64,000 bases of DNA, from assembly GCA_964394405.1 (NCBI GenBank), contig CAYMVY010000001.1, positions 38,546 through 102,545 on the forward strand, read 5' to 3'. This DNA comes from an uncultured Gammaproteobacteria bacterium (lineage in GTDB: Bacteria > Patescibacteriota > Patescibacteriia > Magasanikbacterales > UBA922). The position numbers and the translations under genes were made by a program. This document shows positions 1 through 64,000 of this stretch, in pieces. How positions within the stretch are numbered: position 1 is the first letter of the stretch; each line of letters begins with the position of its first letter. Below the pieces are notes generated by a model that saw only the letters and a list, made by a program, of their open reading frames with translations, did no database searches and was not told the origin of the DNA.

Positions 1-49
1 GGTCTTTTCCAGATAATACGTGTACATTGTCTCCTGTTTTTATTTTCAT
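1..49 (-). CDS. rplX: 50S ribosomal protein L24, N-terminal fragment (gene continues past window start)
   Basis: Reverse complement of 1-49 reads MKIKTGDNVHVLSGKD, the conserved L24 N-terminus (KxGDxVxVxSGKD). Position directly downstream of rplN matches spc-operon order. Confidence 0.6.
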   Translation of the reverse strand, partial: MKIKTGDNVHVLSGKD

Positions 50-71
50 AGGTCTAAAAAATGTCGTAAGG

Positions 72-443
72 TTAGAGCACTTCTGGTGCAAGAGAAACAA
101 TTCGTTGAAAACCGCGACTTCGAAGTTCACGAGCAACTGGTCCAAAAATACGAGTTCCCTTTGGTTCACCTGATGCTTTATCGATAATAACTCCAGCATT
201 CTCATCAAAACGAATATAGGTTCCATCCTTGCGGCGCATCTCTTTTCTCTGTCGCACAATTACTACATGCACCACTTCACCTTTTTTGACTTGAGTTCTA
301 GGAAGAGCTTCTTTTACACTGCAGGTGACAATATCACCAATGCGTGCAAAACGCTTTCTATATCCACCAAGCACACGAATACACATGAGCCGCTTGGCTC
401 CGCTATTATCAGCAACGGTGAGAATACTTCTATGTTGAATCAT
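72..443 (-). CDS. rplN: 50S ribosomal protein L14
   Basis: 123 aa starting [27 protein letters not shown], a typical L14 sequence. Operon position between L24 and S17. Confidence 0.95.
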
Positions 444-468
444 ATATACAAATTACCGCTAGGTGTAT

Positions 469-747
469 TTAAGTCTTTGCCTTGGTCAAGACACTTACGA
501 GTGTCCAGCGTTTGGTCTTACTCAAAGGTCGACATTCTTCAAACACTATTACATCACCCACATGTGCCGCACCTTTTTCATCATGAACCGCATATTTTTT
601 ACTTCGGGTGTACTGCTTGTGATACTTAGGATGTGTCTTGATCGTATGAACCAACACATGGATAGTTTTGTGTTCCTTGGTACTCACAACTTCACCCTCA
701 AAACGGCGACGATGTACTTTCTGTGTTGTTGATGTAGTAGTATTCAT
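469..747 (-). CDS. rpsQ: 30S ribosomal protein S17
   Basis: 92 aa with the S17 OB-fold signature (KTIHVLVHTIKTHPKYHK...DVIVFEECRPLSKTKRW). Confidence 0.92.
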   Translation of the reverse strand: MNTTTSTTQKVHRRRFEGEVVSTKEHKTIHVLVHTIKTHPKYHKQYTRSKKYAVHDEKGAAHVGDVIVFEECRPLSKTKRWTLVSVLTKAKT

Positions 748-764
748 AATATAGATCTTCTGGA

Positions 765-968
765 TTAAACACTGCTACTAGAACGTTTGGTTCTAATGGT
801 GCCAAGAAGGCGTGCAATGTCTTGTCGTGTACTGCGAATAGCTCGAACATTTTTAAGCTGATTTCCATTCACAGAAAAACGAAGAACCCGCAACTCTTCT
901 CTCTTTTGAGAAAGAGCTTCGTGTAATTCTTGGATGCTCTGTAGTTGTAAATCCTTCACGTGTAACAT
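765..968 (-). CDS. rpmC: 50S ribosomal protein L29
   Basis: L29-like helical protein (ELHEALSQKREELRVLRF). The track ORF extends to 998; the internal Met at 968 avoids overlap with rplP and gives the usual 67 aa. Confidence 0.85.
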   Translation of the reverse strand: MLHVKDLQLQSIQELHEALSQKREELRVLRFSVNGNQLKNVRAIRSTRQDIARLLGTIRTKRSSSSV

Positions 969-981
969 ATAAAATAATAAT

Positions 982-1395
982 TTATGATCGAGAGACAAAA
1001 ACTGCAGTAACCGGAAGCTTATATGCTGCCTGAATCAGTGCTTCTCGCGCGTCAGCCTCGGGTACCCCTTCCATCTCAAACATTACCACTCCAGGTTTAA
1101 TGGTGCAGACATAATGATCTGGTGATCCTTTTCCTCCACCCATCGGAACTTCACTTCCCTTTCTGGTTACTGGTCGATCAGGGAAAATACGAATCCAAAT
1201 CTTTCCTCCACGCTTCACATAGCGAGTGAGTACACGACGAGCAGCTTCAATCTGACGAGAAGAAACCCATGCATGTGAAGTTGCCTTGAGACCAAAACTT
1301 CCAAAAGCAACAGTGTTGGTACGTGAAGCAACCCCCTTATTCATACGTCGAGGTTTGTGCCACTTTCTATGTTTTACTTTTTTAGGGACTAACAT
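982..1395 (-). CDS. rplP: 50S ribosomal protein L16
   Basis: 137 aa starting [21 protein letters not shown], which is the L16/L10e N-terminus. Confidence 0.95.
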
Positions 1396-1397
1396 AT

Positions 1398-2084
1398 TTA
1401 TTTCTTCTTGCGTTTAATTGATTCAGTTTTTTCCGCCAATTTATCGATCTCTACAAACGATTCTCCCAGATAAATCCAAACTTTTACTCCAATCGCTCCA
1501 TAAATCGTATGTGCAGTGTAATCAGTATAATCAACATTACTTCGAAGAGTAGTCAATGGAATTTTTCCAGCTGACAAAGTTTCGCGGCGAGCAATTTCTG
1601 CGCCATTCAAACGTCCGGACATAGAAATTTTGACACCCTGAGCTCCTGCTTTCATCACGCGCTCGATCGTAGACTTCATAGTTCTGCGGAATGGGATACG
1701 ATTTTCCACATCCTTTGCAATTCCTTCAGCCACGATTACTGCAGAGAGAGAAGGATTGCGAACTTCTTGAACATTCAATTTCACTGCAATAGACATTTTC
1801 AAAAACTTTCGTTCGATTTCTTTTTTCAACACCTCAAGCCCTTGCCCACCTCGTCCAATAATTACCCCAGGCTTTCCAGCAAAAATGGTAACAACGATAT
1901 TTTTTGCACCGCGCTCAATAAAGACAGTGTCAAGCTGCGCGTCTTTGAATTTCTCAGTCAAATATTCCCGAATTTTTACATCTTGTTCAAGATATTCCGG
2001 ATATTTGGTAGTACTTACCCAGCGGGAAATCCACGGGAATAAGATGCCGGTTCGGTAGATTTTGGGGTGAACTTTGTGACCCAT
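1398..2084 (-). CDS. rpsC: 30S ribosomal protein S3
   Basis: 228 aa starting [14 protein letters not shown], with KH and S3-C domains. Confidence 0.95.
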
Positions 2085-2114
2085 ACGGTGTATTAAATCG
2101 TTATCTAGTGAAAT

Positions 2115-2603
2115 TTATGAAACTTTTTTTGCTGTCGATGATTTTGCACGTGGCTTTCGTGCGCGCACAGTTTTTGCCTTTGTTGATTTCTTTTCAGCAG
2201 TCTTCTCAGTATTAGTACCTGATTCGAGAGCCTTCTCTTCACTCACTGGCTGAGAAGGAGTACTAGACTCACCAGAAAGCACCAAGGTGATATGTGAACT
2301 TCGCTTTCGAAGCGGAGTAGCACGTCCTTGCGCTCGAGGCATCCATCGCTTGAGTACTACACCTTCATTTACAAAGATAGTAGAAATAACCAGCTGAGAA
2401 GCATCCATCTTATGATTATTAACCGCATTTGCAATAGCTGAATTCAAAAGAGTTAGTACAGGCTTTGCTGCAGCTTTCCGTGAAAACTGGAGCTGAGCTT
2501 GTGCTTCACGAACATGCATACCTCGAATCAAATCGACGATAAGCCGTACTTTCTGCGGACTCATGCGGAGACTATTTAGTTGTGCTTTTGCTTCCATCTT
2601 CAT
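2115..2603 (-). CDS. rplV: 50S ribosomal protein L22 with basic C-terminal extension
   Basis: L22 core (SPQKVRLIVDLIRGMHVREAQAQLQFSRKAAA) followed by a K/A-rich tail of about 45 aa. Confidence 0.9.
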   Translation of the reverse strand: MKMEAKAQLNSLRMSPQKVRLIVDLIRGMHVREAQAQLQFSRKAAAKPVLTLLNSAIANAVNNHKMDASQLVISTIFVNEGVVLKRWMPRAQGRATPLRKRSSHITLVLSGESSTPSQPVSEEKALESGTNTEKTAEKKSTKAKTVRARKPRAKSSTAKKVS

Positions 2604-2613
2604 ATAGAGCTAG

Positions 2614-2940
2614 TTATTTTGCTGTTGCTGCAGGCGCTGCTGGTTTTGCTGGAGCCGCTGCCTTACTCTCTTCCTTCGCCATCTTACCACCATGGCTCAC
2701 AAACTTTCGAGTCAATGAAAATTCTCCGAGTTTGTGACCAACCATATTTTCATCGACCAAAACTTCAGGAAAATCTTTACCATTGTGGATTTGAAACTTA
2801 AGACCAACCATCGCAGGAGTAATCGTAGAAGCACGTGCCCAGGTCTTGATCGGCTTTTTGTCTCCATTTCGAAGAGCCTTCTCAACTTTCGCCATGAGCT
2901 TAAGGTCTACATATGGTCCTTTTTTCAAACTTCGTGACAT
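2614..2940 (-). CDS. rpsS: 30S ribosomal protein S19
   Basis: Starts [20 protein letters not shown] and contains GHKLGEF; a classic S19. Confidence 0.95.
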
Positions 2941-2960
2941 ATTCTTATTTTATCTATGGT

Positions 2961-3809
2961 TTATTTCTTTCTCTTTTTTGAGACCCGTCGTGACACGATA
3001 AATTTGTCACTTGCTTTCTTCAATCTGGTCTTCACACCACGAGCTGGTTTACCCCATGGAGTACGAGGTCCTCGTCTCTGACCAATCGGAGAATGTCCTT
3101 CTCCTCCACCGTGTGGGTGATCCACTGGGTTCATATTTTTACCAATAACGGTTGGTCGGATTCCTCGATAGCGCACACGTCCAGCTTTTCCCCATCTAAT
3201 GAGTTTGTAATCTGGATTTCCCAATTGTCCAACACTTGCAATACATTCTTTTTTTACCAATCGAACTTCAGAAGAAGGCATTTTCAATTGAGCATACTTT
3301 CCTTCAATAACCATGAGCTGAATTCCAATACCTGCTCCTCGTCCGAGCTGTCCACCTTTTCCAGGTTCGAGCTCTACGTTGTAAACAAACATGCCGGCAG
3401 GAATATACTCAAGTGGCATTCTATTTCCATTTTTTGCTTCAATCTTTCCTTTTGAGGACAATACCACATCACCGACTTTAATACCATGATACGCCAAAAT
3501 GTATGATTTTGTGCCATTAGCATATTCGATAAGTGCAATTCGAGGTCCACGATTTGGGTCATACTCAATCGCAACAACAGTTGCAGGAACATCAAAAATT
3601 TGTTGTTTGAAATCCACCATGCGGTAATATCTCTTTACCCCACCACCCTGGTGCCGTACCGTAATTTTTCCCGTATTATTTCGTCCAGAATGTTTCTTGA
3701 GAGGAACGACCAATGATTTCTCAGGATTATGTTTGGTAATATCAGAAAAATCCTGAACACTTGAATTCCGTCGTCCTGCACTTGTTGGTTTGTGGATTTT
3801 GATTGGCAT
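2961..3809 (-). CDS. rplB: 50S ribosomal protein L2
   Basis: 282 aa with L2 motifs (GRNNTGKITVRHQGGG, HPHGGGEG). Confidence 0.95.
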   Translation of the reverse strand: MPIKIHKPTSAGRRNSSVQDFSDITKHNPEKSLVVPLKKHSGRNNTGKITVRHQGGGVKRYYRMVDFKQQIFDVPATVVAIEYDPNRGPRIALIEYANGTKSYILAYHGIKVGDVVLSSKGKIEAKNGNRMPLEYIPAGMFVYNVELEPGKGGQLGRGAGIGIQLMVIEGKYAQLKMPSSEVRLVKKECIASVGQLGNPDYKLIRWGKAGRVRYRGIRPTVIGKNMNPVDHPHGGGEGHSPIGQRRGPRTPWGKPARGVKTRLKKASDKFIVSRRVSKKRKK

Positions 3810-3843
3810 ACGTAATCTTTTTTCTAAAAATTCAAGTTCTTAC

Positions 3844-4257
3844 TTATACTCCCTCATGTACCCGAATTGAATCTCCCACTTTGAGGGTCACGATCGCTTT
3901 CTTGGTATCAGAGCGTCTTCCAGAATATGCTCCAAATCGTACTTCCTTACCTTGCAAACGGATCATACGAACTTTCTGTGGAACCACACCATATACCGAA
4001 GCGATAGCTTTTTTTACATCAGTCTTGGTCGCATTCGAATGGACTACAAAGGTATATGAGCGAAAAGATTCTGCAATTGCTGCTTTTTCACTTGCGAGAG
4101 GTTTCAATAATACACGAAATGCTGCGCCTGCTTTTTTTGAAGGAGTGATAGCAGGTTCAGTATTTTTTGCAGCACGAACCTTGGGGGTGCGTGTAGCCTC
4201 GGTCTCCTCTGCCTTCTTCATCGTAGATTTTTTTGAAAACTTCTTAAGCAGACTCAT
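3844..4257 (-). CDS. rplW: 50S ribosomal protein L23 with N-terminal basic extension
   Basis: C-terminal 95 aa match L23 (YTFVVHSNATKTDVKKAIASVYGVVPQKV). The start may be the internal Met. Confidence 0.85.
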   Translation of the reverse strand: MSLLKKFSKKSTMKKAEETEATRTPKVRAAKNTEPAITPSKKAGAAFRVLLKPLASEKAAIAESFRSYTFVVHSNATKTDVKKAIASVYGVVPQKVRMIRLQGKEVRFGAYSGRRSDTKKAIVTLKVGDSIRVHEGV

Positions 4258-4261
4258 ATAA

Positions 4262-4891
4262 TTATTTTACAAATCGTTTTTCAAGTGCAGTAACTGCATC
4301 TGATGACATGATCACATATTGATGATGTAGTAAATCAACGACATTCACATCTGCTGCTCGGACGAGATCAATCTGTGGTACATTAGCAACAGCATTCACA
4401 AGCTCTGGAGTAAAATCTGAAACAATAAATACCGTACTCTTTCCACTTCCAGGCAATGCACTTCTAAACTGTGAGACTAGTGCAGCCTTGCCTTTGAAGT
4501 CAACAGATTCTACGACAAACAATCGACCATGTACGACTTTATCAGAAAAACATGATTTAACTGCTCCAATTTTCATTTTCTTATTAATTTTTTGAGTGTA
4601 GGTTCGCTCACTGAGAGGACCAAAAGTGATTCCTCCACCTCTCCACAATGGAGAGCGGATAGACCCGTGTCGTGCGCGACCAGTTCCCTTCTGTTTCCAA
4701 GGTTTCTTTCCTCCACCACGAACATCGCCTCGCATTTTGGTATGCGCCCATGCTTCTCGTACATTTGCTCGCATCGCAACATATACCTGGTGCACGAGTG
4801 AAGAATTTGGTTTTACGCTGAAGATATCTTCGCGTACCTCAAGATCTGATTTTTTTTCTCCAACTTGGTTGTATACTGGTAATGTAGCCAT
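4262..4891 (-). CDS. rplD: 50S ribosomal protein L4
   Basis: 209 aa L4/L1e family protein, positioned between L3 and L23. Confidence 0.9.
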   Translation of the reverse strand: MATLPVYNQVGEKKSDLEVREDIFSVKPNSSLVHQVYVAMRANVREAWAHTKMRGDVRGGGKKPWKQKGTGRARHGSIRSPLWRGGGITFGPLSERTYTQKINKKMKIGAVKSCFSDKVVHGRLFVVESVDFKGKAALVSQFRSALPGSGKSTVFIVSDFTPELVNAVANVPQIDLVRAADVNVVDLLHHQYVIMSSDAVTALEKRFVK

Positions 4892-4923
4892 ACATTCGTA
4901 CTCGAAAATAAATTTATGCGTTC

Positions 4924-5625
4924 TTAAGTAACTGGAGTTTCTGACAGAACTTCTACTGACTCCACCTTTGTCTCAACAACAGGGGTTGCCTGTTCTTCTA
5001 TAGTAACCATTCCTTCACTGGTTGAAATATATACCAATCCATTACGTGCTCCAGGAATTGCTCCTTTGATCAATAATTCATGTGATTCAGGATGTACTTC
5101 AATAATCTCAAGATTTTTAACCGTCACCTGATCATTTCCCATGTGTCCGCCCATACGCATATTCTTGAATACGCGCTGTACGCCACCAGCTCCGATACTA
5201 CCAGGCATACGAAGGTTATCTTTGTGTCCATGACTTGCAGGACCTCCGGCAAATCCATGGCGTTTTACTACACCCTGGAAGCCTTTTCCTTTTGACATAC
5301 CTGTAACCTGTACTTTCTCTCCTGCTGCAAAAATACCTGCATTGAATCGATCACCTTTCTTAAGATGAGCTACATCGCCTCTAAAATCTTTGAGAAAACG
5401 GACAGTAAGCTGTGGGTTGTCTGCAACAGTAATATCTTTGAGATGTCCTTTCTCAGCTTTAGTCAAACGAAAAGCTTTCTGTACTCCAAAACCAATTTGC
5501 GCAGCACCTTCTTTCACTTGTGTGACAACACAAGGACCCGCTTGTACGCGAGTTACCGGAACTACGGTTCCATCTGCTTTGAATACTTGTGTCATTCCTA
5601 CTTTTTTCCCAATGATGAATTTCAT
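4924..5625 (-). CDS. rplC: 50S ribosomal protein L3
   Basis: Starts MKFIIGKKVGMTQVF and contains FKADGTVVPVTRV; a classic L3. Confidence 0.95.
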   Translation of the reverse strand: MKFIIGKKVGMTQVFKADGTVVPVTRVQAGPCVVTQVKEGAAQIGFGVQKAFRLTKAEKGHLKDITVADNPQLTVRFLKDFRGDVAHLKKGDRFNAGIFAAGEKVQVTGMSKGKGFQGVVKRHGFAGGPASHGHKDNLRMPGSIGAGGVQRVFKNMRMGGHMGNDQVTVKNLEIIEVHPESHELLIKGAIPGARNGLVYISTSEGMVTIEEQATPVVETKVESVEVLSETPVT

Positions 5626-5924
5626 ACCAGTTTTGTTTTTGAAAACTTCCTAGTTACCTCTATTAAAAAACTAGAAGCAAGCAAGCCACCGATACCCTGT
5701 GACATTCTTACTTCTAGCCTCTAAAAAACCATTGGTATATGGAGTTTACTGAAGGCAATTGTAATATGTAATGAATAGCATTCCTCATATGCATCACCTC
5801 TCGCTTCAGATGTTTTCCCCCTATAGTAACGAGGGATCTTATCTGCTCAAAAGATAGTGCATTTTCTTGTGGGACAAGTGTACCCTATTCCAAAGTACCT
5901 GTCAAGTCCCAAATTGTACACAGT
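5626..5924 (-). promoter_or_regulatory. Internal promoter (TTGACA-N17-TACACT) plus a roughly 270-nt structured 5' leader preceding rplC
   Basis: The minus strand reads gggacTTGACAggtactttggaatagggTACACT shortly after the rpsJ stop, followed by about 270 nt with no ORF before the rplC ATG. rpsJ-rplC spacers are usually short. Confidence 0.45.
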
Positions 5925-6266
5925 TTACATCATTTTAATCTCCACATCTACCCCACTTGGCAAGTTCAAATTCATAAGCGCGTCAATTGCTTTTGGGCTT
6001 GGGGAATGGATATCAAGAAGTCTCTTGTGCGTGCGCATTTCATACTGCTCCTGTGCAGTCTTATGAACGAAAGTTGCACGGTTTACACTGTACTTCTGGA
6101 TATGTGTAGGAAGTGGAACTGGGCCTACCACCTTTGCGCCATTGCGCTCTGCAGTATCAATAATAGTTTTCGTTGCACCATCAATAATTTTGTGATCGTA
6201 TGCTTTAATTTTTACACGAACACGTGGGCCAGCTTCTTCTGTTGTTTTCTTTGGTGTAGTAACCAT
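5925..6266 (-). CDS. rpsJ: 30S ribosomal protein S10
   Basis: Contains RVKIKAYDHKIIDGATKTIIDTAERNGAKVVGPVPLPT, the S10 signature. Confidence 0.95.
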   Translation of the reverse strand: MVTTPKKTTEEAGPRVRVKIKAYDHKIIDGATKTIIDTAERNGAKVVGPVPLPTHIQKYSVNRATFVHKTAQEQYEMRTHKRLLDIHSPSPKAIDALMNLNLPSGVDVEIKMM

Positions 6267-6295
6267 AATGAGCGATTTTTTAGAGAGTCAATCTC

Positions 6296-6323
6296 ATCCC
6301 GCCCCCTTTCACGGGAGCGGGAT
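6296..6323 (-). other. GC hairpin between tuf and rpsJ (atcccgccccctttcacgggagcgggat)
   Basis: Imperfect inverted repeat in the 71-nt tuf-rpsJ spacer with no T-tract after it. Possibly a processing or attenuation structure. Confidence 0.3.
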
Positions 6324-6337
6324 AAGAAATGACAGTA

Positions 6338-7555
6338 TTATGCAATAATCTTAGTAACAACCCCTGCTCCTACGGTGCGACCACCTTCACGGATAGCGAA
6401 GCGCATTTGCTCTTCGATAGCTACAGGAACAATAAGCTTGATTTTGATATTTACCGTATCACCTGGCATTACCATCTCAGTTCCCTCTGGAAGAGTAACT
6501 TCTCCGGTAACGTCAGTGGTTCGAATATAGAACTGTGGTTTGTACCCATTGAAGAATGGCTTGTGTCGTCCACCTTCTTCTTTGGTCAACGCGTATACTT
6601 CAGCTTCTACTTCAGTATGAGGTTTGATTGAACCAGTCTTTGCAAGCACCATACCGCGCTCTACTTCTTCTTTCTTGGTACCACGAAGCAAGATTCCGGC
6701 ATTGTCTCCTGCCTGACCCTGCTGCAATGATTTGTTGAACATTTCAACTCCAGTCACCGTAGTCTTCATGGTTTCAGGGCGCATACCAACGATCTCGATT
6801 TCATCACCGATCTTGATAATACCACGCTCAATACGACCAGTTACTACAGTTCCGCGTCCTTCAATTGAGAACACGTCTTCTACAGGCATGAAGAAATTCT
6901 TATCAAGATCACGAATTGGATCTGGAATATACTCATCAAGAGTCTTCAAGAGATCAAGAATAGGCTTAGCAGCTTCAGCATCATTTGGATTCTCAAGAGC
7001 CTTGAGAGAAGAACCTCGTACAATTGGAGTAGTATCTCCAGGGAACTGGTATTTCTTCAACAGATCTCGAACTTCTTCTTCCACAAGGTCGATAAGTTCA
7101 GGATCAGTTACCTGATCAACTTTGTTCAAATAAACAACGATATAAGGTACTCCTACCTGGCGTGCGAGAAGAATGTGCTCGCGAGTCTGAGGCATCGGAC
7201 CGTCTGCTGCAGAAACTACAAGAATAGCTCCGTCCATCTGTGCTGCACCAGTAATCATGTTCTTTACATAGTCAGCATGACCAGGACAGTCTACGTGAGC
7301 GTAGTGTCGCTTTTCAGTTTCATACTCTACGTGTGCAGTAGCAATGGTGATACCACGAGCTTTTTCTTCAGGAGCTGCGTCGATTTCATCAACGTTCTTT
7401 GCCTGAGCTTGTAAACCATGAGCAGCAGCAACTTTGAGGATTGCAGCAGTCGTCGTGGTCTTACCGTGGTCTACGTGACCAATTGTTCCCACATTCACAT
7501 GCGGTTTGTTTCTTAGAAATTCTGCCATATTGGGTGGCTTAGTTCTTTCCCGCAC
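6338..7555 (-). CDS. tuf: Elongation factor Tu
   Basis: 405 aa with [17 protein letters not shown] and NKVD G-motifs; full EF-Tu domain structure. Confidence 0.97.
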
Positions 7556-7638
7556 TACATCCGAATGGTCGGAGTAGATTTATATCCAGCGGAGATAAAT
7601 ATTTAAATTAAAATAAAGGCATACGAAATGCGTTGGGG

Positions 7639-7667
7639 AGTATACGGTATTTATAGAAACTCGTCAA
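7639..7667 (-). promoter_or_regulatory. sigma70-type promoter for tuf (TTGACG-N17-TATACT)
   Basis: The minus strand reads cTTGACGagtttctataaataccgTATACT about 85 nt upstream of the tuf ATG. Confidence 0.5.
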
Positions 7668-7726
7668 GAGGGGTTTCCCTGGGGAAAACCTGGGGATTAC
7701 TAGGGGCAAAAAAACAGTAAAATTCC

Positions 7727-8308
7727 CTAAGTAATTGGCTCCTCCAAAAATACCGGATCATCATCGCCTTCAAGCGAAGATTCCTCCTCAAATAATGCAG
7801 TGCTCACGCCCGATGAATCCATGCTTATTCCTGAAGTTACCTCCATAGGTTGAAACGAACGTGGTTCTTCGACTGGAGTATAGGTATGAATGGGTTCTGC
7901 AGAATCATCCTCATTCAATTTTCTTTTCTTATGACGAGTATCAATCAGATCGCTCACCCGATGCCAGTCAGTATGATGTGCAAAATCTTCCTCAAAAGGG
8001 TCAGATAATGGTTCGTCTGCAAGCTGGTCTTCGAGAAGTGCAGCTTGTTTGTCACGGGTATTCAGCTCCTGGTAAGATCTCCAAATCGCAATATCACGAT
8101 TGATCTTATCAATCAATTCTCGCTCTGACATTTCTTCAAGTAAATATTCATCATAATCTCCATGTCCAAACTGATTGGAGGAAACCAATTCTTCGTACTG
8201 CTCAAATGGCAAAACCACCACATCATGTGCTTGGGTTGGGTCATGGATCACCACCGTATCCCCTGTTTTTTTCGAAAGCGAAAGTATCCGGTTGAGTCTA
8301 TCAATCAT
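7727..8308 (-). CDS. Hypothetical acidic protein (D/E-rich)
   Basis: 193-aa ORF in an intergenic gap with no recognizable domain. It has its own promoter, TTGACA-N17-gTATAAT. Confidence 0.6.
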   Translation of the reverse strand: MIDRLNRILSLSKKTGDTVVIHDPTQAHDVVVLPFEQYEELVSSNQFGHGDYDEYLLEEMSERELIDKINRDIAIWRSYQELNTRDKQAALLEDQLADEPLSDPFEEDFAHHTDWHRVSDLIDTRHKKRKLNEDDSAEPIHTYTPVEEPRSFQPMEVTSGISMDSSGVSTALFEEESSLEGDDDPVFLEEPIT

Positions 8309-8343
8309 AGGATATATTAATAATAAATTGGGGGGATGTACTG

Positions 8344-8373
8344 ATTATACCTACAGAAAAGTCAGGGTGTCAA
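8344..8373 (-). promoter_or_regulatory. Near-consensus sigma70 promoter (TTGACA-N17/18-TATAAT)
   Basis: The minus strand reads gTTTGACAccctgacttttctgtagGTATAATcag about 35 nt upstream of the ATG at 8308. Confidence 0.55.
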
Positions 8374-8492
8374 ACCGAAAAAAATACAATTATTCTAATT
8401 GACCTAAGTACTCTAAAATAATACACCATTTGAAATAAGTTAGAATGATTAGAATAATTTTCCCATCCGTTCTATTTATCCACCAAAAAATC

Positions 8493-8521
8493 TTGACGCA
8501 TGATAAAAAAAATAATACAAT
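8493..8521 (+). promoter_or_regulatory. sigma70 promoter (TTGACG-N17-TACAAT) driving a non-coding transcript
   Basis: The plus strand reads cTTGACGcatgataaaaaaaataaTACAAT. Confidence 0.5.
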
Positions 8522-8527
8522 GATCGT

Positions 8528-8897
8528 CTGTTCTTTTTTTGGTATAAGAGTTACTGTGTGGAAAGCTAGTCCGATGAGGAGCAAGCGCTGGTGAATAATT
8601 CACCGCCCTTTCTCCTGACCGGACTTCTCTGTCCGCCAGGTTAGATCGCATTCGCGATCTTCATCTTCTACCGCCACACAAAGGAAAATACCATGCGCCT
8701 CAGGGTTGCAATCAAAAGGCCTGAATCACTCTTCGCCCTGTCCGTGGTCGCCTCCGGACTCATCCTGTCGATCGCAGGACTGTTCCGGAGCTGAACTTCG
8801 TCCGATCTTCGGCCCCCCTCCTCCGGGAGGGGTGGCCTATCGGACGAAAAAAACAAACCAAAAAAAACAAAACGCGATATTGCGTTTTTTTGTTTAT
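8528..8897 (+). ncRNA. Candidate structured ncRNA of about 370 nt with unknown identity
   Basis: Bounded by the promoter at 8493-8521 and an intrinsic terminator (aaaacgcgatattgcgttttttt, 8866-8897). About 57% GC in an AT-rich genome. Multiple nested GC helices, for example cgtccgat...ggcccccctcctccgggaggggtggcc...atcggacg and ctccgga...tccggag. No SD-linked ORF. Confidence 0.45.
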
Positions 8898-9121
8898 TAA
8901 CAATCAAAGAACACTAATTGTGTACAACAAAATAATTAAAGTTAATATCAAAATATTTGTTAAATAAAACATTAGGGGTTCGGGGGTGAAAACTGTCCGA
9001 GCTACGAGTGTAGAATAAATGGGGAAACTTAGTGAGGCGAGTTTTTTCACCCCCGAAACTTTTTGTAAAACTTTTTGGTTACAAAAAGTTTTGGATAAAG
9101 CATTTAAGTATTTTGCAAATA

Positions 9122-9162
9122 AATTAAAAACAAAAACCCCGCTCTTCCTAGAAGGGCGGGGC
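9122..9162 (-). terminator. Intrinsic terminator downstream of the 16S rRNA gene
   Basis: The minus strand reads ccccgcccttctaggaagagcggggtttttgttttt. Confidence 0.6.
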
Positions 9163-9331
9163 TATGTTATTGAAGATATTTCACAAAATACATGTGGCAA
9201 AAACCTTGTTCCGACGTTACGTCGAGAACGATTGAATGTTTTCTTATACTTAGAGCAATGCCAGATCATACTCTTGCGAGTGTAATCATGACTTTGGATA
9301 AATCTCGATTTTCATCGAGATCAGACTCCAG

Positions 9332-10835
<1,504 letters not shown>

Positions 10836-11270
10836 TTGAGTTTATTTCTTCCGAAGAAGAAATTAGTGTTTGATTGTAATCAACATATTTACTCAAAAAT
10901 ATGTATGATTCTCATATACTAGATTAAGCATATGAGTTAGCTCTAAGAAAATAGACAATCAATCTGGTTTTTGCCACGTGTATTACGTGAACTTCGCTGC
11001 GCATCCTCCCGAAGGAGCCTGGCGCAACACCATATTAATTATTTTTGCTGTATTGTTGTTTCACATCTTCAAATTGTAAAGATCGTACCCTTTTTTTCTT
11101 TGGTAAAAGAAAAAAGAGAAACTCTGTTGCCTTTGGAATGTATGTGTTATCCAAAAGCAAATATAGTCGCTCTTTTCTTAGTATCTCGGGGTCAGTGACA
11201 GGCTCGCCTTAGCAAGGCTAGTAGACTTGAGAAAAGGTTAGGTTATAAACATCATTTTCAGTGCTCGCAT

Positions 11271-11299
11271 ATAGTATAAAACTCTGAAACATCTGTCAA
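11271..11299 (-). promoter_or_regulatory. sigma70 promoter (TTGACA-N17-TACTAT) upstream of 16S
   Basis: The minus strand reads cTTGACAgatgtttcagagttttaTACTAT about 430 nt upstream of the mature 16S 5' end. Confidence 0.45.
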
Positions 11300-11398
11300 G
11301 TGGTATGGCAAGTCCCAATTGTTCACACATTGGGGATAACTTGATAGAAGGCAAAAGTTAAAAGTAAAAAGTCAAAAGAATAATACCCTCTCTAAAGA

Positions 11399-12136
11399 CT
11401 ACTTACTCTGTTTTTTGCGCCATTCAGCGATTTTTTTGTGATCTCCACTCAGCAGAACCTCAGGCACTTTCCATCCCTTAAAATCTACAGGTTTTGTATA
11501 CTGTGGATACTCAACTTCAATCTCTTGCATTCCACTTTTTACCTTTTCCTTTTTACTTTTTACTTTATTAAAAGTTTCCTCCACCAACGACTCCGCATTC
11601 CCCAATACTCCTGGCACCAATCGAGACACTGCTTCGATAATCGTAAGCGCTCCCAATTCACCACCTGCCAACACATATGGACCAACTGAAATTTCCTCAT
11701 CAATCATATGATCCACGACCCGCTGATCTACTCCTTCGTATCGACCGCAAATCAAAATAAGTTCATCAAGTTTGGCCCAAGATTCGGCAATTGATTGATC
11801 AAACTGTCGTCCACGTGGAGACAATAATACCGTCCGTTTTTTCTTTGCAACCGTTCCAGTTGCCAGTCGTTTGAGTTTAGTTAAACCAGGAGCTTTTTTG
11901 AATGGCAATCCATCAATCGACACCAGTGCCTCATAAATCGGATCTGGCTTCATGAGCATCCCCGCTCCCCCGCCATACGGTGTATCATCCACCGTCTTGT
12001 GTTTGTCATATGTGAAGTCTCGAATATAAATCGCCCGCACATCAATCAATTTCTTTTTTTGCGCACGACCAAGAATCGTCTCATCAGTATATGAAGTAAT
12101 AATGTTTGGAAAAAGTGTGAGTACTGAAAATTTCAT
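11399..12136 (-). CDS. trmD: tRNA (guanine37-N1)-methyltransferase
   Basis: 245 aa with SPOUT/TrmD motifs (LTLFP, DDTPYGGGAGM, ICGRYEGVD, GPYVLAGGE). Confidence 0.9.
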   Translation of the reverse strand: MKFSVLTLFPNIITSYTDETILGRAQKKKLIDVRAIYIRDFTYDKHKTVDDTPYGGGAGMLMKPDPIYEALVSIDGLPFKKAPGLTKLKRLATGTVAKKKRTVLLSPRGRQFDQSIAESWAKLDELILICGRYEGVDQRVVDHMIDEEISVGPYVLAGGELGALTIIEAVSRLVPGVLGNAESLVEETFNKVKSKKEKVKSGMQEIEVEYPQYTKPVDFKGWKVPEVLLSGDHKKIAEWRKKQSK

Positions 12137-12252
12137 AATGCTAGTAGTATAGCAACAATTGGCTTATTAAAAAATCCTCTCTTCGAGGAATGAATCGACC
12201 GTCCTCACCAACTGCGTGTAGCAATTGATGAGGACGACCATGTGGTGGTGGA

Positions 12253-12684
12253 TCAGCCGAGCGTGCCCGCCAAGATCGGCGCGAAGAGCTTCTCGGGATC
12301 TTCGGACTCGACAGTGCCCTCACCCTTCTCCAGGTAGACGCGCATGCGCCCCGTGCGCTCGAGTGGAACGTCGTGCGCCAAGTAGAACACATCGACCTTG
12401 AAGAACCTCTCCTCGATCAGGTCACGGATCTGGCCGATCAGGAGCAACGCCCCCGGCTTCGGCTCGTAGTAGGAGATGCTCTCCACGAACAGCTCGAGCT
12501 GATTCGGGAAGATGCCACGCCCGTCGACACAGACCGTCATGGGCTGACGATCAGTGGTGTGGTAGTAGTCCCGGTGGGACACATAGATGTCCCAGATCCC
12601 CGAATTGTTCGAATTCGAGACGATCGGAAGGGTGACAAAATCTTTCCCCTCCTCCCCGACAGACACGTTGTCCAAAGCTCCCAT
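12253..12684 (-). CDS. Hypothetical protein A1 of GC-rich island A (paralog of the 58303-58725 protein)
   Basis: Internal Met preceded by the SD gtcgccAGGGGGttatcATG. About 55% GC. Shares the spaced motif EGxxF..LP...YYxxxDRxxxxVxDGxGxFxN with the island E protein. Confidence 0.6.
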   Translation of the reverse strand: MGALDNVSVGEEGKDFVTLPIVSNSNNSGIWDIYVSHRDYYHTTDRQPMTVCVDGRGIFPNQLELFVESISYYEPKPGALLLIGQIRDLIEERFFKVDVFYLAHDVPLERTGRMRVYLEKGEGTVESEDPEKLFAPILAGTLG

Positions 12685-12875
12685 GATAACCCCCTGGCGA
12701 CTGAAGAAAAACACGTGCTGGTGTCGCAAACCAGACAGAAAAAAATATCATACATAGTGAAAAATGTCAATAATAAAACAAAAAATCCTCTGAATAAAGG
12801 ATTGACCAATCCGCATTCACCCAAGCCGAAGCTCAGATGAATGCGGAACAGAGAACGTTGACCCACACACTGACC

Positions 12876-13175
12876 TCACGGGTCGAGGACGATCACGTAG
12901 CGCGTCACCTGTTCATCCGGCTGATGGGGCACGTCGTGAACATTGGGACCGATCCGTTCGATCGAGACGATGGTATTGTAGTTCAGCATGGCGAACCACG
13001 CCGAATCCGGGAACACAATCATCTCAGACGTCCGATCACCGTCATGCGTCCAGTGAAGGGAAAAAAGATTTTCAGGAAAACCCCCATAGGAGATGCGGCC
13101 AGTCTCCTTATTACCCTGATCATCATACCGAGCCAGCGGCGAACCACGAAATTCCAAACCGTACAGAATATCCAT
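12876..13175 (-). CDS. Hypothetical protein A2 of GC-rich island A
   Basis: 99-aa ORF with the SD caGGAGGGttttccATG and its own promoter about 35 nt upstream. GC-rich codon usage. Confidence 0.55.
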   Translation of the reverse strand: MDILYGLEFRGSPLARYDDQGNKETGRISYGGFPENLFSLHWTHDGDRTSEMIVFPDSAWFAMLNYNTIVSIERIGPNVHDVPHQPDEQVTRYVIVLDP

Positions 13176-13213
13176 GGAAAACCCTCCTGAAACAGTGGCG
13201 TTTCTTATCATAC

Positions 13214-13242
13214 TATCTACAATATTTCATACCCAAAGTCAA
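13214..13242 (-). promoter_or_regulatory. sigma70 promoter (TTGACT-N17-TAGATA) for the island A cassette
   Basis: The minus strand reads aTTGACTttgggtatgaaatattgTAGATAgt. It is back-to-back with the plus-strand promoter at 13249. Confidence 0.5.
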
Positions 13243-13248
13243 TAAAAA

Positions 13249-13277
13249 TTGAAAAATATATATAGGTCGGGTATGAT
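13249..13277 (+). promoter_or_regulatory. sigma70 promoter (TTGAAA-N17-TATGAT) for the nucleotide-sanitation operon; near-leaderless mRNA
   Basis: The plus strand reads aTTGAAAaatatatataggtcgggTATGATacagcctgcgtATG. The -10 element ends only 11 nt before the ATG at 13289 and there is no SD. Confidence 0.5.
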
Positions 13278-13288
13278 ACAGCCTGCGT

Positions 13289-13813
13289 ATGAAACTTCTC
13301 AAACTCCCACAACTCAAACAAATCTACGAATACGACTGTGGCGCAACCGTACTCCAGTCAGTACTCGGCTACTTTGGCATCGAAGTGAAGCCACACAAAA
13401 TCAGAAAACATGCGGGAACAAACAAAGATGGCACCCTGATTGTCGGCATCACCGTAACTCTCGCAAAACACGGACTCAAATATACGTCAAAACAAATGAC
13501 CGTACGCGAAGTCACTCATTTTCTCGATACTGGCATCCCTGTCATACTCCTCCTCCAGGCATGGACGACCAAAAAGAATGTCAATTGGGAAACAGATTGG
13601 TCTGATGGCCACTATGTAGCGGCCATAGGATATGACAAGAAAAAAATGATATTCGCAGACCCCTGGTCATTCACACACACGTATCTAACTTTCGATGAAC
13701 TAAAAAAACGATGGCATGACAAAGATCCTCGGGGAAAAAAACACATCAACTGGGGAATCGCAGTCTACGGAAAAGATCCATCAATCAACAAAAAATTAAT
13801 CCACATGGATTAA
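13289..13813 (+). CDS. C39-like papain-fold cysteine peptidase (Peptidase_C39_2 family)
   Basis: Catalytic Cys in YDCGATVLQSVLGYFG and His in GHYVAAIGYD. Confidence 0.65.
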   Translation: MKLLKLPQLKQIYEYDCGATVLQSVLGYFGIEVKPHKIRKHAGTNKDGTLIVGITVTLAKHGLKYTSKQMTVREVTHFLDTGIPVILLLQAWTTKKNVNWETDWSDGHYVAAIGYDKKKMIFADPWSFTHTYLTFDELKKRWHDKDPRGKKHINWGIAVYGKDPSINKKLIHMD

Positions 13814-13816
13814 TAT

Positions 13817-14257
13817 ATGCATACACGACACACCATTATTCCCGCCGCATACCTCATACTCAAACAAGAAAACAAGATTCTTCTGATTCGCCGTTGTAAC
13901 ACCGGTTTTGAAGATGGAAATTATAGTATGATTGCCGGACATGTGGACCAAGGTGAGACATTTACTAAAGGTATGATTCGTGAAGCGAGAGAAGAAGCTG
14001 GAATCACACTCAATCCAGATGATATGAGATTAGCACACATGATGCATCGCAAATCTCACGTAGACGCTGAAGAAAGAATCGACGCATATTTTCTTGCAAA
14101 TACGTGGTCTGGTGAACTTACCAATAAGGAACCACACAAATGCGATGACTTCTCGTGGTTTGATATAAATGACTTACCAAAAAATGTTATCCCCTATATC
14201 AAATTCGCGTTGGAAAATATTAAAAAAAATATTTTCTATAGCGAATATGGATGGTAA
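13817..14257 (+). CDS. NUDIX hydrolase
   Basis: Nudix box GHVDQGETFTKGMIREAREEAGI. Confidence 0.85.
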   Translation: MHTRHTIIPAAYLILKQENKILLIRRCNTGFEDGNYSMIAGHVDQGETFTKGMIREAREEAGITLNPDDMRLAHMMHRKSHVDAEERIDAYFLANTWSGELTNKEPHKCDDFSWFDINDLPKNVIPYIKFALENIKKNIFYSEYGW

Positions 14258-14574
14258 TAAATACTATGGATTTCAAAGAATTACAAAAAATCATCGTCAA
14301 AAATGCACTTGAATACGGAAAAAGACATAACATACAAATAGATGCAGATTTTGCGCTCACTAAATTATTTGAAGAAGTAGGAGAACTGGCGCAGGCAGTA
14401 CTCATTCATCAGAAAAAATGTCGCACAAAAAAATTAGTACCCGAAGAGATATCAAAAAAAGAGCTCGGAAAAGAACTCGCTGATGTTATCGGCATGACCA
14501 TTGTACATGCTCACCTGCTCGGGATTGATCTGGAAGAAGCGATTGATAAAAAATGGATTCATAAAGAGGTATAG
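14251..14574 (+). CDS. MazG-like nucleotide pyrophosphohydrolase
   Basis: Contains the EEVGELAQAV and ELADVIGM motifs of the MazG all-alpha NTP-PPase fold; 107 aa. Confidence 0.75.
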   Translation: MVINTMDFKELQKIIVKNALEYGKRHNIQIDADFALTKLFEEVGELAQAVLIHQKKCRTKKLVPEEISKKELGKELADVIGMTIVHAHLLGIDLEEAIDKKWIHKEV

Positions 14575-14577
14575 AAT

Positions 14578-14928
14578 ATGAAAAACCGCAAACGCCTCAT
14601 GTATATTGAACATAAAGGAGTGGATGGGTTGACCGGACATAGTAGAATCGGTTGGGTTGAAATTTCCAAAACGGGACGATCATACCACTACCAAGGAAAA
14701 ACTTTCAAAAAAGAACGTGGTGGTTTCAAACACAATTGTATCGATTGGGAAACCAAAGAAATGTATTGGATCTCAGGACCGAAAAAAGACGGAAGTGATA
14801 CATTGTACGGGAAAGGCATAGTGGAAATTGATGACGATGCGCGTGAAGAATACTGGATCAATATTCGAAAACTTCCACAATATGTAAACGAACGAACATA
14901 TAATACCGCTCGGAGATATAATAGCTAA
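14578..14928 (+). CDS. Hypothetical protein (operon member)
   Basis: 116-aa ORF tightly packed with its neighbours (3-nt gaps). No recognizable motif. Confidence 0.6.
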   Translation: MKNRKRLMYIEHKGVDGLTGHSRIGWVEISKTGRSYHYQGKTFKKERGGFKHNCIDWETKEMYWISGPKKDGSDTLYGKGIVEIDDDAREEYWINIRKLPQYVNERTYNTARRYNS

Positions 14929-14931
14929 CAT

Positions 14932-15513
14932 ATGAAAATCGCAATTGATATCGATGACGTACTGGCAAATTTTACCCCAGCACTCATTGAATTCCACAAT
15001 ACACAATACGGAACCAATTACACTCTCAATCATTTCAATTCATACCATCTTGAAGAAGTGTGGGGCGGGACTCGAGAAGAAGCAATTGACAAAGTATTTA
15101 TTTTTTACGAAACGCCAGAGTTCAAAAATGTTGACGTCATTGAGAATGCAAAAAATGTACTCTACGAACTCAAACAGAGTCACGACCTAGTCACCATGAC
15201 AGCACGCCCAGAAGCAATCAGGGACAAAACAGAAGAATGGATTGGGAGACATTTCCCGGGGCTATTTTCACACATTCATATTGCCAATCGATTTTCAAAG
15301 ACAGGCCCAAAAACTACCAAAGCTGAATTGTGCGAAAAACATGGTGTAGATATGCTTATCGACGACTCACTCGATTACGCGCTCCAGGCAGTAGCACCCC
15401 ATCGCCGAGTATTGTTATTCGACAGACCATGGAACCAGACACCAAATCTACCAGAAGGAATTCATCGCGTACATTCGTGGAAAGAAATCCCAAAACTCAT
15501 ATGGAATTCCTAG
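14932..15513 (+). CDS. HAD-superfamily 5'(3')-deoxyribonucleotidase (NT5C-like)
   Basis: N-terminal DxDxV motif (KIAIDIDDVLANF) and LIDDS motif. Confidence 0.75.
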   Translation: MKIAIDIDDVLANFTPALIEFHNTQYGTNYTLNHFNSYHLEEVWGGTREEAIDKVFIFYETPEFKNVDVIENAKNVLYELKQSHDLVTMTARPEAIRDKTEEWIGRHFPGLFSHIHIANRFSKTGPKTTKAELCEKHGVDMLIDDSLDYALQAVAPHRRVLLFDRPWNQTPNLPEGIHRVHSWKEIPKLIWNS

Positions 15514-15989
15514 ATGTTGTCAGCGACCGCGATGAAGTGATTGGAAGAGCCTCTCGAGATGAGATATACAAAAAACTCCTTCCCCACCGTATCGTGCATA
15601 TCTTGATTTTTAATGATAGGCAAGAAATGGCACTACAGCTCCGAAGCAAAATAGCGTCATTCTGTCCTGGTCACTGGTCGACTGCTGTCGGTGGACATGT
15701 GCAATCAGGAGAAAATTATGAGCAAGCAGCGCTCCGTGAATCAGAGGAAGAATTGGGAATAAAAAGTGAGTTGCAACTATTGGGTAGCGATATCTATGAA
15801 GCAAAAAATAGACCAAAAAAATTCCTCAGAACATTTACCACTCAATATAATGGACCATTCAAAACAGAAGAAGGCGCTGTCGAAAAAGTAGAATTTTTTC
15901 CATTAGAAAAGATAAAGCAAATGATTTTAGGTAAAGAAAAATTCCATCCAGAACTTTTGTATATACTTCAAAAATATTTTGTAAACTAA
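15501..15989 (+). CDS. NUDIX hydrolase (second copy)
   Basis: Nudix box GGHVQSGENYEQAALRESEEELGI. The start was chosen at MEFLD, overlapping the previous gene by 13 nt. Confidence 0.75.
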   Translation: MEFLDVVSDRDEVIGRASRDEIYKKLLPHRIVHILIFNDRQEMALQLRSKIASFCPGHWSTAVGGHVQSGENYEQAALRESEEELGIKSELQLLGSDIYEAKNRPKKFLRTFTTQYNGPFKTEEGAVEKVEFFPLEKIKQMILGKEKFHPELLYILQKYFVN

Positions 15990-16018
15990 AACACCCGGCC
16001 ATGGCCGGGTGTTTTTTT
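15988..16018 (+). terminator. Intrinsic terminator
   Basis: aaaacacccggccatggccgggtgttttttt. Confidence 0.7.
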
Positions 16019-16109
16019 CTTCCTGAATCATTGTTTATATTAAAAAAATATTTTGTGTAAATAGTAAAAATTGCTATACTAAGAGCGGTAAAATAACTAA
16101 ATTATTTAT

Positions 16110-17375
16110 ATGGATCCAAATTTGGTGCAGCAACAAAATTCAAACATTCATCCACGAACTGTATTATACATCGTACTCTCAATTATTCTTACTGCAGGAA
16201 TTGTTGGTGGTGCAATGTATTGGTGGAAATCATCAGAAAATACAAAATTAACACGAATAAATAAAGCACAGAGTGTACAGATAGATAGTTATAAAATACA
16301 GCTGACCGCCAAGAACAGCACATCAGAAAGTACACAGGAAACTATTGAACCAAAAAACCCCAAAATGCAAAAATACCATAACAATGAATACGGATTTGAA
16401 TTTGAATATCCTGAAACCAATTTCCTGATTGAAAATGTTTGGTCAATCTCACCATCAATAAAAGATTTAAGTCATCAATTTGATGATCCGGGTCTTATTG
16501 TACAATTAACTAACGATAGCCAAACTCAAAATGTCATAGATATAGCAGTACTTGCAATCAAAAAAGAAGCAGTCGAATCTCTATTTACACGACTAAAATC
16601 AGGACAAGAAAAAAGTCAGAAAACAGGAGACGCTTGGTGTAAAAAATTTATCTCTGAAGAAGGGTTTGAGCAATGTGCCTATTACGGTGGAGGCTGGACA
16701 TATTCGACTACAACCATTGATGGTGTACAGGCCGTGGAAGCATTTTTTGCAGGCGAGGGTGGTAGGACAAAAAAAATATTTTTACCTTCCAAAGGAATTT
16801 CTATCTATATGGAAAACCCGGGAGATAAAAGAATACTTTCCGATGATGATTTTCTTAAATCTTTCAAATTTACAGACTCTACTCGAACTATAGTCGACTC
16901 ATCGACTCAAATCTCGTTCAACTGTCCCGCGTATTGGTCATGTGACTATATTGATACGGACACTATACCACGATACAATTTGTACGGACCTCAAAATCAA
17001 TATATTGAACTAAACCTGAAGAATGCGATAGAGAAGGATATCGAAAAATTAATCGAGGATAAAAAAATAGACAACGAAGAAGATGAAGTAAAATACGCAA
17101 AAGCACTCAGTGAATGTAAATCAAAAAATGGAACTCCTGAAGAATGCGATAGCTATGTAAGCTATACCGCAGGAATGATTTTCACGGATAAAGAAAGTAC
17201 GATGTCAATAAAAGGAGAACAAGGAGTATTTTCTGGAGAACGCATATTTTATAAAGGAGATTACTTTGGCTTCAACCTATTCTTTCCAAAAAAAGGCTGG
17301 ATAATATCTGCTTCACTGCAGAGTGGCGACGATATACGTATGTCTAAAGAATTTATCGAAAGCCTCTTCAAATAA
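16110..17375 (+). CDS. Hypothetical membrane-anchored or secreted protein
   Basis: 421 aa with one N-terminal TM helix (VLYIVLSIILTAGIVGGAMYWW) and a large hydrophilic domain. Confidence 0.65.
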   Translation: MDPNLVQQQNSNIHPRTVLYIVLSIILTAGIVGGAMYWWKSSENTKLTRINKAQSVQIDSYKIQLTAKNSTSESTQETIEPKNPKMQKYHNNEYGFEFEYPETNFLIENVWSISPSIKDLSHQFDDPGLIVQLTNDSQTQNVIDIAVLAIKKEAVESLFTRLKSGQEKSQKTGDAWCKKFISEEGFEQCAYYGGGWTYSTTTIDGVQAVEAFFAGEGGRTKKIFLPSKGISIYMENPGDKRILSDDDFLKSFKFTDSTRTIVDSSTQISFNCPAYWSCDYIDTDTIPRYNLYGPQNQYIELNLKNAIEKDIEKLIEDKKIDNEEDEVKYAKALSECKSKNGTPEECDSYVSYTAGMIFTDKESTMSIKGEQGVFSGERIFYKGDYFGFNLFFPKKGWIISASLQSGDDIRMSKEFIESLFK

Positions 17376-17390
17376 AAAATCTAATGTACA

Positions 17391-17420
17391 AAAAATACCC
17401 CGGTAAAGCGGGGTATTTTT
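17391..17420 (+). terminator. Intrinsic terminator (bidirectional; also serves fusA)
   Basis: aaaataccccggtaaagcggggtatttttt. Confidence 0.7.
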
Positions 17421-17458
17421 TGTATGTATTCGTGTTAATTCGTATGTAAATTTGCGCT

Positions 17459-19558
17459 TTACTTCATCTTCCCACTTACAACCTGTGCCTCAATATTCTT
17501 GGGACATTCAGCATACTTCGAGAACTCCATAGCATATGTTGCTCGTCCCTGAGTCATCGATCGGAGGGAAGTAGCATAGCCAAACATACTGGCGAGAGGT
17601 ACCATAGCGCGAATAACTTTTGCAGTTCCTCGCTGAGTCATCTCCTCGATCTGACCTCGCTTACTTGAAAGGTCTCCAATGACGTCTCCCATATACTCTT
17701 CAGGAGTCGTAACTTCTACTTTCATGATAGGTTCGAGTAATACAGGATTTGCTTTATTCGCAGCTGCGACAAATGCCATACTTCCTGCGAGCTTGAAAGC
17801 GATTTCACTAGAGTCGACCTCGTGATAACTTCCATCAAATACCGTCACTTTTACATCAAGAATTGGATAGCCTGCAACAATACCTTTGCCCACCGCTTCT
17901 TTCACACCTTTTTCAATCGCAGGAATATATTCACGTGGGATCAATCCTCCCTTGATATCATCCACAAAGACGAGATTTTCTCCACCAGCTTCTGCTTTTT
18001 CTTCAGGAGTGAGCGGTTCTACTTTGAGCCAGCAATGTCCGTATTGACCACGTCCACCAGACTGTTTGACATGCTTTCCTTCAGCCTCAGCGCTCTGGCG
18101 AATAGTTTCTTTATACGCAACCTGTGGAGCACCTACTTGTGCCTCTACTTTGAACTCACGGCGCATACGATCAACGATAATGTCGAGATGTAATTCTCCC
18201 ATTCCCGCGATAATAGTCTGAAGTGTTTCAGGATCACTTGATACTCGGAATGTAGGATCTTCTTCAGCAAGTTTCTGTAGTGCGATACTCATCTTTTCAG
18301 CATCACCCTTGGTATTAGGTTCAATAGCAACAGAAATAACCGGTTCTGGGAAGGTAGGTCGCTCGAGTACTACAGGTCGAGATTCTTCGCACAAAGTATC
18401 TCCAGTAGTCGTATTCTTGAGACCAATTGCAGCTGCGATTTCTCCTGCATATACCTGCTCTACATCTTCACGAGTATTTGCATGAAGTCGCACAATTCGT
18501 CCAATACGCTCTTTGGTACCATTAGTACTATTCAATACATAGGTTCCTGCTTTCAAATTTCCAGAATACACACGGAAGAAAGTAAGGCGTCCAACAAAAG
18601 GATCAGTCGCGACTTTGAATGCGAGTCCAACAAAAGGATCAGTGTCGCTTGATTTTACTTCAATAATTTTTTCTTCATCATCTGGATCATGCGCAGTGAT
18701 AACGGGCATATCAACCGGAGCCGGCAAATACGCAACCACATTGTCGAGTACCAATTGTACTCCAATGTTCTGCAAAGCAGTTCCACACATGACTGGATAA
18801 ATTTCATCTTTCAAAACCATACTGCGGATTGCAGTTTTGATTTCTTCAATTGAAAGTGTGTTAGTTTCAAGATATTTATTCATGAGCTCATCACTTGCTT
18901 CAGCTACTTTTTCAAGCAATGCAGAGCGATATTCTGCGACCTGAGCTTTCATATCTTCGGGAATTTCAAATTCCACTACATTGATTCCATGATCCCCTTC
19001 AAATCGATACGCTTTCTCTTCAATAATATCGATAATCCCTTTAAACTCAGACTCCATACCGATAGGCAATTGAATTGCAAAAGCGTTTGGAGACAATCGA
19101 GTTCTAATTGAATTTAATGTCATGAAAAAGTCAGCACCAGTCTTATCCATCTTGTTGGCAAAACAAATACGAGGCACGCGATATTTATCTGCCTGACGCC
19201 ATACAGTCTCAGACTGTGGTTCTACCCCCTGTGAGCCATCGAATACTGCAACTGCTCCATCGAGTACGCGGAGTGATCGCTCTACTTCTACGGTAAAGTC
19301 TACGTGGCCTGGAGTATCGATCAAGTTGATGCGATGATTTTTCCAAAAACACGTGGTAGCAGCAGAAGTAATGGTAATACCGCGCTCTTTTTCCTGTTCC
19401 ATCCAGTCCATTTCAGCAGCACCTTCGTGAACTTCTCCGATTTTGTGTTTTTTTCCAGTATAAAAAAGAATCCGTTCAGAAACCGTCGTCTTTCCAGCAT
19501 CAATATGCGCCATGATACCGATATTGCGCACGCGCTCAAGTGGATAATCTCGTCCCAT
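17459..19558 (-). CDS. fusA: Elongation factor G
   Basis: 699 aa starting AHIDAGKTT, with DTPGHVDF and the EF-G domains II-V. Confidence 0.97.
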
Positions 19559-19586
19559 AAAAATTGGGGTTAATGGTAAATATTAC

Positions 19587-20066
19587 TTAGCGACTAAAAC
19601 GTGCGAAGTGTGCAAACGCTTTGTTTGCTTCAGCCATACGATGCATATCATCACGCTTTTTGATTGCTCCTCCATTACCTTCAAGCACATCCATACATTC
19701 CTGAGCGAGCTTTTCAGCCATGGTTCGTCCTTTTCGTGAATATGCTGCTCCCACAATCCATCGGAATGCCAGGGCATTCTGTCGGCTACTCGATACAGGC
19801 ATTGGCACCTGATAGTTAGCACCTCCCACGCGTCGTGAGCGAACTTCTACCTGTGGACGAACTGCCTCAAGTGATTGTTCAAATATTTTAAGTGGGTCGG
19901 ATTTCTTTTTTTCTTTCAAAATATCAAGTGTCTGGTACACAATATGTTCTGCGGTTGATTTCTTTCCGTCCTTCATAACAAAGTTGATGAACTTTGCCAA
20001 TAATTCACTCTTGTACAGTGGGTCCGGAGTTGGTGTTCGTTTGAATCCTCTTTTTCCTCGTGGCAT
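19587..20066 (-). CDS. rpsG: 30S ribosomal protein S7
   Basis: Starts MPRGKRGFKRTPTPDPLYKSELLAKFIN; 159 aa. Confidence 0.95.
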   Translation of the reverse strand: MPRGKRGFKRTPTPDPLYKSELLAKFINFVMKDGKKSTAEHIVYQTLDILKEKKKSDPLKIFEQSLEAVRPQVEVRSRRVGGANYQVPMPVSSSRQNALAFRWIVGAAYSRKGRTMAEKLAQECMDVLEGNGGAIKKRDDMHRMAEANKAFAHFARFSR

Positions 20067-20100
20067 ATATTTCTGTAATGATTATCTAATGAAAAGTGAG

Positions 20101-20529
20101 TTATTTCTTTGCAGCTTTCGGACGTTTCGCACCGTAGATCGAACGACTGCGTCTTCGTGCTTCCACTCCCTGAGTATCATATACTCCGCGAACAATATGG
20201 TAACGCACACCAGGTAAGTCTTTTACACGACCACCACGGATAAGTACGATTGAGTGTTCTTGCAAATTGTGTCCTTCACCAGGAATATAGGCAATAATTT
20301 CTGAACCATTAGAAAGACGAACTTTCGCTACTTTTCGAAGCGCTGAGTTAGGTTTCTTTGGAGTCATGGTATACACCTTGGTGCATACACCACGTTTAAA
20401 TGGTGCTCCGCGGCGAAGTTCGGTTCGTTTACGGTGCAAACTATCGAGTGTAAACTGGAGCGCGGGAGACTTGGATTTATTCTTTCTGGTTACCCGTCCC
20501 TTGCGCAAAATCTGATTCATCGTAGGCAT
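20101..20529 (-). CDS. rpsL: 30S ribosomal protein S12
   Basis: Starts [12 protein letters not shown] and contains [19 protein letters not shown]. Confidence 0.95.
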
Positions 20530-20710
20530 AGAGTCTTGCTTACTAAATTAAACGTATACATAAATTAAAATGCCCCTGGTAGGGCACGTTCAGACAAACA
20601 AAATAGTGTTTATCGAACGTTTGAGAGCTATACAGCTCTAAGACACTTCACTTCCCGACTCAGTCGGGAAATTACTACGTTCTTAATCGTCTAACAATAG
20701 ACATGGTGAT

Positions 20711-20739
20711 AGAGTACCCGAAAATGCCTTTACTGTCAA
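20711..20739 (-). promoter_or_regulatory. sigma70 promoter (TTGACA-N17-TACTCT) for rpsL-rpsG-fusA
   Basis: The minus strand reads cTTGACAgtaaaggcattttcgggTACTCT about 180 nt upstream of rpsL. Confidence 0.45.
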
Positions 20740-20754
20740 GGGGGAAGTAGGGAC

Positions 20755-21459
20755 CTAGAAAATAGCGATATCCCCTACCAACAATCGTACAATAAAATTA
20801 ACTACTGGACTAATAACTCCAGGGAAAAAGAAGATAAAAGCGATCAAAATCACAAATCCATAACGATCAAGCGTCTGTTTGATATTCGCCAAAGAATCAG
20901 GCAAGAGTGCGTAGAGTACTTTTGATCCATCAAGCGGAGGGATCGGGAGCAGATTGAATATCGCAAGCCCCACATTGGCATATACAATAATCAAGAGAAA
21001 TATAGTCATATCTCCGAGTGACATAAATCGGACAAGGATACCAAATATGAGCGCAAGGAATAAATTCGAAAACGGACCCGCAAGCGCGACCCATACTGGT
21101 CCTGTCCGCTGATTTTTGAGATTATATGGGTTATAGGGAACTGGTTTTGCGTAGGCAAAAAGGAATCTCCCACCTGTTGAAAAATACAATAATAGAGGCA
21201 AGAGTATTGTCCCCCACAGATCTATATGTGACTTAGGGTTGAGGGTAAGCCGTCCAGCATAGCGGGCAGTAGGATCACCCAATCGGTCAGCAACCCATCC
21301 ATGCATATACTCATGAATAATCGCCGAAGGGATTACAACCGCGAGATAAAATAACGAGACAACGATATCCATAGCATGACTTGACAAAAAGAGATAAATA
21401 GAATACACTTGTCCGCATAACGTTTCATCAGTATATCTTCTATTTTCCCCTAACGTCAA
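20755..21459 (-). CDS. Peptidase M50 family membrane metalloprotease (site-2 protease-like)
   Basis: HExxH embedded in a TM helix (IIHEYMHGW) and the LDG motif (NLLPIPPLDGSKVL). Confidence 0.8.
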   Translation of the reverse strand: MTLGENRRYTDETLCGQVYSIYLFLSSHAMDIVVSLFYLAVVIPSAIIHEYMHGWVADRLGDPTARYAGRLTLNPKSHIDLWGTILLPLLLYFSTGGRFLFAYAKPVPYNPYNLKNQRTGPVWVALAGPFSNLFLALIFGILVRFMSLGDMTIFLLIIVYANVGLAIFNLLPIPPLDGSKVLYALLPDSLANIKQTLDRYGFVILIAFIFFFPGVISPVVNFIVRLLVGDIAIF

Positions 21460-21686
21460 CTATATGCGAAAATGCGAACTCTGCAAAAAAGGTACCGTCA
21501 GCGCAGCGAATCGAAGTCACTCAAAAGTGAAAACACTCCGAAAGCAGCACGCCAATCTTCAAAAATTTATGGGTCTTGTGCTCTGCAGCTCATGCCGACG
21601 AACAATCCAAAAAAAGGTGGCAAAAGCGTAATAAATATTTTCTCAAAAAATCCCGATTAAATCGGGATTTTTTATTGTGTCACATA

Positions 21687-22598
21687 CTATTCTCCCCGCA
21701 TTGGTGGTCGCTTCATTGCATCATCACTCTCCACAATTTGCTCGCATTCTTTCGAACAGGCGCCATGCAGCCGTGCAACACATTCATTGCAGTCGATAAA
21801 TAATTTATTACATTCTTTATTAATACAATTGCGATAGGTATCACAGGTGGTGCCGCATATCGCGCATTTCCCGACAATTTCTTCGGAATCCGTATGGTTC
21901 ACTCGCAAAGCAATACGATCATCAAACGTGAAACATTTACCCTCAAAAAAACCTTCATTACCATATTTCTCCGCATATGTTACAATTCCGCCTTCAAGTT
22001 GATAGACCTGGCTTTTATCAAACCCATAGGCGACAAATAGTGCTGACGCAGGCTCACAGCGAACTCCTCCTGTGCAGTACATTACAATTTTTTTCCCCTT
22101 GAATTGTCCGTAAAAATCCATGACATCTTTCAAATCTCGAAAATATGATACAGGTGGACGGACTGCATTTTTAAAACGACCAATATCATATTCATAGTCA
22201 TTGCGCATATCAATCAATACCATTTCTTCTCCGCGAGTGAGCCATTTGTGAAACGTGTCTCGGTCTACATGTTTCCCGCGTTTAGTCCAATCGATTTGAT
22301 CTTTGATCTCAGTCGTAATAATTTCGTCGCGATGTCGCACACGAAGTTTAGGGAATGGAAGAAAATCAGATGCATGCTCTTTCCAATCAATATTCTTATA
22401 TAATCGATGTTGATCCATGTATGCTTTATAGAGTTCGATACTTTCTTTGGTTCCCCCAATATTTCCATTGATTCCATAATCCCCGATCAAGATTCGCCCT
22501 TTGATATTCAAAGCAACACAAATTTCTTTGTGCATTTCAACTTCTTTTGCGGGATTCTTGATATTTACAATTTTGTAGTACAACAACGTGTGAAACAT
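21687..22598 (-). CDS. trhO: Rhodanese-domain tRNA U34 hydroxylase TrhO (YceA/UPF0176)
   Basis: Rhodanese active site CTGGVRCE plus a C-terminal Cys-rich tail; 303 aa. Confidence 0.75.
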   Translation of the reverse strand: MFHTLLYYKIVNIKNPAKEVEMHKEICVALNIKGRILIGDYGINGNIGGTKESIELYKAYMDQHRLYKNIDWKEHASDFLPFPKLRVRHRDEIITTEIKDQIDWTKRGKHVDRDTFHKWLTRGEEMVLIDMRNDYEYDIGRFKNAVRPPVSYFRDLKDVMDFYGQFKGKKIVMYCTGGVRCEPASALFVAYGFDKSQVYQLEGGIVTYAEKYGNEGFFEGKCFTFDDRIALRVNHTDSEEIVGKCAICGTTCDTYRNCINKECNKLFIDCNECVARLHGACSKECEQIVESDDAMKRPPMRGE

Positions 22599-22600
22599 AT

Positions 22601-22727
22601 TTTAAACTCAAAAGTAAAAACTCAAAGCTTAAAACTGTATCTTAAAACTAAAAACTTAACTTCCCCTGATTTTGAATTTTTAGTTTCAGTTTTACCTTTT
22701 GACATTTAAGTTTTGAATTCTCCTTTG
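22601..22727. repeat. AT-rich MITE-like repeat element, copy 1 (AAAACT array / spacer / AGTTTT array)
   Basis: The left arm has TTAAAACT repeated at about 13-nt phase and the right arm has AGTTTT repeats. The right arm ttttgaatttttagtttcagttttaccttttgacatttaagttttgaattc is about 88% identical to 38486-38536. Confidence 0.6.
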
Positions 22728-22800
22728 TCGGGCTAACACGACTTGAACGTGCGACCTCATGACCCCCAGCCATGCGCTCTACCAACTGAGCTATAGCCCG
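22728..22800 (-). tRNA. tRNA-Pro (anticodon GGG)
   Basis: 73-nt cloverleaf CGGGCTATAGCTCAGTTGGTAGAGCGCATGGCTGGGGGTCATGAGGTCGCACGTTCAAGTCGTGTTAGCCCGA. C1:G72, G37, T-loop TTCAAGT; no encoded CCA. Confidence 0.85.
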
Positions 22801-23206
22801 ATACACTCATTGCCCACAGATAATAAAACAAAAAACCCTTTTTTTCAAGAGTTCCTTGTATGACCCCAGAGAGATGCAGTACGAAATACTACTCCTAAAG
22901 ATATAGGTGGGTGGCCGCAACGCGAGCCCACGGGCTCGAGAAATATTGGCTTCCCAATGTAGTATGTTTGTAGAATAGTATATGTACTGTATCACTAAGT
23001 ACCAGGGTCAATTCTTAATATATCAAGAGGTACACAATTGTGCAAATACGACTCATCCACTGCCTAGAACATTCTAAATAATGGAGGAGAGACGACCAGA
23101 TGAGACAGGTCGCCGAGAAGCAAAAGAACAATAACGAAAACGCGATAACGCATAAGTCGGGATATCCCAACTCACACGTTACCACTTGGACCTCCCCTGA
23201 CTTCGA

Positions 23207-23406
23207 TCAAGAGTCGTGATTGCCCCGCTGCCGTTTGACCGGAGCTGGGACGGACACGACCTGGGACTCAAAGAGGGGGCGCCGTCGACATCCACGGATA
23301 GTCGCGGGGTCGAGGCGAGCCGTGTCACCACCCGAAGGAGTCGAGGACTTTTTCTTGGACTTGGGCAAATTCTTTGCCCACACTTGATACACATGATTTT
23401 CAGGCA
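23207..23406 (-). CDS. Small hypothetical protein of GC-rich island B (66 aa)
   Basis: SD ttctGAGGAtcgctATG; MPENHVYQVWAKNLPKSKKKSSTPSGG...; basic, GC-rich codons. Confidence 0.4.
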
Positions 23407-23693
23407 TAGCGATCCTCAGAAGGATGCTCGATTGAGTATTCTCAAACTTTGAGTACACTCGCACCAAGCGAAAGTCGGTCCAGACGAAATTCTTTCTTTG
23501 AAAAAACTTATTCTAAAAACATTGCATAAGAATACAAAAATAAAAAAAGCTTGTAAAGAATATTATTACTAATTCCTTACAAGTTATTCACAGATAGATC
23601 TGCCACTATCTTCCGATAATGAAAGACAATGGCAGATGGGCGGTCGACGAGTGGGCACTCATCGATCGCCCCGAGGAAAAGAACGGACGAAAC

Positions 23694-23910
23694 TCACGTA
23701 ACGGCATCAACCTGCTGAGCAGGCGCGTAAGCCGGTGTATACCAGCCAGACCTGTCAACAGTGATAGTTCGCTTGCAGACACACGTGACGCGGCAGCCAT
23801 CTCCACGTGCTTCCACGCTTTCAATGACACCAGCGCCACACGAACACTCGAAGGCCTGACCTTCTCGAATGCGATCAAGCCGACACATTCCTTTGAGTCC
23901 AATGGGCATG
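23694..23910 (-). CDS. Small Cys-rich protein of island B (71 aa)
   Basis: SD cacacAAGGAGagcgaccATG; MPIGLKGMCRLDRIREGQAFECSCGAGVIESVEARGDGCRVTCVCKR with six Cys, possibly a metal-binding knot. Confidence 0.5.
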
Positions 23911-24023
23911 GTCGCTCTCCTTGTGTGACGGGTGAACAAGACGAATGGACGCGGAAGTTGCGAGAGAAGCAACGCGAGAGCCAGAGTTGCCGGCTCAGCG
24001 CGTTACCACACTCATCTTGATAG

Positions 24024-24224
24024 TCAGTCGAGGCCGTACTTGTGACGCAACTCGATCCCCTCACGGAGCTCGAAGAACGGATCGGTGACGTACCTCGGTC
24101 GACGGTTGGGACCGCGATTCGAGTTGTACTTGTGCTTCGGCGGGAGAACCGCCTCCGGGGACTGGGTGGACGCAGTGTCGAGGTTCTGCTGCTGTGACGG
24201 CAGCTTGGAATCAGTTCCAGACAT
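24024..24224 (-). CDS. Small S/T/Q-rich protein of island B (66 aa), member of the MS-x-(T/S)...SP / RxRY..D..EL motif family
   Basis: SD cgAGGGAatgccATG; MSGTDSKLPSQQQNLDTASTQSPEAVLPP...NRRPRYVTDPFFELREGIELRHKYGLD. Confidence 0.5.
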   Translation of the reverse strand: MSGTDSKLPSQQQNLDTASTQSPEAVLPPKHKYNSNRGPNRRPRYVTDPFFELREGIELRHKYGLD

Positions 24225-24304
24225 GGCATTCCCTCGAAATTCTCTCGTGTGGCGCACGAGAGTTATTCGTCTTCCCAAGAATTCCCACCGTAGGAATACT
24301 TGTT

Positions 24305-24355
24305 CAAACGAGTTGCTGTAGGGACAAAAAATCTATCGACACAGCAACTCGTTTG
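24305..24355. repeat. Perfect 15-bp inverted repeat with 21-bp spacer (caaacgagttgctgt ... acagcaactcgtttg)
   Basis: Exact reverse-complement arms read directly from the sequence. Located between two small island B ORFs; no downstream T-tract. Confidence 0.7.
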
Positions 24356-24478
24356 TGACAAATATCCAACAAAATATATAAGGAACAAAACACTCTATTT
24401 CACCCCCTACTAAGTACATATTTTTTACTCAATAGGGGGTGAGCAACGCAGAGGACGATACGTTTTCACCCCACAGAT

Positions 24479-24655
24479 TCACCGAGTGGATGAGGGATCT
24501 CGGAACTTGTGGTTCAGATGATCCTTGTTCGGACGGAGGAGCGACAGGAGAAGCTCTTCGTCGATCTCGTCATAGCGACGACGAGAAGAGAACGGTTCGG
24601 TAGTCGGCGTGGGCGCGACAGGCTCTGGGGGACGGGGAGATTGAGTATCAGACAT
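24479..24655 (-). CDS. Small S/T/P-rich protein of island B (58 aa), same family as 24024-24224
   Basis: GGAG 9 nt upstream; MSDTQSPRPPEPVAPTPTTEPFSSRRRYDEIDEELLLSLLRPNKDHLNHKF. Shares RxRY-D-EL-L-LR with the 24024 ORF. Confidence 0.45.
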   Translation of the reverse strand: MSDTQSPRPPEPVAPTPTTEPFSSRRRYDEIDEELLLSLLRPNKDHLNHKFRDPSSTR

Positions 24656-24704
24656 GGTAGACGGCTCCATTCTAGAGTGGAATGATTCTCTGGGCGAAGA
24701 GGCA

Positions 24705-24740
24705 TTGATCTTGAGGCGAGTTCGAATCTATACACAATTT
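24705..24740 (-). promoter_or_regulatory. Putative promoter (TTGAAT-N18-TGTATAGAT, extended -10) for island B small ORFs
   Basis: The minus strand reads gTTTGAATgtatatatactgaaattgTGTATAGATtcg. Confidence 0.3.
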
Positions 24741-24923
24741 CAGTATATATACATTCAAACCCGCCTCACCAAAGCACATATCAAATACAGACACTCACCA
24801 ATCTCTGCGTTGCAATTTGTAAAGAACAATATCGCTACCCCCCTTCAAAAATCCACATAGCGTTCCTATTCAGGAAAGTGAATATCGATTCACATCGGTA
24901 CTCACTTTCCTGAATTTTTTCCT

Positions 24924-24957
24924 AAAAAAAGACCCCAAACTTTTTGGCTTGGGGTCA
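24924..24957 (-). terminator. Intrinsic terminator
   Basis: The minus strand reads gaccccaagccaaaaagtttggggtcttttttt. Confidence 0.55.
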
Positions 24958-25189
24958 GTTCTAGTAAAAGTTTGAGAATATTATCTCCTCTACCATCTCA
25001 AATTAGTACTAACCCCATGCGAATAATCGAGCGCCATGACAAAGCAAAAATTCACCTTGTTGAGGCGCTTGGTAATGAGATTAATAATTGTCTGAGAAAA
25101 TAATTTCATAAATGTATTACACACATATCTGACTATAACTCTGGATCTGTATGTGGTCAAGCTTTTTACCATACTTATCCACAAGCAAC

Positions 25190-25218
25190 AAAAAACCCGC
25201 TATGAACAGCGGGTTTTT
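25190..25218 (-). terminator. Intrinsic terminator for ndk
   Basis: The minus strand reads aaaaacccgctgttcatagcgggttttttgtt. Confidence 0.65.
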
Positions 25219-25229
25219 CATGGAAAATA

Positions 25230-25712
25230 TTATACTCTCTCATCTTCAGTATATACATGCAGATAATCGCTCTTCTCATAGTCATGCAATTCATCTGCTT
25301 TAAAGAAACGCTGTACCTCAGCTTTTGCAGCCTCAACAGAGTCAGACGCATGAATCACGTTACATGCGACACTCATCGCATAGTCCCCCCGAATAGAGCC
25401 AGCTTCAGCAGTTCGAGCTTTGGTAATTCCGGTAATCAATCTGATGGCATTTACCACTTCCAATCCCTCCCATACCTGTACAATCACCGGTGAACTCATC
25501 ATGAATCGCTCAACTCCTGGATAAAATGGTTTTTCAGCAATATGTGCGTAATGCTCGCGAAGCACCGCTTCCTCGAGTCGCATCATTTTCATACCTACCA
25601 ATTTCAAACCTTTCTGTTCGAATCGATCAGTAATTTTTCCTACCAACCCACGCTGAATTGCGTCTGGTTTAATAATTACGAGTGTCTTTTCTTCTAATCC
25701 TTCAAATTTCAT
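25230..25712 (-). CDS. ndk: Nucleoside diphosphate kinase
   Basis: VIIKPDAIQRGLVGKI ... NVIHASDSVEAAKAEV; the active-site His motif is present. Confidence 0.92.
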   Translation of the reverse strand: MKFEGLEEKTLVIIKPDAIQRGLVGKITDRFEQKGLKLVGMKMMRLEEAVLREHYAHIAEKPFYPGVERFMMSSPVIVQVWEGLEVVNAIRLITGITKARTAEAGSIRGDYAMSVACNVIHASDSVEAAKAEVQRFFKADELHDYEKSDYLHVYTEDERV

Positions 25713-25852
25713 AGAAGTATTGATTAGATGAATAAAATAGTTGGCAGAACTATACGTCTGAATAAGTAATTTGTCAAGATACTCTTGGATAAAAAAATAA
25801 AATACGATATACTAATGCCTAGTATATAAAAATTTACTTTAATACACTCCCT

Positions 25853-26542
25853 ATGGTACAAAAAGAAAGACATCCACTACACGAAATGCTTGATGTGCCC
25901 CTCGAACCATCAAATGATAATGATAAAAAAATAGGAAAAGAAAAAAAGGGAGAAAAAAGGGAGAAAAAAAATACCCGAACTAAAAAAGTATACAAAAAAA
26001 ATCAAGAACCACCCCAACTACCCAAAGAATATCTAGAAGCAACAGAAGAGCAAGAGAGAAAAGAATTCCACGAAGAAGCGCATGAAGAAATTGCACGAAA
26101 AAACTTTTTTAAAAAAGCAAAAGGAGAAGATACCTCCGATGAGAATAAAATTGCAGAAACTCGAGAAAAAATTAATAATCTTGATCTCAGTGGAGATGAA
26201 AAAGAGTCAAAATTATCTGAAATGAAAAAAATGATCAAGGAAAAATATGATATCAATCTCAATGCATGGGCTAATCCAGAAGAAGAAGCTGATGCAAAAA
26301 AAATGAACCGTCTCGGGGATATCCTAAAGGGGAAAAATCCAGAAAATATGGGATTTTTCAAAAGATTATTTATAGGAATATCTGAAAAAGAACGAATGCA
26401 GGCAAAATCATTCAAAAATGATTATGACGCCTACACAGAACTTGCAGACGAAATTGCCGAAGCAGCAGAACAACCACGGAGAGGAAAGAAAAAAAATCAA
26501 CTCCCTCCTATAGAAACTCCTCCTAAGTATCAGTGGATATAA
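25853..26542 (+). CDS. Hypothetical K/E-rich low-complexity protein
   Basis: 229 aa, highly charged (KKIGKEKKGEKREKKNTR...), followed by a bidirectional terminator. Confidence 0.55.
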   Translation: MVQKERHPLHEMLDVPLEPSNDNDKKIGKEKKGEKREKKNTRTKKVYKKNQEPPQLPKEYLEATEEQERKEFHEEAHEEIARKNFFKKAKGEDTSDENKIAETREKINNLDLSGDEKESKLSEMKKMIKEKYDINLNAWANPEEEADAKKMNRLGDILKGKNPENMGFFKRLFIGISEKERMQAKSFKNDYDAYTELADEIAEAAEQPRRGKKKNQLPPIETPPKYQWI

Positions 26543-26547
26543 GAATC

Positions 26548-26577
26548 AAAAAAACCTCCGAGTATAGGAGGTTTTTT
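26548..26577. terminator. Bidirectional intrinsic terminator
   Basis: aaaaaaacctccgagtataggaggtttttt. Confidence 0.65.
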
Positions 26578-26579
26578 AT

Positions 26580-28658
26580 TTACAAATCGTCAAGCGACTT
26601 CAAAAAACTTCTTACTGGCTTAGTACTATCATCTGCTTCATACGTAATATCGTCTACATCATCGCTCGGATCAGAAAAAACGAGTGTACTCGATCCCTGA
26701 CTTCGCTCATGATGGATCAAATCCCGATCAATCTCTTCGATAAATCGACTAGGGCCTTGCAGGACACTAAACGAACTCGCAAGTAATGGATATGAGAGAT
26801 ATAAAAACTTTTTCGCGCGAGTAATCGCGACATAAAACAACCTCCGCTCTTCTTCCACTCCATCAACCTCCCTCATTGATCGCTCACTGGGGAATTGACC
26901 AGCAGAAACATGGAGAATAAAAACCGCCTCCCACTCCAATCCTTTTGCCTGATGAATCGTAGAAAGTACAATTTTTTCCTGATCCTCATCAGCGCTTTTT
27001 GCAACCTTACCCGAATAACTCTCCTGCAAACTCGCTTCAGCTAAAAAATCAGAAAGCCGTGATTCCCCTTCCAGAGATATATACTGATCAGCAAACAGCG
27101 CAAGCTGTTCAATATCTTGCAGACGTTCTTTATAATCTGGATATTCTGCTTCCAAATATTCTGTATACGGAGATGCCAAAATTCCCCGAATCATTTCTCC
27201 TGGTCCTCGCTCATGAGAATCAACAACTTCATTCCAAATTCGCAAAAATTCTCCCCAACCCAATTGTCCTCGGAGAGAAAGAATACTTCCCGCGTGATCG
27301 ATAGGCTCGTTCGGTGCCAGTCCACGGACCATGTCAATAATTTTTTCAGCACCCGACGGACCAATTCCTGTCTGCATCGTAAGAACACGCATCCATGCAA
27401 TTGAATCTCCCCGATTCGCAAAAATTCGCAAATACGCGAGTATATCTTTCACATGCGCGCGTTCAAAAAATCGCACACCGCCACGATAATCATACGGAAT
27501 TTGTCTTCGTGTTAACTCGATTTCAAGTGATTGTGAATGGAATGCGGCGCGAAATAATACGGCGATTTCAGACAACGAAACCCCTTCTTCTGATAATTCA
27601 AGAATTCGATCCGCAATAAATCGTGCTTCTTCGAGTGCATCAACAAATGCATGTACTTCAGGCTTGGTAAAATTCTCCCGAATACTCCGCAACTCTTTTT
27701 TATATTGCTTTTTATTTTGTGCAATAACCTCATTTGCAACCCCGAGAATATCCGGAGTCGAACGATAATTCGTTTCAAGTCGAAAAATGTGAGCATCTTT
27801 GTATGTATGTTCGAAATCAAGAATGTTTGTGATATCAGCAGCACGAAATGAATAAATACTCTGTGCGTCATCCCCTACTACCAACAAATTCTGATGAACA
27901 CTCGCAAAAAAACGAATAATCGATGCCTGGATCTTATTCGTATCCTGATACTCATCAACTAAAATATATTGAAATTGTGTAGCATATTTTTTACGTACCT
28001 GCTCTGAAGATGAAAGTAGTAAAAATAAATTGACGAGCAAATCATCAAAATCCATTACATTACTTTCTCGTTTTCTTCTACTATAATCTTCTGCAATACG
28101 AGATAATGCTTCTGTAAAATCGACCCACTGTGGATGTTTTTCGAGGAGGACATCCGCAACCGTACGCTCTGCATTTCTCGCAAAACTAAGTAGTGATGCA
28201 ACTACCGCAGGAGAAGGAAATTTTTTATACGTACGCTGTATTCCTTCATTCCCGATACACAATTTGATCATGTCGCGTGCGTCTTCTGAATCAAGAATAT
28301 TAAACGTATTGTTATAACCAAGCAATGGTGCGTACTGTTTGAGTATACGATATGCAATATGATGGAATGTTCCAGACCATGGCAATTTCACTCCGCCCCG
28401 AGTGAGCGATTCCACACGATGCAACATTTCACGAGCAGCTTTATTGGTGAAGGTGAGTAATAAAATTGAAGAAGGATCAATACCCTTCTCTAGTAAATAC
28501 GCAACTCGATACGTAATCGCACGTGTCTTACCACTTCCCGCTCCCGCAAGCACCAGGCACGGACCATCGCCATGCAATACGACATCAAGTTGTTCTGTAT
28601 TTAATTCTTTTTGAAAATCAATCATAACGATTTTATCCCATTTAGACTGAGAAGCCAC
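26580..28658 (-). CDS. UvrD/PcrA/Rep-family ATP-dependent DNA helicase
   Basis: 692 aa with Walker A AGAGSGKTRAITYR and SF1 helicase motifs. Confidence 0.9.
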   Translation of the reverse strand: MASQSKWDKIVMIDFQKELNTEQLDVVLHGDGPCLVLAGAGSGKTRAITYRVAYLLEKGIDPSSILLLTFTNKAAREMLHRVESLTRGGVKLPWSGTFHHIAYRILKQYAPLLGYNNTFNILDSEDARDMIKLCIGNEGIQRTYKKFPSPAVVASLLSFARNAERTVADVLLEKHPQWVDFTEALSRIAEDYSRRKRESNVMDFDDLLVNLFLLLSSSEQVRKKYATQFQYILVDEYQDTNKIQASIIRFFASVHQNLLVVGDDAQSIYSFRAADITNILDFEHTYKDAHIFRLETNYRSTPDILGVANEVIAQNKKQYKKELRSIRENFTKPEVHAFVDALEEARFIADRILELSEEGVSLSEIAVLFRAAFHSQSLEIELTRRQIPYDYRGGVRFFERAHVKDILAYLRIFANRGDSIAWMRVLTMQTGIGPSGAEKIIDMVRGLAPNEPIDHAGSILSLRGQLGWGEFLRIWNEVVDSHERGPGEMIRGILASPYTEYLEAEYPDYKERLQDIEQLALFADQYISLEGESRLSDFLAEASLQESYSGKVAKSADEDQEKIVLSTIHQAKGLEWEAVFILHVSAGQFPSERSMREVDGVEEERRLFYVAITRAKKFLYLSYPLLASSFSVLQGPSRFIEEIDRDLIHHERSQGSSTLVFSDPSDDVDDITYEADDSTKPVRSFLKSLDDL

Positions 28659-28770
28659 GTATGATAAGTACGTAGCAAGCTTCTCTCCTCGCGGCGGCCG
28701 AAGCCGCCGCCCCGTGAATTGTGAGATCTCTCAGATTAGGTAGCCGACGTACTCCGGACCCCCTTAGATA

Positions 28771-29256
28771 TTACCCGTCGACCAATTCGATGGTGCTCTC
28801 GTTGTCCACCTGGACATAGATGGTTCGAAAGTAGCCCTGAGGAGCCCATCGCCCCGTCACGAGAACTTCCTGAACAATCGAATACCAGTTGCGATCACCG
28901 AAAAGCACAGTCCAGACACGCTTCCTCACTTCGTTCATGTGGTACGGTCGTGGTACCTGCGGACGCCGTTGGCCCATACGCAGATGCCAGTAATCATACT
29001 TCTCTTCCGAGCCCTGCCAGCAGACGTCGACCGTCACTCGTCTGAAGTAGCCCACAGGGGCGCACTCCTCGACGAGAAGGATGACGACTTCAAACGGGGT
29101 CATGTTTCCGAAGAGAGTGTGCCATGCCTCATGATACCGACGAGCGAGACGAACCAGATTGTCTGGTTGTGGCATACCCTTCTTACAGCGTGAACGTGGC
29201 ACCTTGTGATGCGACGTCATTTGTGACGGATCATCCGACTTCGCACGTTTTCCCAT
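28771..29256 (-). CDS. HNH-nuclease-like protein with degenerate zinc ligands, in GC-rich island C
   Basis: SD gctcGAGAGGGcacaaATG; HHKVPRSRCKKGMPQPDNLVRLARRYHEAWH matches HH..P.S.GG....NL..LC..CH...H, with the Cys ligands replaced by A and Y. About 58% GC. Confidence 0.5.
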   Translation of the reverse strand: MGKRAKSDDPSQMTSHHKVPRSRCKKGMPQPDNLVRLARRYHEAWHTLFGNMTPFEVVILLVEECAPVGYFRRVTVDVCWQGSEEKYDYWHLRMGQRRPQVPRPYHMNEVRKRVWTVLFGDRNWYSIVQEVLVTGRWAPQGYFRTIYVQVDNESTIELVDG

Positions 29257-29344
29257 TTGTGCCCTCTCGAGCAAAAGGACAAACACTTAAACAATCATAA
29301 CCCTGATTGAAAAAAAACACAACTTCTGTTAGTGTTAGCAACAT

Positions 29345-30505
29345 ATGTTCTGGAAAATAGTCAAACAATCCAGTGAATGCGGTGCACGAGCAGGTATCAT
29401 TCACACTGATCATGGAGATATTCCGACTCCTATTTTTATGCCTGTTGGAACTCAGGCAAGTGTGAAAACACTGGATACCAATGACATCAAAAATACAGGA
29501 GCTGAAATTATTTTGGCAAACACCTATCACCTACATTTACGACCCGGCGAAGATCTGATTGACAAGGCAGGAGGGCTTCACAAATTCATGGGTTGGGACG
29601 GACCAATGCTTACTGATAGTGGAGGATTCCAAGTACTGTCGCTTGGTGCACAAAAAACCAGAAACAAAGGTGGCGAAGCCCTCACCAAAATTGATGATAA
29701 TGGAGTGACCTTCAAAAGTCATATTGATGGTTCGACCCACCGATTCACTCCAGAAATTGCTGTAGATATTCAGCATAAGCTAGGTGCTGACATTATTATG
29801 GCATTTGATGAAGCAACACCTGATGATGCGGATGTTGAATATGCAAAAAGCGCACTTGAACGAACACATCGCTGGGCAAAAGAATCACTCGAGGCACACA
29901 AAAAAGAAACAAAACACCATGGATACGAACAATTTTTATTTGGAATTATCCAGGGCGGGGTTCATAAAGACTTACGAATTGAAAGTGCCAAAGCTATTTG
30001 CAATATGGATTTTGACGGAATTGCAATTGGTGGAGAATCAGTTGGATACAACATGCCGATAACGCGCGAAATTTTACAATGGGTAGCCCCACACTTACCA
30101 GAAAATAAACCACACTACACCATGGGCGTTGGTTACTCACCCATGGATTTGTTTGACGTCGTAGAACATGGAATTGATATGTTTGACTGTGTAGCGCCAA
30201 CACGAGTTGCACGAAATGGAACCCTGTTTGACAGAAGCGCAAAAGATTCTAACTTTAGAATTTCAATTACCAATGCTCAATACCGCGAAGATTTTTCTCC
30301 GATTGACCCGACGAATACGCTCCCCCCACATCTCAATGTTTCACGCGCATATCTTCATCATCTCTTCAAAGCAGAAGAACTCGCAGCATACCGCATTGCG
30401 ACCATGCACAATCTCACCTTCCTTCTTACACTCATGAAACAAATGAGAGTCGCGATTATCGAAGATAGGTTCTTTGAATTTAAAAAAGAATGGATCAATG
30501 GTTAA
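29345..30505 (+). CDS. tgt: Queuine/preQ1 tRNA-ribosyltransferase homolog lacking the CxCxxC zinc motif
   Basis: TGT catalytic motifs present (PIFMPVGTQASVK, LTDSGGFQV, DMFDCVAPTRVARNG). The expected CxCxxC zinc site reads SPIDPTNTLPPHLNVSRAYLHHL. Confidence 0.8.
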   Translation: MFWKIVKQSSECGARAGIIHTDHGDIPTPIFMPVGTQASVKTLDTNDIKNTGAEIILANTYHLHLRPGEDLIDKAGGLHKFMGWDGPMLTDSGGFQVLSLGAQKTRNKGGEALTKIDDNGVTFKSHIDGSTHRFTPEIAVDIQHKLGADIIMAFDEATPDDADVEYAKSALERTHRWAKESLEAHKKETKHHGYEQFLFGIIQGGVHKDLRIESAKAICNMDFDGIAIGGESVGYNMPITREILQWVAPHLPENKPHYTMGVGYSPMDLFDVVEHGIDMFDCVAPTRVARNGTLFDRSAKDSNFRISITNAQYREDFSPIDPTNTLPPHLNVSRAYLHHLFKAEELAAYRIATMHNLTFLLTLMKQMRVAIIEDRFFEFKKEWING

Positions 30506-30506
30506 T

Positions 30507-30977
30507 ATGATGAAAATAACCATTATCTCAATTGGAAAACTCAAAGAATCATATTGGAAAGAAGCAGAAGCTGAATATCTGAAACGACTTTCTTCATTTG
30601 CAAAAGTTGACATAATTGAACATAAAGAAATCGGTTTTACGGAAAAAGATACTATTGAACCTATAAAAGAAAAAGAAGCTAAAATAATTCAGAGCTCTAT
30701 TCCAGATTCTTCATATATAATCGCCCTTGATCCAGAAGGAAAAGAGGCTACATCCGAAGCGTTATCAAAAAAAATAAGTGACCTAGAACACACCACTTCT
30801 CACCTTACCTTTATCATCGGTGGCCCACTCGGACTTCATGAATCAGTTTTCAAAAAAACCAACCTTAAACTATCACTTTCCCCGCTCACTTTCACCCATC
30901 AGATAACCCGAGTAATCCTCCTCGAGCAGATTTATCGGGCATATATGATAAAATCTGGAAAATCATATCACCACTAG
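30507..30977 (+). CDS. rlmH: 23S rRNA (pseudouridine1915-N3)-methyltransferase RlmH (SPOUT)
   Basis: MKITIISIGKLKESYWKEAEAEYLKRL ... FIIGGPLGL; about 155 aa. Confidence 0.8.
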   Translation: MMKITIISIGKLKESYWKEAEAEYLKRLSSFAKVDIIEHKEIGFTEKDTIEPIKEKEAKIIQSSIPDSSYIIALDPEGKEATSEALSKKISDLEHTTSHLTFIIGGPLGLHESVFKKTNLKLSLSPLTFTHQITRVILLEQIYRAYMIKSGKSYHH

Positions 30978-30980
30978 ACC

Positions 30981-31009
30981 TTGACAAGCACGCAGTTCTC
31001 GTGTAGACT
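30981..31009 (+). promoter_or_regulatory. Consensus-like sigma70 promoter (TTGACA-N17-TAGACT) of GC-rich island D
   Basis: The plus strand reads cTTGACAagcacgcagttctcgtgTAGACTg. Confidence 0.5.
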
Positions 31010-31071
31010 GTCTCGGTCTCTAAAAAGACGTATACGGAAGTATACGTTTTGCGTTCTAGGAGGAACGAGTC

Positions 31072-31275
31072 ATGCAACACAACCGTCACACGCAACGCCC
31101 CCACCAACCCAACACCCATCTACCCGCCCCGAGTCTGCAGGCACGCGTCCAAGCGTTCGCCTGGCGCACTGCAGCACGAATCGTGCTCCCGCTCTTCGTC
31201 ATGGGACTCCGGAAATCGGAACGCCCACCACAGCGAAACACGGTGACCGATCAGGGTCACGGGCGACGTCTGTAG
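31072..31275 (+). CDS. Small hypothetical protein of island D (67 aa) with a hydrophobic segment
   Basis: Strong SD ctAGGAGGAacgagtcATG. MQHNRHTQRPHQPNTHLPAPSLQARVQAFAWRTAARIVLPLFVMGL... Flanked by its own promoter and terminator. Confidence 0.5.
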   Translation: MQHNRHTQRPHQPNTHLPAPSLQARVQAFAWRTAARIVLPLFVMGLRKSERPPQRNTVTDQGHGRRL

Positions 31276-31326
31276 TCGCGAGTGCGATTCGACGTGGTGC
31301 GGGAGGACAGAGAGATAAAAATCAAA

Positions 31327-31398
31327 GACCACCCGCTACCACATGATATTCTAAACAATTGGAATATCGTGTGGGAGAATCCGGGTGGTTTTTGTTTT
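31327..31398. terminator. Nested-hairpin bidirectional terminator (island D ORF and queA)
   Basis: Outer stem accacccg/cgggtggt plus tttttgtttt; inner stem ccacatgatattc/gaatatcgtgtgg. Confidence 0.5.
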
Positions 31399-32488
31399 AA
31401 TAGACAAACATCGCATCACCAAAACTATAAAACCGATATTCTTTTTCTACTGCAGCTTTGTAACAATTCAACATAAATTCCCGATCTCCGACAAAAGCAG
31501 ACACAAGCATGAGGAGTGTGGATTTCGGAAGATGAAAATTAGTAATCACTGCATCGACAATGTGAAATTCAAATCCAGGAGTAATAAAAATATTAATATC
31601 GCCGGTATATGCGTGCATTTTTCCTTGATGAAGCAAGGCAACACCTTCAAGTGTTCGTGTAGTCGTAGTCCCAACAGCAATTACTCGCCTCCCTTCTTGT
31701 TTCGCACGATTGATAATTTCTGCAGTTTCTTCTGCCACCTCCACCCATTCGCTATGCATCGTGTGATCTTCCACCCGTTCAGATTTTACCGGCAAAAAAG
31801 TTCCAAGTCCTACATGCAGTGTAACTTCTACAAATTCAACTCCTTTTTGTTTTAATTTTTCAATCAGCTCTGGAGTAAAATGAAAACCAGCAGTCGGAGC
31901 TGCAACAGATCCTTCGGGCTTCGCATATACGGTCTGATAACTCTCAAGCTCATGCGGTTCATCTTTTACATACGGAGGAATAGGAATCGAGCCATACTGA
32001 TTTGCTTTTTTTCGCACCTCTTCTTCGCTATCAGTAAACTGTACCAATATAGTTCCATCTTTCTCTTTAAAAATTACTTCACAATAAAAATCTGGAGCAA
32101 ACCGCACAACCATGCCCGTCTGAATTCGTCGCCCTGGTTTCCCTAATACCTTCCATACTCCACTATTTTCCATTGGACGAACGAGAAATATCTCTACTTC
32201 TTTCTGATTCAATAATGCATGATCTGGAACTCCATCCTGATTCGCATCAGTATTTCCTGCTTCGAGCTTTCCCATCAGTCGCGCTTTAAACACTTTTGAA
32301 TTATTCCAAACCAACACATCACCAGATTTCAAATAATCAACAATATCATAAAAATGACGATCGTCAGTCGTCTTGCTTTTTCGATCAATTACCATCAGTC
32401 GCGAATGATCACGTGGTTCGACTGAATGTTGCGCAATGCGCTCGTCTGGAAGAATGTAATCGAAATCTTTGGTGTGCATAGTATTCAC
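31397..32488 (-). CDS. queA: S-adenosylmethionine:tRNA ribosyltransferase-isomerase
   Basis: 363 aa with QueA fold motifs (DFDYILPDERIAQ, VLVWNNSKVFKARL). Confidence 0.85.
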   Translation of the reverse strand: MNTMHTKDFDYILPDERIAQHSVEPRDHSRLMVIDRKSKTTDDRHFYDIVDYLKSGDVLVWNNSKVFKARLMGKLEAGNTDANQDGVPDHALLNQKEVEIFLVRPMENSGVWKVLGKPGRRIQTGMVVRFAPDFYCEVIFKEKDGTILVQFTDSEEEVRKKANQYGSIPIPPYVKDEPHELESYQTVYAKPEGSVAAPTAGFHFTPELIEKLKQKGVEFVEVTLHVGLGTFLPVKSERVEDHTMHSEWVEVAEETAEIINRAKQEGRRVIAVGTTTTRTLEGVALLHQGKMHAYTGDINIFITPGFEFHIVDAVITNFHLPKSTLLMLVSAFVGDREFMLNCYKAAVEKEYRFYSFGDAMFVY

Positions 32489-32513
32489 ACTCTACAATAC
32501 AAATAATACTTTT

Positions 32514-33854
32514 TCAATCCTTATTTTTAGTCACAAACGCATGTACCGCTGGGTCAGTCCATACATGCTCACGTTTGAGCGGACGACGCAGATGCAGACC
32601 CTCAAACGTAGTACAGCGGGATAATGCGACATATACCTGCCCAGATACAAAAGTGCCACTGCCAATATCAAGTAATACCCGATCAAATGTTTTCCCCTGC
32701 GCTTTGTGAATAGTCACTGCCCACGCAAGCTTCAATGGATATTGAATAAATGATCCAATGGTTTCTGATTCCACCTGTTTGGTCGAAGGATCGAAATAAA
32801 ATCGGTACATATCCCACGTGTACATACCAATCAATACATCATCACCTGAATCGAGAGTGACTTCAATCATTTCGTCTTCACCTTCGACTTTACTAAACCC
32901 TTTTACCACACCCATACTCCCATTATGCCATTTTCCCCACGGATCATTATGCAATACCATGACGCGCGCACCAATCTTTAATTTGAGCTCTGCATCAGTC
33001 GGAAATGCTCCTCGATCAAACTTATGCTCTACTCTACCCGTAAACACGCGTTCTTTCTCTTCAAGCGCCTGTAATTGCCCCTGATTGACCGCAGACGCAA
33101 GTGCATTAGTCGTTGTCACCCATACACCCTCGTACGTACTATGATCAAAATCTTCATCCACACAGCGCCGATTAAGTATCTGCAGTTGTGCCGTAGTAAG
33201 CGTCGTATCTCGTACCGCATTCAACAATGATATAAACTCTTCGTCTGTCTGACGATACATTTTTTCAAGCTCAATAATTTCCAATTCAAATGTTTCTTCT
33301 TCAAGCATTTTCTTCTGTTTATTTCCCCCGCACACATGCGCGGCAAAAAAATATGGTGAATCATATCGTTCAGAAAAAAACTGTTGTTCGCCTCGAGTCA
33401 CTACGGGTGGCAATTGATAGAGGTCACCAATGAGAATCATCTGCACCCCACCAAATGGTTTTCGTTTATCCCTACCCGCTTTCCGGAGGAATATATCAAT
33501 ACAGTCAAATAAGTCAGCTCGAACCATAGAAATCTCATCAATGACAATTGCGTCAAGTTCACGATAAATCTGTTTCTGCTCGTCATCTCCTCGGGGATTC
33601 TTCACCGTGTCAGGCGTAGTCTCTGGAGTAAACCCAAAAAAAGAATGAATAGTCTGCCCGCCCACATTCACCGCAGCAACCCCAGTCGGCGCCAAAACCA
33701 CGATCTTTTTCTTAGTATGATGTCTAAAATAGGTGAGGAGTGTTGACTTACCAGTTCCTGCACGACCAGTAATAAAAAGATTCGTATGGGTGTTCTCCAT
33801 ACGATCCAGGGCCTTCTTGAACTGTGTATTTTGCTCAATCATAGCATTACTCAC
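32514..33854 (-). CDS. Pif1/RecD-like SF1B DNA helicase
   Basis: Walker A ITGRAGTGKSTLL and the Pif1 signature TIHSFFGF; 446 aa. Confidence 0.8.
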   Translation of the reverse strand: MSNAMIEQNTQFKKALDRMENTHTNLFITGRAGTGKSTLLTYFRHHTKKKIVVLAPTGVAAVNVGGQTIHSFFGFTPETTPDTVKNPRGDDEQKQIYRELDAIVIDEISMVRADLFDCIDIFLRKAGRDKRKPFGGVQMILIGDLYQLPPVVTRGEQQFFSERYDSPYFFAAHVCGGNKQKKMLEEETFELEIIELEKMYRQTDEEFISLLNAVRDTTLTTAQLQILNRRCVDEDFDHSTYEGVWVTTTNALASAVNQGQLQALEEKERVFTGRVEHKFDRGAFPTDAELKLKIGARVMVLHNDPWGKWHNGSMGVVKGFSKVEGEDEMIEVTLDSGDDVLIGMYTWDMYRFYFDPSTKQVESETIGSFIQYPLKLAWAVTIHKAQGKTFDRVLLDIGSGTFVSGQVYVALSRCTTFEGLHLRRPLKREHVWTDPAVHAFVTKNKD

Positions 33855-33860
33855 TGTACC

Positions 33861-34433
33861 CTATAAATGATACTTTTTCAATTCTCGTTCACGCACTCGG
33901 TAATCCGGTAATATATGAGAAACTTCTCTCCAAAATTGTGCCGAATGATTATGGTGCCGCAAGTGACAGAGTTCATGTACCACTACATAATCCCGCAAAT
34001 CTTCAGATAAAAAAATAAGCTTATAATTAAAATTCAAATTTTCTTTGGTAGAACAACTCCCCCACCTACTCGACGTATTTTTGATAGAAATCCGTTTGAA
34101 GGTAAATCCATGCAACTGAGCAAAATGCTTTACCCGCTCAGTAATTATTTTTTTTGCTCGGGCTTTATTCGCATGATATGAAAACTTCGGACCAGAAAAT
34201 TGAGATTTGGTTACAGCTTCCAGTTTTTTCAACACTCCCTCAATCCATTCGTGCTTTGATCGTACAAATTTCTCAATAACTGTTTTTGGTACCAGCTTTG
34301 GTGCAGTGACTCGCACTTTGCCTTTGGAGTTTACAGACAACGTGATGCGACGCAACCGTGCGCGTCTGTGTAATGAATATTCCATAAAATTCAATTTGAA
34401 GGGGGACGACGTATCGCCCCCCCTCCCAGTCAT
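33861..34433 (-). CDS. DUF45/YgjP-family zinc metallohydrolase (HExxH)
   Basis: VVHELCHLRHHNH motif. The start may be at 34433 (ATGA overlap with the upstream small ORF) or at the internal MEYSL (34385). Confidence 0.7.
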   Translation of the reverse strand: MTGRGGDTSSPFKLNFMEYSLHRRARLRRITLSVNSKGKVRVTAPKLVPKTVIEKFVRSKHEWIEGVLKKLEAVTKSQFSGPKFSYHANKARAKKIITERVKHFAQLHGFTFKRISIKNTSSRWGSCSTKENLNFNYKLIFLSEDLRDYVVVHELCHLRHHNHSAQFWREVSHILPDYRVRERELKKYHL

Positions 34434-34603
34434 CGATGTCGAAGTCGCACCACCCTACCAAAGGCAACGAAGGTGACCACAGTATGAGGGGCACTACACT
34501 TTTTGGGGGCAGGATCCTGCGGTGACATCCTGTTGAGGAGCGCCTGAATCCTCTCAGGTGAGATGATCTGATGTCCGACCGAATCAACGCCAATATTTCC
34601 CAT
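34430..34603 (-). CDS. Small GC-rich ORF (57 aa), translationally coupled to the DUF45 gene
   Basis: Strong SD gtctAGGAGGtcgtataATG. MGNIGVDSVGHQIISPERIQALLNRMSPQDPAPKK... The stop TGA overlaps the downstream ATG as ATGA. About 57% GC. Confidence 0.4.
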   Translation of the reverse strand: MGNIGVDSVGHQIISPERIQALLNRMSPQDPAPKKCSAPHTVVTFVAFGRVVRLRHR

Positions 34604-34636
34604 TATACGACCTCCTAGACGAAGACTAAAAAAAGT

Positions 34637-35764
34637 CTAACAACTTTTCACTGCATCCGCAACTCGCTCAGCCACTCGCCTATCAAATACATCAGGAATT
34701 ATGTTCTCTTCAGTCGGATTTTCAACACACGAGGCAATTGCTCGCGCTGCAGCAAGTTTCATTTCAGTCGTGACAGTGCGAATTCTTGCATCCAAAAGCC
34801 CTCGAAAAATACCAGGGAAAGCCAAGACATTATTAATCTGATTTGGGAAATCACTTCTACCAGTTGCAACAATTCTCGCTCCACCAGCACGTGCCTCGTC
34901 AGGCATAATTTCAGGAATAGGATTTGCAAGTGCACAGACAATCGCATCAGTATTCATAGTCTGAACCATCTCAGTGCTCAAGACTCCTGCTTTGCTCACA
35001 CCAATAAAAACATCTGCACCTACAATTGATTCAGCGAGTTTTCCTTTCACCATTTCACGATTTGTAATCTTCGACATTTCAATTTTTTCATCATTCAAAT
35101 CTTCTCTGCCTTCATAAATAGTTCCTGTAGAATCAACGAGGATAATTGAAGTAGCACCAGCAGCAATAAGCAGTTTTGCAATCGCAATTCCTGCTGCTCC
35201 CGCACCATTAATGACAATCTTCGCAGTATTAATCATCTTGCCAGTAACTTTAAAAGCATTAATCAACCCCGCAAGTACTACAATCGCAGTTCCATGCTGA
35301 TCATCATGAAAAACTGGAATGTCCAACAGTTCACTCAATTTTCTCTCAACTTCAAAACATCGGGGCGCAGAAATATCTTCCAGATTAATTCCACCAAGTC
35401 CTGGAGAAATACGGAGTACTGTTTCGACAATCTCATCAACATCTTGTGTATTCAAGACAATGGGGAATGCATCAACTCCACCAAATTCTTTAAACAAAAT
35501 ACACTTCCCTTCCATGACAGGAAGTCCTGCTTCAGGACCGATATTACCGAGTCCTAGTACCGCACTACCATCAGATACCACCGCAACCAAATTTCCTTTT
35601 CGGGTATAGTCGTATACCTTAGAAATATCAGTAGCAATTTCTTTGCATGGCAAAGCAACTCCTGGAGTATACGCAAGACTTAATTCCTCATGATTAGTTA
35701 CTGGAACTCGGGATACTACTTCGATTTTGCCTTTATATTTTTTGTGAAACTCAAGTGCATCCAT
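34637..35764 (-). CDS. NAD(P)-dependent malic enzyme (short form)
   Basis: 375 aa with malic-enzyme motifs (AYTPGVALPCKEI, VVSDGSAVLGLGNIGPEAGLPVMEGK). Confidence 0.88.
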   Translation of the reverse strand: MDALEFHKKYKGKIEVVSRVPVTNHEELSLAYTPGVALPCKEIATDISKVYDYTRKGNLVAVVSDGSAVLGLGNIGPEAGLPVMEGKCILFKEFGGVDAFPIVLNTQDVDEIVETVLRISPGLGGINLEDISAPRCFEVERKLSELLDIPVFHDDQHGTAIVVLAGLINAFKVTGKMINTAKIVINGAGAAGIAIAKLLIAAGATSIILVDSTGTIYEGREDLNDEKIEMSKITNREMVKGKLAESIVGADVFIGVSKAGVLSTEMVQTMNTDAIVCALANPIPEIMPDEARAGGARIVATGRSDFPNQINNVLAFPGIFRGLLDARIRTVTTEMKLAAARAIASCVENPTEENIIPDVFDRRVAERVADAVKSC

Positions 35765-35766
35765 AC

Positions 35767-36804
35767 TTAGCGTAAATATTTATACACATTCGCGGTATGC
35801 TCATCCGCAGTCTTCGAGTAAATCACTTTACCAGTATCAAGAGTAGTCAGGAAAAACCAATAATTATTCGGCGTAGGATGAAGTACCGCATTGATTGAGG
35901 ACATACTTGGAATTGCAATAGGGCCAGCCGGAAGACCTGGATACTTATACGTATTCCACAGAGAGTCTGTGGCTCGATCCTCGGCACTAGTAAACACACT
36001 ATCAGGTGTTCCTACTACGTAATGAACACTCGAATCAGTCTGCAATGCCCAGCCAGCGTTAAGTCGTCGAAAAAATAAATCCGCAACCATCTTTCGATCT
36101 TCTTCGCTTCGCACTTCTTTTTCGATTACACTTGCAATCGTCAAAACCTCATGAACAGTCAATCCAGTTTTTTCAATATCTTGTCGCAATATATTAATTT
36201 GTTTCTCTCGCTCGGAAATAAATTTATCTACAATTTCAGACAAAGTGGCGTTCGCAAATACATTAAATGTTTCAGGTGCCAAATAACCTTCAAGACTTAC
36301 ATTCTCTGGTTTTCCTGTAAATAAAAACTTTGACGAATCAATGGTGTGTTCTGGTTTTTCAAATTTCGCAGGCTGTCCCAATAGTTCATATACTTCTTTA
36401 GCGGTTGAAATTCCTTCTTTCTCAAAATACGCTGCGACATCACGTAACGTTGAACCCGGAATAATAGTCACCACGCGTTCTGCGCCTGATTTTTCTTGTG
36501 TAAGTAATTCAGCAACACCTACAATAGTAAGCGGTTTATCGAATACAATAGTGCCATGAGTAATCGAACGATCCAAATCTTTCCATGCAATGTATTTTTG
36601 CAAAATCGAAGCACTCGAAACTATCTTCATCTCCTCTAGACGCTTGGCAATTGAAGTAACACTCTCACCTTGCTCAATAGCAAAGGACACTTCGGAAGTG
36701 AAATCAAATTTCGCAACATAAATTTTTCTATATAACACAAAACCAAAGATACCCAAAACAAGGACGATTACCAAAAATAATCGTTTAAATAATTGGAAAC
36801 TCAT
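35767..36804 (-). CDS. mltG: Endolytic murein transglycosylase MltG (YceG-like)
   Basis: N-terminal TM followed by a YceG domain; 345 aa. Confidence 0.75.
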   Translation of the reverse strand: MSFQLFKRLFLVIVLVLGIFGFVLYRKIYVAKFDFTSEVSFAIEQGESVTSIAKRLEEMKIVSSASILQKYIAWKDLDRSITHGTIVFDKPLTIVGVAELLTQEKSGAERVVTIIPGSTLRDVAAYFEKEGISTAKEVYELLGQPAKFEKPEHTIDSSKFLFTGKPENVSLEGYLAPETFNVFANATLSEIVDKFISEREKQINILRQDIEKTGLTVHEVLTIASVIEKEVRSEEDRKMVADLFFRRLNAGWALQTDSSVHYVVGTPDSVFTSAEDRATDSLWNTYKYPGLPAGPIAIPSMSSINAVLHPTPNNYWFFLTTLDTGKVIYSKTADEHTANVYKYLR

Positions 36805-37871
36805 AGGTATTGTTCTTTACCATCTTGTTCAAGTTGTGTAAGAAGTTTTTTGATATCCGGCACCTGATCTTTGTGACACACCAGGAGCGCGTCCTTGGTA
36901 TTCACGACAATCATACCCTCGAGCCCGATGACAGTAACGAGTTTATGGGATTCTTCATTGAAGATAAAAGAATCAGTCGAATCTACTTGATACGTATTAC
37001 CAACAGAAACATTGTGTTCGGGAGCGGTATGCAACGCTTCTTTCAAAGCATAGAGCGTACCTGGATCACTCCAATTCATATCAACCGGAAGCACGACTGC
37101 CTCAGATTTATCTATCTTTTCAATAATCGCACTGTCAAATGAGAGTGCAGGAACTGTTGCGTACTCGTGTTGAAGATCACGCTTGCCCGCTACCATCTCT
37201 GACAAAGACACATACAACTCGGGTTGATGTTTTTCATACAGTGAAAGTACAAAATCAATATCAACGACAAAATACCCAGGATTCCAATACCATTCACCAG
37301 ATTCAAACATTTCTATGCATTGTACAAGTTCAGGTCTATATTTCCACCCTTCAAAAGAAAAAACACCTTCTCCAATTTCAGTGCCCATTTTGATCCAACC
37401 CAAATTATGATTGGCAAACCTAGGTTTTTCTGCCAAAAAAATAAAACGATTTTTATGTTCTGCAATCAACTCTTCGGCACGAACGAGGGCAGTGCGAAAA
37501 TGGTCTGGATGATCCATAAAATGATCAGCCCAGAGTAATGCAACCGTACCCGAAATTCCTTTTTGTTTCAGGCGAAGCAAATTCAAAAGCACGGCCGCAG
37601 CCAAATCTCTTCGAGCCGGCTCGCTCATAATATGATCATGAGCAATCTGAGGGAGTTGTTCTTTTACCACATCCACATATCGGGCATTGGTCGAAATATA
37701 GATATTACCCAGCCCTAATGGCAAAACGCGCTCGACAGCCATCTGAAGCGTCGATTGATCATCTTTCAATTTTTCAAACTGTTTGGGCGACCGTGAGCGA
37801 CTAATAGGCCATAATCGGGTACCAGCTCCACCTGCAAAAATAAGAAAATTCATAGATACGTACCTTACCAC
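36801..37871 (-). CDS. Sugar-phosphate nucleotidyltransferase (mannose-1-phosphate guanylyltransferase-like)
   Basis: N-terminal FAGGAGTRLWPISRSRSPKQF nucleotide-binding loop. Confidence 0.8.
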   Translation of the reverse strand: MVRYVSMNFLIFAGGAGTRLWPISRSRSPKQFEKLKDDQSTLQMAVERVLPLGLGNIYISTNARYVDVVKEQLPQIAHDHIMSEPARRDLAAAVLLNLLRLKQKGISGTVALLWADHFMDHPDHFRTALVRAEELIAEHKNRFIFLAEKPRFANHNLGWIKMGTEIGEGVFSFEGWKYRPELVQCIEMFESGEWYWNPGYFVVDIDFVLSLYEKHQPELYVSLSEMVAGKRDLQHEYATVPALSFDSAIIEKIDKSEAVVLPVDMNWSDPGTLYALKEALHTAPEHNVSVGNTYQVDSTDSFIFNEESHKLVTVIGLEGMIVVNTKDALLVCHKDQVPDIKKLLTQLEQDGKEQYL

Positions 37872-38422
37872 AGCCGAATAAAAGGTTCAATAATATAAGA
37901 AATAACCCATGGAAATAGTAGGAGTACCCCATGCGCCAGAATAGCGCCCCCAATAATATCTCTCGGATAATGTACACCTACGTACACACGTGAAAAAGAA
38001 ACGAGACATGCAGCAAAATAAAAAACTATGATCAATGTAACAGGTGACTGTGGCACAAAAAGCATTGCGCCAGCAATACAAAAGGACCCAATTGCATGGT
38101 CTGATGGAAATGATTTCCACGTACCCATCGTGTGAATCAACTGTCTGCTTTCTGGAAATTCAACTTTAGGCCTTCGACGTTTTACAATAAGTGCAATACT
38201 ATAACTCAAAAGCTCGGAAAGTATAAATGATCCAAACATCCACTCGATATATCGGGCAAGCCATACCGAATCCCCACGAATAATTCCATATGCAAATGCA
38301 CTCCCAAGCAAAATAAATACCAAGAATTTGGCAGCAAAAATCATGAATACATCTCGACGTGTATTTTTCCCGAGTGATGAATTGATTTTCAAAAATAATT
38401 TATGACTCCAGGATAATTTCAT
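37865..38422 (-). CDS. PAP2-family phosphatase (undecaprenyl-diphosphatase/PgpB-like)
   Basis: PAP2 motifs KRRRP, PSDH and SRVYVGVHYPRD. Confidence 0.8.
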   Translation of the reverse strand: MKLSWSHKLFLKINSSLGKNTRRDVFMIFAAKFLVFILLGSAFAYGIIRGDSVWLARYIEWMFGSFILSELLSYSIALIVKRRRPKVEFPESRQLIHTMGTWKSFPSDHAIGSFCIAGAMLFVPQSPVTLIIVFYFAACLVSFSRVYVGVHYPRDIIGGAILAHGVLLLFPWVISYIIEPFIRLW

Positions 38423-38548
38423 AAGATAATCTCAAAACGTAAAACTCAAAATTCAAAACTATAACTTAAATTTTAAAACTTTAATGCAGTACTTAATTTT
38501 GAATTTTTAGTTATAGTTTTGCGTTTTGACATTTGAGTTTTGAGTTCA
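38423..38548. repeat. AT-rich MITE-like repeat element, copy 2
   Basis: ctcaaaacgtaaaactcaaaattcaaaactataactt...ttttgaatttttagttatagttttgcgttttgacatttgagttttgag. Same architecture as copy 1 at 22601-22727, to which it is highly similar. Confidence 0.6.
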
Positions 38549-39661
38549 CTAAATACTTCGCGATTTGATAAAACGTAGATACGCCTCTACAAACTCATCC
38601 AACTCTCCGTTCAAAACAGCTTCAGTATCAGGCGTCTCATGTCTCGTACGCACATCTTTGACCATCTTATATGGTTGGAGTACATACGATCTGATCTGAT
38701 TCCCCCATTCAGCGCTTTTATACTCTCCGCGAAGTTTCAATCGTTCCTCCTCTTCCTTTTCTTCTTGAAGCTTGAGCAATTTTGAGAGCAATACTTTCAT
38801 CGCAGTCTCTTTATTCTGCAATTGCGATCGCTCATTCTGACATTGTACCGTAATTCCGGTCGGAATGTGAACAATACGAACTGCAGAATAGGTGGTATTT
38901 ACACTCTGCCCGCCTTTTCCTCCAGACATGAATGTATCGATACGTAAATCCTTAGGGTCAATAGTCACCGCATCAGCACTTTCTACTTCAGGAATTACTT
39001 CAATCAGCGCAAACGACGTATGTCGCATTTGTTCTGCGTCAAACGGTGAAATACGGACCAATCGATGTGTCCCATGTTCAGATTTCAAATGTCCATATGC
39101 ATATCGTCCTTGAACACTAAACGTGACCGATTTGATTCCAGCCTCATTCCCACGCGATTCATCAATCATCGTCGTTGACCAACCTTTCTTCTCACAATAG
39201 CGCATGACCATGCGTAGAAGCATCTCTGCCCAGTCTTGTGCTTCAGTCCCCCCGCTACCCGCGTGAATAGAAACTATTGCCCCCAGCTTGTCGTGCTTCC
39301 CATTCATCAAAACCAAAAATTCCAATTTTTCAAATTTCTTTTCAAGCTCTTCTGTCTTTTTTGCCACATCCATTTCCAAAGTCTCATCTGGTGACTTAGT
39401 CAAATCTTGTGCAAATAAAAAAAGATCTTGAGTCTCTTTCTGAAGTGTTTCCCACGTCTCAATTTCAGACGAAAGACCTTCTCGCTGTTTTGATACCTGA
39501 CCCGCACGTTGTGGATCTGTCCAGAATGCTGGATCCTGCATACTTTGATCCAAATGAGCGACTTCAACTTTCAAGTCATCAATCCGAAGAAGTTTCCACG
39601 TGTCTGTGATTTTGGTATTCAATGTTTCAAGTCGTACGACTACATCTTTTATAACGCTCAT
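38549..39661 (-). CDS. prfB: Peptide chain release factor 2, no programmed frameshift
   Basis: GGQ motif (GGKGGQSVNTT) and RF2-specific SPF motif (RISPFDAEQ). The reading frame is continuous. Confidence 0.88.
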   Translation of the reverse strand: MSVIKDVVVRLETLNTKITDTWKLLRIDDLKVEVAHLDQSMQDPAFWTDPQRAGQVSKQREGLSSEIETWETLQKETQDLFLFAQDLTKSPDETLEMDVAKKTEELEKKFEKLEFLVLMNGKHDKLGAIVSIHAGSGGTEAQDWAEMLLRMVMRYCEKKGWSTTMIDESRGNEAGIKSVTFSVQGRYAYGHLKSEHGTHRLVRISPFDAEQMRHTSFALIEVIPEVESADAVTIDPKDLRIDTFMSGGKGGQSVNTTYSAVRIVHIPTGITVQCQNERSQLQNKETAMKVLLSKLLKLQEEKEEEERLKLRGEYKSAEWGNQIRSYVLQPYKMVKDVRTRHETPDTEAVLNGELDEFVEAYLRFIKSRSI

Positions 39662-39784
39662 AATAACCTCAGTGTAGCGAAAATAAAGGTAAAAATCAAG
39701 ATATATAACACAAAAACTCCCCGCTTTCACGGAGAGTTTTTTATCTTTTCTGTCTAAATCCTTTTTAATCCGTCTAAATCAATA

Positions 39785-41795
<2,011 letters not shown>

Positions 41796-41825
41796 ATAGG
41801 TAATAAGATTATGAATAATATAGCA

Positions 41826-41852
41826 TTATCACTCTAATTTATCGAGTGATAA
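41826..41852. promoter_or_regulatory. CIRCE-like HrcA operator variant (TTATCACTC-N9-GAGTGATAA)
   Basis: Perfect 9-bp inverted repeat with a 9-nt spacer, immediately downstream of the groES promoter. The CIRCE consensus is TTAGCACTC-N9-GAGTGCTAA. Confidence 0.65.
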
Positions 41853-41862
41853 TACACTAAAG

Positions 41863-41891
41863 ATAGTAGCTGTTTTAAAACCTCTTGTCAA
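41863..41891 (-). promoter_or_regulatory. sigma70 promoter (TTGACA-N17-TACTAT) for groES-groEL
   Basis: The minus strand reads cTTGACAagaggttttaaaacagcTACTAT. Confidence 0.5.
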
Positions 41892-42107
41892 GAGTTATCT
41901 GCAACCACAATTAACCTACAAAAACAAAAAGCCCGTGGCGGGAAGCAGCCTGATGCGACGACCGTAAATGAAATTCATGATGCCTGTCAGAAACACGAAT
42001 TTCGCACAGCGTCGCTTCATGCAAATGCGTCCCGCTACGAGCTCTTAGTACCCACGTACTATACGCTCGTAAACTCTAGGTGTCAACTGACAAAACCACC
42101 CCAAAAA

Positions 42108-43439
42108 TTACATTTTGTGGACATGCTGTGGAGTGCTTGTGGAGAACTTAAAAAACAGGCTACTGTAGGCAAAAAATAACATAATTCCCGGGTACAGAGT
42201 AAACACATAATGATCAAAAAAGCTAATAACTATGAGTGGTACAAAGAGGCTAAACGCCCACAAAATTCGAGTACGCCCTGACTGCTGTCGATATCCATAA
42301 ATGATAAAAAAGCCAGCAGAAAGTACGGCAAGCAGGGCACCAAGATATCCATACTCAACCAGTATGACAAACAAAACAATATGTACGGGCTGATATACAT
42401 AACCTGGTAGTTGTGGATCCTCAATATACCATGCATGGGTAAACAGTCCCCCGCCATGACCAACCGCAGGCTGTTCCAAATGAAGTCTCCACGCAACATC
42501 GAGTAAATCAGTACGCTCAACAATAGAACGTGTTTCAGAAATAGAAATAGGAATCGCGCGTGTAGACCATAGATCATGGTACAGCGCCCCAAAACACACA
42601 ACCGTTAATGTCGTTGCCACGAATAGCGGTAATAATATCCGAAAATGATGTTTGAGCGCATACACAAAAAAACCACTGCAGACAAACATATACCCAAGCA
42701 GCGCTGACCGACTAAACGTCGCACATAATGCGAACACTACAAGTGAATGCACGACGACTACCGCGAGTCGATCCCGTAATTTTTCTGCATGTAATTTGAA
42801 TATATATGTACACAATAAAATAAATACGAGATATCCGCCAAAAATATTCGGATGAGGAAAAGTCCCATATGCGCGCAACCATCTTCCAATATATTCTGAT
42901 GCTACGATAGAGGTGCCAGGGCTTGAGACAACATGCTCTGAGAGGCCAAATAAGGTTGAACTAATAGTGCTTTGGGAAAACCACTGCCACAACCCAAGAA
43001 TACTGGGGACTACTGCCCCCACCAATACAGCACCTACCCAGTCTCTCAGTGGAATGCGGGATACGAGAATAGTCGAAAGTAACAAATATCCCTCAATAAT
43101 ATATAGAGCATGACGGATTGATATATCAATATTTGGAGACCACCACGCGCTGATGAGGGTGTACAGAGGAAAAGCAATAAAAAGGAACAAAAATATCAAT
43201 CGGCTGCCTAATTTTTTCTTATTCAAATGTACACGCACCAAATCCGATCGAAGATTAAAAAAAGTTACCAAACAAAGCACCCACAAGACAGCTTCACCGA
43301 CATACAAACCGAGTGTCCCATACTGCCATACTGATCCATTAATAAATGCATGCCGATAAATCCAAATTGTCTGCCATGGCAACATAATGCCCCAAACGTA
43401 GATAAGAATTCTTTCGAGCTGCAAAGTAAACCTAACCAT
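42108..43439 (-). CDS. Polytopic membrane protein, O-antigen ligase/Wzy_C-like
   Basis: At least 10 predicted TM helices and a FSRSALLG loop motif typical of the Wzy_C/WaaL family. Confidence 0.55.
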   Translation of the reverse strand: MVRFTLQLERILIYVWGIMLPWQTIWIYRHAFINGSVWQYGTLGLYVGEAVLWVLCLVTFFNLRSDLVRVHLNKKKLGSRLIFLFLFIAFPLYTLISAWWSPNIDISIRHALYIIEGYLLLSTILVSRIPLRDWVGAVLVGAVVPSILGLWQWFSQSTISSTLFGLSEHVVSSPGTSIVASEYIGRWLRAYGTFPHPNIFGGYLVFILLCTYIFKLHAEKLRDRLAVVVVHSLVVFALCATFSRSALLGYMFVCSGFFVYALKHHFRILLPLFVATTLTVVCFGALYHDLWSTRAIPISISETRSIVERTDLLDVAWRLHLEQPAVGHGGGLFTHAWYIEDPQLPGYVYQPVHIVLFVILVEYGYLGALLAVLSAGFFIIYGYRQQSGRTRILWAFSLFVPLIVISFFDHYVFTLYPGIMLFFAYSSLFFKFSTSTPQHVHKM

Positions 43440-43471
43440 ACGGCAAAATTGAATTTTTTAGAATAAGTAGG

Positions 43472-44473
43472 TCAATTAGAATAATTTGAAACCCCCATCT
43501 TCTCCAATCTCTTATACCATTCATCTCGATACACTGTACGCCTATCATTCTCATGAAATTTCAAAACTGAATCATTGACTACTACGCGTGTATCTTTCGC
43601 ATGCACAAGACTGTGAATATTCTTCATAATCTTCCTGCGCTGTGGAGCTCGAACGAGATTCTCGAGCCAATTCCCTCGCTTACCCTCGAATAAAGATTCG
43701 ATCATTTGCACTATAGCTTTTTTGGGACTCCGTTTATCAAACGGGATATGGAGGGTGGGTTCAATATACCGAGAATTCAGGGAAAATGGAGAGAGTAATT
43801 CCTGATTCGCCCGAAGAATACTGTCTGAGAGATCATCAGGGTCATATACGGGAATCAAAGTCCAGAGCCAGTATGAAAGATAGACATCGTCCTTAATTTG
43901 AAATTTCGATATATTGAGAGCTCGATCAGCAATATAAAAACTAAGACAGATTCGATCTTTGACTTTTGTATGTGTGCGTCTAATGCCACACAATGAAAGA
44001 GCAATCGTGGTACAGATGCGTGCGGTCCACATATGTCCTGATTTCACGATAATAAACACATCCACATCACTAGTGCGATCAGCTGAATTGAAGGCAAAAG
44101 TATTGCAGACAAATACCGAACGTACAAATGGGATATAGGGCATGAGTCTTGCGGCTCTGGTCAATTTTTTCAACTTCTCATGAATATAGACACTTCGTTC
44201 ACTATGTGTATCCAAGAGATGTTCACGTCCTCGCAGATGCCACATACCATGCGTACGCGCGATATGGGAATCAACAAATTCTCGAGTCTGTAATACAAAT
44301 TCCTGAAAGCTGATTTTGGGTCGAAGTGGCGGACGATAGAGATACTCAAAAAGTTCTCGATCAGTAAGTGGATGATCAAAAATATCAAAAAAGGTAATAG
44401 CCCGGGCAATAGAGCGATAAAGTGCTTCTTCCATATACCCGTCATTGTACCTGAGGTTCATCAATAAAAGCAA
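43472..44473 (-). CDS. Hypothetical protein, possible nucleotidyltransferase fold
   Basis: 333 aa; NSADRTSDVDVFIIV resembles the [GS]x(n)DxD motif of Pol-beta-type nucleotidyltransferases. Confidence 0.35.
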   Translation of the reverse strand: MLLLMNLRYNDGYMEEALYRSIARAITFFDIFDHPLTDRELFEYLYRPPLRPKISFQEFVLQTREFVDSHIARTHGMWHLRGREHLLDTHSERSVYIHEKLKKLTRAARLMPYIPFVRSVFVCNTFAFNSADRTSDVDVFIIVKSGHMWTARICTTIALSLCGIRRTHTKVKDRICLSFYIADRALNISKFQIKDDVYLSYWLWTLIPVYDPDDLSDSILRANQELLSPFSLNSRYIEPTLHIPFDKRSPKKAIVQMIESLFEGKRGNWLENLVRAPQRRKIMKNIHSLVHAKDTRVVVNDSVLKFHENDRRTVYRDEWYKRLEKMGVSNYSN

Positions 44474-44485
44474 AACCCCTTTTGC

Positions 44486-44779
44486 TCAAGGGGTTTCGTC
44501 TTCCATTAGACCTACGGGATTCGGAGGATTGAGAGATATTTTCTTTTTTACTTCTTCGAAGTCAGTAAGCACTCGGTCTTCGACAATAAGCTTTTCTTCC
44601 TCAATTCGCACTACGCGATCGCGAGCAATAGTGACAGTGGAGACAAATCCTTTTCGGACCAGGTACTCAAGCACCATACCAGAATCACTATCAATAGAAA
44701 AATCAGCTACTCTACCTACGTGAGTTCCTGACGTGGTGTACACATGCATTTTGAGCACCTGTGAACACGCAAATTTCAT
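44486..44779 (-). CDS. PRC-barrel-like small protein
   Basis: 97 aa; VYTTSGTHVGRVADFSIDSDSGMVLEYLV pattern. Confidence 0.4.
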   Translation of the reverse strand: MKFACSQVLKMHVYTTSGTHVGRVADFSIDSDSGMVLEYLVRKGFVSTVTIARDRVVRIEEEKLIVEDRVLTDFEEVKKKISLNPPNPVGLMEDETP

Positions 44780-44787
44780 AAAAAAAA

Positions 44788-45576
44788 TTAAGAAACAATT
44801 TTTCCTTCAATAACATCGTTTTTCCCACCAGAAGTTGGCCCGCCCGGAGATACTTTATCTTTTCTAAAAAGAAGATATTGCTGTCCCGCAGCAAGAACAG
44901 TGCGGAAGAACCAATATAAGACCACGCCAGCTGGAAATTGAAAACCAATAACGACCGTAAGAACAGGCATCATATAGAGCATCTGCTTATTCATCATCGC
45001 AGCCATACTCTCATCCTTAGCCCCTTCACCTGCAACTTTTGGTGGACGCTTGGCAGTAAGCATCTTGGTCTGGACAAACTGTGCCGCACCCGCAAGTACG
45101 GCGAGAATTGCGCTCTTCCCTGCAAGATCAAAAATACCCAGACTCATTGGATCAATTGAACCTGGACTTGGGATAAACGGATAGAGGAGATCAAAAGAAG
45201 TATTTTCAAATGCGCCTTTAAATACATAAAACAACGCCAAAAAAATCGGGATCTGAACTAGTACCGGAAGACATGAACCAAATGGATTAATTTTGTGTTC
45301 TTTGTACAATTTCATGGTTTCGGCAGCCAACTTCTGCTGATCGGCTTTGTACTCCTGTTTGAGCTTTTCCAACTTTGGTTGCATCTCTGCGAGTTCTTTT
45401 TGAGCTCTAATTGATTTATTATTCAATGGGTAGAGGATAATTTGAAATAGAATAGTGATAAGCAAAATCGCAATTCCAACGTCCCCTACCAAATTATAGA
45501 ACCATACGAATAGATTGAAAATCGGTTGATAGATAATCGTCGTAAAAAACTCTTTCATAGCAAAAAATTTATACAT
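44788..45576 (-). CDS. yidC: Membrane protein insertase YidC (short Gram-positive-type form)
   Basis: 262 aa containing the 60-kDa inner-membrane insertase core (PFGSCLPVLVQIPIFLALFYV). Confidence 0.85.
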   Translation of the reverse strand: MYKFFAMKEFFTTIIYQPIFNLFVWFYNLVGDVGIAILLITILFQIILYPLNNKSIRAQKELAEMQPKLEKLKQEYKADQQKLAAETMKLYKEHKINPFGSCLPVLVQIPIFLALFYVFKGAFENTSFDLLYPFIPSPGSIDPMSLGIFDLAGKSAILAVLAGAAQFVQTKMLTAKRPPKVAGEGAKDESMAAMMNKQMLYMMPVLTVVIGFQFPAGVVLYWFFRTVLAAGQQYLLFRKDKVSPGGPTSGGKNDVIEGKIVS

Positions 45577-45749
45577 TAGTATTGACCGAGTATACCATGA
45601 TATGATGACATTATCAAGCTGTGTAGTGGCCCGTTAAGCGAACTTCTTGATTCCGCCTGATAAACACTTTATACTCTTGTTAGTAAAATATAAAAATGTT
45701 TGCACATCAGTAGCTATATGACATTTTAAAAAATTTTAACCTATAGACT

Positions 45750-46091
45750 ATGAGTCATGAAAGACCAACGCCACCTCCTTCAGAAGTGGAACCAAAGCCA
45801 GTAGATATTTCCGATCGTGTAAGAGCTCTATTTGAGATGCCGAGGCCAAGGGGAATGGACTTTATGAAAGCAAAATTTGCTCTCCAAAAAGAATTACAAG
45901 ATAATCCACCAACCGCCCTTACACTCACACTCGATTATACAACGCTGGATGACGCAAAAACATTGAAGTGGTTACTTCAATCTGAACAAGGTAATAAATG
46001 GAAATTTGCAATTCGCGCCAATGAATCACAAGAAAAGGAGGCAGCTAATGTTTTTGCTTCTGGTGTAGAGTGTATACGAATAGACGAATAA
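45750..46091 (+). CDS. Hypothetical protein
   Basis: 113-aa ORF followed by a strong terminator; no recognizable domain. Confidence 0.5.
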   Translation: MSHERPTPPPSEVEPKPVDISDRVRALFEMPRPRGMDFMKAKFALQKELQDNPPTALTLTLDYTTLDDAKTLKWLLQSEQGNKWKFAIRANESQEKEAANVFASGVECIRIDE

Positions 46092-46111
46092 AATTTTCAA
46101 AACCTCACATT

Positions 46112-46144
46112 AAAACACCCCGTATACACGGGGTGTTTTAATTT
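46112..46144. terminator. Bidirectional intrinsic terminator
   Basis: aaaacaccccgtatacacggggtgttttaattt. Confidence 0.7.
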
Positions 46145-46168
46145 CAAATTCAACTCAATCTTTAATCT

Positions 46169-47464
46169 TTATTCTTCTTTCTTTTCTTCTAAAACCTCTT
46201 CAGCTTTAGATTCTACTGGTTCAGTCTCTTCAGCTTTCTCCCCTTCTACTACAGTAGCCTCAGTATCTGCGGGTTTCTCTACCACTACCTCACCATCTTC
46301 GCTCGTCACTACCTGGGTCCCATCTTTTTCAACTACTTTGATTTTCCAGCCTGTAAGTTCAGCAGCAAGGCGCACATTCTGCCCCCCGCGTCCGATTGCA
46401 AGAGAGAATTGATCAGCATCAACAGTCACAATTGCCTCCTTCTCAGCTTCCTTCAATTCAACACTTGCGACTTTTGCAGGTGAAAGCGCAGCTTTAATAT
46501 ATGTCTCTGCATTTTCATTATAGAGAATCACATCAATCTTTTCTCCACCAAGTTCATCAATAATGGTTGTGATTCTACTTCCTCGCTGTCCGACACATGA
46601 ACCAATAGGATCAATTGACTCATCACTCGTAGTAACTGCGACTTTTGATCGATTGCCTGGATCGCGCGCAATACCTTTGATTACCACCTCGCCCGACGCG
46701 ATTTCTGGAATTTCTTGTTCGAATACAAATGATACCATTCGCTTATCTTTTCTCGACAATATAATCTCTGGTCCACGAATACCGAGAGCTACAGAAGACA
46801 CATAAAATTTCATACGTGCACCGAGGGTATAGCGTTCACGGAATACCACCTCGCTTTGAGGCAATATGCCTGTAATCTTACCCAAATCAATTACATAGCC
46901 TCCAGTATGTCGATCACGACGTTGTACAACTCCAAATACGATATGTCCTTCTTGTTTTTTGAAATCTTCAAATACAGTATTTCGTTCTGCTTCACGAAGT
47001 TTCTGGATAATCACCTGCTTTGCAGTCTGAGCAGCCATGCGCCCAAAATCTCCTGGAACCTCAAGATCAATTTTAATAATTTCTCCTAGCTTTGCATTTT
47101 TCTTATGTTCTTTTGCCTGAGAAATCATGATCTGAGTTTTTGGATTAAACCGCACCAAATCAGCAACTTCTTCTTCAGTGAGGTCACGACCCTCTTTTCT
47201 TACTTCCTCACGACGTCGTGCGAGCTCTTCCTGATCATGAAGAAGTGTTTCTTCAGAAATATCCTCAACCACTTCTTTTTCATCCCACACTTTCATATCC
47301 CCTGTTTCAGGATCAAAAACCACCTGAATATTCTGTTGTTTGTTCCCAAAGTCTTTACGATATGCAGCACCGAGCGCTGACTGAAGAGCCTCCATAACAA
47401 TATCGTATTGGAGACCTTTTTCATCGCAGATGTACTGAATGCTTTTACTAATTTCTGATGACAT
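46169..47464 (-). CDS. nusA: Transcription termination/antitermination factor NusA
   Basis: N-terminal domain, S1 and two KH domains, plus an acidic C-terminal tail. The start was set at MSSEISKS. Confidence 0.88.
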   Translation of the reverse strand: MSSEISKSIQYICDEKGLQYDIVMEALQSALGAAYRKDFGNKQQNIQVVFDPETGDMKVWDEKEVVEDISEETLLHDQEELARRREEVRKEGRDLTEEEVADLVRFNPKTQIMISQAKEHKKNAKLGEIIKIDLEVPGDFGRMAAQTAKQVIIQKLREAERNTVFEDFKKQEGHIVFGVVQRRDRHTGGYVIDLGKITGILPQSEVVFRERYTLGARMKFYVSSVALGIRGPEIILSRKDKRMVSFVFEQEIPEIASGEVVIKGIARDPGNRSKVAVTTSDESIDPIGSCVGQRGSRITTIIDELGGEKIDVILYNENAETYIKAALSPAKVASVELKEAEKEAIVTVDADQFSLAIGRGGQNVRLAAELTGWKIKVVEKDGTQVVTSEDGEVVVEKPADTEATVVEGEKAEETEPVESKAEEVLEEKKEE

Positions 47465-47574
47465 ATACACAATAATTACACTGACTAAATTTGAGTTTAA
47501 AAAAAGCAGCATTTGATGATGCTACTTACATAAATAATACTACCACAGAAATATATATTTGTCAATAATGTGTC

Positions 47575-47961
47575 TCATCTCGGTATTTCATAATGATACA
47601 TTTTTTGATCCTCTCCACTGCCATAAATACTCACCTGTTCAAACTGTATTGGCGTATGATCGACATCAATTCCATGCAGAAGACAGTATTTCCTCGCAGA
47701 ATTCACCATATTTCCCTGTTTCTTTTTGCCAACCGACCGCTCAGCGCTCCCGTCATCGACCGCGCGATATTTCACCTCAATAAAGCAGAGCGTCCGTCCA
47801 AAATACACTTTCTCATGCCACGCGATAATATCCGTCTCACCCGTGCGATTAGAAAAATTTCGCTCAATAATTTCATACCCCTTTTGTAATAAAAAATGAG
47901 CAGCTATTCGCTCGCCACGTGTCCCGATCTTCCGTGTATTTTCCCTCCCCCCTTGATGCAT
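47575..47961 (-). CDS. yraN: YraN-family (UPF0102) PD-(D/E)xK endonuclease
   Basis: GERIAAHFLLQKGYEII ... TGETDIIA ... IEVKYR. Confidence 0.75.
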   Translation of the reverse strand: MHQGGRENTRKIGTRGERIAAHFLLQKGYEIIERNFSNRTGETDIIAWHEKVYFGRTLCFIEVKYRAVDDGSAERSVGKKKQGNMVNSARKYCLLHGIDVDHTPIQFEQVSIYGSGEDQKMYHYEIPR

Positions 47962-47962
47962 A

Positions 47963-48556
47963 CTAATGCCGAAAAAGCACTAAAGCCCGATGATAAGGAC
48001 CGACCGCAGTATCCTCTTGAATGGCAAAATTATTATCCCTCGCCCACGAAACGATCTCATCGAAATTCACCATCTTATTCTGAGAAGGACCGAGTACAGA
48101 AAATTTCTTCCTCCAGTCAACAATAATAATCCTACCCTTTTCTTTGAGTACACGCGTCACCTCTCCAAGCGGCGTTGTATATGAATCAAAATGATATAGT
48201 ACATTAATAAAAAACCCAAGATCAAGTGTCCGCTCGGGAATTGCAAGACCTTGTGCCTGTCCCAAATCCGCCCAAACTGTTTCAACATTATGTATTGCTT
48301 CAAGCGCTGCGCGTTTCCGCACATTCTCAAGAACATCTTTCAAAATATCGACCGCATATACAACACCCCGATCCCCCACAATCTGTGATGCGGGGAACAC
48401 AATATGGCCCGTTCGCCCGCAACCCAAATCTGCAACATGCATTCCCTCAATTACACCACCCTTTTTGAGCAATACATGAGGATCGATCAGATGATTTCCC
48501 GTGTGATATGTCATAAAATCGTAAAGTCTGTAAAGTCGTAAAGTAATAGTATACAT
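47963..48556 (-). CDS. Class I SAM-dependent methyltransferase
   Basis: Motif I VADLGCGRTG. Confidence 0.8.
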   Translation of the reverse strand: MYTITLRLYRLYDFMTYHTGNHLIDPHVLLKKGGVIEGMHVADLGCGRTGHIVFPASQIVGDRGVVYAVDILKDVLENVRKRAALEAIHNVETVWADLGQAQGLAIPERTLDLGFFINVLYHFDSYTTPLGEVTRVLKEKGRIIIVDWRKKFSVLGPSQNKMVNFDEIVSWARDNNFAIQEDTAVGPYHRALVLFRH

Positions 48557-48598
48557 TATGTATTTACTTTATGACTTTATGGACTTTTGACTTTCCGA

Positions 48599-48847
48599 CT
48601 AACGTGCACCACCAATAAATAATTTTCCAAACACACTAAATAAAATCTCACCCAAAGCTCCGGTTAGTGCAAGGACCGCACCCACGATAAACAAAATACC
48701 AAGCAATTTATACATAAGTCGAGTTCCTCCTCCACCAAACTTTGCCTCAGCCCAATCACTGTATCCAAAATTTTCAATAAACCACGAAGTTTTAATCACC
48801 ATAAATGCGCCGAGAACAATCACCAAACTACCTAAAAAATATTTCAT
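48599..48847 (-). CDS. Small membrane protein (2 TM)
   Basis: 82 aa, hydrophobic. Confidence 0.45.
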   Translation of the reverse strand: MKYFLGSLVIVLGAFMVIKTSWFIENFGYSDWAEAKFGGGGTRLMYKLLGILFIVGAVLALTGALGEILFSVFGKLFIGGAR

Positions 48848-48857
48848 ACAAACGAAT

Positions 48858-50450
48858 CTATGGAGTACTAAATGTCACCGGAACAGTATAGGTATAGTCA
48901 TGTTCAGGTAGACCAGATGGATTATCTTTCTTAAAAGAAATCTTTCCCATAGGTGTAGTCGGATCATCAATCTTAGAAAGAGTTACAGAAAAAGGCACAA
49001 AATTCTCGGTCATCCAATCAGCTTGTGCCTCGGCAATACCCTGTGCGACTATTGTTCCAATATCATCAGTCACCACGACAGGAAAGCTCGCCTCAAAAAA
49101 CATAGTGCCACGAGCTCTCCCCGTAAAAACAATTGACGAGAGAGTTGCATTATATATATACGTTTCTCCAGTTTCAAAATAATTCTCAAAATCATCAACC
49201 ACAATAAGTTCACTATCTTGCGGAGAAGGCACGTCAGTTCGAAATACTCGATAGATTACTCCTGCATGATCATCACTAATATACAATGAACCATTCATAA
49301 ATTTCACGTCTACAGGCCTCCCCAAGGCTTCATTGTTCTTGGTCAACCACCCCTCAATAAAAGGTTCTTCACCGACAATATGCCCCTGCTCGTTCAAAAA
49401 AATACGTACGATCGAATAACCAATCGGGGAACTACGATTCCATGAACCATGATACGCGACAAGCAAATCAAGCCAGTATTCATCAGGCCAAAAACTCTCT
49501 TCTGGAATAAATGCAAGACCAAGAGGTGCGACATGTGCAGGAAGATCATAGGTACTCGGCGTCGTTAATGCGCATGGATCCATGATATACGTTTTTGTAT
49601 CAAATTGAACGTCGTGGATACGATTGCCATAGCACACAGGCCAGCCATAATTATTCCCTTTTTCAATAACATTCAACTCATCAGGAGGAATAGTATCTCC
49701 GAGCAAATCACGCCCCATCTCAGTTGCCCAAATCTTTCCATCCACTGGATTCGTAGCCAAAAATACTGAATTACGTAATCCCGTAGCATAGGGAATGAGT
49801 TGCCACGTATCAACATTTTTTTCTAACTTCTGAATTGAAGCGCGCAAACTAGATTCTTCCTCGCATACATTGCATGAAGAGCCAATGGATACCAATATCT
49901 CACCTTGTGGTGAATATGCAAGCGAACGAGTAAAATGAATACCCGTATCGCCGGTCAAATCGACTAATGTATTCATTGAATCATTTGAGGGGACTACTGG
50001 ATCAGTGCTACCGGGAGTATACGGAACCTGGACCGAAGAAATCTTATCTGCCTCTGCAATATACAAGGTATCAGGAAGAGAATTGTCGAATAACAGTCCA
50101 TGTGGTTTGTTGAGCCCAGTCAATACATCAATCTTTTTTACCATTTTCCCATCCTGAATCGCCAAAAAAGAAACGATACCTTCTTTGGTACGAGATACCC
50201 ATATATTCCCATATCGATCAAAGGCGATTACTCGAGCTCCAGACAAATCTTTTGCAAATACCTCAATCTTGAAGCCCGGAGGAAGAACGAGCGGACTCTC
50301 GGTAGGATTGGTAATCACATCGCCAATAGAATACGGCGGATCAAAAATTGCAGTTTTTGCGCCACGAAGGTGTTTGTAATAAAAAATACCAATATAGGTA
50401 CTAATCGCTAGAGCGAACAGCACGGGCAAAATAATAAAAATTTTTTTCAT
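48858..50450 (-). CDS. Membrane-anchored PQQ-type sugar dehydrogenase-like beta-propeller protein (GSDH family)
   Basis: N-terminal TM followed by a glucose/sorbosone dehydrogenase-like propeller (PGFKIEVFAKDLSGARVIAFDRYGNIWV) and an extra C-terminal domain. Confidence 0.55.
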   Translation of the reverse strand: MKKIFIILPVLFALAISTYIGIFYYKHLRGAKTAIFDPPYSIGDVITNPTESPLVLPPGFKIEVFAKDLSGARVIAFDRYGNIWVSRTKEGIVSFLAIQDGKMVKKIDVLTGLNKPHGLLFDNSLPDTLYIAEADKISSVQVPYTPGSTDPVVPSNDSMNTLVDLTGDTGIHFTRSLAYSPQGEILVSIGSSCNVCEEESSLRASIQKLEKNVDTWQLIPYATGLRNSVFLATNPVDGKIWATEMGRDLLGDTIPPDELNVIEKGNNYGWPVCYGNRIHDVQFDTKTYIMDPCALTTPSTYDLPAHVAPLGLAFIPEESFWPDEYWLDLLVAYHGSWNRSSPIGYSIVRIFLNEQGHIVGEEPFIEGWLTKNNEALGRPVDVKFMNGSLYISDDHAGVIYRVFRTDVPSPQDSELIVVDDFENYFETGETYIYNATLSSIVFTGRARGTMFFEASFPVVVTDDIGTIVAQGIAEAQADWMTENFVPFSVTLSKIDDPTTPMGKISFKKDNPSGLPEHDYTYTVPVTFSTP

Positions 50451-50460
50451 AAAACTAAAC

Positions 50461-51219
50461 TTAAAAAGTTACAAAGCGTCGCAACCCTCGACCGCCAAAG
50501 ATGGTAGTTGAAATTGACGAGGAAAGATGTCCTCCACGCTTTTTCATCACATACTCGCAACCTGTAGTTTCTATAAACTGCTCTATAGCCGGTAATGATA
50601 CTATCATATCATCTTTTGCGTGTAGAATAAACAATTTCTTTGAATTATATTTGTTTATATGCGCGATTGGATTAAAAAAATCCACTTCCCTACCCAATCG
50701 GTCAAAATCGTGATCAGAAAAACGATACGCTTCTCCAAATCCGTCTCTAATCTCATTTTTTACACCAGATAACGGTTCAATAGTATTTTTAAGCTCTGCT
50801 GCCCAATCCACAACCGGAGAAATTGCGACGGCTTTATCAACTTCAGGATACAAGGATGAAAGCAAGGCGACGGCACCACCAAAACTTGCACCCATCACAA
50901 TTACTTTTTGAATATGTGGTGTGTATTCTGTGTGATCGTATACATTACTCACTGTTTCTGCACGAATAACCCGAGCGACTTCTATAATATCATCCGTTGG
51001 GTCATGATCAAGAAACCTGCCAGAGCTCTCCCATGTGCCCTTGTATCGCGGATGAAATACCCAAAAACCTTTTTTTGACCAATACTCAAGCACATGTCGT
51101 TTTGAAGGGACACTAGGAAGACCATCGCACACAACAATAGCCCGGTCACTTGTTCCATGACGGGGAGGAAGAAATTCAGTGACAATATCCTTGTTAATAC
51201 GAAGACGCATGGGTTTCAT
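50461..51219 (-). CDS. Alpha/beta-fold hydrolase
   Basis: GxSxG nucleophile elbow VIVMGASFGGAVALL. Confidence 0.65.
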   Translation of the reverse strand: MKPMRLRINKDIVTEFLPPRHGTSDRAIVVCDGLPSVPSKRHVLEYWSKKGFWVFHPRYKGTWESSGRFLDHDPTDDIIEVARVIRAETVSNVYDHTEYTPHIQKVIVMGASFGGAVALLSSLYPEVDKAVAISPVVDWAAELKNTIEPLSGVKNEIRDGFGEAYRFSDHDFDRLGREVDFFNPIAHINKYNSKKLFILHAKDDMIVSLPAIEQFIETTGCEYVMKKRGGHLSSSISTTIFGGRGLRRFVTF

Positions 51220-51305
51220 AAACAGTAGTTACACTGAAAATTATTCTAATTAACCTAATTGTTCTAACCAATACACTTAATAACTTTTAAATTTTAGAAT
51301 AATTT

Positions 51306-52070
51306 CTACGTTCGAAGTCTCCATCCGATCGAAAATAGTCTCCACACCAAGCCTCCACAAACAAGAATAAGACCAACAATGACAAGCCAGCCAATAAGCG
51401 CACTCCCCTCTCTAATCCCGACCATCGCATATCGAAGCCCATCAACAAAATAAAAAAATGGATTGAATTTCACAAAAACCTGTATCTTCTCCGGAAGCAT
51501 GGTAACGGAATTGAACACTCCCCCAAGAAAAGTAAGTGGGGTAATGACAAATACACTTAATACCGAGAGTTGTTCAAAATTTTCAGCCCATAGTGCAACA
51601 AGAAGTCCAAGCAATGAAAAAATAACCGAAACCGCAATCGTATACAAAAGAAATAATCCAAGGTGAGTGATGGTCGCTGCACTAAAAATAAGAGCAATCG
51701 CATATACGCCCAACCCGACAATCACTCCACGGGCCACACCACCAAGCACATAGCCGACAATCATTTCAAAATGTGACAATGGAGCAACCAATATTTCCTC
51801 AATATGTTTTGCAAAACGCTGAAAATACAGTGATGAGGATGTTTGTGCAAAGGAGGAACCAATCAAATTGAGCATGAGAATTCCCGGCAATACAAAATCA
51901 ATATAGGTAACTCCCGCAATGAGATCAATCTTACTTCCCACCACTACCCCAAAGATGAGGATATAGAGAAGCGCATTAATCCACGGGGAAAGAAGCGTCT
52001 GGATATACACCCGAAACGATCGTTGTATTTCTCGCTCAATAAATGTTTGAAGACCAATAATATTCATCAT
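51306..52070 (-). CDS. ABC-2 type transporter permease
   Basis: 254 aa with 6 TM helices. Confidence 0.8.
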   Translation of the reverse strand: MMNIIGLQTFIEREIQRSFRVYIQTLLSPWINALLYILIFGVVVGSKIDLIAGVTYIDFVLPGILMLNLIGSSFAQTSSSLYFQRFAKHIEEILVAPLSHFEMIVGYVLGGVARGVIVGLGVYAIALIFSAATITHLGLFLLYTIAVSVIFSLLGLLVALWAENFEQLSVLSVFVITPLTFLGGVFNSVTMLPEKIQVFVKFNPFFYFVDGLRYAMVGIREGSALIGWLVIVGLILVCGGLVWRLFSIGWRLRT

Positions 52071-52080
52071 AAAAAGGAAG

Positions 52081-52818
52081 TTATTTTTTCTTTGCAGTAA
52101 GCGAAAGAAATTTCGCCTCGAGACTACTGCCGTCTTTTACAAAGTCAGACTTAGGTGCATCAGCAATAATTTTTCCCCCATCAATAATCGCAATTCGTTG
52201 ACACAATTCCTCCACTTCCTCTAGATAATGCGAGGTAAACATAATAGTTTTTCCAGCGGCATTGATTTTTTTCAAATACTCCCACAATTCAAGTCGAAGT
52301 TCTACATCGACCCCCGCAGTCGGCTCATCGAGAATCAAAAGCTTTGGATCATGAATCATAGCACGCGCAAGAAGTACTCGACGCTTCAGTCCACCTGATA
52401 ATTGCATAAATTTCTTATCTTTATGTGGTTCCAAATCCAAAATCTTAAAAAGTTCAGCAATCCTCGTTTTTCGCAAGCCCTTCGCCATGCCATAATATCC
52501 TCCCACATACCACAATATCTTTTCTGGAGTAGCAAAAATGTCCATATTGAATTCTTGCGGAGCTAAGCCTACGAGCATTCGAGCCTCTCTATAATCTTTT
52601 TCAACATCTTTGTCAAAGACTTTAATCGTTCCAGACGTAATTCGACCAATGCCCGTAATACAACTAATCGTCGTAGTTTTACCTGCCCCATTTCTGCCCA
52701 AAAACCCAAAAAACTCACCAGGTTCGACAGTCAAAGAGATACCATCAACTGCGGTAGCTTGCCCGTATTTCTTCGTAAAATTCGTTATTTCAAGCGCGTG
52801 CATAGTAAAAAAGTTCAA
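52081..52818 (-). CDS. ABC transporter ATP-binding protein
   Basis: Walker A GRNGAGKTT, signature LSGGLKRR and Walker B ILDEPTAGVD. Confidence 0.92.
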   Translation of the reverse strand: MNFFTMHALEITNFTKKYGQATAVDGISLTVEPGEFFGFLGRNGAGKTTTISCITGIGRITSGTIKVFDKDVEKDYREARMLVGLAPQEFNMDIFATPEKILWYVGGYYGMAKGLRKTRIAELFKILDLEPHKDKKFMQLSGGLKRRVLLARAMIHDPKLLILDEPTAGVDVELRLELWEYLKKINAAGKTIMFTSHYLEEVEELCQRIAIIDGGKIIADAPKSDFVKDGSSLEAKFLSLTAKKK

Positions 52819-52932
52819 AACTTAAAATTCAAAACTACAATATAAAACTTAAAACGATTCTGTAACGTTATTCCCGCGAAAGCGGGAATCTAAAGTCTTA
52901 GTTTTGAGTTAATATACAGTATACCCCGCCTA
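52819..52932. repeat. AT-rich MITE-like repeat element, copy 3 (diverged, with central GC hairpin ttcccgcgaaagcgggaa)
   Basis: gttcaaaacttaaaattcaaaactacaatataaaacttaaaacg ... agtcttagttttgagtt; same AAAACT/AGTTTT arm architecture as copies 1 and 2. Confidence 0.45.
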
Positions 52933-53652
52933 TCACAACTGCACAACCGCCCGAATCAACTCTTGAGAAACAGTATCCACCCGATATGATTTTTCAGGAT
53001 GCCATTGTACAGCATAGATTGGATAACTTTCGTGTTCAATAGCTTCAATAATTCCATCCGAGCTACGCGCAGAAATTTTCAATCCGTTCCCCAAATTCTT
53101 TACACTCTGATTATGGAACGAATTAACCATAATCTCGTTCGTATCAGGAAAAATACGCGATAAAAACGATTGTTGCTCAATAGTGACAGAATGTAATAAC
53201 TTTTCAATATCCTCTTTAGGCTGACGATGTGAAAAAGTGCCCGGTACATCATGATGTAGATTCTGATGTAGTGATCCACCAAAAAACACATTAATCACCT
53301 GCAGTCCTCGACATATTCCAAATACTGGTTTTTTCTCGGCAATCGCCGCTTCGAGAAGCCCAAATTCTATATCATCACGACAACTATATAATTGAACCGT
53401 AGAATATCGAACTTCTTCACCGTAGCGGGCCGTATTTACATCATGACCACCAGTCAAAACTACAATATCTACCATTGCAACCATAGAACGAAGCTCTTTT
53501 TTTGAAAATGTAAGAGCTGGAACTACTACAGGCAGAGCACCCTCAGCATGAAATGGATAGACTTTATAATCCTGCACAATAACTGAAGGAAGCCCAAATA
53601 CTTTCTCAGATTCCGCTTCATTATGATGAGAAGTAATAAGAATTTTTTTCAT
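52933..53652 (-). CDS. Class I glutamine amidotransferase-like / peptidase C26 (PuuD-like) hydrolase
   Basis: Catalytic Cys in PVFGICRGLQVIN; His/Glu in VQWHPE. Confidence 0.8.
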   Translation of the reverse strand: MKKILITSHHNEAESEKVFGLPSVIVQDYKVYPFHAEGALPVVVPALTFSKKELRSMVAMVDIVVLTGGHDVNTARYGEEVRYSTVQLYSCRDDIEFGLLEAAIAEKKPVFGICRGLQVINVFFGGSLHQNLHHDVPGTFSHRQPKEDIEKLLHSVTIEQQSFLSRIFPDTNEIMVNSFHNQSVKNLGNGLKISARSSDGIIEAIEHESYPIYAVQWHPEKSYRVDTVSQELIRAVVQL

Positions 53653-53788
53653 ACCATAAAATCAAAATGTGGCATATCACAGCCACACACTCAAATAAGA
53701 GTATCACCAACTAGTGGCTCCGTCAATTCTCATCGAGAGACGTATCCATCCTGACAAATAAAATGCCAAACATACTAAAAAATAAAAA

Positions 53789-54463
53789 TTATACCCCTCG
53801 TGCTTGAAGCACCACTTTAATCGTACGACACAGTATACGTAAATCTTTTATCAAAATATCGAAACCCCGATGCGTCATGACAAAATCAATATAGGCAGAG
53901 TCAACTGCTTGCTGATTGGTACCTGTACGTAAACCTTTTTCAGCTTGAAAAGGCCCCGTAATGCCGCATACCATACGTTCCTTGGTATAGTCCCCTGCCT
54001 CTTTCAACCTCTCTGAATTTTCGACATTGGTTGGCCGAGGGCCTACAAGCGTCATCTCTCCGTGTAGCACATGAAAAAGTTGAGGTAACTCATCCAAATA
54101 AATTTTCTTCAACAGTCGCCCATAGTATGTGAGATTCTCTGGATTCTGTTCCAAAGGTTTTGTATGCACCACTCGACCAAGACTCCGCTCACGATCAATA
54201 ACTGATTGTTTAAAAATACGAATTTTACACAGACGAAACGGCCTTCCGCCCGAAACTCTGGTCTCGCAATACAACAAAGGGCCGCGTGATTGGGGTAGGA
54301 TGAGCTGTTCGAGTAAAATCCAAAATAATAATACAAGAAAAAAAGGAAGACCCAGGATTAACAAAAAAAACGCAACAACCAAATCAAAACTGCGTTTAGT
54401 GATAGGGAGAGTGACTTTTTCTATCATAGACGATACTGGATTAAAAATGTGACTAAATCTCAA
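53789..54463 (-). CDS. Bacterial sugar transferase (undecaprenyl-phosphate hexose-1-phosphate transferase family)
   Basis: One TM followed by the Bac_transf domain (DELPQLFHVLHGEMTLVGPRP). Confidence 0.85.
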   Translation of the reverse strand: MRFSHIFNPVSSMIEKVTLPITKRSFDLVVAFFLLILGLPFFLVLLFWILLEQLILPQSRGPLLYCETRVSGGRPFRLCKIRIFKQSVIDRERSLGRVVHTKPLEQNPENLTYYGRLLKKIYLDELPQLFHVLHGEMTLVGPRPTNVENSERLKEAGDYTKERMVCGITGPFQAEKGLRTGTNQQAVDSAYIDFVMTHRGFDILIKDLRILCRTIKVVLQARGV

Positions 54464-54951
54464 TCAACCTTCTCCTGCGAATTCTTAATAAATGGAACAA
54501 AACAAAAACTTGCAATCAAAGCACCAATACCATTACTCACGAGATCAAGCCAGGTATCAAAAATGCCAAATGCAAATATGATACCGTAATAATTTTGGAA
54601 AAAAAATTCAATAATTTCATTGATGACACCGAGCAAGGTAACGACAAAAAAACTAAACACAAAAAACTGAAACCGCCTAATCGATAATCTACTATCTCTC
54701 ACAACTAAAAAACATACCATAAATGACAGGAAGCCCCCACCAAAAATATGGAGAATTCTATTACTAAGTTCATAATTGGGAACAACCGAGCTAACCAAGA
54801 AGACAAAAAAACTAAACACAATAATATACAAAATTGAATATACTGATGTATGAGTGAGCGGTGTTATCGTATTCTTAAAGAAAAAAGAAAATACAAAAAA
54901 TAGTACGACATACGCAAGGCACATTCCAAATGTTACTAATAGTAAAAACAT
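54460..54951 (-). CDS. Integral membrane protein (VanZ-like?)
   Basis: 163 aa with 4-5 TM helices. Confidence 0.4.
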   Translation of the reverse strand: MFLLLVTFGMCLAYVVLFFVFSFFFKNTITPLTHTSVYSILYIIVFSFFVFLVSSVVPNYELSNRILHIFGGGFLSFMVCFLVVRDSRLSIRRFQFFVFSFFVVTLLGVINEIIEFFFQNYYGIIFAFGIFDTWLDLVSNGIGALIASFCFVPFIKNSQEKVD

Positions 54952-54960
54952 AGAAAAAAA

Positions 54961-55503
54961 CTACCGTACAAAACACTTCCTGCACAATGGTTCGTAGGTG
55001 AAGGTTCCATCATCAGGAATAACCGGCGGCATTCCACCCATCAGAGGCTTACCACTAGTATAAATCTGTGTATACACTGCAGTAAAATTCTTACAATCAT
55101 TGCATACTGCCCGCTTATACTTCACCTCACGAGGCCCCAGCTCAAATAATTTTTTGGTCATGTCAAATAATTCCCCTCGATAATCAGTATCAAGCCCAGA
55201 CACAATCACATCAGTCCCCCGTGACAAAAGCTCTCCAATATATCGAGCGTCACTCGGCTCAAACATATGGATTTCATCAATCCCCACCAGAGACAAATCT
55301 TCATTCAAAATCTCTTGAAGAGATTTTATTTTCTTTGCCTGAATAAACAATCCGCTCCGAGATTCAATTCCCGTATCCCGTATATTCCGCTCTGGCTGAT
55401 ACAAGGCAAATTTTGACGTCGTATACTGAAGTGGCGAAAAATGACTAATAAGGTCAAACGATTTTCCGCTTTTCATGGGTCCAAGAATGAGGGTGAGATG
55501 CAT
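54961..55503 (-). CDS. tdk: Thymidine kinase
   Basis: P-loop ILGPMKSGKS and the C-terminal zinc ribbon CNDCK...CRKC. The start was set at MHLTLI. Confidence 0.85.
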   Translation of the reverse strand: MHLTLILGPMKSGKSFDLISHFSPLQYTTSKFALYQPERNIRDTGIESRSGLFIQAKKIKSLQEILNEDLSLVGIDEIHMFEPSDARYIGELLSRGTDVIVSGLDTDYRGELFDMTKKLFELGPREVKYKRAVCNDCKNFTAVYTQIYTSGKPLMGGMPPVIPDDGTFTYEPLCRKCFVR

Positions 55504-55564
55504 ATGGGGGTATAATTTTCCAAAAAATCTATTACCACTACAATAGTGTACCACGGCGTACAAA

Positions 55565-55599
55565 TAAAAAAAGTCCCGACTGAGTCGGGAACCGTTTTT
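55565..55599. terminator. Bidirectional intrinsic terminator carrying the palindrome gtcccgactgagtcgggaac
   Basis: aaaaaaagtcccgactgagtcgggaaccgttttta; the same stem is present in reverse orientation at 20652-20668. Confidence 0.6.
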
Positions 55600-55854
55600 A
55601 TTCTTCGATTATTCTGCAGTTTCTGTTTTTGGCTCTGCAGTTTCATCTGTCTCTTCGACTTCTTCAGCTGCTGGAGTTACCACCTCTTCGGTAGTTTCTT
55701 CTGTATTTTGTTCGTCTGTCATATAGAGTATATGATTGTCTGTCGTTCCAATAGGATAATCGATATACCAATTGAATTGTACAGCTGAATAAGATCTTTA
55801 CTAACCATACTCTCATTAATAGGTACTGTCAACAAAAATCAATACAAAAGCAAC

Positions 55855-56625
55855 CTAACTTTTGGGAGGTAGTGGAATAAACATGCTCGTTTGTCTTTTG
55901 TATGCTGCAAAATCAGGATGCTGCTCCATTTTCTTTTCAAGCATGGGTATTCCAGAAACTTTGAGAATAAGAATAGTGATTACCCCAGGACCGATAATCC
56001 CATACCAGCCATACAGAGAATTAAGTGTGATAAGCCATATACCCCACCACTGAGTAACTTCACCAAAATAATTTGGGTGTCTCGTGTATCGCCACAAACC
56101 AGATCTCATGAGCATTCCCTTATTCCGTGGATCACGCAAAAATGCTACGAGCTGTGCATCACCTACAGACTCAAAAAAGAAACCAATCCCCCAGATCAAT
56201 ACACCCAAGTACTCGATAAATCCAAAAAGAGAAGTGTTGGGGTGAGCGTTGAATACTATAACTGGAAATACGATCAGATACAACAAAAAACCTTGCAACA
56301 GGTACACCTGAGCATAGGACCGAGGATAAAACCACTTCCCCCACTCCTCTCGCCATGCACGATATCGATAATCTTCGGTCTTACCCTTGTTTCGTGCATG
56401 AATATGCCAAGCAAGACGAATACCCCAGATGGTTATCAGTATTCCAATCACCAGACTATGTACCGATGAAGAATCTGAAAGTGCAAAAGAAATCCAGGTG
56501 AGCAAAACAAATCCCAATCCCCATGCAATATCTGCGACATCATTTCTTTTTTTCAATACCGAAATACCAAACCACGCCGTCATGTATACCAACAACACGA
56601 GACCTAGAATCACATAATAATTCAT
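55855..56625 (-). CDS. DUF1295/ICMT-like membrane protein (steroid-5-alpha-reductase/isoprenylcysteine methyltransferase fold)
   Basis: Multi-TM protein with YTRHPNYFGE motif. Confidence 0.6.
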   Translation of the reverse strand: MNYYVILGLVLLVYMTAWFGISVLKKRNDVADIAWGLGFVLLTWISFALSDSSSVHSLVIGILITIWGIRLAWHIHARNKGKTEDYRYRAWREEWGKWFYPRSYAQVYLLQGFLLYLIVFPVIVFNAHPNTSLFGFIEYLGVLIWGIGFFFESVGDAQLVAFLRDPRNKGMLMRSGLWRYTRHPNYFGEVTQWWGIWLITLNSLYGWYGIIGPGVITILILKVSGIPMLEKKMEQHPDFAAYKRQTSMFIPLPPKS

Positions 56626-57074
56626 ACACTAATTTTAGTAGCAATAAGATAGACAATGACGGACACAGAGGCTGACAATACTGCGCCCCATATAAGGTCG
56701 ACAATAGTGACATTCAGAGGCCAATCTCTGATTGTAGCGAGGTTGGTCAAATCATACGTAGCATAAGTGATCAGACCAAATAATGCTCCATACACCAGCG
56801 CATGTACCCACGATCCTTTGGCAAGTGCCGGAGAAATAACAAATACGACGAGTCCAAAAATAAATAGAAGATAAAAAATAATTGCAGCAATCCAATTCAC
56901 ATGTGTTTTCATCAGAAAACCCAAATGTTCACGATAAAAATTTTTTGCAACCAATCCGAGCCATATCATGTCGATAGCAAAAAAGACTGGTAATGCGATA
57001 GCGTATAATTTAGCAAGCATAGAGATCAGTACACATAAAAATAATAACGGTATCATACCAAAAAACCGCCACAT
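56622..57074 (-). CDS. Integral membrane protein, hypothetical
   Basis: 150 aa with 4 TM helices. Confidence 0.5.
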   Translation of the reverse strand: MWRFFGMIPLLFLCVLISMLAKLYAIALPVFFAIDMIWLGLVAKNFYREHLGFLMKTHVNWIAAIIFYLLFIFGLVVFVISPALAKGSWVHALVYGALFGLITYATYDLTNLATIRDWPLNVTIVDLIWGAVLSASVSVIVYLIATKISV

Positions 57075-57092
57075 GGGCGATTTTTTGTGTTT

Positions 57093-57515
57093 CTATTTTT
57101 TATTCGCTTCAGCTGCAGCTTTCTCGTCCATATAAAATACTTCCCATACATGCCCATCCAAATCCTCAATATCCCGAGCATACATCCAACCATAGTCTTG
57201 TGGGGGCACTGGTTCAGTAGCCCCAGCAGCAAGAGCTTTTGCAAGAAATGCATCCACCTCTTCCCTACTATCGACAGATAGGGCATTCAGAACTTCTACC
57301 TGCCGTTTTGCATCAATAATTTCTTTTTTAGTAAAATCTTTAAATCTTTTCTCCACCAAGAGCATGGCAAATATATGGTCACTAATAATCATACATGTTG
57401 CATTCTCATCCGTGAATTGTGGGTTGAAAGTAAACCCAATCTTAGTAAAGAATTCAATAGATTTCTGCAGATCCTTCACAGGTAAATTTACAAAAATTTT
57501 TTTGGCCATAATCAA
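57093..57515 (-). CDS. VOC/glyoxalase-bleomycin-resistance family protein
   Basis: 140 aa with a paired beta-alpha-beta-beta-beta module pattern (KKIFVNLPVKDLQKSIEFFTKIGF). Confidence 0.65.
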   Translation of the reverse strand: MIMAKKIFVNLPVKDLQKSIEFFTKIGFTFNPQFTDENATCMIISDHIFAMLLVEKRFKDFTKKEIIDAKRQVEVLNALSVDSREEVDAFLAKALAAGATEPVPPQDYGWMYARDIEDLDGHVWEVFYMDEKAAAEANKK

Positions 57516-57550
57516 GATTAAAAACTAATAAATAACACAAAAACTGTAAC

Positions 57551-57582
57551 ACAAAACACTGGTAGATGCCAGTGTTTTGAAA
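57551..57582. terminator. Intrinsic terminator closing island E
   Basis: acaaaacactggtagatgccagtgttttgaaa. Confidence 0.55.
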
Positions 57583-57845
57583 ATGCTTCCAGTTGAGACT
57601 TATGCTCCAAATGTCTTATTGCGCGTACGCTTGCCCACAGCTACCGGATCTCGGAAAGCTTTGGGAGGAGTCTGTAATTTCCGAGTGTCAAAAGAATGTC
57701 CTGATTTCTGTTCTAGGTTACTATATTGTTCATTTTTCTTCAACGTATCAAGATGATTTTTATACCATTTTTTCATATAAAAAAATATTGTGTGCATCGC
57801 CCCCACGATCCCGAGAGATCATGGAGGCGCTGCTCTAGATGGAGC

Positions 57846-58049
57846 CTAGAACCCGAAACGGGAGCGGATCCAGTTCCACACACCCTTGGAGGGCTGCTGA
57901 TTGGACGGGGTGACCGCCGTGCTCTTCTGGTCGGGAGTGGCGAGCGCACGCAAGATGTCGGCGTCGGGCGACGGGGACACCTTGAGATTGCTGTTCGACG
58001 AGGTCGACTGGCGGAGACGGGACTGACGGAGTTCCCTGGAGTTGGACAT
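57846..58049 (-). CDS. Small S/T-rich protein E2 of GC-rich island E (68 aa), similar in composition to island B small proteins
   Basis: MSNSRELRQSRLRQSTSSNSNLKVSPSPDADILRALATPDQKSTAVTPSNQQPSKGVWNWIRSRFGF. Its own promoter lies upstream; the first ATG of the track ORF lies upstream of the predicted TSS. Confidence 0.45.
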   Translation of the reverse strand: MSNSRELRQSRLRQSTSSNSNLKVSPSPDADILRALATPDQKSTAVTPSNQQPSKGVWNWIRSRFGF

Positions 58050-58155
58050 CGTGGCACCATTTCCGGAGCGAGCGAATAAGAGCGCCGAGACTGACGCAAT
58101 ACTGCTACACTTCGGAGTTAAGAGCCACGAAACAAATAATTTTGAGTATCTACAC

Positions 58156-58184
58156 AATCTACCCTATAATATATGTTTTGTCAA
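58156..58184 (-). promoter_or_regulatory. sigma70 promoter (TTGACA-N17-TAGATT) for the E2 ORF
   Basis: The minus strand reads gaTTGACAaaacatatattatagggTAGATTgtg. Confidence 0.45.
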
Positions 58185-58302
58185 TCAGTCTGAAGTATAA
58201 AAACAAAAAATAATTGCTATGATAAGCAATTACTAAGAGAATCGCGACGCACCCCCCTGTAGGAAAAACAGGGAGGCGCGTTGCACAGAAGTCGTGTGTC
58301 GA

Positions 58303-58725
58303 TCAGACGCTCGAGGCGAGCATCTTCTTCCCCACCTCTTCGTCGGTCGCGCGCCGGACGCAGGCGTAGAGGGTATCGACCCACACGACGGTCACGTGGG
58401 ACACACCAGGGACGAGTCCTTCGGGTGCGAACATCCGACACGTGCGGGAGCCGCCCGGATTCTTGAAGTAGAACCAGACGCCACCATCCTCGACCCCATG
58501 CCTACGGTCCCGACAGAGCGGGTAATAGACCGGCGTCTCCGGATACTTGTTCGCCTTGTTGCTCGGGAGCGACCGCGCCTCGGCCGGCAGGAGGAAGGTC
58601 AAGCCTTCCTTGAGAAGAACGGACGGCGGTCCGTTGTCCACCGGGATGTCGAGGTGATGGAACACCTCCTTCCCACTCAGATGGCTCATCACCACCTCGG
58701 GCGTATCATCTTCAGAGACCCACAT
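58303..58725 (-). CDS. Hypothetical protein E1 of GC-rich island E (140 aa), paralog of 12253-12684
   Basis: SD acAAGGGGGtcttacATG. Shares EGLTFLLP...YYPLCRDRRHGVEDGGVWFYFKN with island A's EGKDFVTLP...YYHTTDRQPMTVCVDGRGIFPN. Confidence 0.6.
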   Translation of the reverse strand: MWVSEDDTPEVVMSHLSGKEVFHHLDIPVDNGPPSVLLKEGLTFLLPAEARSLPSNKANKYPETPVYYPLCRDRRHGVEDGGVWFYFKNPGGSRTCRMFAPEGLVPGVSHVTVVWVDTLYACVRRATDEEVGKKMLASSV

Positions 58726-58763
58726 GTAAGACCCCCTTGTGCATCATCGCCGATGATTCAGCG

Positions 58764-58792
58764 AGACCAACACAAGATAGATGAAAAAAATG
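58764..58792 (-). promoter_or_regulatory. sigma70 promoter (TTGACA-N17-TATCTT) for E1
   Basis: The minus strand reads cTTGACAaaatcatttttttcatcTATCTT. Confidence 0.45.
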
Positions 58793-58897
58793 ATTTTGTC
58801 AAGTATACAAATAAAAAAACGCCTCATCTGAGTCGCTTGTTACACTCCATATATTGGAAACTGTTCAAAAAATATTAGAGACAATGAGTGGCGTCCA

Positions 58898-59185
58898 TTA
58901 CCGATGCGGACATCCAGCCCAACAACAAGGTCGGCGCATTCCACCTGATAGTTTTGATAAAGCCTTCTCAATACGAATATTTCTCGTCTCCTGTTTTTTA
59001 CCAGACGTAACCCAACAAACCCATTCGTTCTTTGCGAGAGGTGTGATATCGTCCCATACAGCCTGTGCCTTGGGCACAGAAATCAAGGCCTTTCGCAAAT
59101 CTGCTGGAACTTGATGCACCATGCCAGTAGTAACTTTTTTATTCATAATCAAATAGTTTGTTTTGAAAAGTATATCATAACCCAA
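58898..59185 (-). CDS. YdeI/OmpD-associated family protein
   Basis: 95 aa; the C-terminal RPCCWAGCPHR motif is characteristic of the family. Confidence 0.5.
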   Translation of the reverse strand: MGYDILFKTNYLIMNKKVTTGMVHQVPADLRKALISVPKAQAVWDDITPLAKNEWVCWVTSGKKQETRNIRIEKALSKLSGGMRRPCCWAGCPHR

Positions 59186-59337
59186 ACCAACTATTCCAAC
59201 ACAAAAACACTATATTTTCATGGCTCGCGTATACGGAGGAATTCCGAACATTTTTAGCTAAACTATAAACTTTCAAAGAGGAAAAAGTTTCTCTGTTTTT
59301 TACAGAATCTTTTTTGCTCGAAAGATAAAAAATTTTA

Positions 59338-60537
59338 CTATTCGAGATCTTTTTTTACTGATTCAACCTTTTTTATTTCAAGCGGCTTTTCGTCTCGAGA
59401 AAAAGACATAATCCTACTTATATCTGACCATTCCATATTCATGTTCTCACGCAACGGATCAACATGCAGTAAGACAGTTATACCGCCTGGCCATAAAATT
59501 TGAATATCAGGGTGCTTGTACGTGGCAGATACACGGGATGGAGAGATATATCTCGTAGGACTATAATCTTCATACTTCGTTTCTATACATGCAGTAGGAA
59601 TCGACTTAGTAAAATAAAATTTTAAATCTCCCATATAAAAATTATGGAGAACTCCTCCAACTAAATTTGTCATTGGCAGATTGCCGTCCTGATCAGAAAT
59701 GTCTTCACAAGCCGGATCAAAAAGTGGTGTTAAACGTGTATCAAATGAATTTTGATTATTCAGAGGTAGTCTAAATCCGGAACCTCCGTACATGCTAAAT
59801 GCCCAGTATGGATGCCGAGGGTTATTCCAAGTTCCTTCAACCTTAAATACAAAGAAATCGTCTCTTTGTCGAACCACAGCAGTAGTTTCATCTATGTAGT
59901 CTAGATCCCAAATGCTGCTAAAATATTTACCAAGCGGACTTACTCCATCCGCAGTCTGCTTAGCAGTGCTCACAAACCACAGCTCTTTACCAGACGAAGT
60001 CGTAGTCTGAGGCTCGACTCCCCAAATTCTTGTGACCGCCAGCGTTAGCCAGTAGCCAGATGAATTTTTTTTGGAATGAATTGTTTCTATATTAAATTTT
60101 TCTATAGATGATCCTGATGGAGAAGTATAATTAGAAATCTTTTTTGTCAATATATATTCCAGTGAACTGGTCACTGAACTCGGGGCGTCAAGAAGCAGTT
60201 TTTGTTCGATTATACTTCCTGTAGAATAAATTTCTACTAGAGCGTTTTTAATCTTGAATAATTCAAAATTATAAAAAAAGAAAATACCAATAAACAAAAC
60301 TAATATGGAAATTATACAGAATAAAAAAAGTTTTGAGATACGTTTTTTTTTAAAATTCTTCATAAGAAGTATATTATCCTTAACTCTCTTTTTAAAACCA
60401 TCCATCACAAAAACAATTTCTCTCAGATTCGCCAATTTATCAAAATCATCACAATCCGCTGTTTTTTTGTTGCCACGGTCTGTCTTGTACCTGTACAGCT
60501 TAACACACCGTAAATATTTTAGAAAGTTCGAATCCAA
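59338..60537 (-). CDS. Hypothetical single-pass membrane protein with large extracytoplasmic domain (very AT-rich gene)
   Basis: 399 aa with a TM helix at about aa 68-90 (LFLFCIISILVLFIGIFFFY). About 33% GC. Confidence 0.55.
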   Translation of the reverse strand: MDSNFLKYLRCVKLYRYKTDRGNKKTADCDDFDKLANLREIVFVMDGFKKRVKDNILLMKNFKKKRISKLFLFCIISILVLFIGIFFFYNFELFKIKNALVEIYSTGSIIEQKLLLDAPSSVTSSLEYILTKKISNYTSPSGSSIEKFNIETIHSKKNSSGYWLTLAVTRIWGVEPQTTTSSGKELWFVSTAKQTADGVSPLGKYFSSIWDLDYIDETTAVVRQRDDFFVFKVEGTWNNPRHPYWAFSMYGGSGFRLPLNNQNSFDTRLTPLFDPACEDISDQDGNLPMTNLVGGVLHNFYMGDLKFYFTKSIPTACIETKYEDYSPTRYISPSRVSATYKHPDIQILWPGGITVLLHVDPLRENMNMEWSDISRIMSFSRDEKPLEIKKVESVKKDLE

Positions 60538-60675
60538 TTAACAGGAGAGAACAGGACAAAATTAAAAATAGCTAATGTAAAATATTTTTTTGTTCTTCAC
60601 TAATTCACTTCCGAACTCTTGAAAAACCAGTTTTACAGAAAAACAGGCTCTTTTGAGCCTGCTCATCCTGCTGTG

Positions 60676-60747
60676 CTCCTCGACCAGGATTCGAACCTGG
60701 AACCTACTGGTTAACAGCCAGCCGTTCTACCATTGAACTATCGAGGA
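60676..60747 (-). tRNA. tRNA-Asn (anticodon GUU)
   Basis: TCCTCGATAGTTCAATGGTAGAACGGCTGGCTGTTAACCAGTAGGTTCCAGGTTCGAATCCTGGTCGAGGAG; the anticodon loop is CTGTTAA. Confidence 0.88.
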
Positions 60748-60756
60748 ATATGGAGG

Positions 60757-60786
60757 AAGAAAAAACCCGCATCTAGCGGGATTTCA
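60757..60786 (-). terminator. Intrinsic terminator after the DoxX gene
   Basis: The minus strand reads gaaatcccgctagatgcgggttttttcttc. Confidence 0.55.
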
Positions 60787-60899
60787 TGTTCTTCTTAATG
60801 TACACGAAAACCCGATTACTCTAGAAAGTAATTATTGCAATTATTATTGTTGTTTCGATTGATTTTCATAGCATGTATTGTATATCACACACGTATTCA

Positions 60900-61355
60900 T
60901 TATGTCAACTTACCGAGCCATGCAAACTTACCGAGCCATGCATCGAGGCCCCATATTCTCCCCGCTCGGGTACAATAGAATACACACAAGACTAACATAT
61001 AGATAATATGCTCATCGACGATATACGCATGCGCATTGGGATAGGGAAAATCAAGTGCCGCGAGATAAAACAAAAACATCAATAGTGCTCCAAGTACTGA
61101 GCTCAATCGTACAAAAATCCCAAGTATGAGAGAAATTCCCAATAAGGTCAGACCCCACATGACAAAGATATTAACCATCGGGAGAACACTAGGATTCAAA
61201 AGCCAGTGATAAAACCAGACAAAACTTTTTGCTCCTTTAATATACCCTTCCGCAGACCATGCAGGATCAACAATCTTGGTAATTCCTGCATACAGCATCA
61301 ACCAACCCAATGAAATGCGCAATACTACGAGAGACAATTTTTGTTTAGCAGACAT
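60900..61355 (-). CDS. DoxX-family membrane protein
   Basis: 151 aa with 4 TM helices; RISLGWLMLYAGITKI, typical of DoxX. Confidence 0.65.
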   Translation of the reverse strand: MSAKQKLSLVVLRISLGWLMLYAGITKIVDPAWSAEGYIKGAKSFVWFYHWLLNPSVLPMVNIFVMWGLTLLGISLILGIFVRLSSVLGALLMFLFYLAALDFPYPNAHAYIVDEHIIYMLVLCVFYCTRAGRIWGLDAWLGKFAWLGKLT

Positions 61356-61363
61356 AATAAAAA

Positions 61364-62350
61364 TTATCTAATTCCAACCAACTCACGAACATCCTCCATA
61401 GTCTGTTCAGCAACAATTTTTGCTTTCTCCATGCCAACCGCAAGAATCTCAGCAACTTCATCATGTCCGCGCATAAGCTCGTCTCGACGAGCGCGAAAGT
61501 CAAAAAAGTAATCACCAATAACTCGTGCGAGTTCACTCTTCAAATCTCCGTAACGAATAGATCCGTCTTTTTCTACTTTTGCAAACTGCACATGCGCTTT
61601 TTTGTCCCCGAAAATTTTCAGCAATCCCAATAAATTAGCAACACCTGGTGACCCTTCCCCACCTTCGGTCGCAGTCACTGCTTTTTTCAACTTTTTTTCA
61701 ATCACTCCTGGCTCATCAGCAAGCTCGAGTACATGTCCCTCCCCAAGGGACTTACTCATCTTTTTGGTTGGTTCAAGTAGACTCATAACCTTTGGAGTCT
61801 CCGTAAGAATATGTTTTACTTCTGGAAAAAATTTGTCATATTTATTATTGAACCATCGCGCGATGTCTCTCGTTAATTCCACATGTTGTACCTGATCTTG
61901 TCCTACAGGAATTGCAGAACCTCGATACAGGAGAATATCTGCAGCCTGAAGAACTGGATAAGTAAAAAGTCCAGTATTAATATTCTTACTTTGACTCGCA
62001 GATTTATCTTTGAACTGTGTCATACGCTCAAGCTCGGCAATCGGCGTCACACAATTAAAAATCCAACCGAGTTCAGTGTGTTCAGGTACATGAGATTGTA
62101 CAAAAAAAGTTGATTTCTTCGGATCAATCCCGGCTGCAAGCAATTCAGATGCAGTTCGAAGTATCTGAGCTTTCCGTTCTTCTGAACTCCGATTACCTGT
62201 AAGGGCGTGTAAATCTGCAATAAAAAAATAACAATCATACTTTCCGGAATTCTGGAGATCAACCCAATTTTTTACTGCACCAAGATAATTTCCGATATGC
62301 AAATTTCCTGTTGGCTGAATACCAGAGACGATAATCTGTTTTTTTGCCAT
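61364..62350 (-). CDS. trpS: Tryptophan--tRNA ligase
   Basis: HIGH-like TGNLHIGNYLGA and KMSKS motifs; 328 aa. Confidence 0.92.
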   Translation of the reverse strand: MAKKQIIVSGIQPTGNLHIGNYLGAVKNWVDLQNSGKYDCYFFIADLHALTGNRSSEERKAQILRTASELLAAGIDPKKSTFFVQSHVPEHTELGWIFNCVTPIAELERMTQFKDKSASQSKNINTGLFTYPVLQAADILLYRGSAIPVGQDQVQHVELTRDIARWFNNKYDKFFPEVKHILTETPKVMSLLEPTKKMSKSLGEGHVLELADEPGVIEKKLKKAVTATEGGEGSPGVANLLGLLKIFGDKKAHVQFAKVEKDGSIRYGDLKSELARVIGDYFFDFRARRDELMRGHDEVAEILAVGMEKAKIVAEQTMEDVRELVGIR

Positions 62351-62467
62351 AACGCTAATCAGTTAAAGATAAATCAAGTGTACTATAGACGTGCTTTGTT
62401 TTCAATAATAGTTGTAACGGTGCAGTGGGTTGGAGGAAACTTTCCCCCAAACCCACCGCAACCAGGA

Positions 62468-62731
62468 TCAGCGCGCAGAAACCCTCAAAAAACTGATCTT
62501 CTTACCCCCTTCAGGCGGAATAATCATCTGAATGCGCCCGGAAATACCCTCGCGTTCAAAGGTTTTCAGCGCGTCATCGATAGTCCGCTCGACCTCTTCG
62601 TTGAGTGCTTCAGACGTGAAATTCACGTGGACATCAGCATTCAGAGTGAGCACATGTGGAAAGCCCATCATGTTGAAGAGGATGTGAGAAGCGAGAATTT
62701 CCGTCACATGAAACTCAACTCGATAACTCAT
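62468..62731 (-). CDS. Hypothetical small protein in GC-enriched patch F (87 aa)
   Basis: SD cgtcGGAGGGaattATG; about 50% GC versus about 40% in flanks. No confident family assignment. Confidence 0.5.
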   Translation of the reverse strand: MSYRVEFHVTEILASHILFNMMGFPHVLTLNADVHVNFTSEALNEEVERTIDDALKTFEREGISGRIQMIIPPEGGKKISFLRVSAR

Positions 62732-63046
62732 AATTCCCTCCGACGAAAGAACTGTTCAGCGTAATTCCCACTCATTGCGCTGGGATATATATACGAACAG
62801 TCATATACACATCCCAAAACAAAACTCCCCTCGAGCATAGTCGAGAGGAGTTTGAATGGTAGAGGTATTACAAACTAAACATCTGGACTATGCGAAAGCC
62901 GAGCCCAAAAGTAAAAGTAAGTATGTGTGAAAAATAATTTCATAAACTTAAAATAAGCTTACTACAGTATCTGTAATGAGTCAAATGGTAATCTCTAAAA
63001 AAATACATACACTCATAAACCTCGTCAATCCCCTGTTTATCCCATC

Positions 63047-63075
63047 AAAAAACCCTCGTAACGAGGGTTTTTTAT
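63047..63075. terminator. Bidirectional intrinsic terminator
   Basis: aaaaaaccctcgtaacgagggttttttat. Confidence 0.7.
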
Positions 63076-63078
63076 ACA

Positions 63079-64000
63079 TTAGACTTCGATCACCACAGGT
63101 AAAATCATTGGGCGCTTCTCGGTTTTTGTGAGAACATATTGCCCAATCTTGTCCCGAATATCATTTTTGATCTGATTAGTATCTGCCCAACTCTTCGGGT
63201 CTGATTCTACAACCATTTTCTTTACCCGTGATCGAATCTCTTCGATAAGTTCACGATGGTCCTTCAAAAATACAAATCCTCGAGACACGATATCCGGATT
63301 CTGGATTAATGCCCCTGACTTGGAATTAATAGTGGTGATAACAACAAGCATTCCATCTTCTGCCAATACCTGACGATCACGGAGTACAATACTCTGACTA
63401 TCGCTGATTCCCAATCCATCGACAAACACATAATCACTCGGTACTTTCTTGGCAAGCATCTTTGCTCCCTGTGGCGTCACTTCGATGACCGAACCATTGT
63501 CCGGAACAAATATCTTCTTCTCATCAAACCCGTGAGAAATCGCAAGTTTGCGAGCTTCTTTGAGAAAATAATGATTTGCATACACAGGAATAAAGTAAGT
63601 AGGTTGTACTTGTGTCAATACATCACGAATATCTTGACGTGTCGCGTGCCCAGATACATGTACATCCATCAATTGTCCATGAATTACATTATCACACTGA
63701 CGATACATGTTGTCTTTCAAGCGCTGGATTGATCGTTCATTGCCTGGAATAATAGAAGATGAGAATACCACAGTATCACTCTGCTTCAGAGTGATTGACT
63801 TGTGCTGACGATTCACAATGCGCATAAGCACTGCGTTCTCTTCGCCTTGAGCACCCGTACACAATACTACAATTCGAGTATCTGGATACTCATCGATTTT
63901 TTTCACATCGATCAATACATCATTTTTCACTTTGATATACCCTAGTTTTTTTGCCATCTCGACATTCACCTTCATACTATAGCCATCGAGTGCAACTTTT
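63079..64000 (-). CDS. rnj: Ribonuclease J (C-terminal beta-CASP and C-terminal domain; N-terminus beyond window)
   Basis: HVSGHATRQDIRDVL (beta-CASP His motif); the ORF is open to the window edge. Confidence 0.8.
   Translation of the reverse strand, partial: KVALDGYSMKVNVEMAKKLGYIKVKNDVLIDVKKIDEYPDTRIVVLCTGAQGEENAVLMRIVNRQHKSITLKQSDTVVFSSSIIPGNERSIQRLKDNMYRQCDNVIHGQLMDVHVSGHATRQDIRDVLTQVQPTYFIPVYANHYFLKEARKLAISHGFDEKKIFVPDNGSVIEVTPQGAKMLAKKVPSDYVFVDGLGISDSQSIVLRDRQVLAEDGMLVVITTINSKSGALIQNPDIVSRGFVFLKDHRELIEEIRSRVKKMVVESDPKSWADTNQIKNDIRDKIGQYVLTKTEKRPMILPVVIEV

Follow-up and report, generated by a model that had tools for sequence, protein, structure and literature searches.

A putative six-gene operon composed mainly of nucleotide-phosphohydrolase families, with variable gene content, between trmD and fusA in a Candidatus Magasanikiibacteriota genome

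Between trmD and fusA on the chromosome of a member of Candidatus Magasanikiibacteriota (CPR/Patescibacteria), genes for a cysteine peptidase and for a small protein without a described family are packed together with genes whose products appear to act on nucleotides. This arrangement raises the question of whether the six genes form a single transcription unit and, if so, whether they serve a single function. The genes (Table 1) were found in a 64-kb stretch of DNA, referred to here as the window, and four of the six belong to nucleotide-phosphohydrolase families (two NUDIX, one MazG-like and one NT5C-type). No Nudix box was found in the window outside this cluster, which has two. A first-pass annotation made from the sequence had proposed the gene positions and domain identities, and both were borne out by the open reading frames and by Pfam profile matches.

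Table 1 Features of the trmD–fusA locus, in window coordinates. The six ORFs, g1 to g6, occupy 13289-15989
Feature	Position	Strand	Length	Basis or detail
Sigma-70-type promoter, TTGAAA-N17-TATGAT	13249..13277	+		scan score 10/12
-35 element, TTGAAA	13249..13254			
-10 element, TATGAT	13272..13277			
g1, C39-type cysteine peptidase	13289..13813	+	174 aa	Pfam PF03412, 1.7e-16
g2, MutT-like NUDIX hydrolase	13817..14257	+	146 aa	Pfam PF00293, 6.4e-18
Nudix box of g2, GHVDQGETFTKGMIREAREEAG	13937..14002			intact
g3, small all-alpha MazG-like NTP pyrophosphohydrolase	14251 (or 14266)..14574	+		Pfam PF03819, 6.5e-6
g4, undescribed family	14578..14928	+	116 aa	no family assigned
g5, NT5C-type HAD 5'(3')-(deoxy)nucleotidase	14932..15513	+	193 aa	Pfam PF06941, 5.9e-17
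g6, YfcD/DR0079-like NUDIX	15501..15989	+	162 aa	Pfam NUDIX, 2.3e-20
Intrinsic terminator	15988..16015	+		12-bp GC-rich hairpin then T run

The tight packing described in the first-pass annotation holds. From g1 to g6 the junctions are 3, -7, 3, 3 and -13 nt, all of them 3-nt gaps or overlaps, with the second becoming +8 nt if the later start of the MazG-like gene is used. All five junctions are therefore at most 10 nt, whereas in the rest of the window this is true of 15 of 50 same-strand pairs, and at this background rate five tight junctions out of five would arise by chance with a probability of about 0.002. The G+C content of the cluster resembles that of the remainder of the window, and an Rfam search found no RNA family inside or beside it.

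We compared the locus in five genomes, all represented by contigs of metagenome-assembled genomes: the one studied here and four relatives (L001, L002, L003 and L106) in which fusA is 92-95% identical and the locus is syntenic from trmD to fusA. Eleven nucleotides separate the -10 element from the ATG of the peptidase gene. Matches to the bare promoter consensus occur at about the rate expected by chance (12 sites against 9.7 expected). The -35 element, spacer and -10 element are kept in an alignment of L001, L002 and L003 and also in L106, regardless of which gene comes first, and sequence divergence among the relatives begins directly 3' of the -10 element. At the other end, the terminator hairpin begins within the stop codon of the second NUDIX gene and is strong (-20.3 kcal/mol, z = -4.4). 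A hairpin followed by a T run is found at the equivalent position in the three relatives that retain this gene (L001, L002 and L003); the stems themselves differ in sequence. Both the promoter geometry and the strong terminator of the first-pass annotation are thus confirmed, as is its description of a compact single unit with a near-leaderless start.

The genes lie on one strand, have coupled junctions and are bounded by a single promoter and a single terminator, and this frame is kept in relatives, as is characteristic of an operon. Because the promoter and the trmD-fusA site are kept in four relatives and the terminator in three, the evidence supports a genuine single transcription unit, with co-transcription deduced from sequence features. 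Translation of the peptidase would start from a leader of 3-5 nt that lacks a Shine-Dalgarno (SD) sequence, and that of the downstream genes is probably coupled through the 3-nt gaps or overlaps. The first-pass annotation was correct that the SD sequence is absent. It cannot be regarded as a special trait of this operon, because only 3 of the 64 ORFs in the window have an SD match of at least 5 nt, and SD-less starts are the norm in this genome.

Gene content is far less stable than the frame. The five genomes have five distinct gene architectures, in which the NT5C-type gene alone is universal (5/5); each NUDIX gene and g4 are present in four, the C39 peptidase in two and the MazG-like gene in one, as no homologue of the latter occurs in any of the four related loci. 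The nucleotidase is accompanied by at least one NUDIX gene in every genome. L003 has the string C39-NUDIX-g4-NT5C-NUDIX, and L106 lacks g4. The operon conservation put forward for checking by the first-pass annotation is thus only partial: promoter and site are kept in 5/5 genomes, but the full six-gene set is found in no relative and does not constitute a conserved module. The C39 peptidase and MazG are lineage-specific additions. A metagenome scan with the NT5C protein for further relatives returned only two matches, both fragmentary and distant. Close relatives keep only parts of the operon, and we therefore regard it as an ordinary, changeable housekeeping cluster rather than a new system.

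The three predicted pyrophosphohydrolases can be placed in families but not in characterized functional groups. Both NUDIX proteins have complete, intact boxes of the form GX5EX7REUXEEXGU and score well above the PF00293 cut-off of 21.1 (65.5 bits for the first and 73.4 bits for the second). The best PDB match of the first is 4kyx (2e-13); those of the second are 2fkb, which is closest (6.9e-16), and 1q27 (3e-11). Neither reaches any NCBIfam equivalog cut-off. The first obtains 35 bits against the MutT 8-oxo-dGTPase equivalogs (TIGR00586 and NF008044, cut-offs 97.9 and 148), and the second 83.7 bits against the YfcD equivalog (NF011922, cut-off 152); a literature search on YfcD found nothing assigning a function. 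The MazG-like protein scores 26.8 bits against PF03819 (cut-off 22). Its metal-binding motifs, EEVGE and ELAD, can be read in the sequence and are of the EXXE...EXXD type, and it matches the PDB entries 1vmg (SSO3215, 1.8e-6) and 2gta (YpjD). Known housecleaning enzymes include MutT and other NUDIX proteins and MazG-like proteins such as SSO3215, Bacillus subtilis YpjD and mammalian DCTPP1. The operon proteins resemble these in their complete Nudix boxes or, for the MazG-like protein, in motifs and alignment to both 1vmg and 2gta, and their expected chemistry is likewise the conversion of (d)NTP to (d)NMP and PPi. They differ in that none is at an equivalog threshold and in that a single operon here combines three of them with a nucleotidase.

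The nucleotidase itself scores 62.5 bits against PF06941 (cut-off 24.8) and carries HAD motif I as DIDDV at residues 6-10. In these respects, and in its alignment with the bacterial homologues, it resembles the cytosolic and mitochondrial 5'(3')-deoxyribonucleotidases NT5C/cdN and NT5M/mdN. The similarity of this predicted nucleotidase to the PDB matches 3bwv and 2jao is nevertheless remote (E 1.7e-6 to 2e-3), and no NCBIfam model matches it. A homologue elsewhere that is 48% identical has dUTPase, SHMT, ThyA, DHFR and Tmk as neighbours. Animal 5'(3')-deoxyribonucleotidases oppose deoxynucleoside kinases in substrate cycles. The gene tdk is present in the same window. Among the salvage genes that the first-pass annotation listed elsewhere in the window, tdk is supported by Pfam, whereas ndk, tgt and queA are supported at the level of signature motifs only.

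The reading that we favour, with moderate confidence, is that this is a lineage-specific operon for housecleaning and dNMP dephosphorylation, organized around the NT5C and NUDIX genes. The stable core consists of the NT5C-type (deoxy)nucleotidase and either one NUDIX hydrolase or two; in this genome the unit also contains the MazG-like pyrophosphatase, the standalone C39 peptidase and g4. NUDIX and MazG proteins would hydrolyse (d)NTPs that are aberrant or in excess to (d)NMPs, and NT5C would remove the phosphate from these to give nucleosides, which could exit the cell or be phosphorylated again by Tdk. The operon may in this way help to clean and turn over the nucleotide pool of an organism that probably lives on salvaged nucleosides. 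The peptidase, and probably g4, would be co-transcribed passengers and not steps of the pathway. Points against this reading are that neither NUDIX protein reaches an equivalog cut-off and that NUDIX enzymes are known to act on non-nucleotide diphosphates too.

An alternative explanation is that the six small proteins are functionally unrelated and share a transcript merely because a streamlined 0.6-Mb genome is tightly packed, the nucleotide theme being in part a coincidence given how common NUDIX and HAD proteins are. Tight junctions are indeed frequent in the window, gene content is fluid among the relatives, and neither C39 nor g4 has a link to nucleotides elsewhere. NUDIX substrates are also very diverse. 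We nevertheless consider this explanation unlikely, given that four of the six genes come from nucleotide-phosphohydrolase families, that the two Nudix boxes of the 64-kb window both fall in the operon, that NT5C occurs with a NUDIX gene in all five genomes, and that the run of five tight junctions is improbable at the background rate.

The assignment of g1 is clear at the level of fold and active site. It scores 60.7 bits against PF03412 (cut-off 22), and the catalytic residues Gln11, Cys17, His108 and Asp124, with Gln as the oxyanion residue, are invariant across 26 homologues. The AF2 model (pLDDT 94) matches the peptidase domains of PCAT1 and ComA in Foldseek (E 3e-9 to 4e-8). Gln11 and Cys17 lie at the extreme N-terminus and there is no signal peptide; the first-pass annotation had named the presence of one, with an unrelated extracellular role, as evidence against its own reading. 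Judged from these features, g1 is a standalone C39-type peptidase, predicted to be cytosolic. It shares with the C39 domains of the bacteriocin exporters PCAT1, ComA and LahT the same fold (TM 0.8 normalised to ComA) and the same Gln/Cys/His/Asp catalytic set, but it is a protein of only 174 aa without an ABC transporter, and its family members have unrelated neighbours. The operon contains no exporter, and a search of the 64 kb with a loose double-glycine leader pattern found two ORFs only, neither convincing; a bacteriocin-processing PCAT role was therefore rejected. The homologues are standalone proteins in CPR, DPANN and Dehalococcoidia. In other genomes they adjoin translin, a CCA-adding-type nucleotidyltransferase, TYW3 or adhesins, and none adjoins NUDIX or NT5C. 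The literature on C39 in CPR yielded nothing that gives a function.

For g4, no family was found in Pfam, NCBIfam, PHROGs or PADLOC. The protein comprises seven beta strands and then a helix at the C-terminus, and its sequence carries the motif YWISGPKKxGxDxLY...IDxDAREEYW. The structure prediction called for in the first-pass annotation gave a confident model (pLDDT 85, pTM 0.78) but no fold match at E<0.1 in PDB or BFVD, where the best Foldseek E values were 0.33 and 0.19, respectively. The sole pattern was a set of weak matches to PH-like folds (TM ~0.3), and a profile search of PDB sequences found nothing. No fold was assigned. The family is nonetheless large, with 1163 representative clusters at E<=1e-3 (clustered at 50% identity) from many phyla and at least 565 confirmed stretches in species genomes. 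No Pfam domain was detected in ten longer members with N-terminal extensions. At 78 loci with a g4 homologue outside the lineage there is no NUDIX, NT5C, MazG or C39 relative and no recurrent neighbour, and clustering of the neighbours at 80 species-genome loci gave no cluster common to more than three loci. Within the lineage, g4 is embedded mid-operon in 4/5 genomes, which could signal a real functional tie.

These observations bear on the idea that all six genes act in one integrated pathway, in which the C39 protein matures or regulates a hydrolase, or has amidase activity towards a nucleotide conjugate, and g4 is a nucleotide-binding subunit. Such a pathway would fit the common promoter and terminator, the coupled junctions of all six genes, the repetition of a five-gene string in L003, the position of g4 between hydrolase genes and its conserved basic loop, SGPKKxG, which could bind phosphate. 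We consider it improbable: the syntenic loci lack C39 in 3/5 and MazG in 4/5 genomes, L106 lacks g4, and elsewhere neither the C39 homologues nor the g4 loci keep the company that the pathway predicts. A further proposal is that g4 is a new and very widespread small domain that could bind nucleotides or phosphorylated ligands and was recruited in Magasanikiibacteriota as a partner or regulator of NT5C and NUDIX, while the standalone C39 proteins of CPR and DPANN have a cytosolic role apart from bacteriocin export. This we regard as speculative and rather unlikely.

The operon could instead be a mobile module, either an anti-phage or dNTP-depletion system or a phage-derived auxiliary set, inserted at a trmD-fusA hot spot. 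In favour of this, gene content shifts although the genomic backgrounds are nearly identical, and identity varies in a mosaic fashion from gene to gene (against L003, 87% for the C39 peptidase and 64% for the neighbouring NUDIX). The enzyme families are those of phage auxiliary MazG/NUDIX/5'-nucleotidase sets, with PHROG matches to MazG-like pyrophosphatase, NUDIX and 5'-3' deoxyribonucleotidase. All of these matches, including that of NT5C to phrog_420 (4e-28), are to generic families. In PADLOC, both NUDIX proteins weakly match the candidate PDC-S07; the other four operon proteins have no match in PADLOC-DB, and no defence-system protein was found besides these weak matches. The literature on Acb3 offered nothing that assigns a function. 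Unlike the phage sets, the operon occupies a fixed chromosomal site, with its promoter, in all five genomes, and has neither close viral relatives nor phage genes nearby. Three scans of IMG/VR returned one distant g4 relative and nothing close for C39 or NT5C, and 50,697 phage records gave no match for NT5C (tblastn) or for the whole operon (blastn). The nearest tRNA gene, tRNA-Pro, is ~6.7 kb away and none adjoins the operon, whose G+C content, as noted above, is that of its surroundings. On viral relatives and adjacent tRNA genes, the locus does not resemble a prophage or phage-derived island, and on these and the PHROG and PADLOC results we rejected a phage or defence origin, which appears very improbable. 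Taken as a whole, the first-pass interpretation survives in its domains, its single unit and its theme of nucleotide hydrolysis; the conserved six-gene set, the phage or defence hint and the SD trait do not.

The housecleaning and dephosphorylation reading that we favour would suit the way of life proposed for these organisms. CPR bacteria are thought to live on nucleosides and nucleotides from hosts or the environment. Modified nucleosides enter the dNTP pool through salvage, and the four superfamilies of sanitising enzymes include NUDIX and the all-alpha NTP pyrophosphatases (PMC12887539). Since salvage admits damaged or modified nucleosides, an operon of sanitising pyrophosphatases with a dNMP phosphatase would be a sensible, testable adaptation. 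The findings do not overturn current understanding. Two uncharacterised families emerge as candidates for assay: that of the g4 domain, and that of the standalone C39 peptidase common to CPR and DPANN. The more useful result of this study is the slot itself: a fixed promoter and a mostly fixed terminator frame a site at which genes turn over among genomes with 92-95% fusA identity, and this turnover illustrates the shuffling of accessory hydrolases in streamlined genomes.

The six genes lie in a row on the forward strand, at 13289-15989 of the window, and all except the fourth match Pfam families. The sequence searches against the PDB are consistent with the Pfam and NCBIfam family calls for these five, with ComA and PCAT1 peptidase domains found for g1, 4kyx and AtNUDX1 for g2 (NUDIXa), SSO3215 (1vmg) and YpjD for g3, 3bwv and 2jao for g5, and YfcD (2fkb) and DR0079 (1q27) for g6 (NUDIXb). 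Among NCBIfam models, YfcD is closest to g6 (83.7 bits, under the cut-off of 152), and MutT or NAD diphosphatase to g2, with scores far under cut-off. Both Nudix boxes are intact and are the only ones in the 64 kb; g3 carries EEVGE and ELAD motifs, and DIDDV forms HAD motif I of g5. Junction spacings are 3, -7 (or +8), 3, 3 and -13 nt, so that 5/5 junctions are 10 nt or less, compared with 15/50 same-strand pairs in the rest of the window. The domain calls and tight packing of the first-pass annotation are borne out.

Features of the operon and its surroundings in the window
Feature	Position	Strand	Remarks
16S rRNA gene	9332-10835	-	complete
trmD	11399-12136	-	operon flank
Small ORF, promoter-distal	12253-12729	-	divergent from operon promoter region
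Small ORF, promoter-proximal	12876-13211	-	divergent from operon promoter region
Promoter	13249-13277	+	TTGAAA-17-TATGAT; 11 nt to g1 ATG
g1	13289-13813	+	Pfam Peptidase_C39, 60.7 bits (cut-off 22)
g2	13817-14257	+	Pfam NUDIX, 65.5 bits
g3	14251/14266-14574	+	Pfam MazG, 26.8 bits (cut-off 22); two possible starts
g4	14578-14928	+	Pfam: no match
g5	14932-15513	+	Pfam NT5C, 62.5 bits (cut-off 24.8)
g6	15501-15989	+	Pfam NUDIX, 73.4 bits
Terminator	15988-16015	+	hairpin -20.3 kcal/mol, z = -4.4
ORF, 421 aa	16110-17375	+	between operon terminator and fusA
fusA-rpsG-rpsL	17459-20529	-	operon flank
ORF in G+C-rich patch	23606-24229		no Pfam match
Ambiguous ORFs in G+C-rich patch	58294-58878	both	

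The trmD-fusA locus is common to four other genomes (fusA 92-95% and trmD ~91% identical). The gene string is C39-NUDIXa-MazG-g4-NT5C-NUDIXb in the window, C39-NUDIXa-g4-NT5C-NUDIXb in locus L003, NUDIXa-g4-NT5C-NUDIXb in L002 (same contig as L015), g4-NT5C-NUDIXb in L001, and NUDIXa with a shortened NT5C, then three unrelated small ORFs, in L106. Thus the strings differ in 5/5 genomes and only NT5C occurs in every one; g4 and each NUDIX are found in four, C39 in two and MazG in one. Operon proteins are 64-87% identical among relatives in a mosaic pattern, for example, relative to L003, C39 is 87% identical whereas the neighbouring NUDIXa is only 64%. The first-pass description of a six-gene nucleotide-sanitation operon was accurate as an observation and reasonable in theme, but the conservation check that it proposed revealed no conserved six-gene unit or new system. 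In L106 (7220-9273), fusA is called in two pieces (628 and 70 aa), probably an assembly frameshift.

The promoter and strong terminator reported at first pass were both found. In 5/5 genomes the promoter is upstream of whichever gene comes first, with TTTACA or TTGAAA as -35, TATGAT or TATCAT as -10, and a 17-nt spacer whose sequence is also conserved; distances from -10 to ATG are 11, 13, 21, 24 and 30 nt. In L001, L002 and L003, a hairpin and T run come after the stop codon of NUDIXb, with differing stem sequences. Because these elements are kept in place amid differing gene strings, there is good comparative evidence for what would be one transcription unit whose ends are fixed and whose content is fluid, and the operon is very probably transcribed as a single unit.

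The near-leaderless start without SD was also noted at first pass. The 11-nt distance is correct, but the lack of an SD is not a special feature. Canonical CCUCCU is present at the 3' end of the 16S rRNA (9332-9345 region, - strand), and only 3/64 window ORFs have an SD match of at least 5 nt to the anti-SD, with none at fusA, rpsG, rpsL or tuf; SD absence is therefore the norm in this genome. Near-leaderless starts are not unique to the operon, since one further good promoter match (44788-45576) has its -10 element 11-12 nt before the start codon.

NT5C enzymes dephosphorylate dNMPs. A g5 homologue, 48% identical, is found among dUTPase, SHMT, ThyA (thymidylate synthase), DHFR and Tmk (thymidylate kinase). 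On the distant CPR-like contig L109 (5001-10570), the NT5C homologue is followed by DUF488, and these five genes, all within 5 kb of it, make up a compact thymidylate neighbourhood. Of the salvage genes listed at first pass, tdk has a Pfam match, but ndk, tgt and queA are recognized at signature-motif level only. Nucleotide sanitation involves four enzyme superfamilies, including NUDIX and the all-alpha MazG-type enzymes, and modified nucleosides enter the dNTP pool through salvage kinases (PMC12887539). The simplest reading would be a route from (d)NTP through (d)NMP to nucleoside that would clear aberrant or surplus nucleotides and oppose tdk. On balance, we lean slightly towards nucleotide housecleaning as the operon function.

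The g1 family consists of standalone proteins of ~175 aa with invariant Gln11, Cys17, His108 and Asp124. Where the source names an organism, it belongs to Patescibacteria, Nanoarchaeota, Pacearchaeota or Dehalococcoidia. The 40-58% identity of homologues (P0173-P0258) across Patescibacteria, these DPANN archaea and Dehalococcoidia suggests transfer between domains among small-celled organisms. The AF2 model (pLDDT 94, pTM 0.91) superposes on the peptidase domains of the exporters PCAT1 and ComA, whereas g1 is standalone, with no exporter in the window. A secreted peptidase had been named as a finding against the operon reading; the g1 N-terminus leaves no space for a signal peptide, and the protein is therefore cytosolic. 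A bacteriocin-type role was rejected, the window having neither a convincing double-glycine leader ORF nor an exporter. Elsewhere, g1 homologues neighbour translin and a metallophosphoesterase, a CCA-type nucleotidyltransferase, or an adhesin and TYW3. Because none of these homologues in other genomes has NUDIX, NT5C or MazG nearby, the place of g1 in the operon is not a conserved functional link.

For g4, a word-based search retrieved 23 relatives and an exhaustive profile search 1163 representative clusters (608 with E<=1e-10); at least 565 stretches were confirmed in species genomes. Conserved motifs are MYIExK, RIGWVxxSKTGRS, GFKxN, YWISGPKKxGxDxLY and IDxDAREEYWxxIR, and longer members have an N-terminal helical extension without a Pfam domain. 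The structure prediction advised at first pass gave a confident AF2 model (pLDDT 85, pTM 0.78) of seven strands followed by a helix, with no Foldseek match better than E 0.19 (weak top matches include several PH-like folds, TM ~0.3) and none in a profile search against the PDB. One relative (48% identity) is on L095 (5001-5252), a 101-kb IMG/VR contig classed as viral. Neighbourhoods were compared in 80 kept loci, mostly Acidobacteriota, Planctomycetota, Myxococcota and Pseudomonadota. As the 78 loci from outside the lineage hold no relatives of the other five operon proteins, and any one family of neighbours is shared by three loci at most, the link of g4 to NT5C and NUDIX is specific to this lineage. 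Neighbours of g4 homologues in other genomes are a P-type ATPase, a ferric reductase and YchF, or IMPDH. We consider it fairly likely that C39 and g4 are passengers.

The phage or defence context raised at first pass found no support. IMG/VR holds no relatives of C39 or NT5C and only one distant relative of g4, tblastn and blastn against 50,697 phage records returned nothing, PADLOC matches are weak and limited to the NUDIX proteins, and PHROG matches reflect general families.

Proteins 100% identical to g1, g4 and g5 are encoded on one public contig of 596,879 bp, and the closest genome at species level carries the label Candidatus Magasanikiibacteriota. Operon G+C (0.37-0.43) is similar to that of the remainder of the window, and no tRNA adjoins the operon (the nearest, tRNA-Pro, is ~6.7 kb off). 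The rRNA genes appear unlinked, as no 23S or 5S gene accompanies the 16S in the 64 kb; ~1 kb on one side of the 16S and 0.5 kb on the other lack ORFs of at least 110 aa. The two small divergent ORFs have a G+C of 0.51 against ~0.41 for the genome and no match in Pfam, PHROG or PADLOC. Their position is kept in 5/5 related genomes, with identities of only 28-60% compared with 92-95% for fusA. The promoter-proximal one has a perfect SD (AGGAGGG) upstream of a probable start, ATGGAT near 13175, in a genome otherwise almost SD-free. The 421-aa protein matches no family and has a membrane anchor at its N-terminus; it is missing from L001-L003, and L106 has only a weak 35-residue match. Other G+C-rich patches (0.48-0.51) are at 23001-25000 and 58001-59000.

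The six genes are a locally assembled, changeable set from known enzyme families, and the unit is neither a conserved nor a new system. Its noteworthy by-products are an architecture of fixed promoter with variable cargo, an uncharacterised standalone C39 peptidase family of CPR and DPANN, and the uncharacterised g4 domain family.

What the first reader, a model, noticed from the sequence alone, without database searches (positions are those of the whole stretch)
22601..22727. MITE-like AT-rich repeat family (copy 1) built from phased AAAACT / AGTTTT arrays
Between trhO and tRNA-Pro lies a 125-bp element. Its left arm has TTAAAACT units at about 13-nt spacing and its right arm has the complementary AGTTTT units, so the arms form an imperfect long inverted repeat. 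The right arm (ttttgaatttttagtttcagttttaccttttgacatttaagttttgaattc) is about 88% identical to 38486-38536. The left arms also align (ctcaaaa-gtaaaa-ctcaaa...aaaact-ta-cttaaa). A third diverged copy is at 52819-52932. All three sit directly upstream of a minus-strand gene start. This is consistent with a small non-autonomous mobile element, or with a recurrent regulatory or iteron-like module.
Basis: seen in the sequence. Interest (0 to 1): 0.55.

Follow-up and report, generated by a model that had tools for sequence, protein, structure and literature searches.

The report
Heptamer-array palindromic insertion element of CPR bacteria
The three AT-rich hairpin repeats are real copies of an apparently undescribed small insertion element, built from a fixed array of 7-base units, that is scattered through ultra-small CPR (Patescibacteria) bacteria both between genes and in frame inside essential genes.

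Summary
The repeat unit is 7 nt, not 13. Copy 3 is only a half-copy.

Each arm is one copy of a discrete ~54-nt module, which I call "E". On its U-rich strand E reads two NNTTTTG heptamers, one phase-breaking hexamer (AGTTGT-like), four heptamers, then AGTTC.

Copies 1 and 2 are inverted dimers (rc(E)-loop-E, about 125 bp). Copy 3 is a single E plus a GC hairpin and a vestigial second arm.

The window comes from a Candidatus Magasanikbacteria genome. A profile built only from metagenome copies finds exactly these five arms in the window. It finds none in 135 kb from close relatives, one of which has a 9-nt empty spacer at the copy-2 site.

The same module occurs at more than 120 metagenome loci and in named genomes of five other CPR lineages. 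About 40% of copies sit in frame, in all three frames, inside housekeeping genes such as ValRS, ArgRS and GDH. The rest lie between genes, and dimers are always A-rich arm first (28 to 0).

No target-site duplication, transposase, promoter, terminator or Rfam family was found.

Best reading: a copy-and-paste selfish element, like the Rickettsia palindromic elements, that is co-transcribed here as a long AU hairpin. How it moves is unknown.

The parts
22603..22657 (-). Copy 1, left arm: one E module on the minus strand (reads A-rich, (YAAAACT)n, on the plus strand). It ends 4 nt before the trhO-like start codon.
   Evidence: nhmmer with the metagenome-only profile: E = 2e-5, model positions 3-57. 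76% identical to the copy 2 left arm (D5).
22658..22668 (.). Copy 1, loop between the arms
   Evidence: Sequence and fold.
22669..22721 (+). Copy 1, right arm: E module reading AATTTTG-AATTTTT-AGTTTC-AGTTTTA-CCTTTTG-ACATTTA-AGTTTTG-AATTC. It ends about 5 nt from the 3' end of tRNA-Pro.
   Evidence: nhmmer E = 1.7e-10, model positions 5-57. 88% identical to the copy 2 right arm (D7).
22727..22800 (-). tRNA-Pro(GGG), the upstream neighbour of copy 1 on the minus strand. A sigma-70-like promoter lies at 22848-22820.
   Evidence: ARAGORN, Rfam, promoter scan.
21687..22598 (-). trhO-like rhodanese gene (UPF0176), the downstream neighbour of copy 1
   Evidence: Pfam PF17773, PF00581 and PF12368.
38427..38483 (-). 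Copy 2, left arm: E module on the minus strand. It ends 4 nt before the PAP2 start codon (38422).
   Evidence: nhmmer E = 8.8e-7, aligned 38469-38427, envelope to 38483. Inverted repeat I1.
38484..38494 (.). Copy 2, loop
   Evidence: Sequence and fold.
38495..38549 (+). Copy 2, right arm: E module reading AATTTTG-AATTTTT-AGTTAT-AGTTTTG-CGTTTTG-ACATTTG-AGTTTTG-AGTTC. It abuts the stop codon of prfB (RF-2).
   Evidence: nhmmer E = 2.8e-12, model positions 4-58. 92% identical to the right arm of the metagenome dimer L183.
38549..39661 (-). prfB (release factor 2), the upstream neighbour of copy 2. PAP2 phosphatase (37865-38422, minus strand) is the downstream neighbour.
   Evidence: Pfam. Homologues are named RF-2 of Candidatus Magasanikbacteria.
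52811..52859 (-). Copy 3: a single E module on the minus strand. Its U-rich strand is the mRNA sense strand, and it ends about 8 nt before the ATG (52803) of the ABC-transporter ATPase.
   Evidence: nhmmer E = 0.02, aligned 52840-52811, envelope 52859-52801. 85% identical to the copy 2 left arm over 39 nt (D2).
52870..52889 (.). GC-rich hairpin ATTCCCGCGAAAGCGGGAAT, sitting where the loop of a dimer would be
   Evidence: Sequence and fold. Some metagenome dimers, such as L162 and L229, also carry extra sequence in their loops that looks like a small GC-rich hairpin; I judged this by eye and did not fold them.
52894..52910 (+). Vestigial right arm (AGTCTTAGTTTTGAGTT)
   Evidence: nhmmer E = 2.6, not significant on its own. 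It pairs with 52815-52826 in the fold.

Best explanation
The three loci are copies of a CPR-wide family of miniature insertion elements.

Anatomy (shown). The basic module, E, is about 54 nt. On its U-rich strand it reads two NNTTTTG heptamers, one hexamer (A-R-T-T-N-Y), four heptamers, then AGTTC. The complementary A-rich strand of the consensus carries no stop codon. The intergenic form is an imperfect palindrome of about 115-130 bp. It consists of two E modules with their two-heptamer ends facing the loop and their AGTTC ends pointing outward, so either strand reads A-rich arm, loop, U-rich arm.

Spread (inferred). The element spreads by copy-and-paste using machinery supplied in trans, which is not identified. 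The route could be transposition-like insertion, or template switching or gene conversion seeded at A/T tracts. Copies survive where they do no harm. In protein loops only single modules with the A-rich strand as sense are tolerated. Between genes they fill very short spacers.

In this window (context shown, effect inferred). Two dimers and one half-element fill three spacers between co-directional minus-strand genes: tRNA-Pro to trhO, prfB to PAP2, and C26 peptidase to ABC ATPase. The scan finds no sigma-70-like promoter within copy 1 or copy 2 or between them and the downstream start codon; at copy 3 it reports one weak minus-strand match (9 of 12) overlapping the element. They are therefore most likely transcribed inside polycistronic RNAs, where the dimers would fold into long AU-rich hairpins (-27 to -37 kcal/mol). 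Any effect, such as blocking exonucleases or acting as a processing site, would be secondary and is not shown.
For: Discrete architecture, not a free-length repeat:
- Among 111 distinct metagenome copies, the number of heptamers after the hexamer peaks sharply at 4 (61 copies), although the search pattern required only 2. The commonest layout is 2 + hexamer + 4.
- All five window arms fit a profile built without them.

Dispersal:
- At least 120 metagenome stretches match the 26-nt signature.
- Among named genomes, the five best and clearest full-length matches are all CPR: Daviesbacteria, Moraniibacteriota, Saccharibacteria, Peregrinibacteria and a Patescibacteria MAG. About 100 perfect (AGTTTTG)n arrays in other phyla lack the hexamer.
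- Host genes place further copies in Parcubacteria/Nealsonbacteria and Levybacteria.

Insertion in genes:
- 39 of 40 in-ORF copies have the A-rich strand as sense.
- All three reading frames are used: 23, 9 and 8 copies.
- Hosts include GDH, which aligns full length to PDB 1gtm at E = 1e-129 with the E-coded peptide in a gapped loop, Fpg, a ValRS carrying three E-like inserts, ArgRS, TopA, RecJ and Tgt.
- In an AlphaFold model of the Levybacteria adenosyltransferase, the insert forms the lower-confidence tip of a helical hairpin.

Presence and absence:
- The prfB-PAP2 spacer is 9 nt in relative L124. Other relatives carry unrelated sequence there.
- There are no E hits in 135 kb of relatives.
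- ValRS relatives at 86% identity lack the E at one loop.

The dimer behaves as a unit:
- Polarity is strict: 28 dimers are rc(E)-E and none is E-rc(E).
- Window right arms are 88% identical to each other and left arms 80%, whereas left and right arms of the same copy are only 70-80% alike.
- Copy 2 is 88% identical over both arms to a dimer in an unrelated gene context, L183.

Against a dedicated signal:
- No promoter or terminator was found within copies 1 and 2; copy 3 has only one weak promoter-like match (9 of 12) on the gene strand.
- No Rfam family matches.
- Canonical promoters and terminators exist elsewhere in the window (D3 and D9).
Against: - No target-site duplication, and no transposase or other mobilising gene was identified.
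- Only 64 kb of this genome could be read, so the copy number per genome is unknown.
- In ValRS, E stands in place of 24 nt rather than being a clean insertion. In GDH and the adenosyltransferase the net length gain is smaller than E. This fits conversion or template switching better than cut-and-paste transposition.
- At some protein loops, relatives carry different heptanucleotide-coded repeats, so part of the pattern could be array turnover in place.
- Single intergenic copies are biased towards having the U-rich strand as mRNA sense: 41 against 15, often ending 5-21 nt before a start codon. This hints at selection or function.
- The metagenome loci carry no taxonomic labels.
Confidence: 0.62

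Rival explanations
1. The elements are selected cis-acting RNA or DNA modules. As intercistronic hairpins they would stabilise, process or partly terminate the operon transcript. As U-rich leaders they would promote Shine-Dalgarno-independent translation of the downstream gene. Their dispersal would then be secondary.
For: - Stable hairpins lie in transcribed spacers.
- Single intergenic copies favour the U-rich strand as sense (41 against 15). Their 3' end lies 5-21 nt from the start codon in 16 of 26 cases.
- This genome almost lacks Shine-Dalgarno sites: 4 of 67 genes have one. An AU-rich leader could therefore matter.
- The sequence is about 80-90% conserved across deep CPR lineages.
Against: - The same module lies inside ORFs in all three frames.
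- Dimers occur in both orientations relative to the flanking genes: 13 against 8, plus the two in the window.
- Close relatives manage with a 9-nt spacer or unrelated sequence at the same site.
- The arms of a dimer are no more complementary to each other than to arms of other dimers (75% against 77%).
- The consensus fold pairs only the invariant CAAAA/UUUUG blocks, with a negligible covariation term of -0.23 kcal/mol.
- There is no U-tract terminator, and canonical terminators exist elsewhere in the window (D9).
Confidence: 0.15
2. There is no mobility in the transposon sense. Heptanucleotide simple-sequence arrays arise and turn over in place by polymerase slippage. Ectopic gene conversion or template switching between arrays then makes them all resemble the E layout.
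For: - Over-representation of heptameric repeats in bacteria is documented (PMC4692102).
- (AGTTTTG)n arrays are common in many phyla.
- Orthologous protein loops carry different 7-aa (21-nt) periodic repeats in relatives.
- E replaces 24 nt in ValRS, and no target-site duplication is found.
- The outer units of E are more degenerate than its core.
Against: - The architecture is fixed (mode 2 + hexamer + 4), with the same hexamer at unrelated loci and in different phylum-level lineages.
- The empty orthologous site is a 9-nt spacer with no pre-existing array.
- Dimer polarity is strict, 28 to 0, which conversion alone does not predict.
Confidence: 0.15
3. E is a recognition signal for a CPR-wide DNA transaction, for example an uptake sequence for natural competence. 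This would be analogous to Neisseria DUS and Haemophilus USS, which also occur inside genes and as inverted pairs between genes.
For: - E occurs in genes in all frames and as inverted pairs between genes.
- The sequence is conserved across CPR lineages.
- Natural competence of Saccharibacteria is reported (abstract of PMC10187176, seen).
Against: - Density is low: 5 arms in 64 kb, and none in 135 kb of relatives. From my own knowledge, uptake sequences occur about once per kb.
- At 54 nt the module is much longer than known uptake signals.
- Its distribution is patchy.
Confidence: 0.04
4. The A-rich strand of the right arm encodes a small lysine-rich peptide that is the functional product: MSKGKTETKNSK... 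in copy 1 and MSKRKTITKNSKL... in copy 2.
For: - An ATG, created by the variant unit ACATTTG, sits at the same position in both window dimers and in many metagenome copies.
- In L224 an E-borne ATG appears to serve as the start of a LeuRS-like ORF.
Against: - Most copies lack the ATG. The Daviesbacteria copy has ATT there.
- The ORFs end at variable points in the loop or the U-rich arm.
- All three frames are read when E lies inside genes.
- Nothing indicates independent translation.
Confidence: 0.02

Closest known systems
Rickettsia palindromic elements (RPE)
   Same: - Short palindromic repeats in a reduced-genome, host-dependent bacterial group.
- Found between genes and, unusually often, in frame inside unrelated housekeeping genes, where they add a peptide segment compatible with the fold (PMC10969869).
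- No known autonomous partner.
   Different: - RPEs are about 150 bp, and each family encodes a conserved peptide in one frame.
- E is about 54 nt, built from degenerate heptamers, and read in all three frames.
- Only half-elements enter genes; the palindromic form is strictly intergenic.
- The host group is CPR rather than Rickettsia.
- Sequence similarity to RPEs was not tested.
ERIC/IRU, Correia and other MITE-like intergenic palindromes
   Same: - Imperfect palindromes of about 120-130 bp with long terminal inverted arms.
- They lie in transcribed intergenic spacers.
- Presence varies between relatives.
   Different: - From my own knowledge, classical MITEs have target-site duplications and a related IS. 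Neither was found here.
- The arms here have an internal 7-nt periodicity.
- Single arms are the commonest form.
Heptanucleotide tandem repeats (cyanobacterial STRR; Xanthomonas and Nostoc GGGAATC-type repeats)
   Same: - The 7-nt unit.
- Intergenic location.
- Occasional inverted arrangement giving stem-loops (PMC4692102).
- Perfect (AGTTTTG)n arrays occur in cyanobacteria and other phyla.
   Different: - Those arrays vary in length and are near-perfect.
- E has a fixed length, degenerate units and a phase-breaking hexamer.
- E is copied as a whole between unrelated loci.
Small dispersed repeats (SDR) of Nostoc (Elhai et al. 2008, recalled from memory, not read here)
   Same: - Very small (tens of nt) dispersed repeats.
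- No coding capacity and no known mobilisation mechanism.
- Associated with heptameric repeat arrays.
   Different: - SDRs are 21-27 nt and confined to cyanobacteria.
- As far as I recall, they are not reported as in-frame inserts in housekeeping proteins.
- This comparison was not tested here.
REP/BIME elements mobilised by RAYT transposases
   Same: - Short extragenic palindromic repeats.
- They often occur as inverted pairs between co-directional genes.
- They can stabilise upstream mRNA.
   Different: - REPs are extragenic by definition and GC-rich.
- They have a conserved 5' tetranucleotide and are linked to a RAYT gene.
- E occurs inside ORFs, and no RAYT gene was seen.

Membership tests
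Classical MITE | Short, non-coding, with terminal inverted repeats | tested here: met
   Dimers are 104-157 bp. Their termini read AACTCAAAAC...GTTTTGAGTT and the arms are about 54 nt.
Classical MITE | Target-site duplication flanking the element | tested here: not met
   For 21 dimers the best flanking direct repeat averages 1.81 nt, against 1.87 nt in shuffled-pair controls. There is also none at the ValRS junctions.
Classical MITE | A related autonomous IS or transposase sharing the same ends | not testable with these tools
   None of the ten neighbouring genes scanned is a transposase. The rest of the genome could not be fetched.
Classical MITE | Many dispersed copies with presence/absence differences between relatives | tested here: met
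   At least 120 metagenome loci. The orthologous site is empty or different in relatives. There are 0 hits in 135 kb of relatives.
Rickettsia palindromic elements (RPE-like behaviour) | In-frame insertion in unrelated housekeeping genes, compatible with the protein fold | tested here: met
   40 distinct copies lie in open frames of at least 200 aa. The GDH alignment and the adenosyltransferase model place the insert in a loop or helix tip.
Rickettsia palindromic elements (family membership) | Sequence similarity to an RPE family, and a Rickettsia host | not tested
The host here is CPR, so membership is not claimed.
Heptanucleotide simple-sequence repeat (STRR-type) | Head-to-tail 7-nt units with a variable number of copies | tested here: not met
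   The units are 7 nt, but the array length is fixed (mode of 4 units after a 6-nt unit) and the units are degenerate.
REP/BIME | Strictly extragenic, and associated with a RAYT gene | tested here: not met
   About 40% of copies lie inside ORFs. No RAYT gene was seen next to the window copies.
Intrinsic terminator | GC-rich stem followed by a U tract | tested here: not met
   The scan finds no terminator at any of the three elements. Canonical terminators occur elsewhere in the window (D9).
Iterons / replication origin | Direct repeats of about 17-22 bp next to a rep gene or DnaA boxes | tested here: not met
   The period is 7 nt and the arrangement is inverted. Copies lie inside ORFs, and no rep gene is among the neighbours.
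DNA uptake sequence | Very high genomic density (about one per kb) throughout a lineage | tested here: not met
   5 arms in 64 kb, and 0 in 135 kb of relatives.

The most novel reading that the evidence does not exclude
E is not merely junk. It would be the substrate or recognition sequence of a conserved, CPR-specific DNA transaction: a dedicated mobilising enzyme, or the competence and recombination machinery. This 'coding-compatible' selfish DNA, whose consensus A-rich strand has no stop codon, would then have repeatedly added lysine/threonine/glutamine-rich loops to essential proteins, and hairpins to operons, across the whole radiation. It could explain part of the lineage-specific insertions typical of CPR proteins.
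Probability: 0.12. Interest if true: 0.85.

Novelty: new variant of a known kind. Interest (0 to 1): 0.62.

Why it matters
CPR/Patescibacteria make up a large share of bacterial diversity. They have tiny genomes thought to be poor in mobile DNA. I found no paper in the searched library that describes MITE-, REP- or RPE-like repeats in them.

If this holds, it has several consequences:
- A 54-nt module shared at about 80-90% identity by lineages as distant as Saccharibacteria, Peregrinibacteria, Microgenomates and Parcubacteria gives a marker for gene flow or for a conserved mobilising activity.
- It explains some odd low-complexity loops in essential CPR proteins.
- It is a practical cause of assembly breaks: one Logan contig ends inside copy 2.
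- It links the long-noted excess of heptamer repeats in bacteria to a dispersing element.

Tried and rejected
- **Rfam.** No family matched at gathering thresholds over the whole window. At permissive E-values on copies 1 and 2, only far sub-threshold plant miRNA-precursor hairpins appeared.
- **Promoter and terminator scans.** Nothing was found inside copies 1 and 2; copy 3 has only one weak promoter-like match on the gene strand.
- **Leaderless-promoter reading of the TTGAC-like boxes.** Rejected by eye, because the spacing to any -10 box and to the ATG does not fit.
- **Target-site duplications.** None found.
- **RNA covariation.** The consensus structure pairs only invariant blocks, and arm complementarity within a dimer is no better than between dimers.
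- **A fourth copy at 11354-11383 / 11537-11566 (I8).** Rejected. One arm is inside an ORF and nhmmer gives E = 1.
- **Viral contigs.** Only 4 matches in 2.9 million contigs, which is uninformative.
- **DGR-style adenine mutagenesis as the source of unit variation.** Rejected. The A runs are the invariant positions.
- **Small-ORF reading.** Considered unlikely (see rival explanations).

Full report
**1. What is in the window**

The three sites were read directly.
- The window has about 42% G+C.
- It carries a lone 16S rRNA gene and two tRNA genes.
- Its release factor 2 is 100% identical to a protein on a 597-kb NCBI contig. The nearest named homologues are Candidatus Magasanikbacteria, so the source is a CPR (Patescibacteria) genome.

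The three elements lie in spacers between co-directional minus-strand genes:
- tRNA-Pro(GGG) to a trhO-like rhodanese gene.
- prfB to a PAP2 phosphatase.
- A C26 peptidase to an ABC-transporter ATPase.

**2. Checking the observation**

- Right arms: 88% over 52 nt (22669-22720 against 38496-38547).
- Left arms: 76% over 62 nt.
- A 39-nt block is shared by all three loci.
- The copy 2 arms are 81% complementary.

These are more than chance:
- A right-arm 20-mer gives 4 matches against 0.06 expected.
- As single strands the sequences fold into long hairpins. Copy 2 reaches -33.5 and -36.9 kcal/mol (z = -6.1 and -7.2). Copy 1 reaches -26.7 and -23.4 kcal/mol (z = -2.65 and -3.9).

Two corrections are needed:
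- The underlying period is 7 nt ((Y)AAAACT on one arm, AGTTTTG on the other).
- Copy 3 has only one arm, followed by a GC hairpin and a vestige of the second arm.

**3. The module E**

A degenerate heptamer pattern was scanned against one genome per species. It hit at least 119 stretches in many phyla.
- Most hits were perfect (AGTTTTG)n arrays in cyanobacteria, Bacteroidota, Chloroflexi, Verrucomicrobia and others.
- The window arms share a feature those arrays lack: a 6-nt unit (AGTTAT, AGTTTC and similar) that breaks the phase, preceded by two units and followed by four.
- Immediately upstream of the pattern match, and so not imposed by the search, this hexamer was present only in CPR genomes: Moraniibacteriota, Saccharibacteria, Peregrinibacteria, Daviesbacteria and a Patescibacteria MAG. 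One doubtful Omnitrophota case was also flagged.

A 26-nt signature including the hexamer was then scanned against metagenome contigs.
- Shuffles of the window give 0.00 chance matches.

The aligned copies give this consensus..aA.TTTT.A.TTTTgAGTTgTAGTTTTGA.TTTTGA.tTTTgAgTTTTgA.TTtt.

The number of heptamers after the hexamer peaks at four, in 61 of 111 copies, although the pattern required only two. The commonest layout is two units, the hexamer, then four units. E is therefore a discrete module of about 54 nt, not a free-length microsatellite.

**4. The window copies in these terms**

An nhmmer profile built only from metagenome copies finds exactly five arms in the 64-kb window, and nothing else significant:

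| Coordinates | Strand | E-value |
|---|---|---|
| 38495-38549 | + | 2.8e-12 |
| 22669-22721 | + | 1.7e-10 |
| 38469-38427 | - | 8.8e-7 |
| 22657-22603 | - | 2e-5 |
| 52840-52811 | - | 0.02 |

Copies 1 and 2 are inverted dimers, rc(E)-loop-E. Copy 3 is a single E.

The same profile gives no hit in 135 kb from Magasanikbacteria relatives. This is a natural negative control with the same base composition.

**5. Where E sits elsewhere**

Inside genes:
- Of the strong metagenome copies, 39 lie inside long ORFs with the A-rich strand as sense, and only one with the U-rich strand as sense.
- The consensus A-rich strand has no stop codon in any frame. The U-rich strand has TGA in every frame.
- All three reading frames are used, giving KTTTQN, QNYNSK or SKLQLK peptides in 23, 9 and 8 distinct cases. 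What is conserved is therefore the DNA, not a peptide.

The host genes are ordinary housekeeping genes:
- A glutamate dehydrogenase aligns end to end with PDB 1gtm (E = 1e-129), with the E-coded peptide in a gapped loop.
- Fpg/MutM.
- A Parcubacteria ValRS with three E-like inserts.
- ArgRS, TopA, RecJ, Tgt, MiaA and others, judged by conserved motifs.
- A Levybacteria cobalamin adenosyltransferase. In its AlphaFold model the insert forms the lower-confidence tip of the first helical hairpin.

Between genes:
- 28 of 98 strong copies have an inverted partner upstream and none has one downstream. The dimer is strictly polar, with the AGTTC ends outward.
- Dimers lie mostly between co-directional genes, in either orientation (13 and 8), and fill the spacer from stop codon to start codon.
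- Single intergenic copies prefer the U-rich strand as mRNA sense (41 against 15). They often end 5-21 nt before a start codon.

**6. Gain and loss**

The prfB-PAP2 gene order is conserved in relatives sharing 78-89% RF-2 identity. The spacer differs:
- 9 nt in L124.
- In L128 a pterin-binding-domain gene (Pfam PF00809) lies between prfB and PAP2, with about 9 nt on either side.
- 64-95 nt of unrelated hairpins or 9-mer arrays in the others.

At a ValRS loop:
- The closest relatives (86% identity) have 24 nt where the E-bearing gene has a 54-nt E.
- The junctions show no duplication.
- Other relatives carry different 7-aa periodic repeats there.

The Levybacteria adenosyltransferase shows the same pattern, with the E-coded segment inherited across many orthologues.

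No target-site duplication flanks 21 dimers.

**7. Is the hairpin selected as RNA?**

The evidence is against it.
- In an alignment of 21 dimers, the consensus fold pairs only the invariant CAAAA/UUUUG blocks. The covariation term is negligible, at -0.23 kcal/mol.
- The arms of one dimer are no more alike than arms of different dimers (75% against 77%).
- The two window dimers match arm for arm (88% and 80%) better than either matches its own partner (70-80%).
- Copy 2 is 88% identical over both arms to a dimer in an unrelated gene context.

The dimer therefore looks like a unit of propagation rather than a structure maintained by compensatory change.

**8. Function in this window**

- The scan reports no sigma-70-like promoter and no terminator within copy 1 or copy 2; at copy 3 it reports weak promoter-like matches (9 of 12), one of them on the gene strand inside the element.
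- There is no Rfam family.
- The genome does have recognisable promoters (TTGAAA-17-TAnAGT) and canonical bidirectional terminators elsewhere (D3 and D9).
- tRNA-Pro has its own promoter upstream.
- Only 4 of 67 genes have a core Shine-Dalgarno motif. The lack of one after the elements is therefore normal here.

The elements are therefore most likely co-transcribed within operons, where the dimers would form long AU hairpins. An effect on mRNA stability or processing is plausible by analogy with REP and ERIC elements, but it is not shown.

**9. Comparison with known elements and novelty**

- In behaviour the closest parallel is the Rickettsia palindromic elements, which also enter housekeeping genes in frame (PMC10969869).
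- In composition it is closest to heptanucleotide repeats, whose excess in bacteria is documented (PMC4692102).
- It fails the MITE criterion of a target-site duplication, the REP criterion of being extragenic, and the microsatellite criterion of variable length.
- Searches of the paper library found no description of such repeats in CPR bacteria.

I file it as a new variant of a known kind: small palindromic, coding-tolerant selfish repeats. The mechanism of spread is unresolved. It could be transposition-like, or template switching or gene conversion.

Noticed in passing
window 8388-8418, 8428-8459, 43447-43487, 51238-51278: A second intergenic repeat family, AATTATTCTAATTGACCTAAGTACTCTAAAA, at 83-90% identity, containing repeated TTAGAATAA. 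It occurs once as an inverted pair downstream of the 16S rRNA gene, and twice in spacers between minus-strand genes, in both orientations.
   Followed up: partly
window 32484-32518, 33848-33882, 58151-58185: A conserved promoter-like block on the minus strand (TTGAAA, 17 nt, TAnAGT) immediately before gene starts. It shows what promoters look like in this genome (D3 and D18).
   Followed up: no
window 15987-16015, 17391-17419, 46111-46139: Canonical bidirectional intrinsic terminators (AAAACACCCGG...CCGGGTGTTTT). The genome therefore does not rely on the AU hairpins for termination (D9).
   Followed up: no
window, all 67 ORFs of at least 100 aa: Only 4 of 67 genes have a core Shine-Dalgarno motif upstream, so translation initiation here is largely SD-independent.
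   Followed up: partly
window 9332-10835 (minus strand): The 16S rRNA gene stands alone. No 23S or 5S gene is adjacent.
   Followed up: no
L007, L015, L103-L106 (genome contigs): In non-CPR phyla (Deltaproteobacteria, Saprospiraceae, Abditibacteriaceae, Geobacteraceae), perfect (AGTTTTG)n arrays form hairpins with (CAAAACT)n, with the U-rich arm first. This is the opposite polarity to the CPR dimers, and the flanks are often GC-rich. Other heptamer units (GGTTCAG, GGGTTTG, GGGCAAA) occur nearby.
   Followed up: no
L118:560-700 (Saccharibacteria MAG): A heptamer-array hairpin without the hexamer lies at the start of an insertion. By eye, that insertion interrupts a conserved 23S rRNA segment after GGTACGCGAGCTGGGTTCAGA. 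I did not confirm the rRNA with Rfam.
   Followed up: no
L122:11108-11205, L129:1758-1833, L091 about 2640-2720: Other short-period arrays in CPR spacers: 9-mers of the type NNNYTAAGC at the prfB-PAP2 site of relatives, and NNNCTTAAG arrays next to the Daviesbacteria E copy.
   Followed up: no
L224 about 2421-2500: An E copy with the ACATTTG-type variant unit appears to provide the ATG start codon and the first ~15 residues (MSKVKTTTQNSKLKS) of a LeuRS-like ORF.
   Followed up: partly
P0121-P0240 (ValRS) and P0241-P0330 (adenosyltransferase) alignments: At the loops that carry E, orthologues hold other 7-aa periodic peptides, such as SEIRNPK, LKPKTYN and RIKDKGL. I infer that these are encoded by different heptanucleotide arrays, which would suggest array turnover at fixed hot spots; no DNA was read for them.
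   Followed up: partly
L002:1-116 (Logan SRR12404947 contig): A short-read contig of the same strain ends inside copy 2. This fits an assembly break at a repeated or palindromic sequence.
   Followed up: no
L122:17063-20917 and L123:9232-13086: A relative's locus carries a Cas12a (Cpf1)-like gene followed by cas4, about 6 kb downstream of the prfB-PAP2 region.
   Followed up: no

Follow-up and report, generated by a model that had tools for sequence, protein, structure and literature searches.

A putative lineage-restricted array of four mini-protein genes between tRNA-Pro and ndk in a Candidatus Magasanikbacteria genome

The locus and its regulatory elements

In the tiny genomes of the CPR bacteria (Patescibacteria), a considerable fraction of the genes is without known function, and small ORFs have been explored least of all. 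The window, i.e., the whole stretch of 64,000 nucleotides that was analyzed, comes from a member of this group, the ultra-small Candidatus Magasanikbacteria, and contains a compositional island (island B) that an earlier note on the sequence had correctly placed between tRNA-Pro and ndk (Table 1); a UPF0176 rhodanese protein and UvrD are further neighbors. The GC content of about 57% then given for the whole island is reached in the ORF bodies only (56-60%), whereas the spacers in between range from 20 to 45% and the interval 23062-24748 as a whole amounts to 50.6%. The GC3 of the island ORFs is 0.46-0.79 versus 0.337±0.039 genome-wide; atypical GC3 is also seen in other orphan ORFs of the window.

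Four small ORFs occupy the minus strand, and their SD cores (GAGGA, AGGAG, GAGGG, and GGAG) match the canonical CCUCC anti-SD of the 16S encoded in the same window, in keeping with the SD-driven genes first proposed. The proposed sizes of 58-71 aa also stand (58, 66, 71, and 66 aa), except that two frames are open at the left end and the conserved one is the 66-aa MPENHVYQVW… frame, not the 71-aa MCIKCG… frame. An alternative in-frame ATG at 24670 would lengthen the ORF4 product to 63 aa but overlaps the GGAG SD. Searches of Pfam, PHROGs, PADLOC, and NCBIfam with all ORFs gave 0 matches, no defense signature was found for the mini-proteins, and no island paralogues were found elsewhere in the window; Rfam 15 over 22600-25300 returned tRNA-Pro alone at gathering score and nothing credible at E<=5. 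As ORF1-4 contain no hydrophobic segment (maximum Kyte-Doolittle mean over 15 residues, -0.15 to 0.76; GRAVY, -0.08 to -1.30), their products are predicted to be cytoplasmic. The suggestion of secreted peptides loses its footing here, there being neither a hydrophobic segment nor a signal or leader core nor modification or export neighbors, and that of toxin/antitoxin-like peptides fares no better in view of the empty Pfam, NCBIfam, and PADLOC searches, the separate promoters and terminators, and the lack of a hydrophobic peptide.

Table 1. Features of island B and its flanks, in window coordinates.
Feature	Position	Strand	Sequence or product	Basis or remark
tRNA-Pro(ggg)	22727-22800	-		One flank of island B
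Terminator-like hairpin after ORF1	23142..23185	-	20 pairs, then GTTTTCGTT	Terminator scan; overlaps plus-strand 39-aa ORF
ORF1	23207..23407	-	66 aa, basic, pI 10.7, MPENHVYQVWAKNL…RRRPLFESQVVSVPAPVKRQRGNHDS	Gene call in source genome
ORF1 5'-UTR hairpin	23437..23455	-	CTCAAAGTTTGAG	Inverted-repeat search
Promoter-like element for ORF1	23557→23529	-	TTTACA-17-TATTCT	Promoter scan; overlaps ORF3-ORF2 terminator
Intrinsic terminator of ORF3-ORF2 unit	23541..23582	-	CTTGTAAGGAAT…ATTCTTTACAAG + T-run (T8)	Near-invariant in six genomes
ORF2	23694..23909	-	71 aa, Cys-rich, core CxC-x18-CxC	Called as gene
ORF3	24024..24224	-	66 aa, MSGTDSKLPSQQQNLD…RPRYVTDPFFELREGIELRHKYGLD	Orthologues, in-phase indels
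Hairpin D	24235..24269	-	CTCTCGTG…CACGAGAG	Inverted repeat just upstream of ORF3 SD; 5'-UTR element
Hairpin B	24293..24367	-	Perfect 15-bp arms (24305-24319 / 24341-24355), 21-nt spacer, extended by outer helix	Between ORF4 and ORF3 units; z=-8.3
Hairpin A	24400..24442	-	17-bp stem, CTCACCCCC…GGGGGTGA	Directly 3' of ORF4 stop; U-rich tail; MFE z=-8.0
ORF4	24479..24655	-	58 aa, MSDTQSPRPP…RRRYDEIDEELLLSLLRPNKDHLNHKFRDPSSTR	Gene call in source genome
ndk	25230-25712	-		Other flank of island B

The spacers hold several candidate regulatory elements. Since the 114-nt GC-rich gap between ORF3 and ORF2 is devoid of promoter or terminator signals, the two genes are probably co-transcribed. The hairpins at 23582-23541 and 23185-23142 each combine a stable stem-loop with a U-tract downstream of a stop, as in intrinsic terminators, and the near-invariance of the former includes the distant genomes L008 and L010. 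Hairpin A, which is kept in L006, L166, and L010 with changes in the upper stem and is followed by a T-run in L166, is the probable terminator of ORF4, with a weaker U-rich tail. The stem bases of hairpin D are invariant in the window, L006, L027, L005, and L010, and the 5'-UTR hairpin of ORF1 shows a compensatory change in L006 (CCCAAAGTTTGGG).

The perfect inverted repeat with its 21-nt spacer, reported earlier as a likely operator, is indeed present; nevertheless, the comparative evidence makes it an RNA hairpin (hairpin B) and not an operator, because its 15 pairs covary (96.7% of cells paired; compensatory double changes at five pairs versus 0-1 in slid controls), its loop varies between 20 and 27 nt (21, 20, 20, and 27 nt in the window, L006, L166, and L010), a G·U pair in L006 works only in the sense-strand RNA, and its left arm is absent from L027/L005, where ORF3 is present and ORF4 absent. 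A palindromic operator bound by a dimeric repressor would keep a constant half-site spacing and accompany the gene that it regulates. Hairpin B has no U-tract and is a candidate second terminator, 3' stabilizer, or 5' leader.

Coding signals and protein families

The coding comparison drew on about 10 related genomes, all MAGs, with 4-6 lineages per family. All four frames are open in the relatives with SD and start conserved, indels are multiples of 3 in 6/6 cases inside ORFs versus 0/18 in spacers, and independent gene callers picked small ORFs in both the window genome and L166. Third-position substitutions are in excess in ORF1 and ORF2, periodicity is weak in ORF3 and ORF4, and pN/pS is mostly about 0.3-0.6, with ORF3/ORF4 pairs of up to about 1.1. 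These alignment signals show the four frames to be protein-coding under weak purifying selection; ORF3 and ORF4 may be barely constrained, given their weak periodicity and the pairs with pN/pS near 1. At similar pS, the pN of the island genes is 0.19-0.35 versus 0.015-0.023 for ndk, a non-synonymous rate 10-20x that of ndk, the synonymous sites of which are near saturation (pS 0.56-0.72; about 44% identical). The AT-rich spacers, comprising terminators, promoters, and UTR hairpins, are 85-95% identical and are thus far more conserved than the genes that they separate.

ORF1 has orthologues in L027, L006, L166, L168, and L010, with dN/dS of 0.32-0.45 in the MPENH frame (the remaining sense frames give 0.7-1.9), indels that are multiples of 3 in 2/2 cases, and substitutions distributed 39/24/52 over the codon positions. 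To its left, the plus-strand 39-aa ORF listed in the earlier note is an open frame at 23100-23219 in the window; it is not a gene, as its ATG is absent and internal stops occur in four alignable relatives.

ORF2 does possess the six cysteines that had suggested a knot, although conservation across the orthologues and remote relatives extends to only four of them (C22, C24, C43, and C45). These four are invariant in 12 sequences and form a CxC-x18-CxC core, with CSCGAG and CVC as the two patterns (one intervening residue in each). Among 5.8 billion database proteins, only five were found for the family, the orthologues of which are P0006-P0009 and P0017; remote relatives (P0021-P0026; E 8e-7 to 5e-4) share invariant Cys and Gly residues, and the relatives measure 62-72 aa. 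By sequence, ORF2 belongs to a sparsely populated family of mini-proteins, 62-72 aa long, in which the CxC…CxC core is invariant. Its pN/pS is 0.26-0.55 (10 pairs) and its substitutions by codon position number 45/30/74. The AF2 model, of moderate confidence (pLDDT 63.5; core 70-81), predicts a three-stranded sheet around the Cys residues. Foldseek against the PDB gave nothing significant (best E=0.27), nor did profile searches of PDB sequences. Three large repeat proteins from an exhaustive search (P0018-P0020) were discarded on inspection, as they were judged to match only spuriously, through repeats or low-complexity sequence. No relatives emerged when IMG/VR was scanned with the ORF2 profile or with the remote relative P0023; P0023 itself is encoded in a dense run of tiny CxxC ORFs, beside a sub-threshold RusA-like gene.

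ORF3 has orthologues in L005, L006, L010, L027, L166, and L168, plus P0010-P0016, with only seven proteins found for the family among the 5.8 billion of the databases. Its indels are multiples of 3 in 3/3 cases, its pN/pS is 0.45-1.1, and its substitutions by codon position are almost flat (37/29/36). The ends of the gene are conserved (the first ~55 nt, which are kept even at synonymous sites, and the last ~10 codons), and the middle exists as two allelic types. A compensated frameshift behind these types was ruled out by nucleotide alignment and all three frames, and because the ndk tree is star-like, no claim of recombination is made from incongruence between alleles and phylogeny. The AF2 model of ORF3, likewise of moderate confidence (pLDDT 66.7), has a sole helix at residues 51-63; ORF3 is accordingly modeled as disordered save for one C-terminal helix, which coincides with a conserved ELRxK[YF]G motif. 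ORF4 has orthologues in L006, L008, L011, and L166 and a variant in L010, with the frame open in all, indels mostly in multiples of 3, and pN/pS from 0.27 (window-L166 pair) to about 1.1.

The MS(D/G)T and RxRY..D..EL likeness between ORF3 and ORF4 is visible but no better than expected by chance (hhalign E=0.19, probability 0.3%). As the RxRY stretch is also missing from most ORF3 orthologues, the conserved small-protein family that had been drawn from it is given up. Likewise, paralogy among ORF1, ORF3, ORF4, and the L009/L018/L008 variants was considered and rejected (hhalign E=0.14-0.64).

Distribution and origin

A presence/absence comparison across relatives, which the earlier note had proposed, finds the array in one clade only. 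The ndk–tRNA interval, 431 bp long in the sister clade, spans 1.3-3.0 kb in the island-bearing clade, and its cassette sets differ from genome to genome; in the genomes compared, the array is limited to one genus-level Magasanikbacteria clade in which the interval is expanded and variable in gene content. A scan of JGI metagenomes with ndk recovered 0 members of the island-bearing clade (best, 83%). Sample SRR12404947 contains a contig 100% identical to the present one, and the organism also occurs in SRR12712864 and ERR2985268. In the sister clade, a strongly structured RNA (z=-9.75) occupies the locus; an origin of the island from this RNA was rejected, since neither blastn nor nhmmer detects similarity.

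Given the GC3, the absence from the sister clade, and the differing gene content between genomes, the array appears accessory and cassette-like and is possibly foreign. No similarity to phage or plasmid DNA was found, and tblastn of the proteins against phages gave noise only (E>=4). The signs of a tRNA-integrated element, namely an integrase, a repeat of the tRNA 3' end, and insertion on the 3' side, are likewise missing: there is no integrase-like ORF between ndk and UPF0176, no att-like or direct repeat involving the tRNA was found, and island B is situated 5' of the minus-strand tRNA-Pro. The island is vertically inherited through the clade. High GC3 persists in lineages with near-saturated ndk synonymous sites, and a simple recent transfer does not explain its duration.

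Interpretation and comparison with known systems

We favor, with a confidence only somewhat better than even, a lineage-restricted minus-strand array of three transcription units (ORF4, ORF3-ORF2, and ORF1) encoding four genuine, cytoplasmic, fast-evolving mini-proteins, with metal or partner binding and an accessory origin as its more conjectural parts. ORF2 would hold Zn through its four cysteines in a fold that, judging from the model, may be a small beta knuckle. ORF1, ORF3, and ORF4 would be intrinsically disordered, with short conserved N- and C-terminal motifs docking on a larger partner (protein or nucleic acid). The module may accordingly act by binding or regulation and not by catalysis, secretion, or membrane damage; a putative regulatory role for the mini-proteins is possible.

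An unlikely alternative, albeit the one that survives best, is that the ORFs are transcribed and perhaps translated yet essentially neutral, i.e., frames that are young, arisen de novo, or in decay, within a stretch rich in GC and poor in stops, such that only the flanking regulatory or RNA elements are functional. The pN/pS of 0.8-1.1 in several ORF3 and ORF4 pairs, the flat codon positions of ORF3, the largely disordered proteins, the overlapping frames that are also open through composition alone, and the varying gene content among genomes would all fit such frames; consistent purifying selection on ORF1 and ORF2, the strictly in-phase indels, and the intactness of all four frames across lineages with near-saturated neutral sites would not, nor would the Cys and Gly residues kept invariant by remote ORF2 homologues elsewhere.

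Quite unlikely, too, is a remnant of a phage or mobile element with small genes of the anti-defense, superinfection-exclusion, or toxin-antitoxin type. The adjoining tRNA gene, the atypical GC3, the presence/absence pattern relative to the sister clade, the surroundings of P0023, and the variable cassettes, which in three genomes include a 23S_rRNA_IVP / bAvd-like four-helix-bundle gene, are what such a remnant might leave. Against it are the empty PADLOC, PHROGs, Pfam, and NCBIfam searches, the lack of phage, plasmid, or IMG/VR matches at the DNA or protein level, the position on the tRNA 5' side without integrase or att repeat, the absence of a hydrophobic type-I-toxin-like peptide, the promoters and terminators owned by each unit in place of a tight toxin-antitoxin operon, and the vertical inheritance through the clade.

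GC-rich islands in AT-rich genomes are usually structural RNAs, and the GC-rich segments could be structured non-coding RNAs or dual-function sRNAs with the open frames as a by-product of GC content, which we regard as decidedly improbable. Variable GC-rich helices joined by conserved A/U-rich linkers resemble large RNAs, the island GC3 against a 0.34 background suggests nucleotide-level selection, and the synonymous constraint on the ORF3 start, the structured RNA of the sister clade, the sRNA-like neighboring units X and Y, and an ORF1 region with slightly more stable folding than its shuffled versions (z=-2.3 and -2.5) point the same way. Nevertheless, the bodies of ORF2-4 show no folding beyond that of shuffled sequence (z -0.2 to -1.6), and RNA structure was for this reason rejected as the cause of the GC richness; Rfam is silent, the array has no similarity to the sister-clade RNA, and indel phase, third-position excess, conserved SD and ATG, and absent stops are unexpected for pure RNA genes. 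Finally, a single larger gene spanning the island, with the small ORFs as off-frame artifacts, is scarcely credible: although the window has uninterrupted frames of 207 aa (minus strand) and 133 aa (plus strand), the first of which was chosen by a gene caller in one assembly of the same strain, both are, as the earlier note had surmised, artefactual, being fragmented or started elsewhere in L006, L027, L010, and L005, with pN/pS about 1 or higher (which also rejects dual coding), an R/S-rich composition typical of off-frame GC-rich translation, and 0 family matches.

The array of mini-protein genes provides a clearly bounded set of four genes, validated by comparison and with their regulatory elements mapped, and a new CxC…CxC mini-protein family. 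Two clear anomalies accompany it: the spacers are far better conserved than the genes under their control, and GC3, at nearly double the genomic level, stays high in one lineage after another. A bolder extension, for which we see only a slender chance, is that GC3-rich orphan genes constitute a distinct class in this Magasanikbacteria lineage (represented in the window by island B and no fewer than four further patches), the composition of which would be actively maintained against AT bias through RNA-level selection (on dual-function sRNA/mini-protein units whose promoters, UTR hairpins, and terminators are strongly conserved) or through GC-biased gene conversion where recombination is frequent, at a hotspot, and the disordered products of which might mediate lineage-specific interactions, e.g., with the host cell of a presumed episymbiont. 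Such a class, if real, would help to show how lineage-specific functions are gained or invented in reduced symbiont genomes; otherwise, island B is an ordinary accessory cluster of small genes, and the main benefit lies in a corrected annotation.

Among known systems, the CPxCG-related small zinc-finger proteins, such as the one-domain Brz of Halobacterium salinarum, have fewer than 100 residues (size peak, 50-70) and Cys/His patterns 7-40 residues apart (PMC2253796). The stand-alone, 71-aa ORF2 and its 62-72-aa relatives are similar in size, the 18 residues between its cysteine pairs fall inside this range, and by analogy a regulatory role through binding is plausible for it. In contrast, the pairs of ORF2 are CxC and not CxxC/CPxCG (two or three intervening residues), no CPxCG-like pattern is present, and ORF2, from a CPR bacterium and not an archaeon, has no sequence or significant structural similarity to these proteins. 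Phage early or "moron" arrays and tRNA-side hotspots share with island B a row of orphan genes (58-71 aa) of atypical composition beside a tRNA and cassettes that vary between close relatives, and an array of this kind also houses one remote ORF2 relative. Unlike these systems, island B equips each unit with a strongly conserved promoter, terminator, and UTR hairpins; its ORFs do not tightly overlap, it has no integrase, att site, or phage/plasmid homologue, and it is vertically inherited across the clade. Cytosolic bacterial small proteins that act through binding of larger proteins have been reviewed (PMC10730256). They resemble the island products in length, in having no membrane segments, and in carrying short conserved motifs on chains that are otherwise disordered. 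The island products differ from them in having no homology to any characterized small protein and in an evolutionary rate much above that usual for characterized examples.

Coding status of the island B ORFs

By sequence comparison, all four minus-strand small ORFs of island B (listed in the table) are protein-coding, in agreement with the earlier note, which had described them as SD-driven mini-proteins. Related loci were fetched via ndk, giving about 10 distinct lineages (WIN, the window's own lineage, = L001; L005; L006≈L168; L007; L008=L003; L009; L010; L011; L018; L027=L164; L166=L167) sharing the gene order ndk → island → tRNA-Pro → UPF0176. In every relative having the gene, the proposed frame is stop-free with SD and ATG conserved, and six-frame Nei-Gojobori analysis of nucleotide alignments assigns it the lowest dN/dS (0.28-0.55, versus 0.7-2.5 for other frames), the sole tie being an antisense frame that shares third positions. 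The pN/pS ratio is 0.26-0.55 in all 10 ORF2 pairs, 0.27 for ORF4 (WIN-L166), and 0.45 to 1.1 for ORF3. Among four lineages, indels are multiples of three in 6/6 events within ORFs versus 0/18 in spacers (ORF3→ORF1 alignment), and substitutions per codon position number 45/30/74 (ORF2), 39/24/52 (ORF1), and 37/29/36 (ORF3). The SDs are meaningful given the 3' end of the window's own 16S (…CACCUCCUUUC). Furthermore, public-collection gene calls contain exact protein matches for three of the four ORFs (every one a singleton cluster), and all four were called, in identical order, in the independent assembly L166.

Competing frames fared poorly. At the left end of the island, where two frames are open, the conserved one is MPENHVYQVW… (ORF1); a 71-aa MCIKCG… frame was rejected (56 versus 85 bits to L027; dN/dS 0.78 versus 0.45). 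In the four aligning relatives (L027, L006, L166, and L168), the plus-strand 39-aa ORF proposed previously lacks an ATG and carries internal stops; it also overlaps the terminator hairpin 3' of ORF1. A single larger gene over the island, named in the earlier note as the finding that would overturn its reading, is excluded, as the long frames (207 aa on the minus strand, 133 aa on the plus strand) are fragmented in relatives, with pN/pS ~1.

Between WIN and L006/L027, pS of the small ORFs (0.36-0.62) resembles that of ndk (0.56-0.58), while pN is 0.19-0.35 versus 0.015-0.023, a protein-level rate 10-20× that of ndk; the AT-rich spacers are 85-95% identical, compared with ~44% at ndk synonymous sites. 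These comparisons show four real, weakly constrained mini-protein genes, apparently in three units, among strongly conserved RNA or regulatory elements. Near-neutral ORFs, with which such rapid protein change would be compatible, are an improbable reading beside the frame-specific dN/dS and indel phase; pure RNA genes, to which the conserved elements might point, are likewise given a low probability, the same coding signals standing against them.

Features of island B, its surroundings, and related loci
Feature	Position	Strand	Description
ORF4	24479-24655	-	58 aa; SD GGAG
ORF3	24024-24224	-	66 aa; SD GAGGG
ORF2	23694-23909	-	71 aa; SD AGGAG
ORF1	23207-23407	-	66 aa; SD GAGGA
Hairpin A	24400-24442	-	3' of ORF4; z=-8.0; U-rich tail
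Hairpin B (15-bp inverted repeat)	24305-24319 / 24341-24355	-	3' of ORF4; extends to ~26 bp; z=-8.3
Hairpin C			3' of ORF4; small CACGGTGG hairpin
Hairpin D (CTCTCG…CGAGAG)		-	adjoins ORF3 SD; invariant in 5 genomes
Terminator	23541-23582	-	3' of ORF2; CTTGTAAGGAAT…ATTCTTTACAAG + T8; near-invariant
Terminator-like hairpin	23185-23142	-	3' of ORF1
22-bp inverted repeat	24868-24915		upstream of ORF4; 91% complementary (ATTCAGGAAAGTGAATATCGAT / ATCGGTACTCACTTTCCTGAAT)
Unit X	24925-25160	-	between ndk and ORF4; in 11/11 genomes
Unit Y	22830-23046	-	~150-nt conserved element upstream of tRNA-Pro; in 8/9 genomes
tRNA-Pro(ggg)	22727-22800	-	one flank of island B
ndk	25230-25712	-	other flank of island B
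16S rRNA	9332-10835	-	complete, stand-alone
Pfam-less ORFs in other GC-rich patches	12253-12729, 12876-13211, 28771-29286, 58303-58725	-	111-171 aa (all five)
Pfam-less ORF in another GC-rich patch	30981-31346	+
23S_rRNA_IVP gene	L006 6591-6941; L011 6580-6930; L018 3422-3823		PF05635, E=1.8e-36; weak bAvd-like match
Sister-clade ndk→tRNA-Pro interval	L013 6484-6913; L084 4981-5427; L085 4981-5413		~430 nt

Transcription units and RNA elements

The 15-bp inverted repeat, previously read as an operator, lacks the fixed geometry of one and behaves instead as an RNA hairpin that goes with the upstream gene or with the intergenic transcript, a reading based on four sequences and hence of limited statistical weight. 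Across four lineages, 96.7% of cells in the helix are paired, with compensatory double changes at 5/15 pairs versus 0-1 in slid controls; the loop varies from 20 to 27 nt, the one G·U of L006 pairs in sense-strand RNA only, and the left arm is missing in L027 and L005, where ORF4 is absent and ORF3 kept. The 114 GC-rich nt between ORF3 and ORF2 contain no promoter or terminator signal, and from this short gap a bicistronic ORF3-ORF2 unit can be inferred. A TTTACA-17-TATTCT element overlaps the terminator following ORF2, 3' of which a UTR hairpin shows covariation in L006. Upstream of ORF4, the 22-bp inverted repeat has plus-strand T-runs after it and is 85-93% conserved in L006; it is a candidate plus-strand terminator or a candidate ORF4 upstream element.

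Two further units flank the island. Unit X has an invariant promoter (TTGAC-17-TATAGT, 25160→25132), a predicted transcript of ~190 nt, and a covarying terminator with a U-tract (24956→24931). Its ORF (MKLFSQTIINLITKRLNKVNFCFVMALDYSHGVSTNLRW; 35-39 codons) has in-frame indels and conservation that stops at the stop codon; it lacks an SD, with pS of just 0.17-0.36 and pN/pS of 0.3-1.1, and neither Pfam nor Rfam gave a match. Unit X is described as a candidate sRNA or candidate mini-protein. Unit Y, also without an Rfam match, is a candidate sRNA whose central hairpin covaries (GAGCCCG…GGGCTC / TAGCCCG…GGGCTA / TGACCTG…GGGTCA) and in which a stem resembling a terminator overlaps the promoter of tRNA-Pro (TTGAAA-17-TATTAT, 22848→22820).

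Base composition and distribution

Against 41.7% GC over the window, the earlier figure of 57% over 1.6 kb holds for the ORF bodies (56-60%), not for the whole of 23062-24748 (50.6%), which at 100-bp resolution resolves into four blocks of 53-66% GC with spacers falling to 21-45%. GC3 reaches 0.46-0.79 in the small ORFs, compared with 0.337±0.039 in 25 long window genes; since the small-ORF value remains high in lineages with near-saturated neutral sites, neither amino-acid composition alone nor simple recent transfer explains the GC richness. RNA folding was rejected as the cause (ORF bodies show no folding advantage over shuffles; z -0.2 to -2.5), as were overlapping frames, on which no selection was seen. 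Other GC-rich patches of the window hold Pfam-less ORFs, four of the five listed having GC3 of 0.60-0.82 (30981-31346: GC3 0.44, GC2 0.69), compared with 0.33-0.37 for ndk, EF-G, and UPF0176; the genome seems to possess a class of GC-rich orphan genes, island B being one instance. The 64-kb window contains no 23S or 5S gene beside its 16S gene, i.e., the rRNA operon is unlinked.

Comparison of loci shows that island B is confined to a single clade, within which its gene content varies. The window's ndk shares 93-99% identity with its counterparts in MAGs, several of them labelled Candidatus Magasanikbacteria or Patescibacteria and others bearing generic or discordant labels; no island-clade member was found in the JGI metagenome collection. 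The ndk–tRNA-Pro interval spans 1.3-3.0 kb in the island clade; in the sister clade (L013, L084, and L085; ndk 81-83%), where the ORFs are all missing, it measures only 431-447 bp. The ORF4-3-2-1 set occurs in WIN, L006, and L166, and in L027 without ORF4; in L008, L010, L011, L007, and L009/L018 the same positions are occupied by small ORFs that differ in part, several of them containing Cys pairs. An additional 23S_rRNA_IVP four-helix-bundle gene between ndk and unit X in L006, L011, and L018 likewise indicates an interval that accepts insertions. A mobile-element remnant, with which such turnover would be compatible, is considered improbable.

The sister-clade interval is itself GC-rich (55-56%), and its folding surpasses that of shuffles by a wide margin (z=-9.75); a ~26-bp long-range helix within it carries compensatory changes when L013 is compared with L084. 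With neither an Rfam match nor similarity to the window, the interval is a candidate novel structured RNA.

The products and their probable mode of action

No hydrophobic segment was detected in any of the four products (GRAVY -0.08 to -1.30, pI 6.0-10.7). Word-indexed searches of 5.8 billion proteins gave five ORF2 family members, and an exhaustive HMMER search over 1.84 billion representatives extended the family by P0017 and by six remote proteins of 62-69 aa (E 8e-7 to 5e-4); three repeat proteins that it also returned were regarded as spurious. In the resulting 12-sequence alignment, C22, C24, G27, C43, C45, and G55 are invariant and G17, Y39, and Y57 nearly so; of the six cysteines first emphasized, only four are therefore conserved. 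In its AF2 model, ORF2 forms a sheet of three strands (core pLDDT 70-81, mean 63.5), for which Foldseek and PDB sequence searches returned nothing significant. ORF3 has seven database relatives, all in the island clade, with a conserved 5' end and C-terminal ELRxK[YF]G.D and two middle types; AF2 predicts disorder with a single helix at residues 51-63. ORF1 and ORF4 share a general build of short conserved N-terminus, P/S/T-rich middle, and conserved charged C-terminal module. The proposed ORF3/ORF4 family is not borne out (E=0.19), nor were other cross-family comparisons among the small ORFs significant. Overall, the earlier observation and its genes are real, while several interpretive details were wrong.

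ORF2 may form a metal-binding knuckle, and ORF1, ORF3, and ORF4 are predicted to be disordered proteins that would dock on partners by short terminal motifs; on these predictions, the module most likely acts in the cytoplasm, by binding or regulating. The closest described analogues include Brz and other small one-domain zinc-finger proteins (PMC2253796), although the CxC pairs of ORF2 fall outside their CxxC/CPxCG definition; cytosolic small proteins, reviewed in PMC10730256, provide others. Literature searches returned no account of an island like this one from CPR bacteria. Although not categorically new, island B comprises new small-protein families of narrow distribution whose composition and pattern of conservation are odd. 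Lastly, the remote ORF2 relative P0023 lies within a closely packed array of tiny ORFs with CxxC motifs, adjoined by a RusA-like ORF scoring 21.6 bits, just under the Pfam cutoff of 22.8.

Follow-up and report, generated by a model that had tools for sequence, protein, structure and literature searches.

A putative small-protein gene with its own promoter at the rlmH/queA junction of Candidatus Magasanikbacteria

The ~420 nt between the stop codons of two convergent genes, rlmH (30975-30977) and queA (31397-31399), probably contain a small-protein gene that is expressed from its own promoter, is a member of an orphan family with a narrow distribution in Candidatus Magasanikbacteria (Patescibacteria/CPR), and has resided at the rlmH/queA junction since before the species split. 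We base this reading on a comparison of the locus, as it occurs in a 64,000-nucleotide stretch of DNA (hereafter the window), with the corresponding loci of related genomes. As judged by Pfam, rlmH encodes a SPOUT methyltransferase (E=9e-51), and queA is matched with E=1e-126. Beyond the cassette, the + strand carries only the antisense of queA and that of a PIF1-like helicase gene, and a blastn search of the cassette against the 64-kb window finds a single copy.

A preliminary description of the locus had proposed a complete unit of promoter, Shine-Dalgarno (SD) sequence, 67-aa ORF and nested terminator hairpin; each of these elements is present where it had been placed, and comparison with homologous cassettes backs the unit as a whole. 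The GC content of ~58% given there for the segment was too high: the 418-nt segment computes to 54.5%, and the excess is confined to the ORF (63.2%), with values of 46% for the promoter and leader, 46% for the 3' UTR, and 41.7% for the window. Taken alone, the window sequence proves little, since promoter-like sites occur at chance level (3 seen in 1.6 kb versus 3.1 expected from shuffled sequence) and the GC-rich stretch holds ORFs of 51-121 aa in several frames of both strands. It is the comparison with 11 homologous cassettes that makes the signals significant. Automated annotation treats the small gene badly: several database entries begin at an in-frame ATG within the leader hairpin, and in most relatives no gene is called at all. 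The features of the cassette are collected in Table 1.

Table 1. Features of the rlmH/queA cassette, in window coordinates
Feature	Position	Strand	Details
Sigma-70-type promoter	30981..31009	+	-35 TTGACA 30981-30986, 17-nt spacer, -10 TAGACT 31004-31009
CGGTCTC motif	31014..31020	+	At or near the transcript 5' end; invariant in 10/10 aligned leaders, also in L090 and L091
Leader hairpin	31026..31049	+	10-bp stem AGACGTATAC / GTATACGTTT, GGAA loop, flanked by A-run and T-run
Small SD hairpin, CGTTC / GAACG	31052..31067	+	Centroid fold; SD in loop and 3' arm
67-aa CDS	31072..31275	+	GC 63%, GC3 0.66
Purine-rich element GTGGTGCGGGAGGA	31294..31307	+	Complementary to terminator 5' arm 31329-31342; candidate antiterminator
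Nested hairpin and T-run	31324..31398	.	Hairpin 31324-31393, T-run 31389-31398; A-run on other side

Related loci were collected by a queA-based scan with one genome per species, which returned 80 loci, nearly all labelled as Candidatus Magasanikbacteria or Patescibacteria; loci L086-L091 were added by profile searches and contig look-ups. Seven of the scan loci in which rlmH converges on queA carry a homologous cassette (L003, L004, L006, L008, L009, L010 and L013), and the same synteny is found in L002-L004, L006, L008-L010, L013 and L086-L091. The slot is masked by N in L005, and in L012 and L018 it holds an unrelated small membrane-peptide ORF (41 and 33 aa, Kyte-Doolittle 2.1-2.8). The idea that the rlmH-queA spacer might be short in relatives thus holds for L011, where a 77-nt spacer contains a simple terminator and no cassette, but not for at least 10 relatives, where the cassette fills it.

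The antiquity of the arrangement can be gauged from queA itself: four-fold degenerate sites differ at 56-66% between the window and L004-L013, that is, they are saturated. Over the same range of relatives, identity remains at 76-90% in the leader and at 72-90% in the 3' module (in the closest relative, L003, at 96% and 81%, respectively). The coding DNA cannot be aligned past the closest relative, yet the frame is open in all cassettes. As the alignments show, the leader and the 3' module are more constrained than the coding sequence.

The promoter begins 3 nt past the rlmH stop codon and matches the consensus at 10 of 12 positions. Among the 12 homologous cassettes, the -35 hexamer TTGACA never changes, the spacer has a constant length of 17 nt with a sequence that is free to vary, and the -10 hexamer keeps T1, A2 and T6 (TAGACT, TAAACT, TACACT, TATAGT), the changes being restricted to the tolerant middle positions. 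The pair of hexamers, at a separation within the 16-18 nt range, is therefore conserved among relatives. This near-consensus sigma-70 promoter would yield a dedicated mRNA of ~380 nt with a leader of ~55 nt. On the - strand, no promoter-like site was detected in the cassette by scanning or in the conserved modules by inspection (CPR promoters may differ).

The leader hairpin is supported by 10 pairs in the RNAalifold consensus, one of which changes between U-A, U.G and C-G among lineages. Leader pairs comprise 17 G.U cells versus 4 A.C cells, and those of the 3' module 17 versus 3; since G.U outnumbers A.C in both, the leader and 3' structures appear tuned to the + strand RNA, i.e., the ORF strand. 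The - strand version of the leader hairpin scores as terminator-like. A covariance model of the leader (R1) matches orthologous cassettes only in 567 kb of related loci plus the window, and a leader-pattern scan of metagenomes returned a duplicate of L013, two chance matches and nothing else. We infer that the leader hairpin serves as a 5' stabiliser of the small mRNA and as a weak terminator for read-through from tgt-rlmH; it may likewise terminate any antisense transcript. Downstream of it, the SD sequence AGGAGGA (31058-31064) lies 7 nt ahead of the ATG at 31072, and the small hairpin that contains it has a consensus stem of 5 bp that includes one compensatory pair and is partly obscured by indels. 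We also considered a hok-like lock between the two ends of the transcript and rejected it: the duplex between GGTCTC at the 5' end and GAGAC/GAGAU in the 3' UTR is no stronger than in shuffled sequences (z +0.4 to -1.4), and by inspection a flanking position pairs in just 7 of 11 sequences.

In every one of the 12 cassettes, an ORF of 52-74 aa opens 4-11 nt past the SD and closes before the 3' module. Substitutions within closely related pairs accumulate at third codon positions: differences at positions 1/2/3 amount to 16/13/28 between the window and L003 (P=0.01), 9/6/20 between L008 and L009 (P=0.003), and 19/10/31 between L004 and L010 (P=0.003); the pair L006/L087 has no such excess (7/11/8, not significant). 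Between the window and L002, the first 48 codons differ at 7/3/19 positions and include 14 codons with synonymous changes only, e.g., CGC to AGA. Over the last ~20 codons of the window ORF, the same comparison reveals indels that shift the frame, which argues that the C-terminal tail is poorly constrained. The third-position excess, together with a common peptide motif and net charges that range from +7 to +11, argues that the ORF is translated, and the 52-74 aa product is probably fast-evolving but held under purifying selection. In every homolog, C is abundant and G scarce over the first 20 codons, in keeping with an initiation region free of structure; the composition of the whole ORF is not accounted for in this way.

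The 67-aa peptide, with a net charge of +9, has a polar, disordered N-terminal part, followed by a single long helix (about residues 22-48) and then a basic tail. AlphaFold likewise places the helix at residues 22-48 with a pLDDT of about 77 and disordered ends (single-helix model, pLDDT 62). Family members share a PNTxL-like motif at the N-terminus and the core (L/I)GxxxGxRxLAxMMGxxLSVxL; in the window lineage, this core has diverged further. The hydrophobic segment noted in the preliminary description does exist as a stretch, but its best 19-residue Kyte-Doolittle mean (1.39; 0.5-1.55 over ten members) falls short of the value usually required for a transmembrane segment.

Among 5.8 billion proteins, a search with the peptide returned itself, on a 597-kb NCBI contig, and one 72-aa relative with 63% identity, whose gene has the same tgt-rlmH-[ORF]-queA arrangement. 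When 1.84 billion representatives were searched exhaustively with an HMM, six clusters were returned in all, which marks the family as a narrow orphan. The search of further genomes that had been suggested for the peptide was productive: homologs were found in relatives (related peptides P0001-P0010), in the same slot between tgt-rlmH and queA. No member of the family has a match at E<=0.1 in Pfam, NCBIfam, PADLOC or PHROGs, and the literature that could be searched contains no work on small proteins from Magasanikbacteria or Patescibacteria; to our knowledge, the small proteins of CPR/Patescibacteria are almost entirely uncharacterised. One specific idea prompted by the tgt and queA neighbours, that the ORF could act as a sensor of queuosine-tRNA, was discarded, as His/Asn/Asp/Tyr codons are depleted (8.7% versus 12-19% in neighbouring genes). 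Our best guess is that the peptide is a tightly controlled, dosage-sensitive helix that binds a polyanion, whether RNA, the ribosome, DNA or a membrane surface. The guess draws on the charge, the helix and the heavy RNA-level control, and elaborate control of the RNA would follow from a peptide whose dosage matters. Toxin-like and regulatory-RNA roles are less likely than that of a binder of nucleic acid, ribosome or membrane surface.

The nested hairpin in the 3' module is formed, in the MFE fold, by an outer stem in which ACCACCCG (31328-31335) pairs with CGGGTGGT (31382-31389), and by an inner stem of 13-16 bp (31339-31354 with 31359-31374). Its consensus contains 29-30 pairs, four of which show compensatory changes; 94.8% of alignment cells pair, versus at most 51.5% in slid controls, and the covariation score is reached by 5 of 500 shuffles. 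The module therefore retains, as a conserved structure, a G+C-rich hairpin followed by a U-run, and it probably acts as a bidirectional intrinsic terminator common to the cassette and the convergent queA gene. A covariance model of the 3' module (R2) also matches L014, L065 and L038, all of which are devoid of the ORF. In L014, the hairpin directly follows the rlmH stop codon with no small ORF between them, and L017 retains a promoter remnant alone, followed by a related hairpin. These matches outside the ORF-bearing loci indicate that the rlmH/queA junction had this hairpin as its older terminator; the slot ahead of it for a small gene is old but has variable content.

Between the ORF and the terminator lies the purine-rich element, which can pair with the terminator 5' arm. 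With the terminator 3' arm left out of the computation, as is the case during transcription, the duplex in the window spans about 12 bp at -21.4 kcal/mol. It is predicted in 11 of 11 homologs, at -17 to -21 kcal/mol in nine and at -11 in L006/L087, and is stronger than in shuffled upstream segments throughout (z -1.9 to -4.9 in 11/11), with none of 500 shuffles equalling it in five. Where the terminator has a bulged A or G, the element offers a matching U or C, and in L006/L087, where the 5' arm is altered, the element is altered in step. L014, in which the hairpin adjoins rlmH, lacks the element. In a MAFFT alignment, 78.7% of cells of the alternative helix pair, versus at most 54.6% in slid controls. 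Since there is a single covarying pair and 32 of 500 shuffles equal the covariation score, the antiterminator-like alternative helix is, in our view, suggestive but not proven.

Eight cassettes have 3-8 nt between the stop codon and the element, and three, including the window, have 17-19 nt. At 3-8 nt, a terminating ribosome would cover the element. In L090, the sequence between stop codon and element pairs with the element itself, which, together with the varying distance, makes a uniform ribosome-coupled switch doubtful. Read-through of the terminator would generate an RNA antisense to queA, as nothing else lies downstream on the + strand.

Taken together, these features suggest the following course of expression. 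Transcription from the sigma-70 promoter would produce the ~380-nt mRNA, the leader hairpin would stabilise it while doubling as a weak terminator of tgt-rlmH read-through, translation from the SD hairpin would give the cationic one-helix peptide, and transcription would stop at the hairpin shared with queA. The element behind the stop codon and the terminator 3' arm would compete for the 5' arm, so that termination, and hence antisense read-through into queA, could hinge on events at the end of the ORF. The peptide itself would act as a dosage-sensitive polyanion binder. It is conceivable, if unlikely, that the cassette is in fact a dual-function unit that couples the peptide to a gated bidirectional terminator, in which 31294-31307 decides between a stop and an antisense RNA into queA. 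If such gating were true, (i) a minimal CPR genome would couple the output of a small gene to how a tRNA-modification enzyme is expressed, (ii) GC-rich, host-atypical codons would be kept for translation pace or RNA stability, and (iii) a compact antisense control would have been built from a small gene; if it were not, the cassette would be one more lineage-specific small protein.

Two other readings of the locus start from its base composition. The preliminary description had taken the cassette for an inserted, compositionally foreign island, and the ORF is indeed conspicuous at 63% GC and a GC3 of 0.66 versus 0.29-0.34 in the flanking genes. Some relatives lack the cassette (the 77-nt spacer of L011; the hairpin alone in L014), and further GC3-rich orphan ORFs, none with a Pfam family, are located in the same window; as one of these, at 12253..12729, has a GC3 of 0.82 and just four relatives, the GC-rich orphan phenomenon extends beyond the cassette. 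We nevertheless consider it very unlikely that the cassette is a recently acquired, horizontally transferred micro-cassette. At least 10 relatives in which the neutral sites of queA are saturated share the slot, the leader and the terminator, and the UTRs are near native GC. Relatives carry the sequence not at native GC, which had been named as the finding that would speak against a foreign origin, but at the same non-native GC: the GC3 of the ORF is 0.55-0.82 in all lineages, versus 0.27-0.34 in flanking genes. Because the bias is present in every lineage and neutral sites are saturated, the high GC3 is maintained, not decaying, and is no relic of a recent transfer. Furthermore, no relative was found outside the clade among the 5.8 billion proteins and 1.84 billion representatives, nor in collections of viral contigs, phages and plasmids, and the borders show no consistent target-site duplication (by inspection, copies of AGACC border the cassette in the window, as do copies of AAACC in L004, but most relatives show no such pattern). 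Foreign DNA is thus not a necessary reading of GC-rich islands in this genome. In AT-rich genomes, a GC-rich island often turns out to be an RNA gene; the cassette could thus also encode a non-coding structured RNA, with an ORF that arose by chance from the high GC content. Compared with shuffled sequences, both strands fold much more stably (z -6.0 and -5.5), and the island has ORFs in all frames. The low z values, however, derive from the two UTR hairpins, and the centre is unconserved as RNA but keeps an open frame with coding-type substitutions. In controls on nine homologous transcripts, in which the coding region was subjected to dinucleotide shuffles or synonymous-codon permutations with the UTRs fixed, the centre was not consistently more structured than expected (z +1.2 to -2.9). 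The codon-position and fold-control results largely refute an RNA gene, which we regard as extremely unlikely. Across the whole window, Rfam at the gathering score reports only the 16S rRNA and two tRNAs, with nothing in the cassette; permissive filters add miRNA-model noise on the hairpin (13-22 bits versus cut-offs of 60-200) in the cassette region, preQ1 riboswitches, considered in view of the tgt and queA neighbours, give no match, and ARAGORN finds no tRNA or tmRNA in the region. The same fold controls led us to reject the idea that GC3 is kept for a specific fold of the coding region; selection for general mRNA stability or for slow translation through host-rare codons, or else GC-biased gene conversion, may be the cause.

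The remaining alternatives accept the transcript and differ in what it is for. In one, the cassette would resemble a type I toxin-antitoxin system, in which a peptide toxin is restrained by RNA structure and by an antisense RNA, formed for example by queA read-through that stops at the leader hairpin or by the overlapping queA 3' end. The small ORF, the very strong promoter and SD, the structured UTRs, and two hairpins that are terminator-like both ways are consistent with such a system; in the sister lineages L012 and L018, the slot is occupied by typical single-pass membrane peptides, and host-rare codons could limit the yield of peptide. No family member reaches the transmembrane threshold, though (Kyte-Doolittle maximum 0.5-1.55), no conserved antisense promoter-like site was seen in the scan or on inspection of the conserved modules, the two transcript ends pair at chance level, the window holds no second copy, and PADLOC gives no match, so that we judge a toxin-antitoxin function to be distinctly unlikely. 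The other alternative would make the cassette mainly a regulatory RNA, or a dual-function one, whose 5' and 3' modules act by base pairing, by protein binding or as a gated terminator, with the peptide secondary. It would explain why the leader and 3' module are far better kept than the coding region, and it accommodates an antiterminator-like element in a 3' UTR behind which the + strand has only queA antisense. Set against this are an ORF that is intact in 12 of 12 cassettes with coding-type substitutions and a conserved motif and charge, the weak covariation of the alternative helix, the lack of identified targets, and a leader model, R1, that has no match elsewhere in the sequences searched; on balance, a mainly regulatory RNA seems improbable to us. 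A small-protein gene with its own promoter remains the reading that we favor.

Type I toxins are small hydrophobic transmembrane peptides that are opposed by an antisense RNA with its own promoter and, in hok-type systems, by a 5'-3' lock of the mRNA. With the mRNAs of this class (hok/sok, fst/RNAII, txpA/RatA, bsrG/SR4), the cassette shares a small ORF, a structured mRNA, a shared bidirectional terminator and, in the same slot of neighbouring lineages, membrane-peptide ORFs; it differs in that no transmembrane segment, antisense promoter or 5'-3' fold-back was detected, and in being single-copy, chromosomal and flanked by housekeeping genes. Dual-function RNAs such as RNAIII/delta-haemolysin, SgrS/SgrT and SR1/SR1P are similar in having non-ORF RNA that is more constrained and a short helical peptide, but no base-pairing targets are known or predicted for the cassette, and its conserved parts are a leader hairpin and a terminator, not seed regions.

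The 3' end invites comparison with ribosome-dependent attenuators (trp leader, pyrBI), in which a short ORF precedes mutually exclusive antiterminator and terminator pairings, as it may here, and with the riboswitch-controlled antisense RNA opposing ubiG-mccBA in Clostridium acetobutylicum, where, as would be the case here, read-through opposes a convergent gene. In contrast to attenuators, the cassette has no downstream genes on the same strand, a conserved peptide instead of a codon-run sensor, an uneven distance between stop codon and element, and weak covariation.

Many bacterial small proteins are narrow in distribution and fast-evolving. The cassette differs from other stand-alone genes for small proteins (<~70 aa) in that its UTRs are better conserved than its protein, in its strongly GC-rich codons, retained from species to species within AT-rich genomes, and in having no annotation. 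It resembles them in its own sigma-70-type promoter, strong SD, short ORF, and hairpin with U-run, as well as in its narrow distribution and fast evolution, and it lies between convergent housekeeping genes. We regard the cassette as a comparatively validated candidate small gene that is unusual among its kind: the UTRs are more constrained than the protein, the codons run against the bias of the host, and a possible antiterminator precedes the terminator that it shares with queA.

Codons 1-20 of the small ORF (window 31072-31131) are, in all homologs, C-rich (0.30-0.53) and G-poor (0.10-0.22), with G and C roughly equal beyond codon 20, and in the predicted fold these codons are unpaired. The lack of pairing fits selection that would keep the translation-initiation region open. 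In some lineages a G.U variant of the leader hairpin (GTATGCG) creates an ATG inside the hairpin, which in two related loci, L008 and L010, lies in frame with the small ORF; gene callers chose this ATG, or sites still farther upstream, as the start, and the corresponding database proteins (P0003-P0006) carry false N-terminal extensions of 10-38 aa. The leader-hairpin ATG is not the true start, because its counterpart in locus L009 reads into a stop codon.

The title "uncultured Gammaproteobacteria bacterium" is borne by many records in which queA shares 80-90% identity with that of this Magasanikbacteria genome. L004, L005, L006, L008 and L009 are among them, as are many further loci of the queA scan, and their MAG taxonomy appears to be mislabelled. 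In L005, a close relative (queA 90% identical), the rlmH-queA spacer (1241-1433) is masked with consecutive Ns in the collection's sequence, and the locus therefore counts neither for nor against presence of the cassette.

Further GC-rich features occur elsewhere in the window. The ORF beside tgt contains an HNH-like motif, SHHKVPRSRCKKG...N..L....H..WH, with a marginal Pfam HNH match (E=0.22). Several other GC-rich islands contain ORFs that are orphans, with a third-codon-position GC of 0.56-0.82 versus a long-ORF median of 0.36, and none matches a Pfam family; the 158-aa ORF has only four relatives, at 61-64% identity, among 5.8 billion proteins. Clade-restricted GC-rich orphan genes seem to be a recurring trait of this genome. 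The window holds a complete 16S rRNA gene but, anywhere in its 64 kb, no 23S rRNA, and the GC-rich stretch near the 16S gene is without match to any Rfam family or tRNA.

Coordinates of GC-rich and rRNA features of the window and of slot cassettes in related loci
Feature	Location	Strand	Remark
16S rRNA gene	window 9332-10835	-	complete
GC-rich stretch	window 8603-8888		286 nt, 54% GC; just downstream of 16S rRNA gene
GC-rich ORF	window 28771-29286	-	171 aa; just upstream of tgt
GC-rich orphan ORF	window 12253-12729	-	158 aa
GC-rich orphan ORF	window 23129-24730		
GC-rich orphan ORF	window 34273-34593	-	
GC-rich orphan ORF	window 57846-58157	-	
GC-rich orphan ORF	window 58303-58725	-	
Different cassette in rlmH/queA slot	L012 1458-1834		
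Different cassette in rlmH/queA slot	L018 4195-4569	-	

The rlmH/queA slot is occupied differently in some relatives. In L017 a promoter remnant and a hairpin are all that is kept, and L012 and L018 carry different cassettes, each with a TTGAC-type promoter of its own, an SD and a related long hairpin. The peptides that they encode, of 41 or 33 aa, are of the single-pass membrane type, carry a charged tail and are toxin-like in shape.
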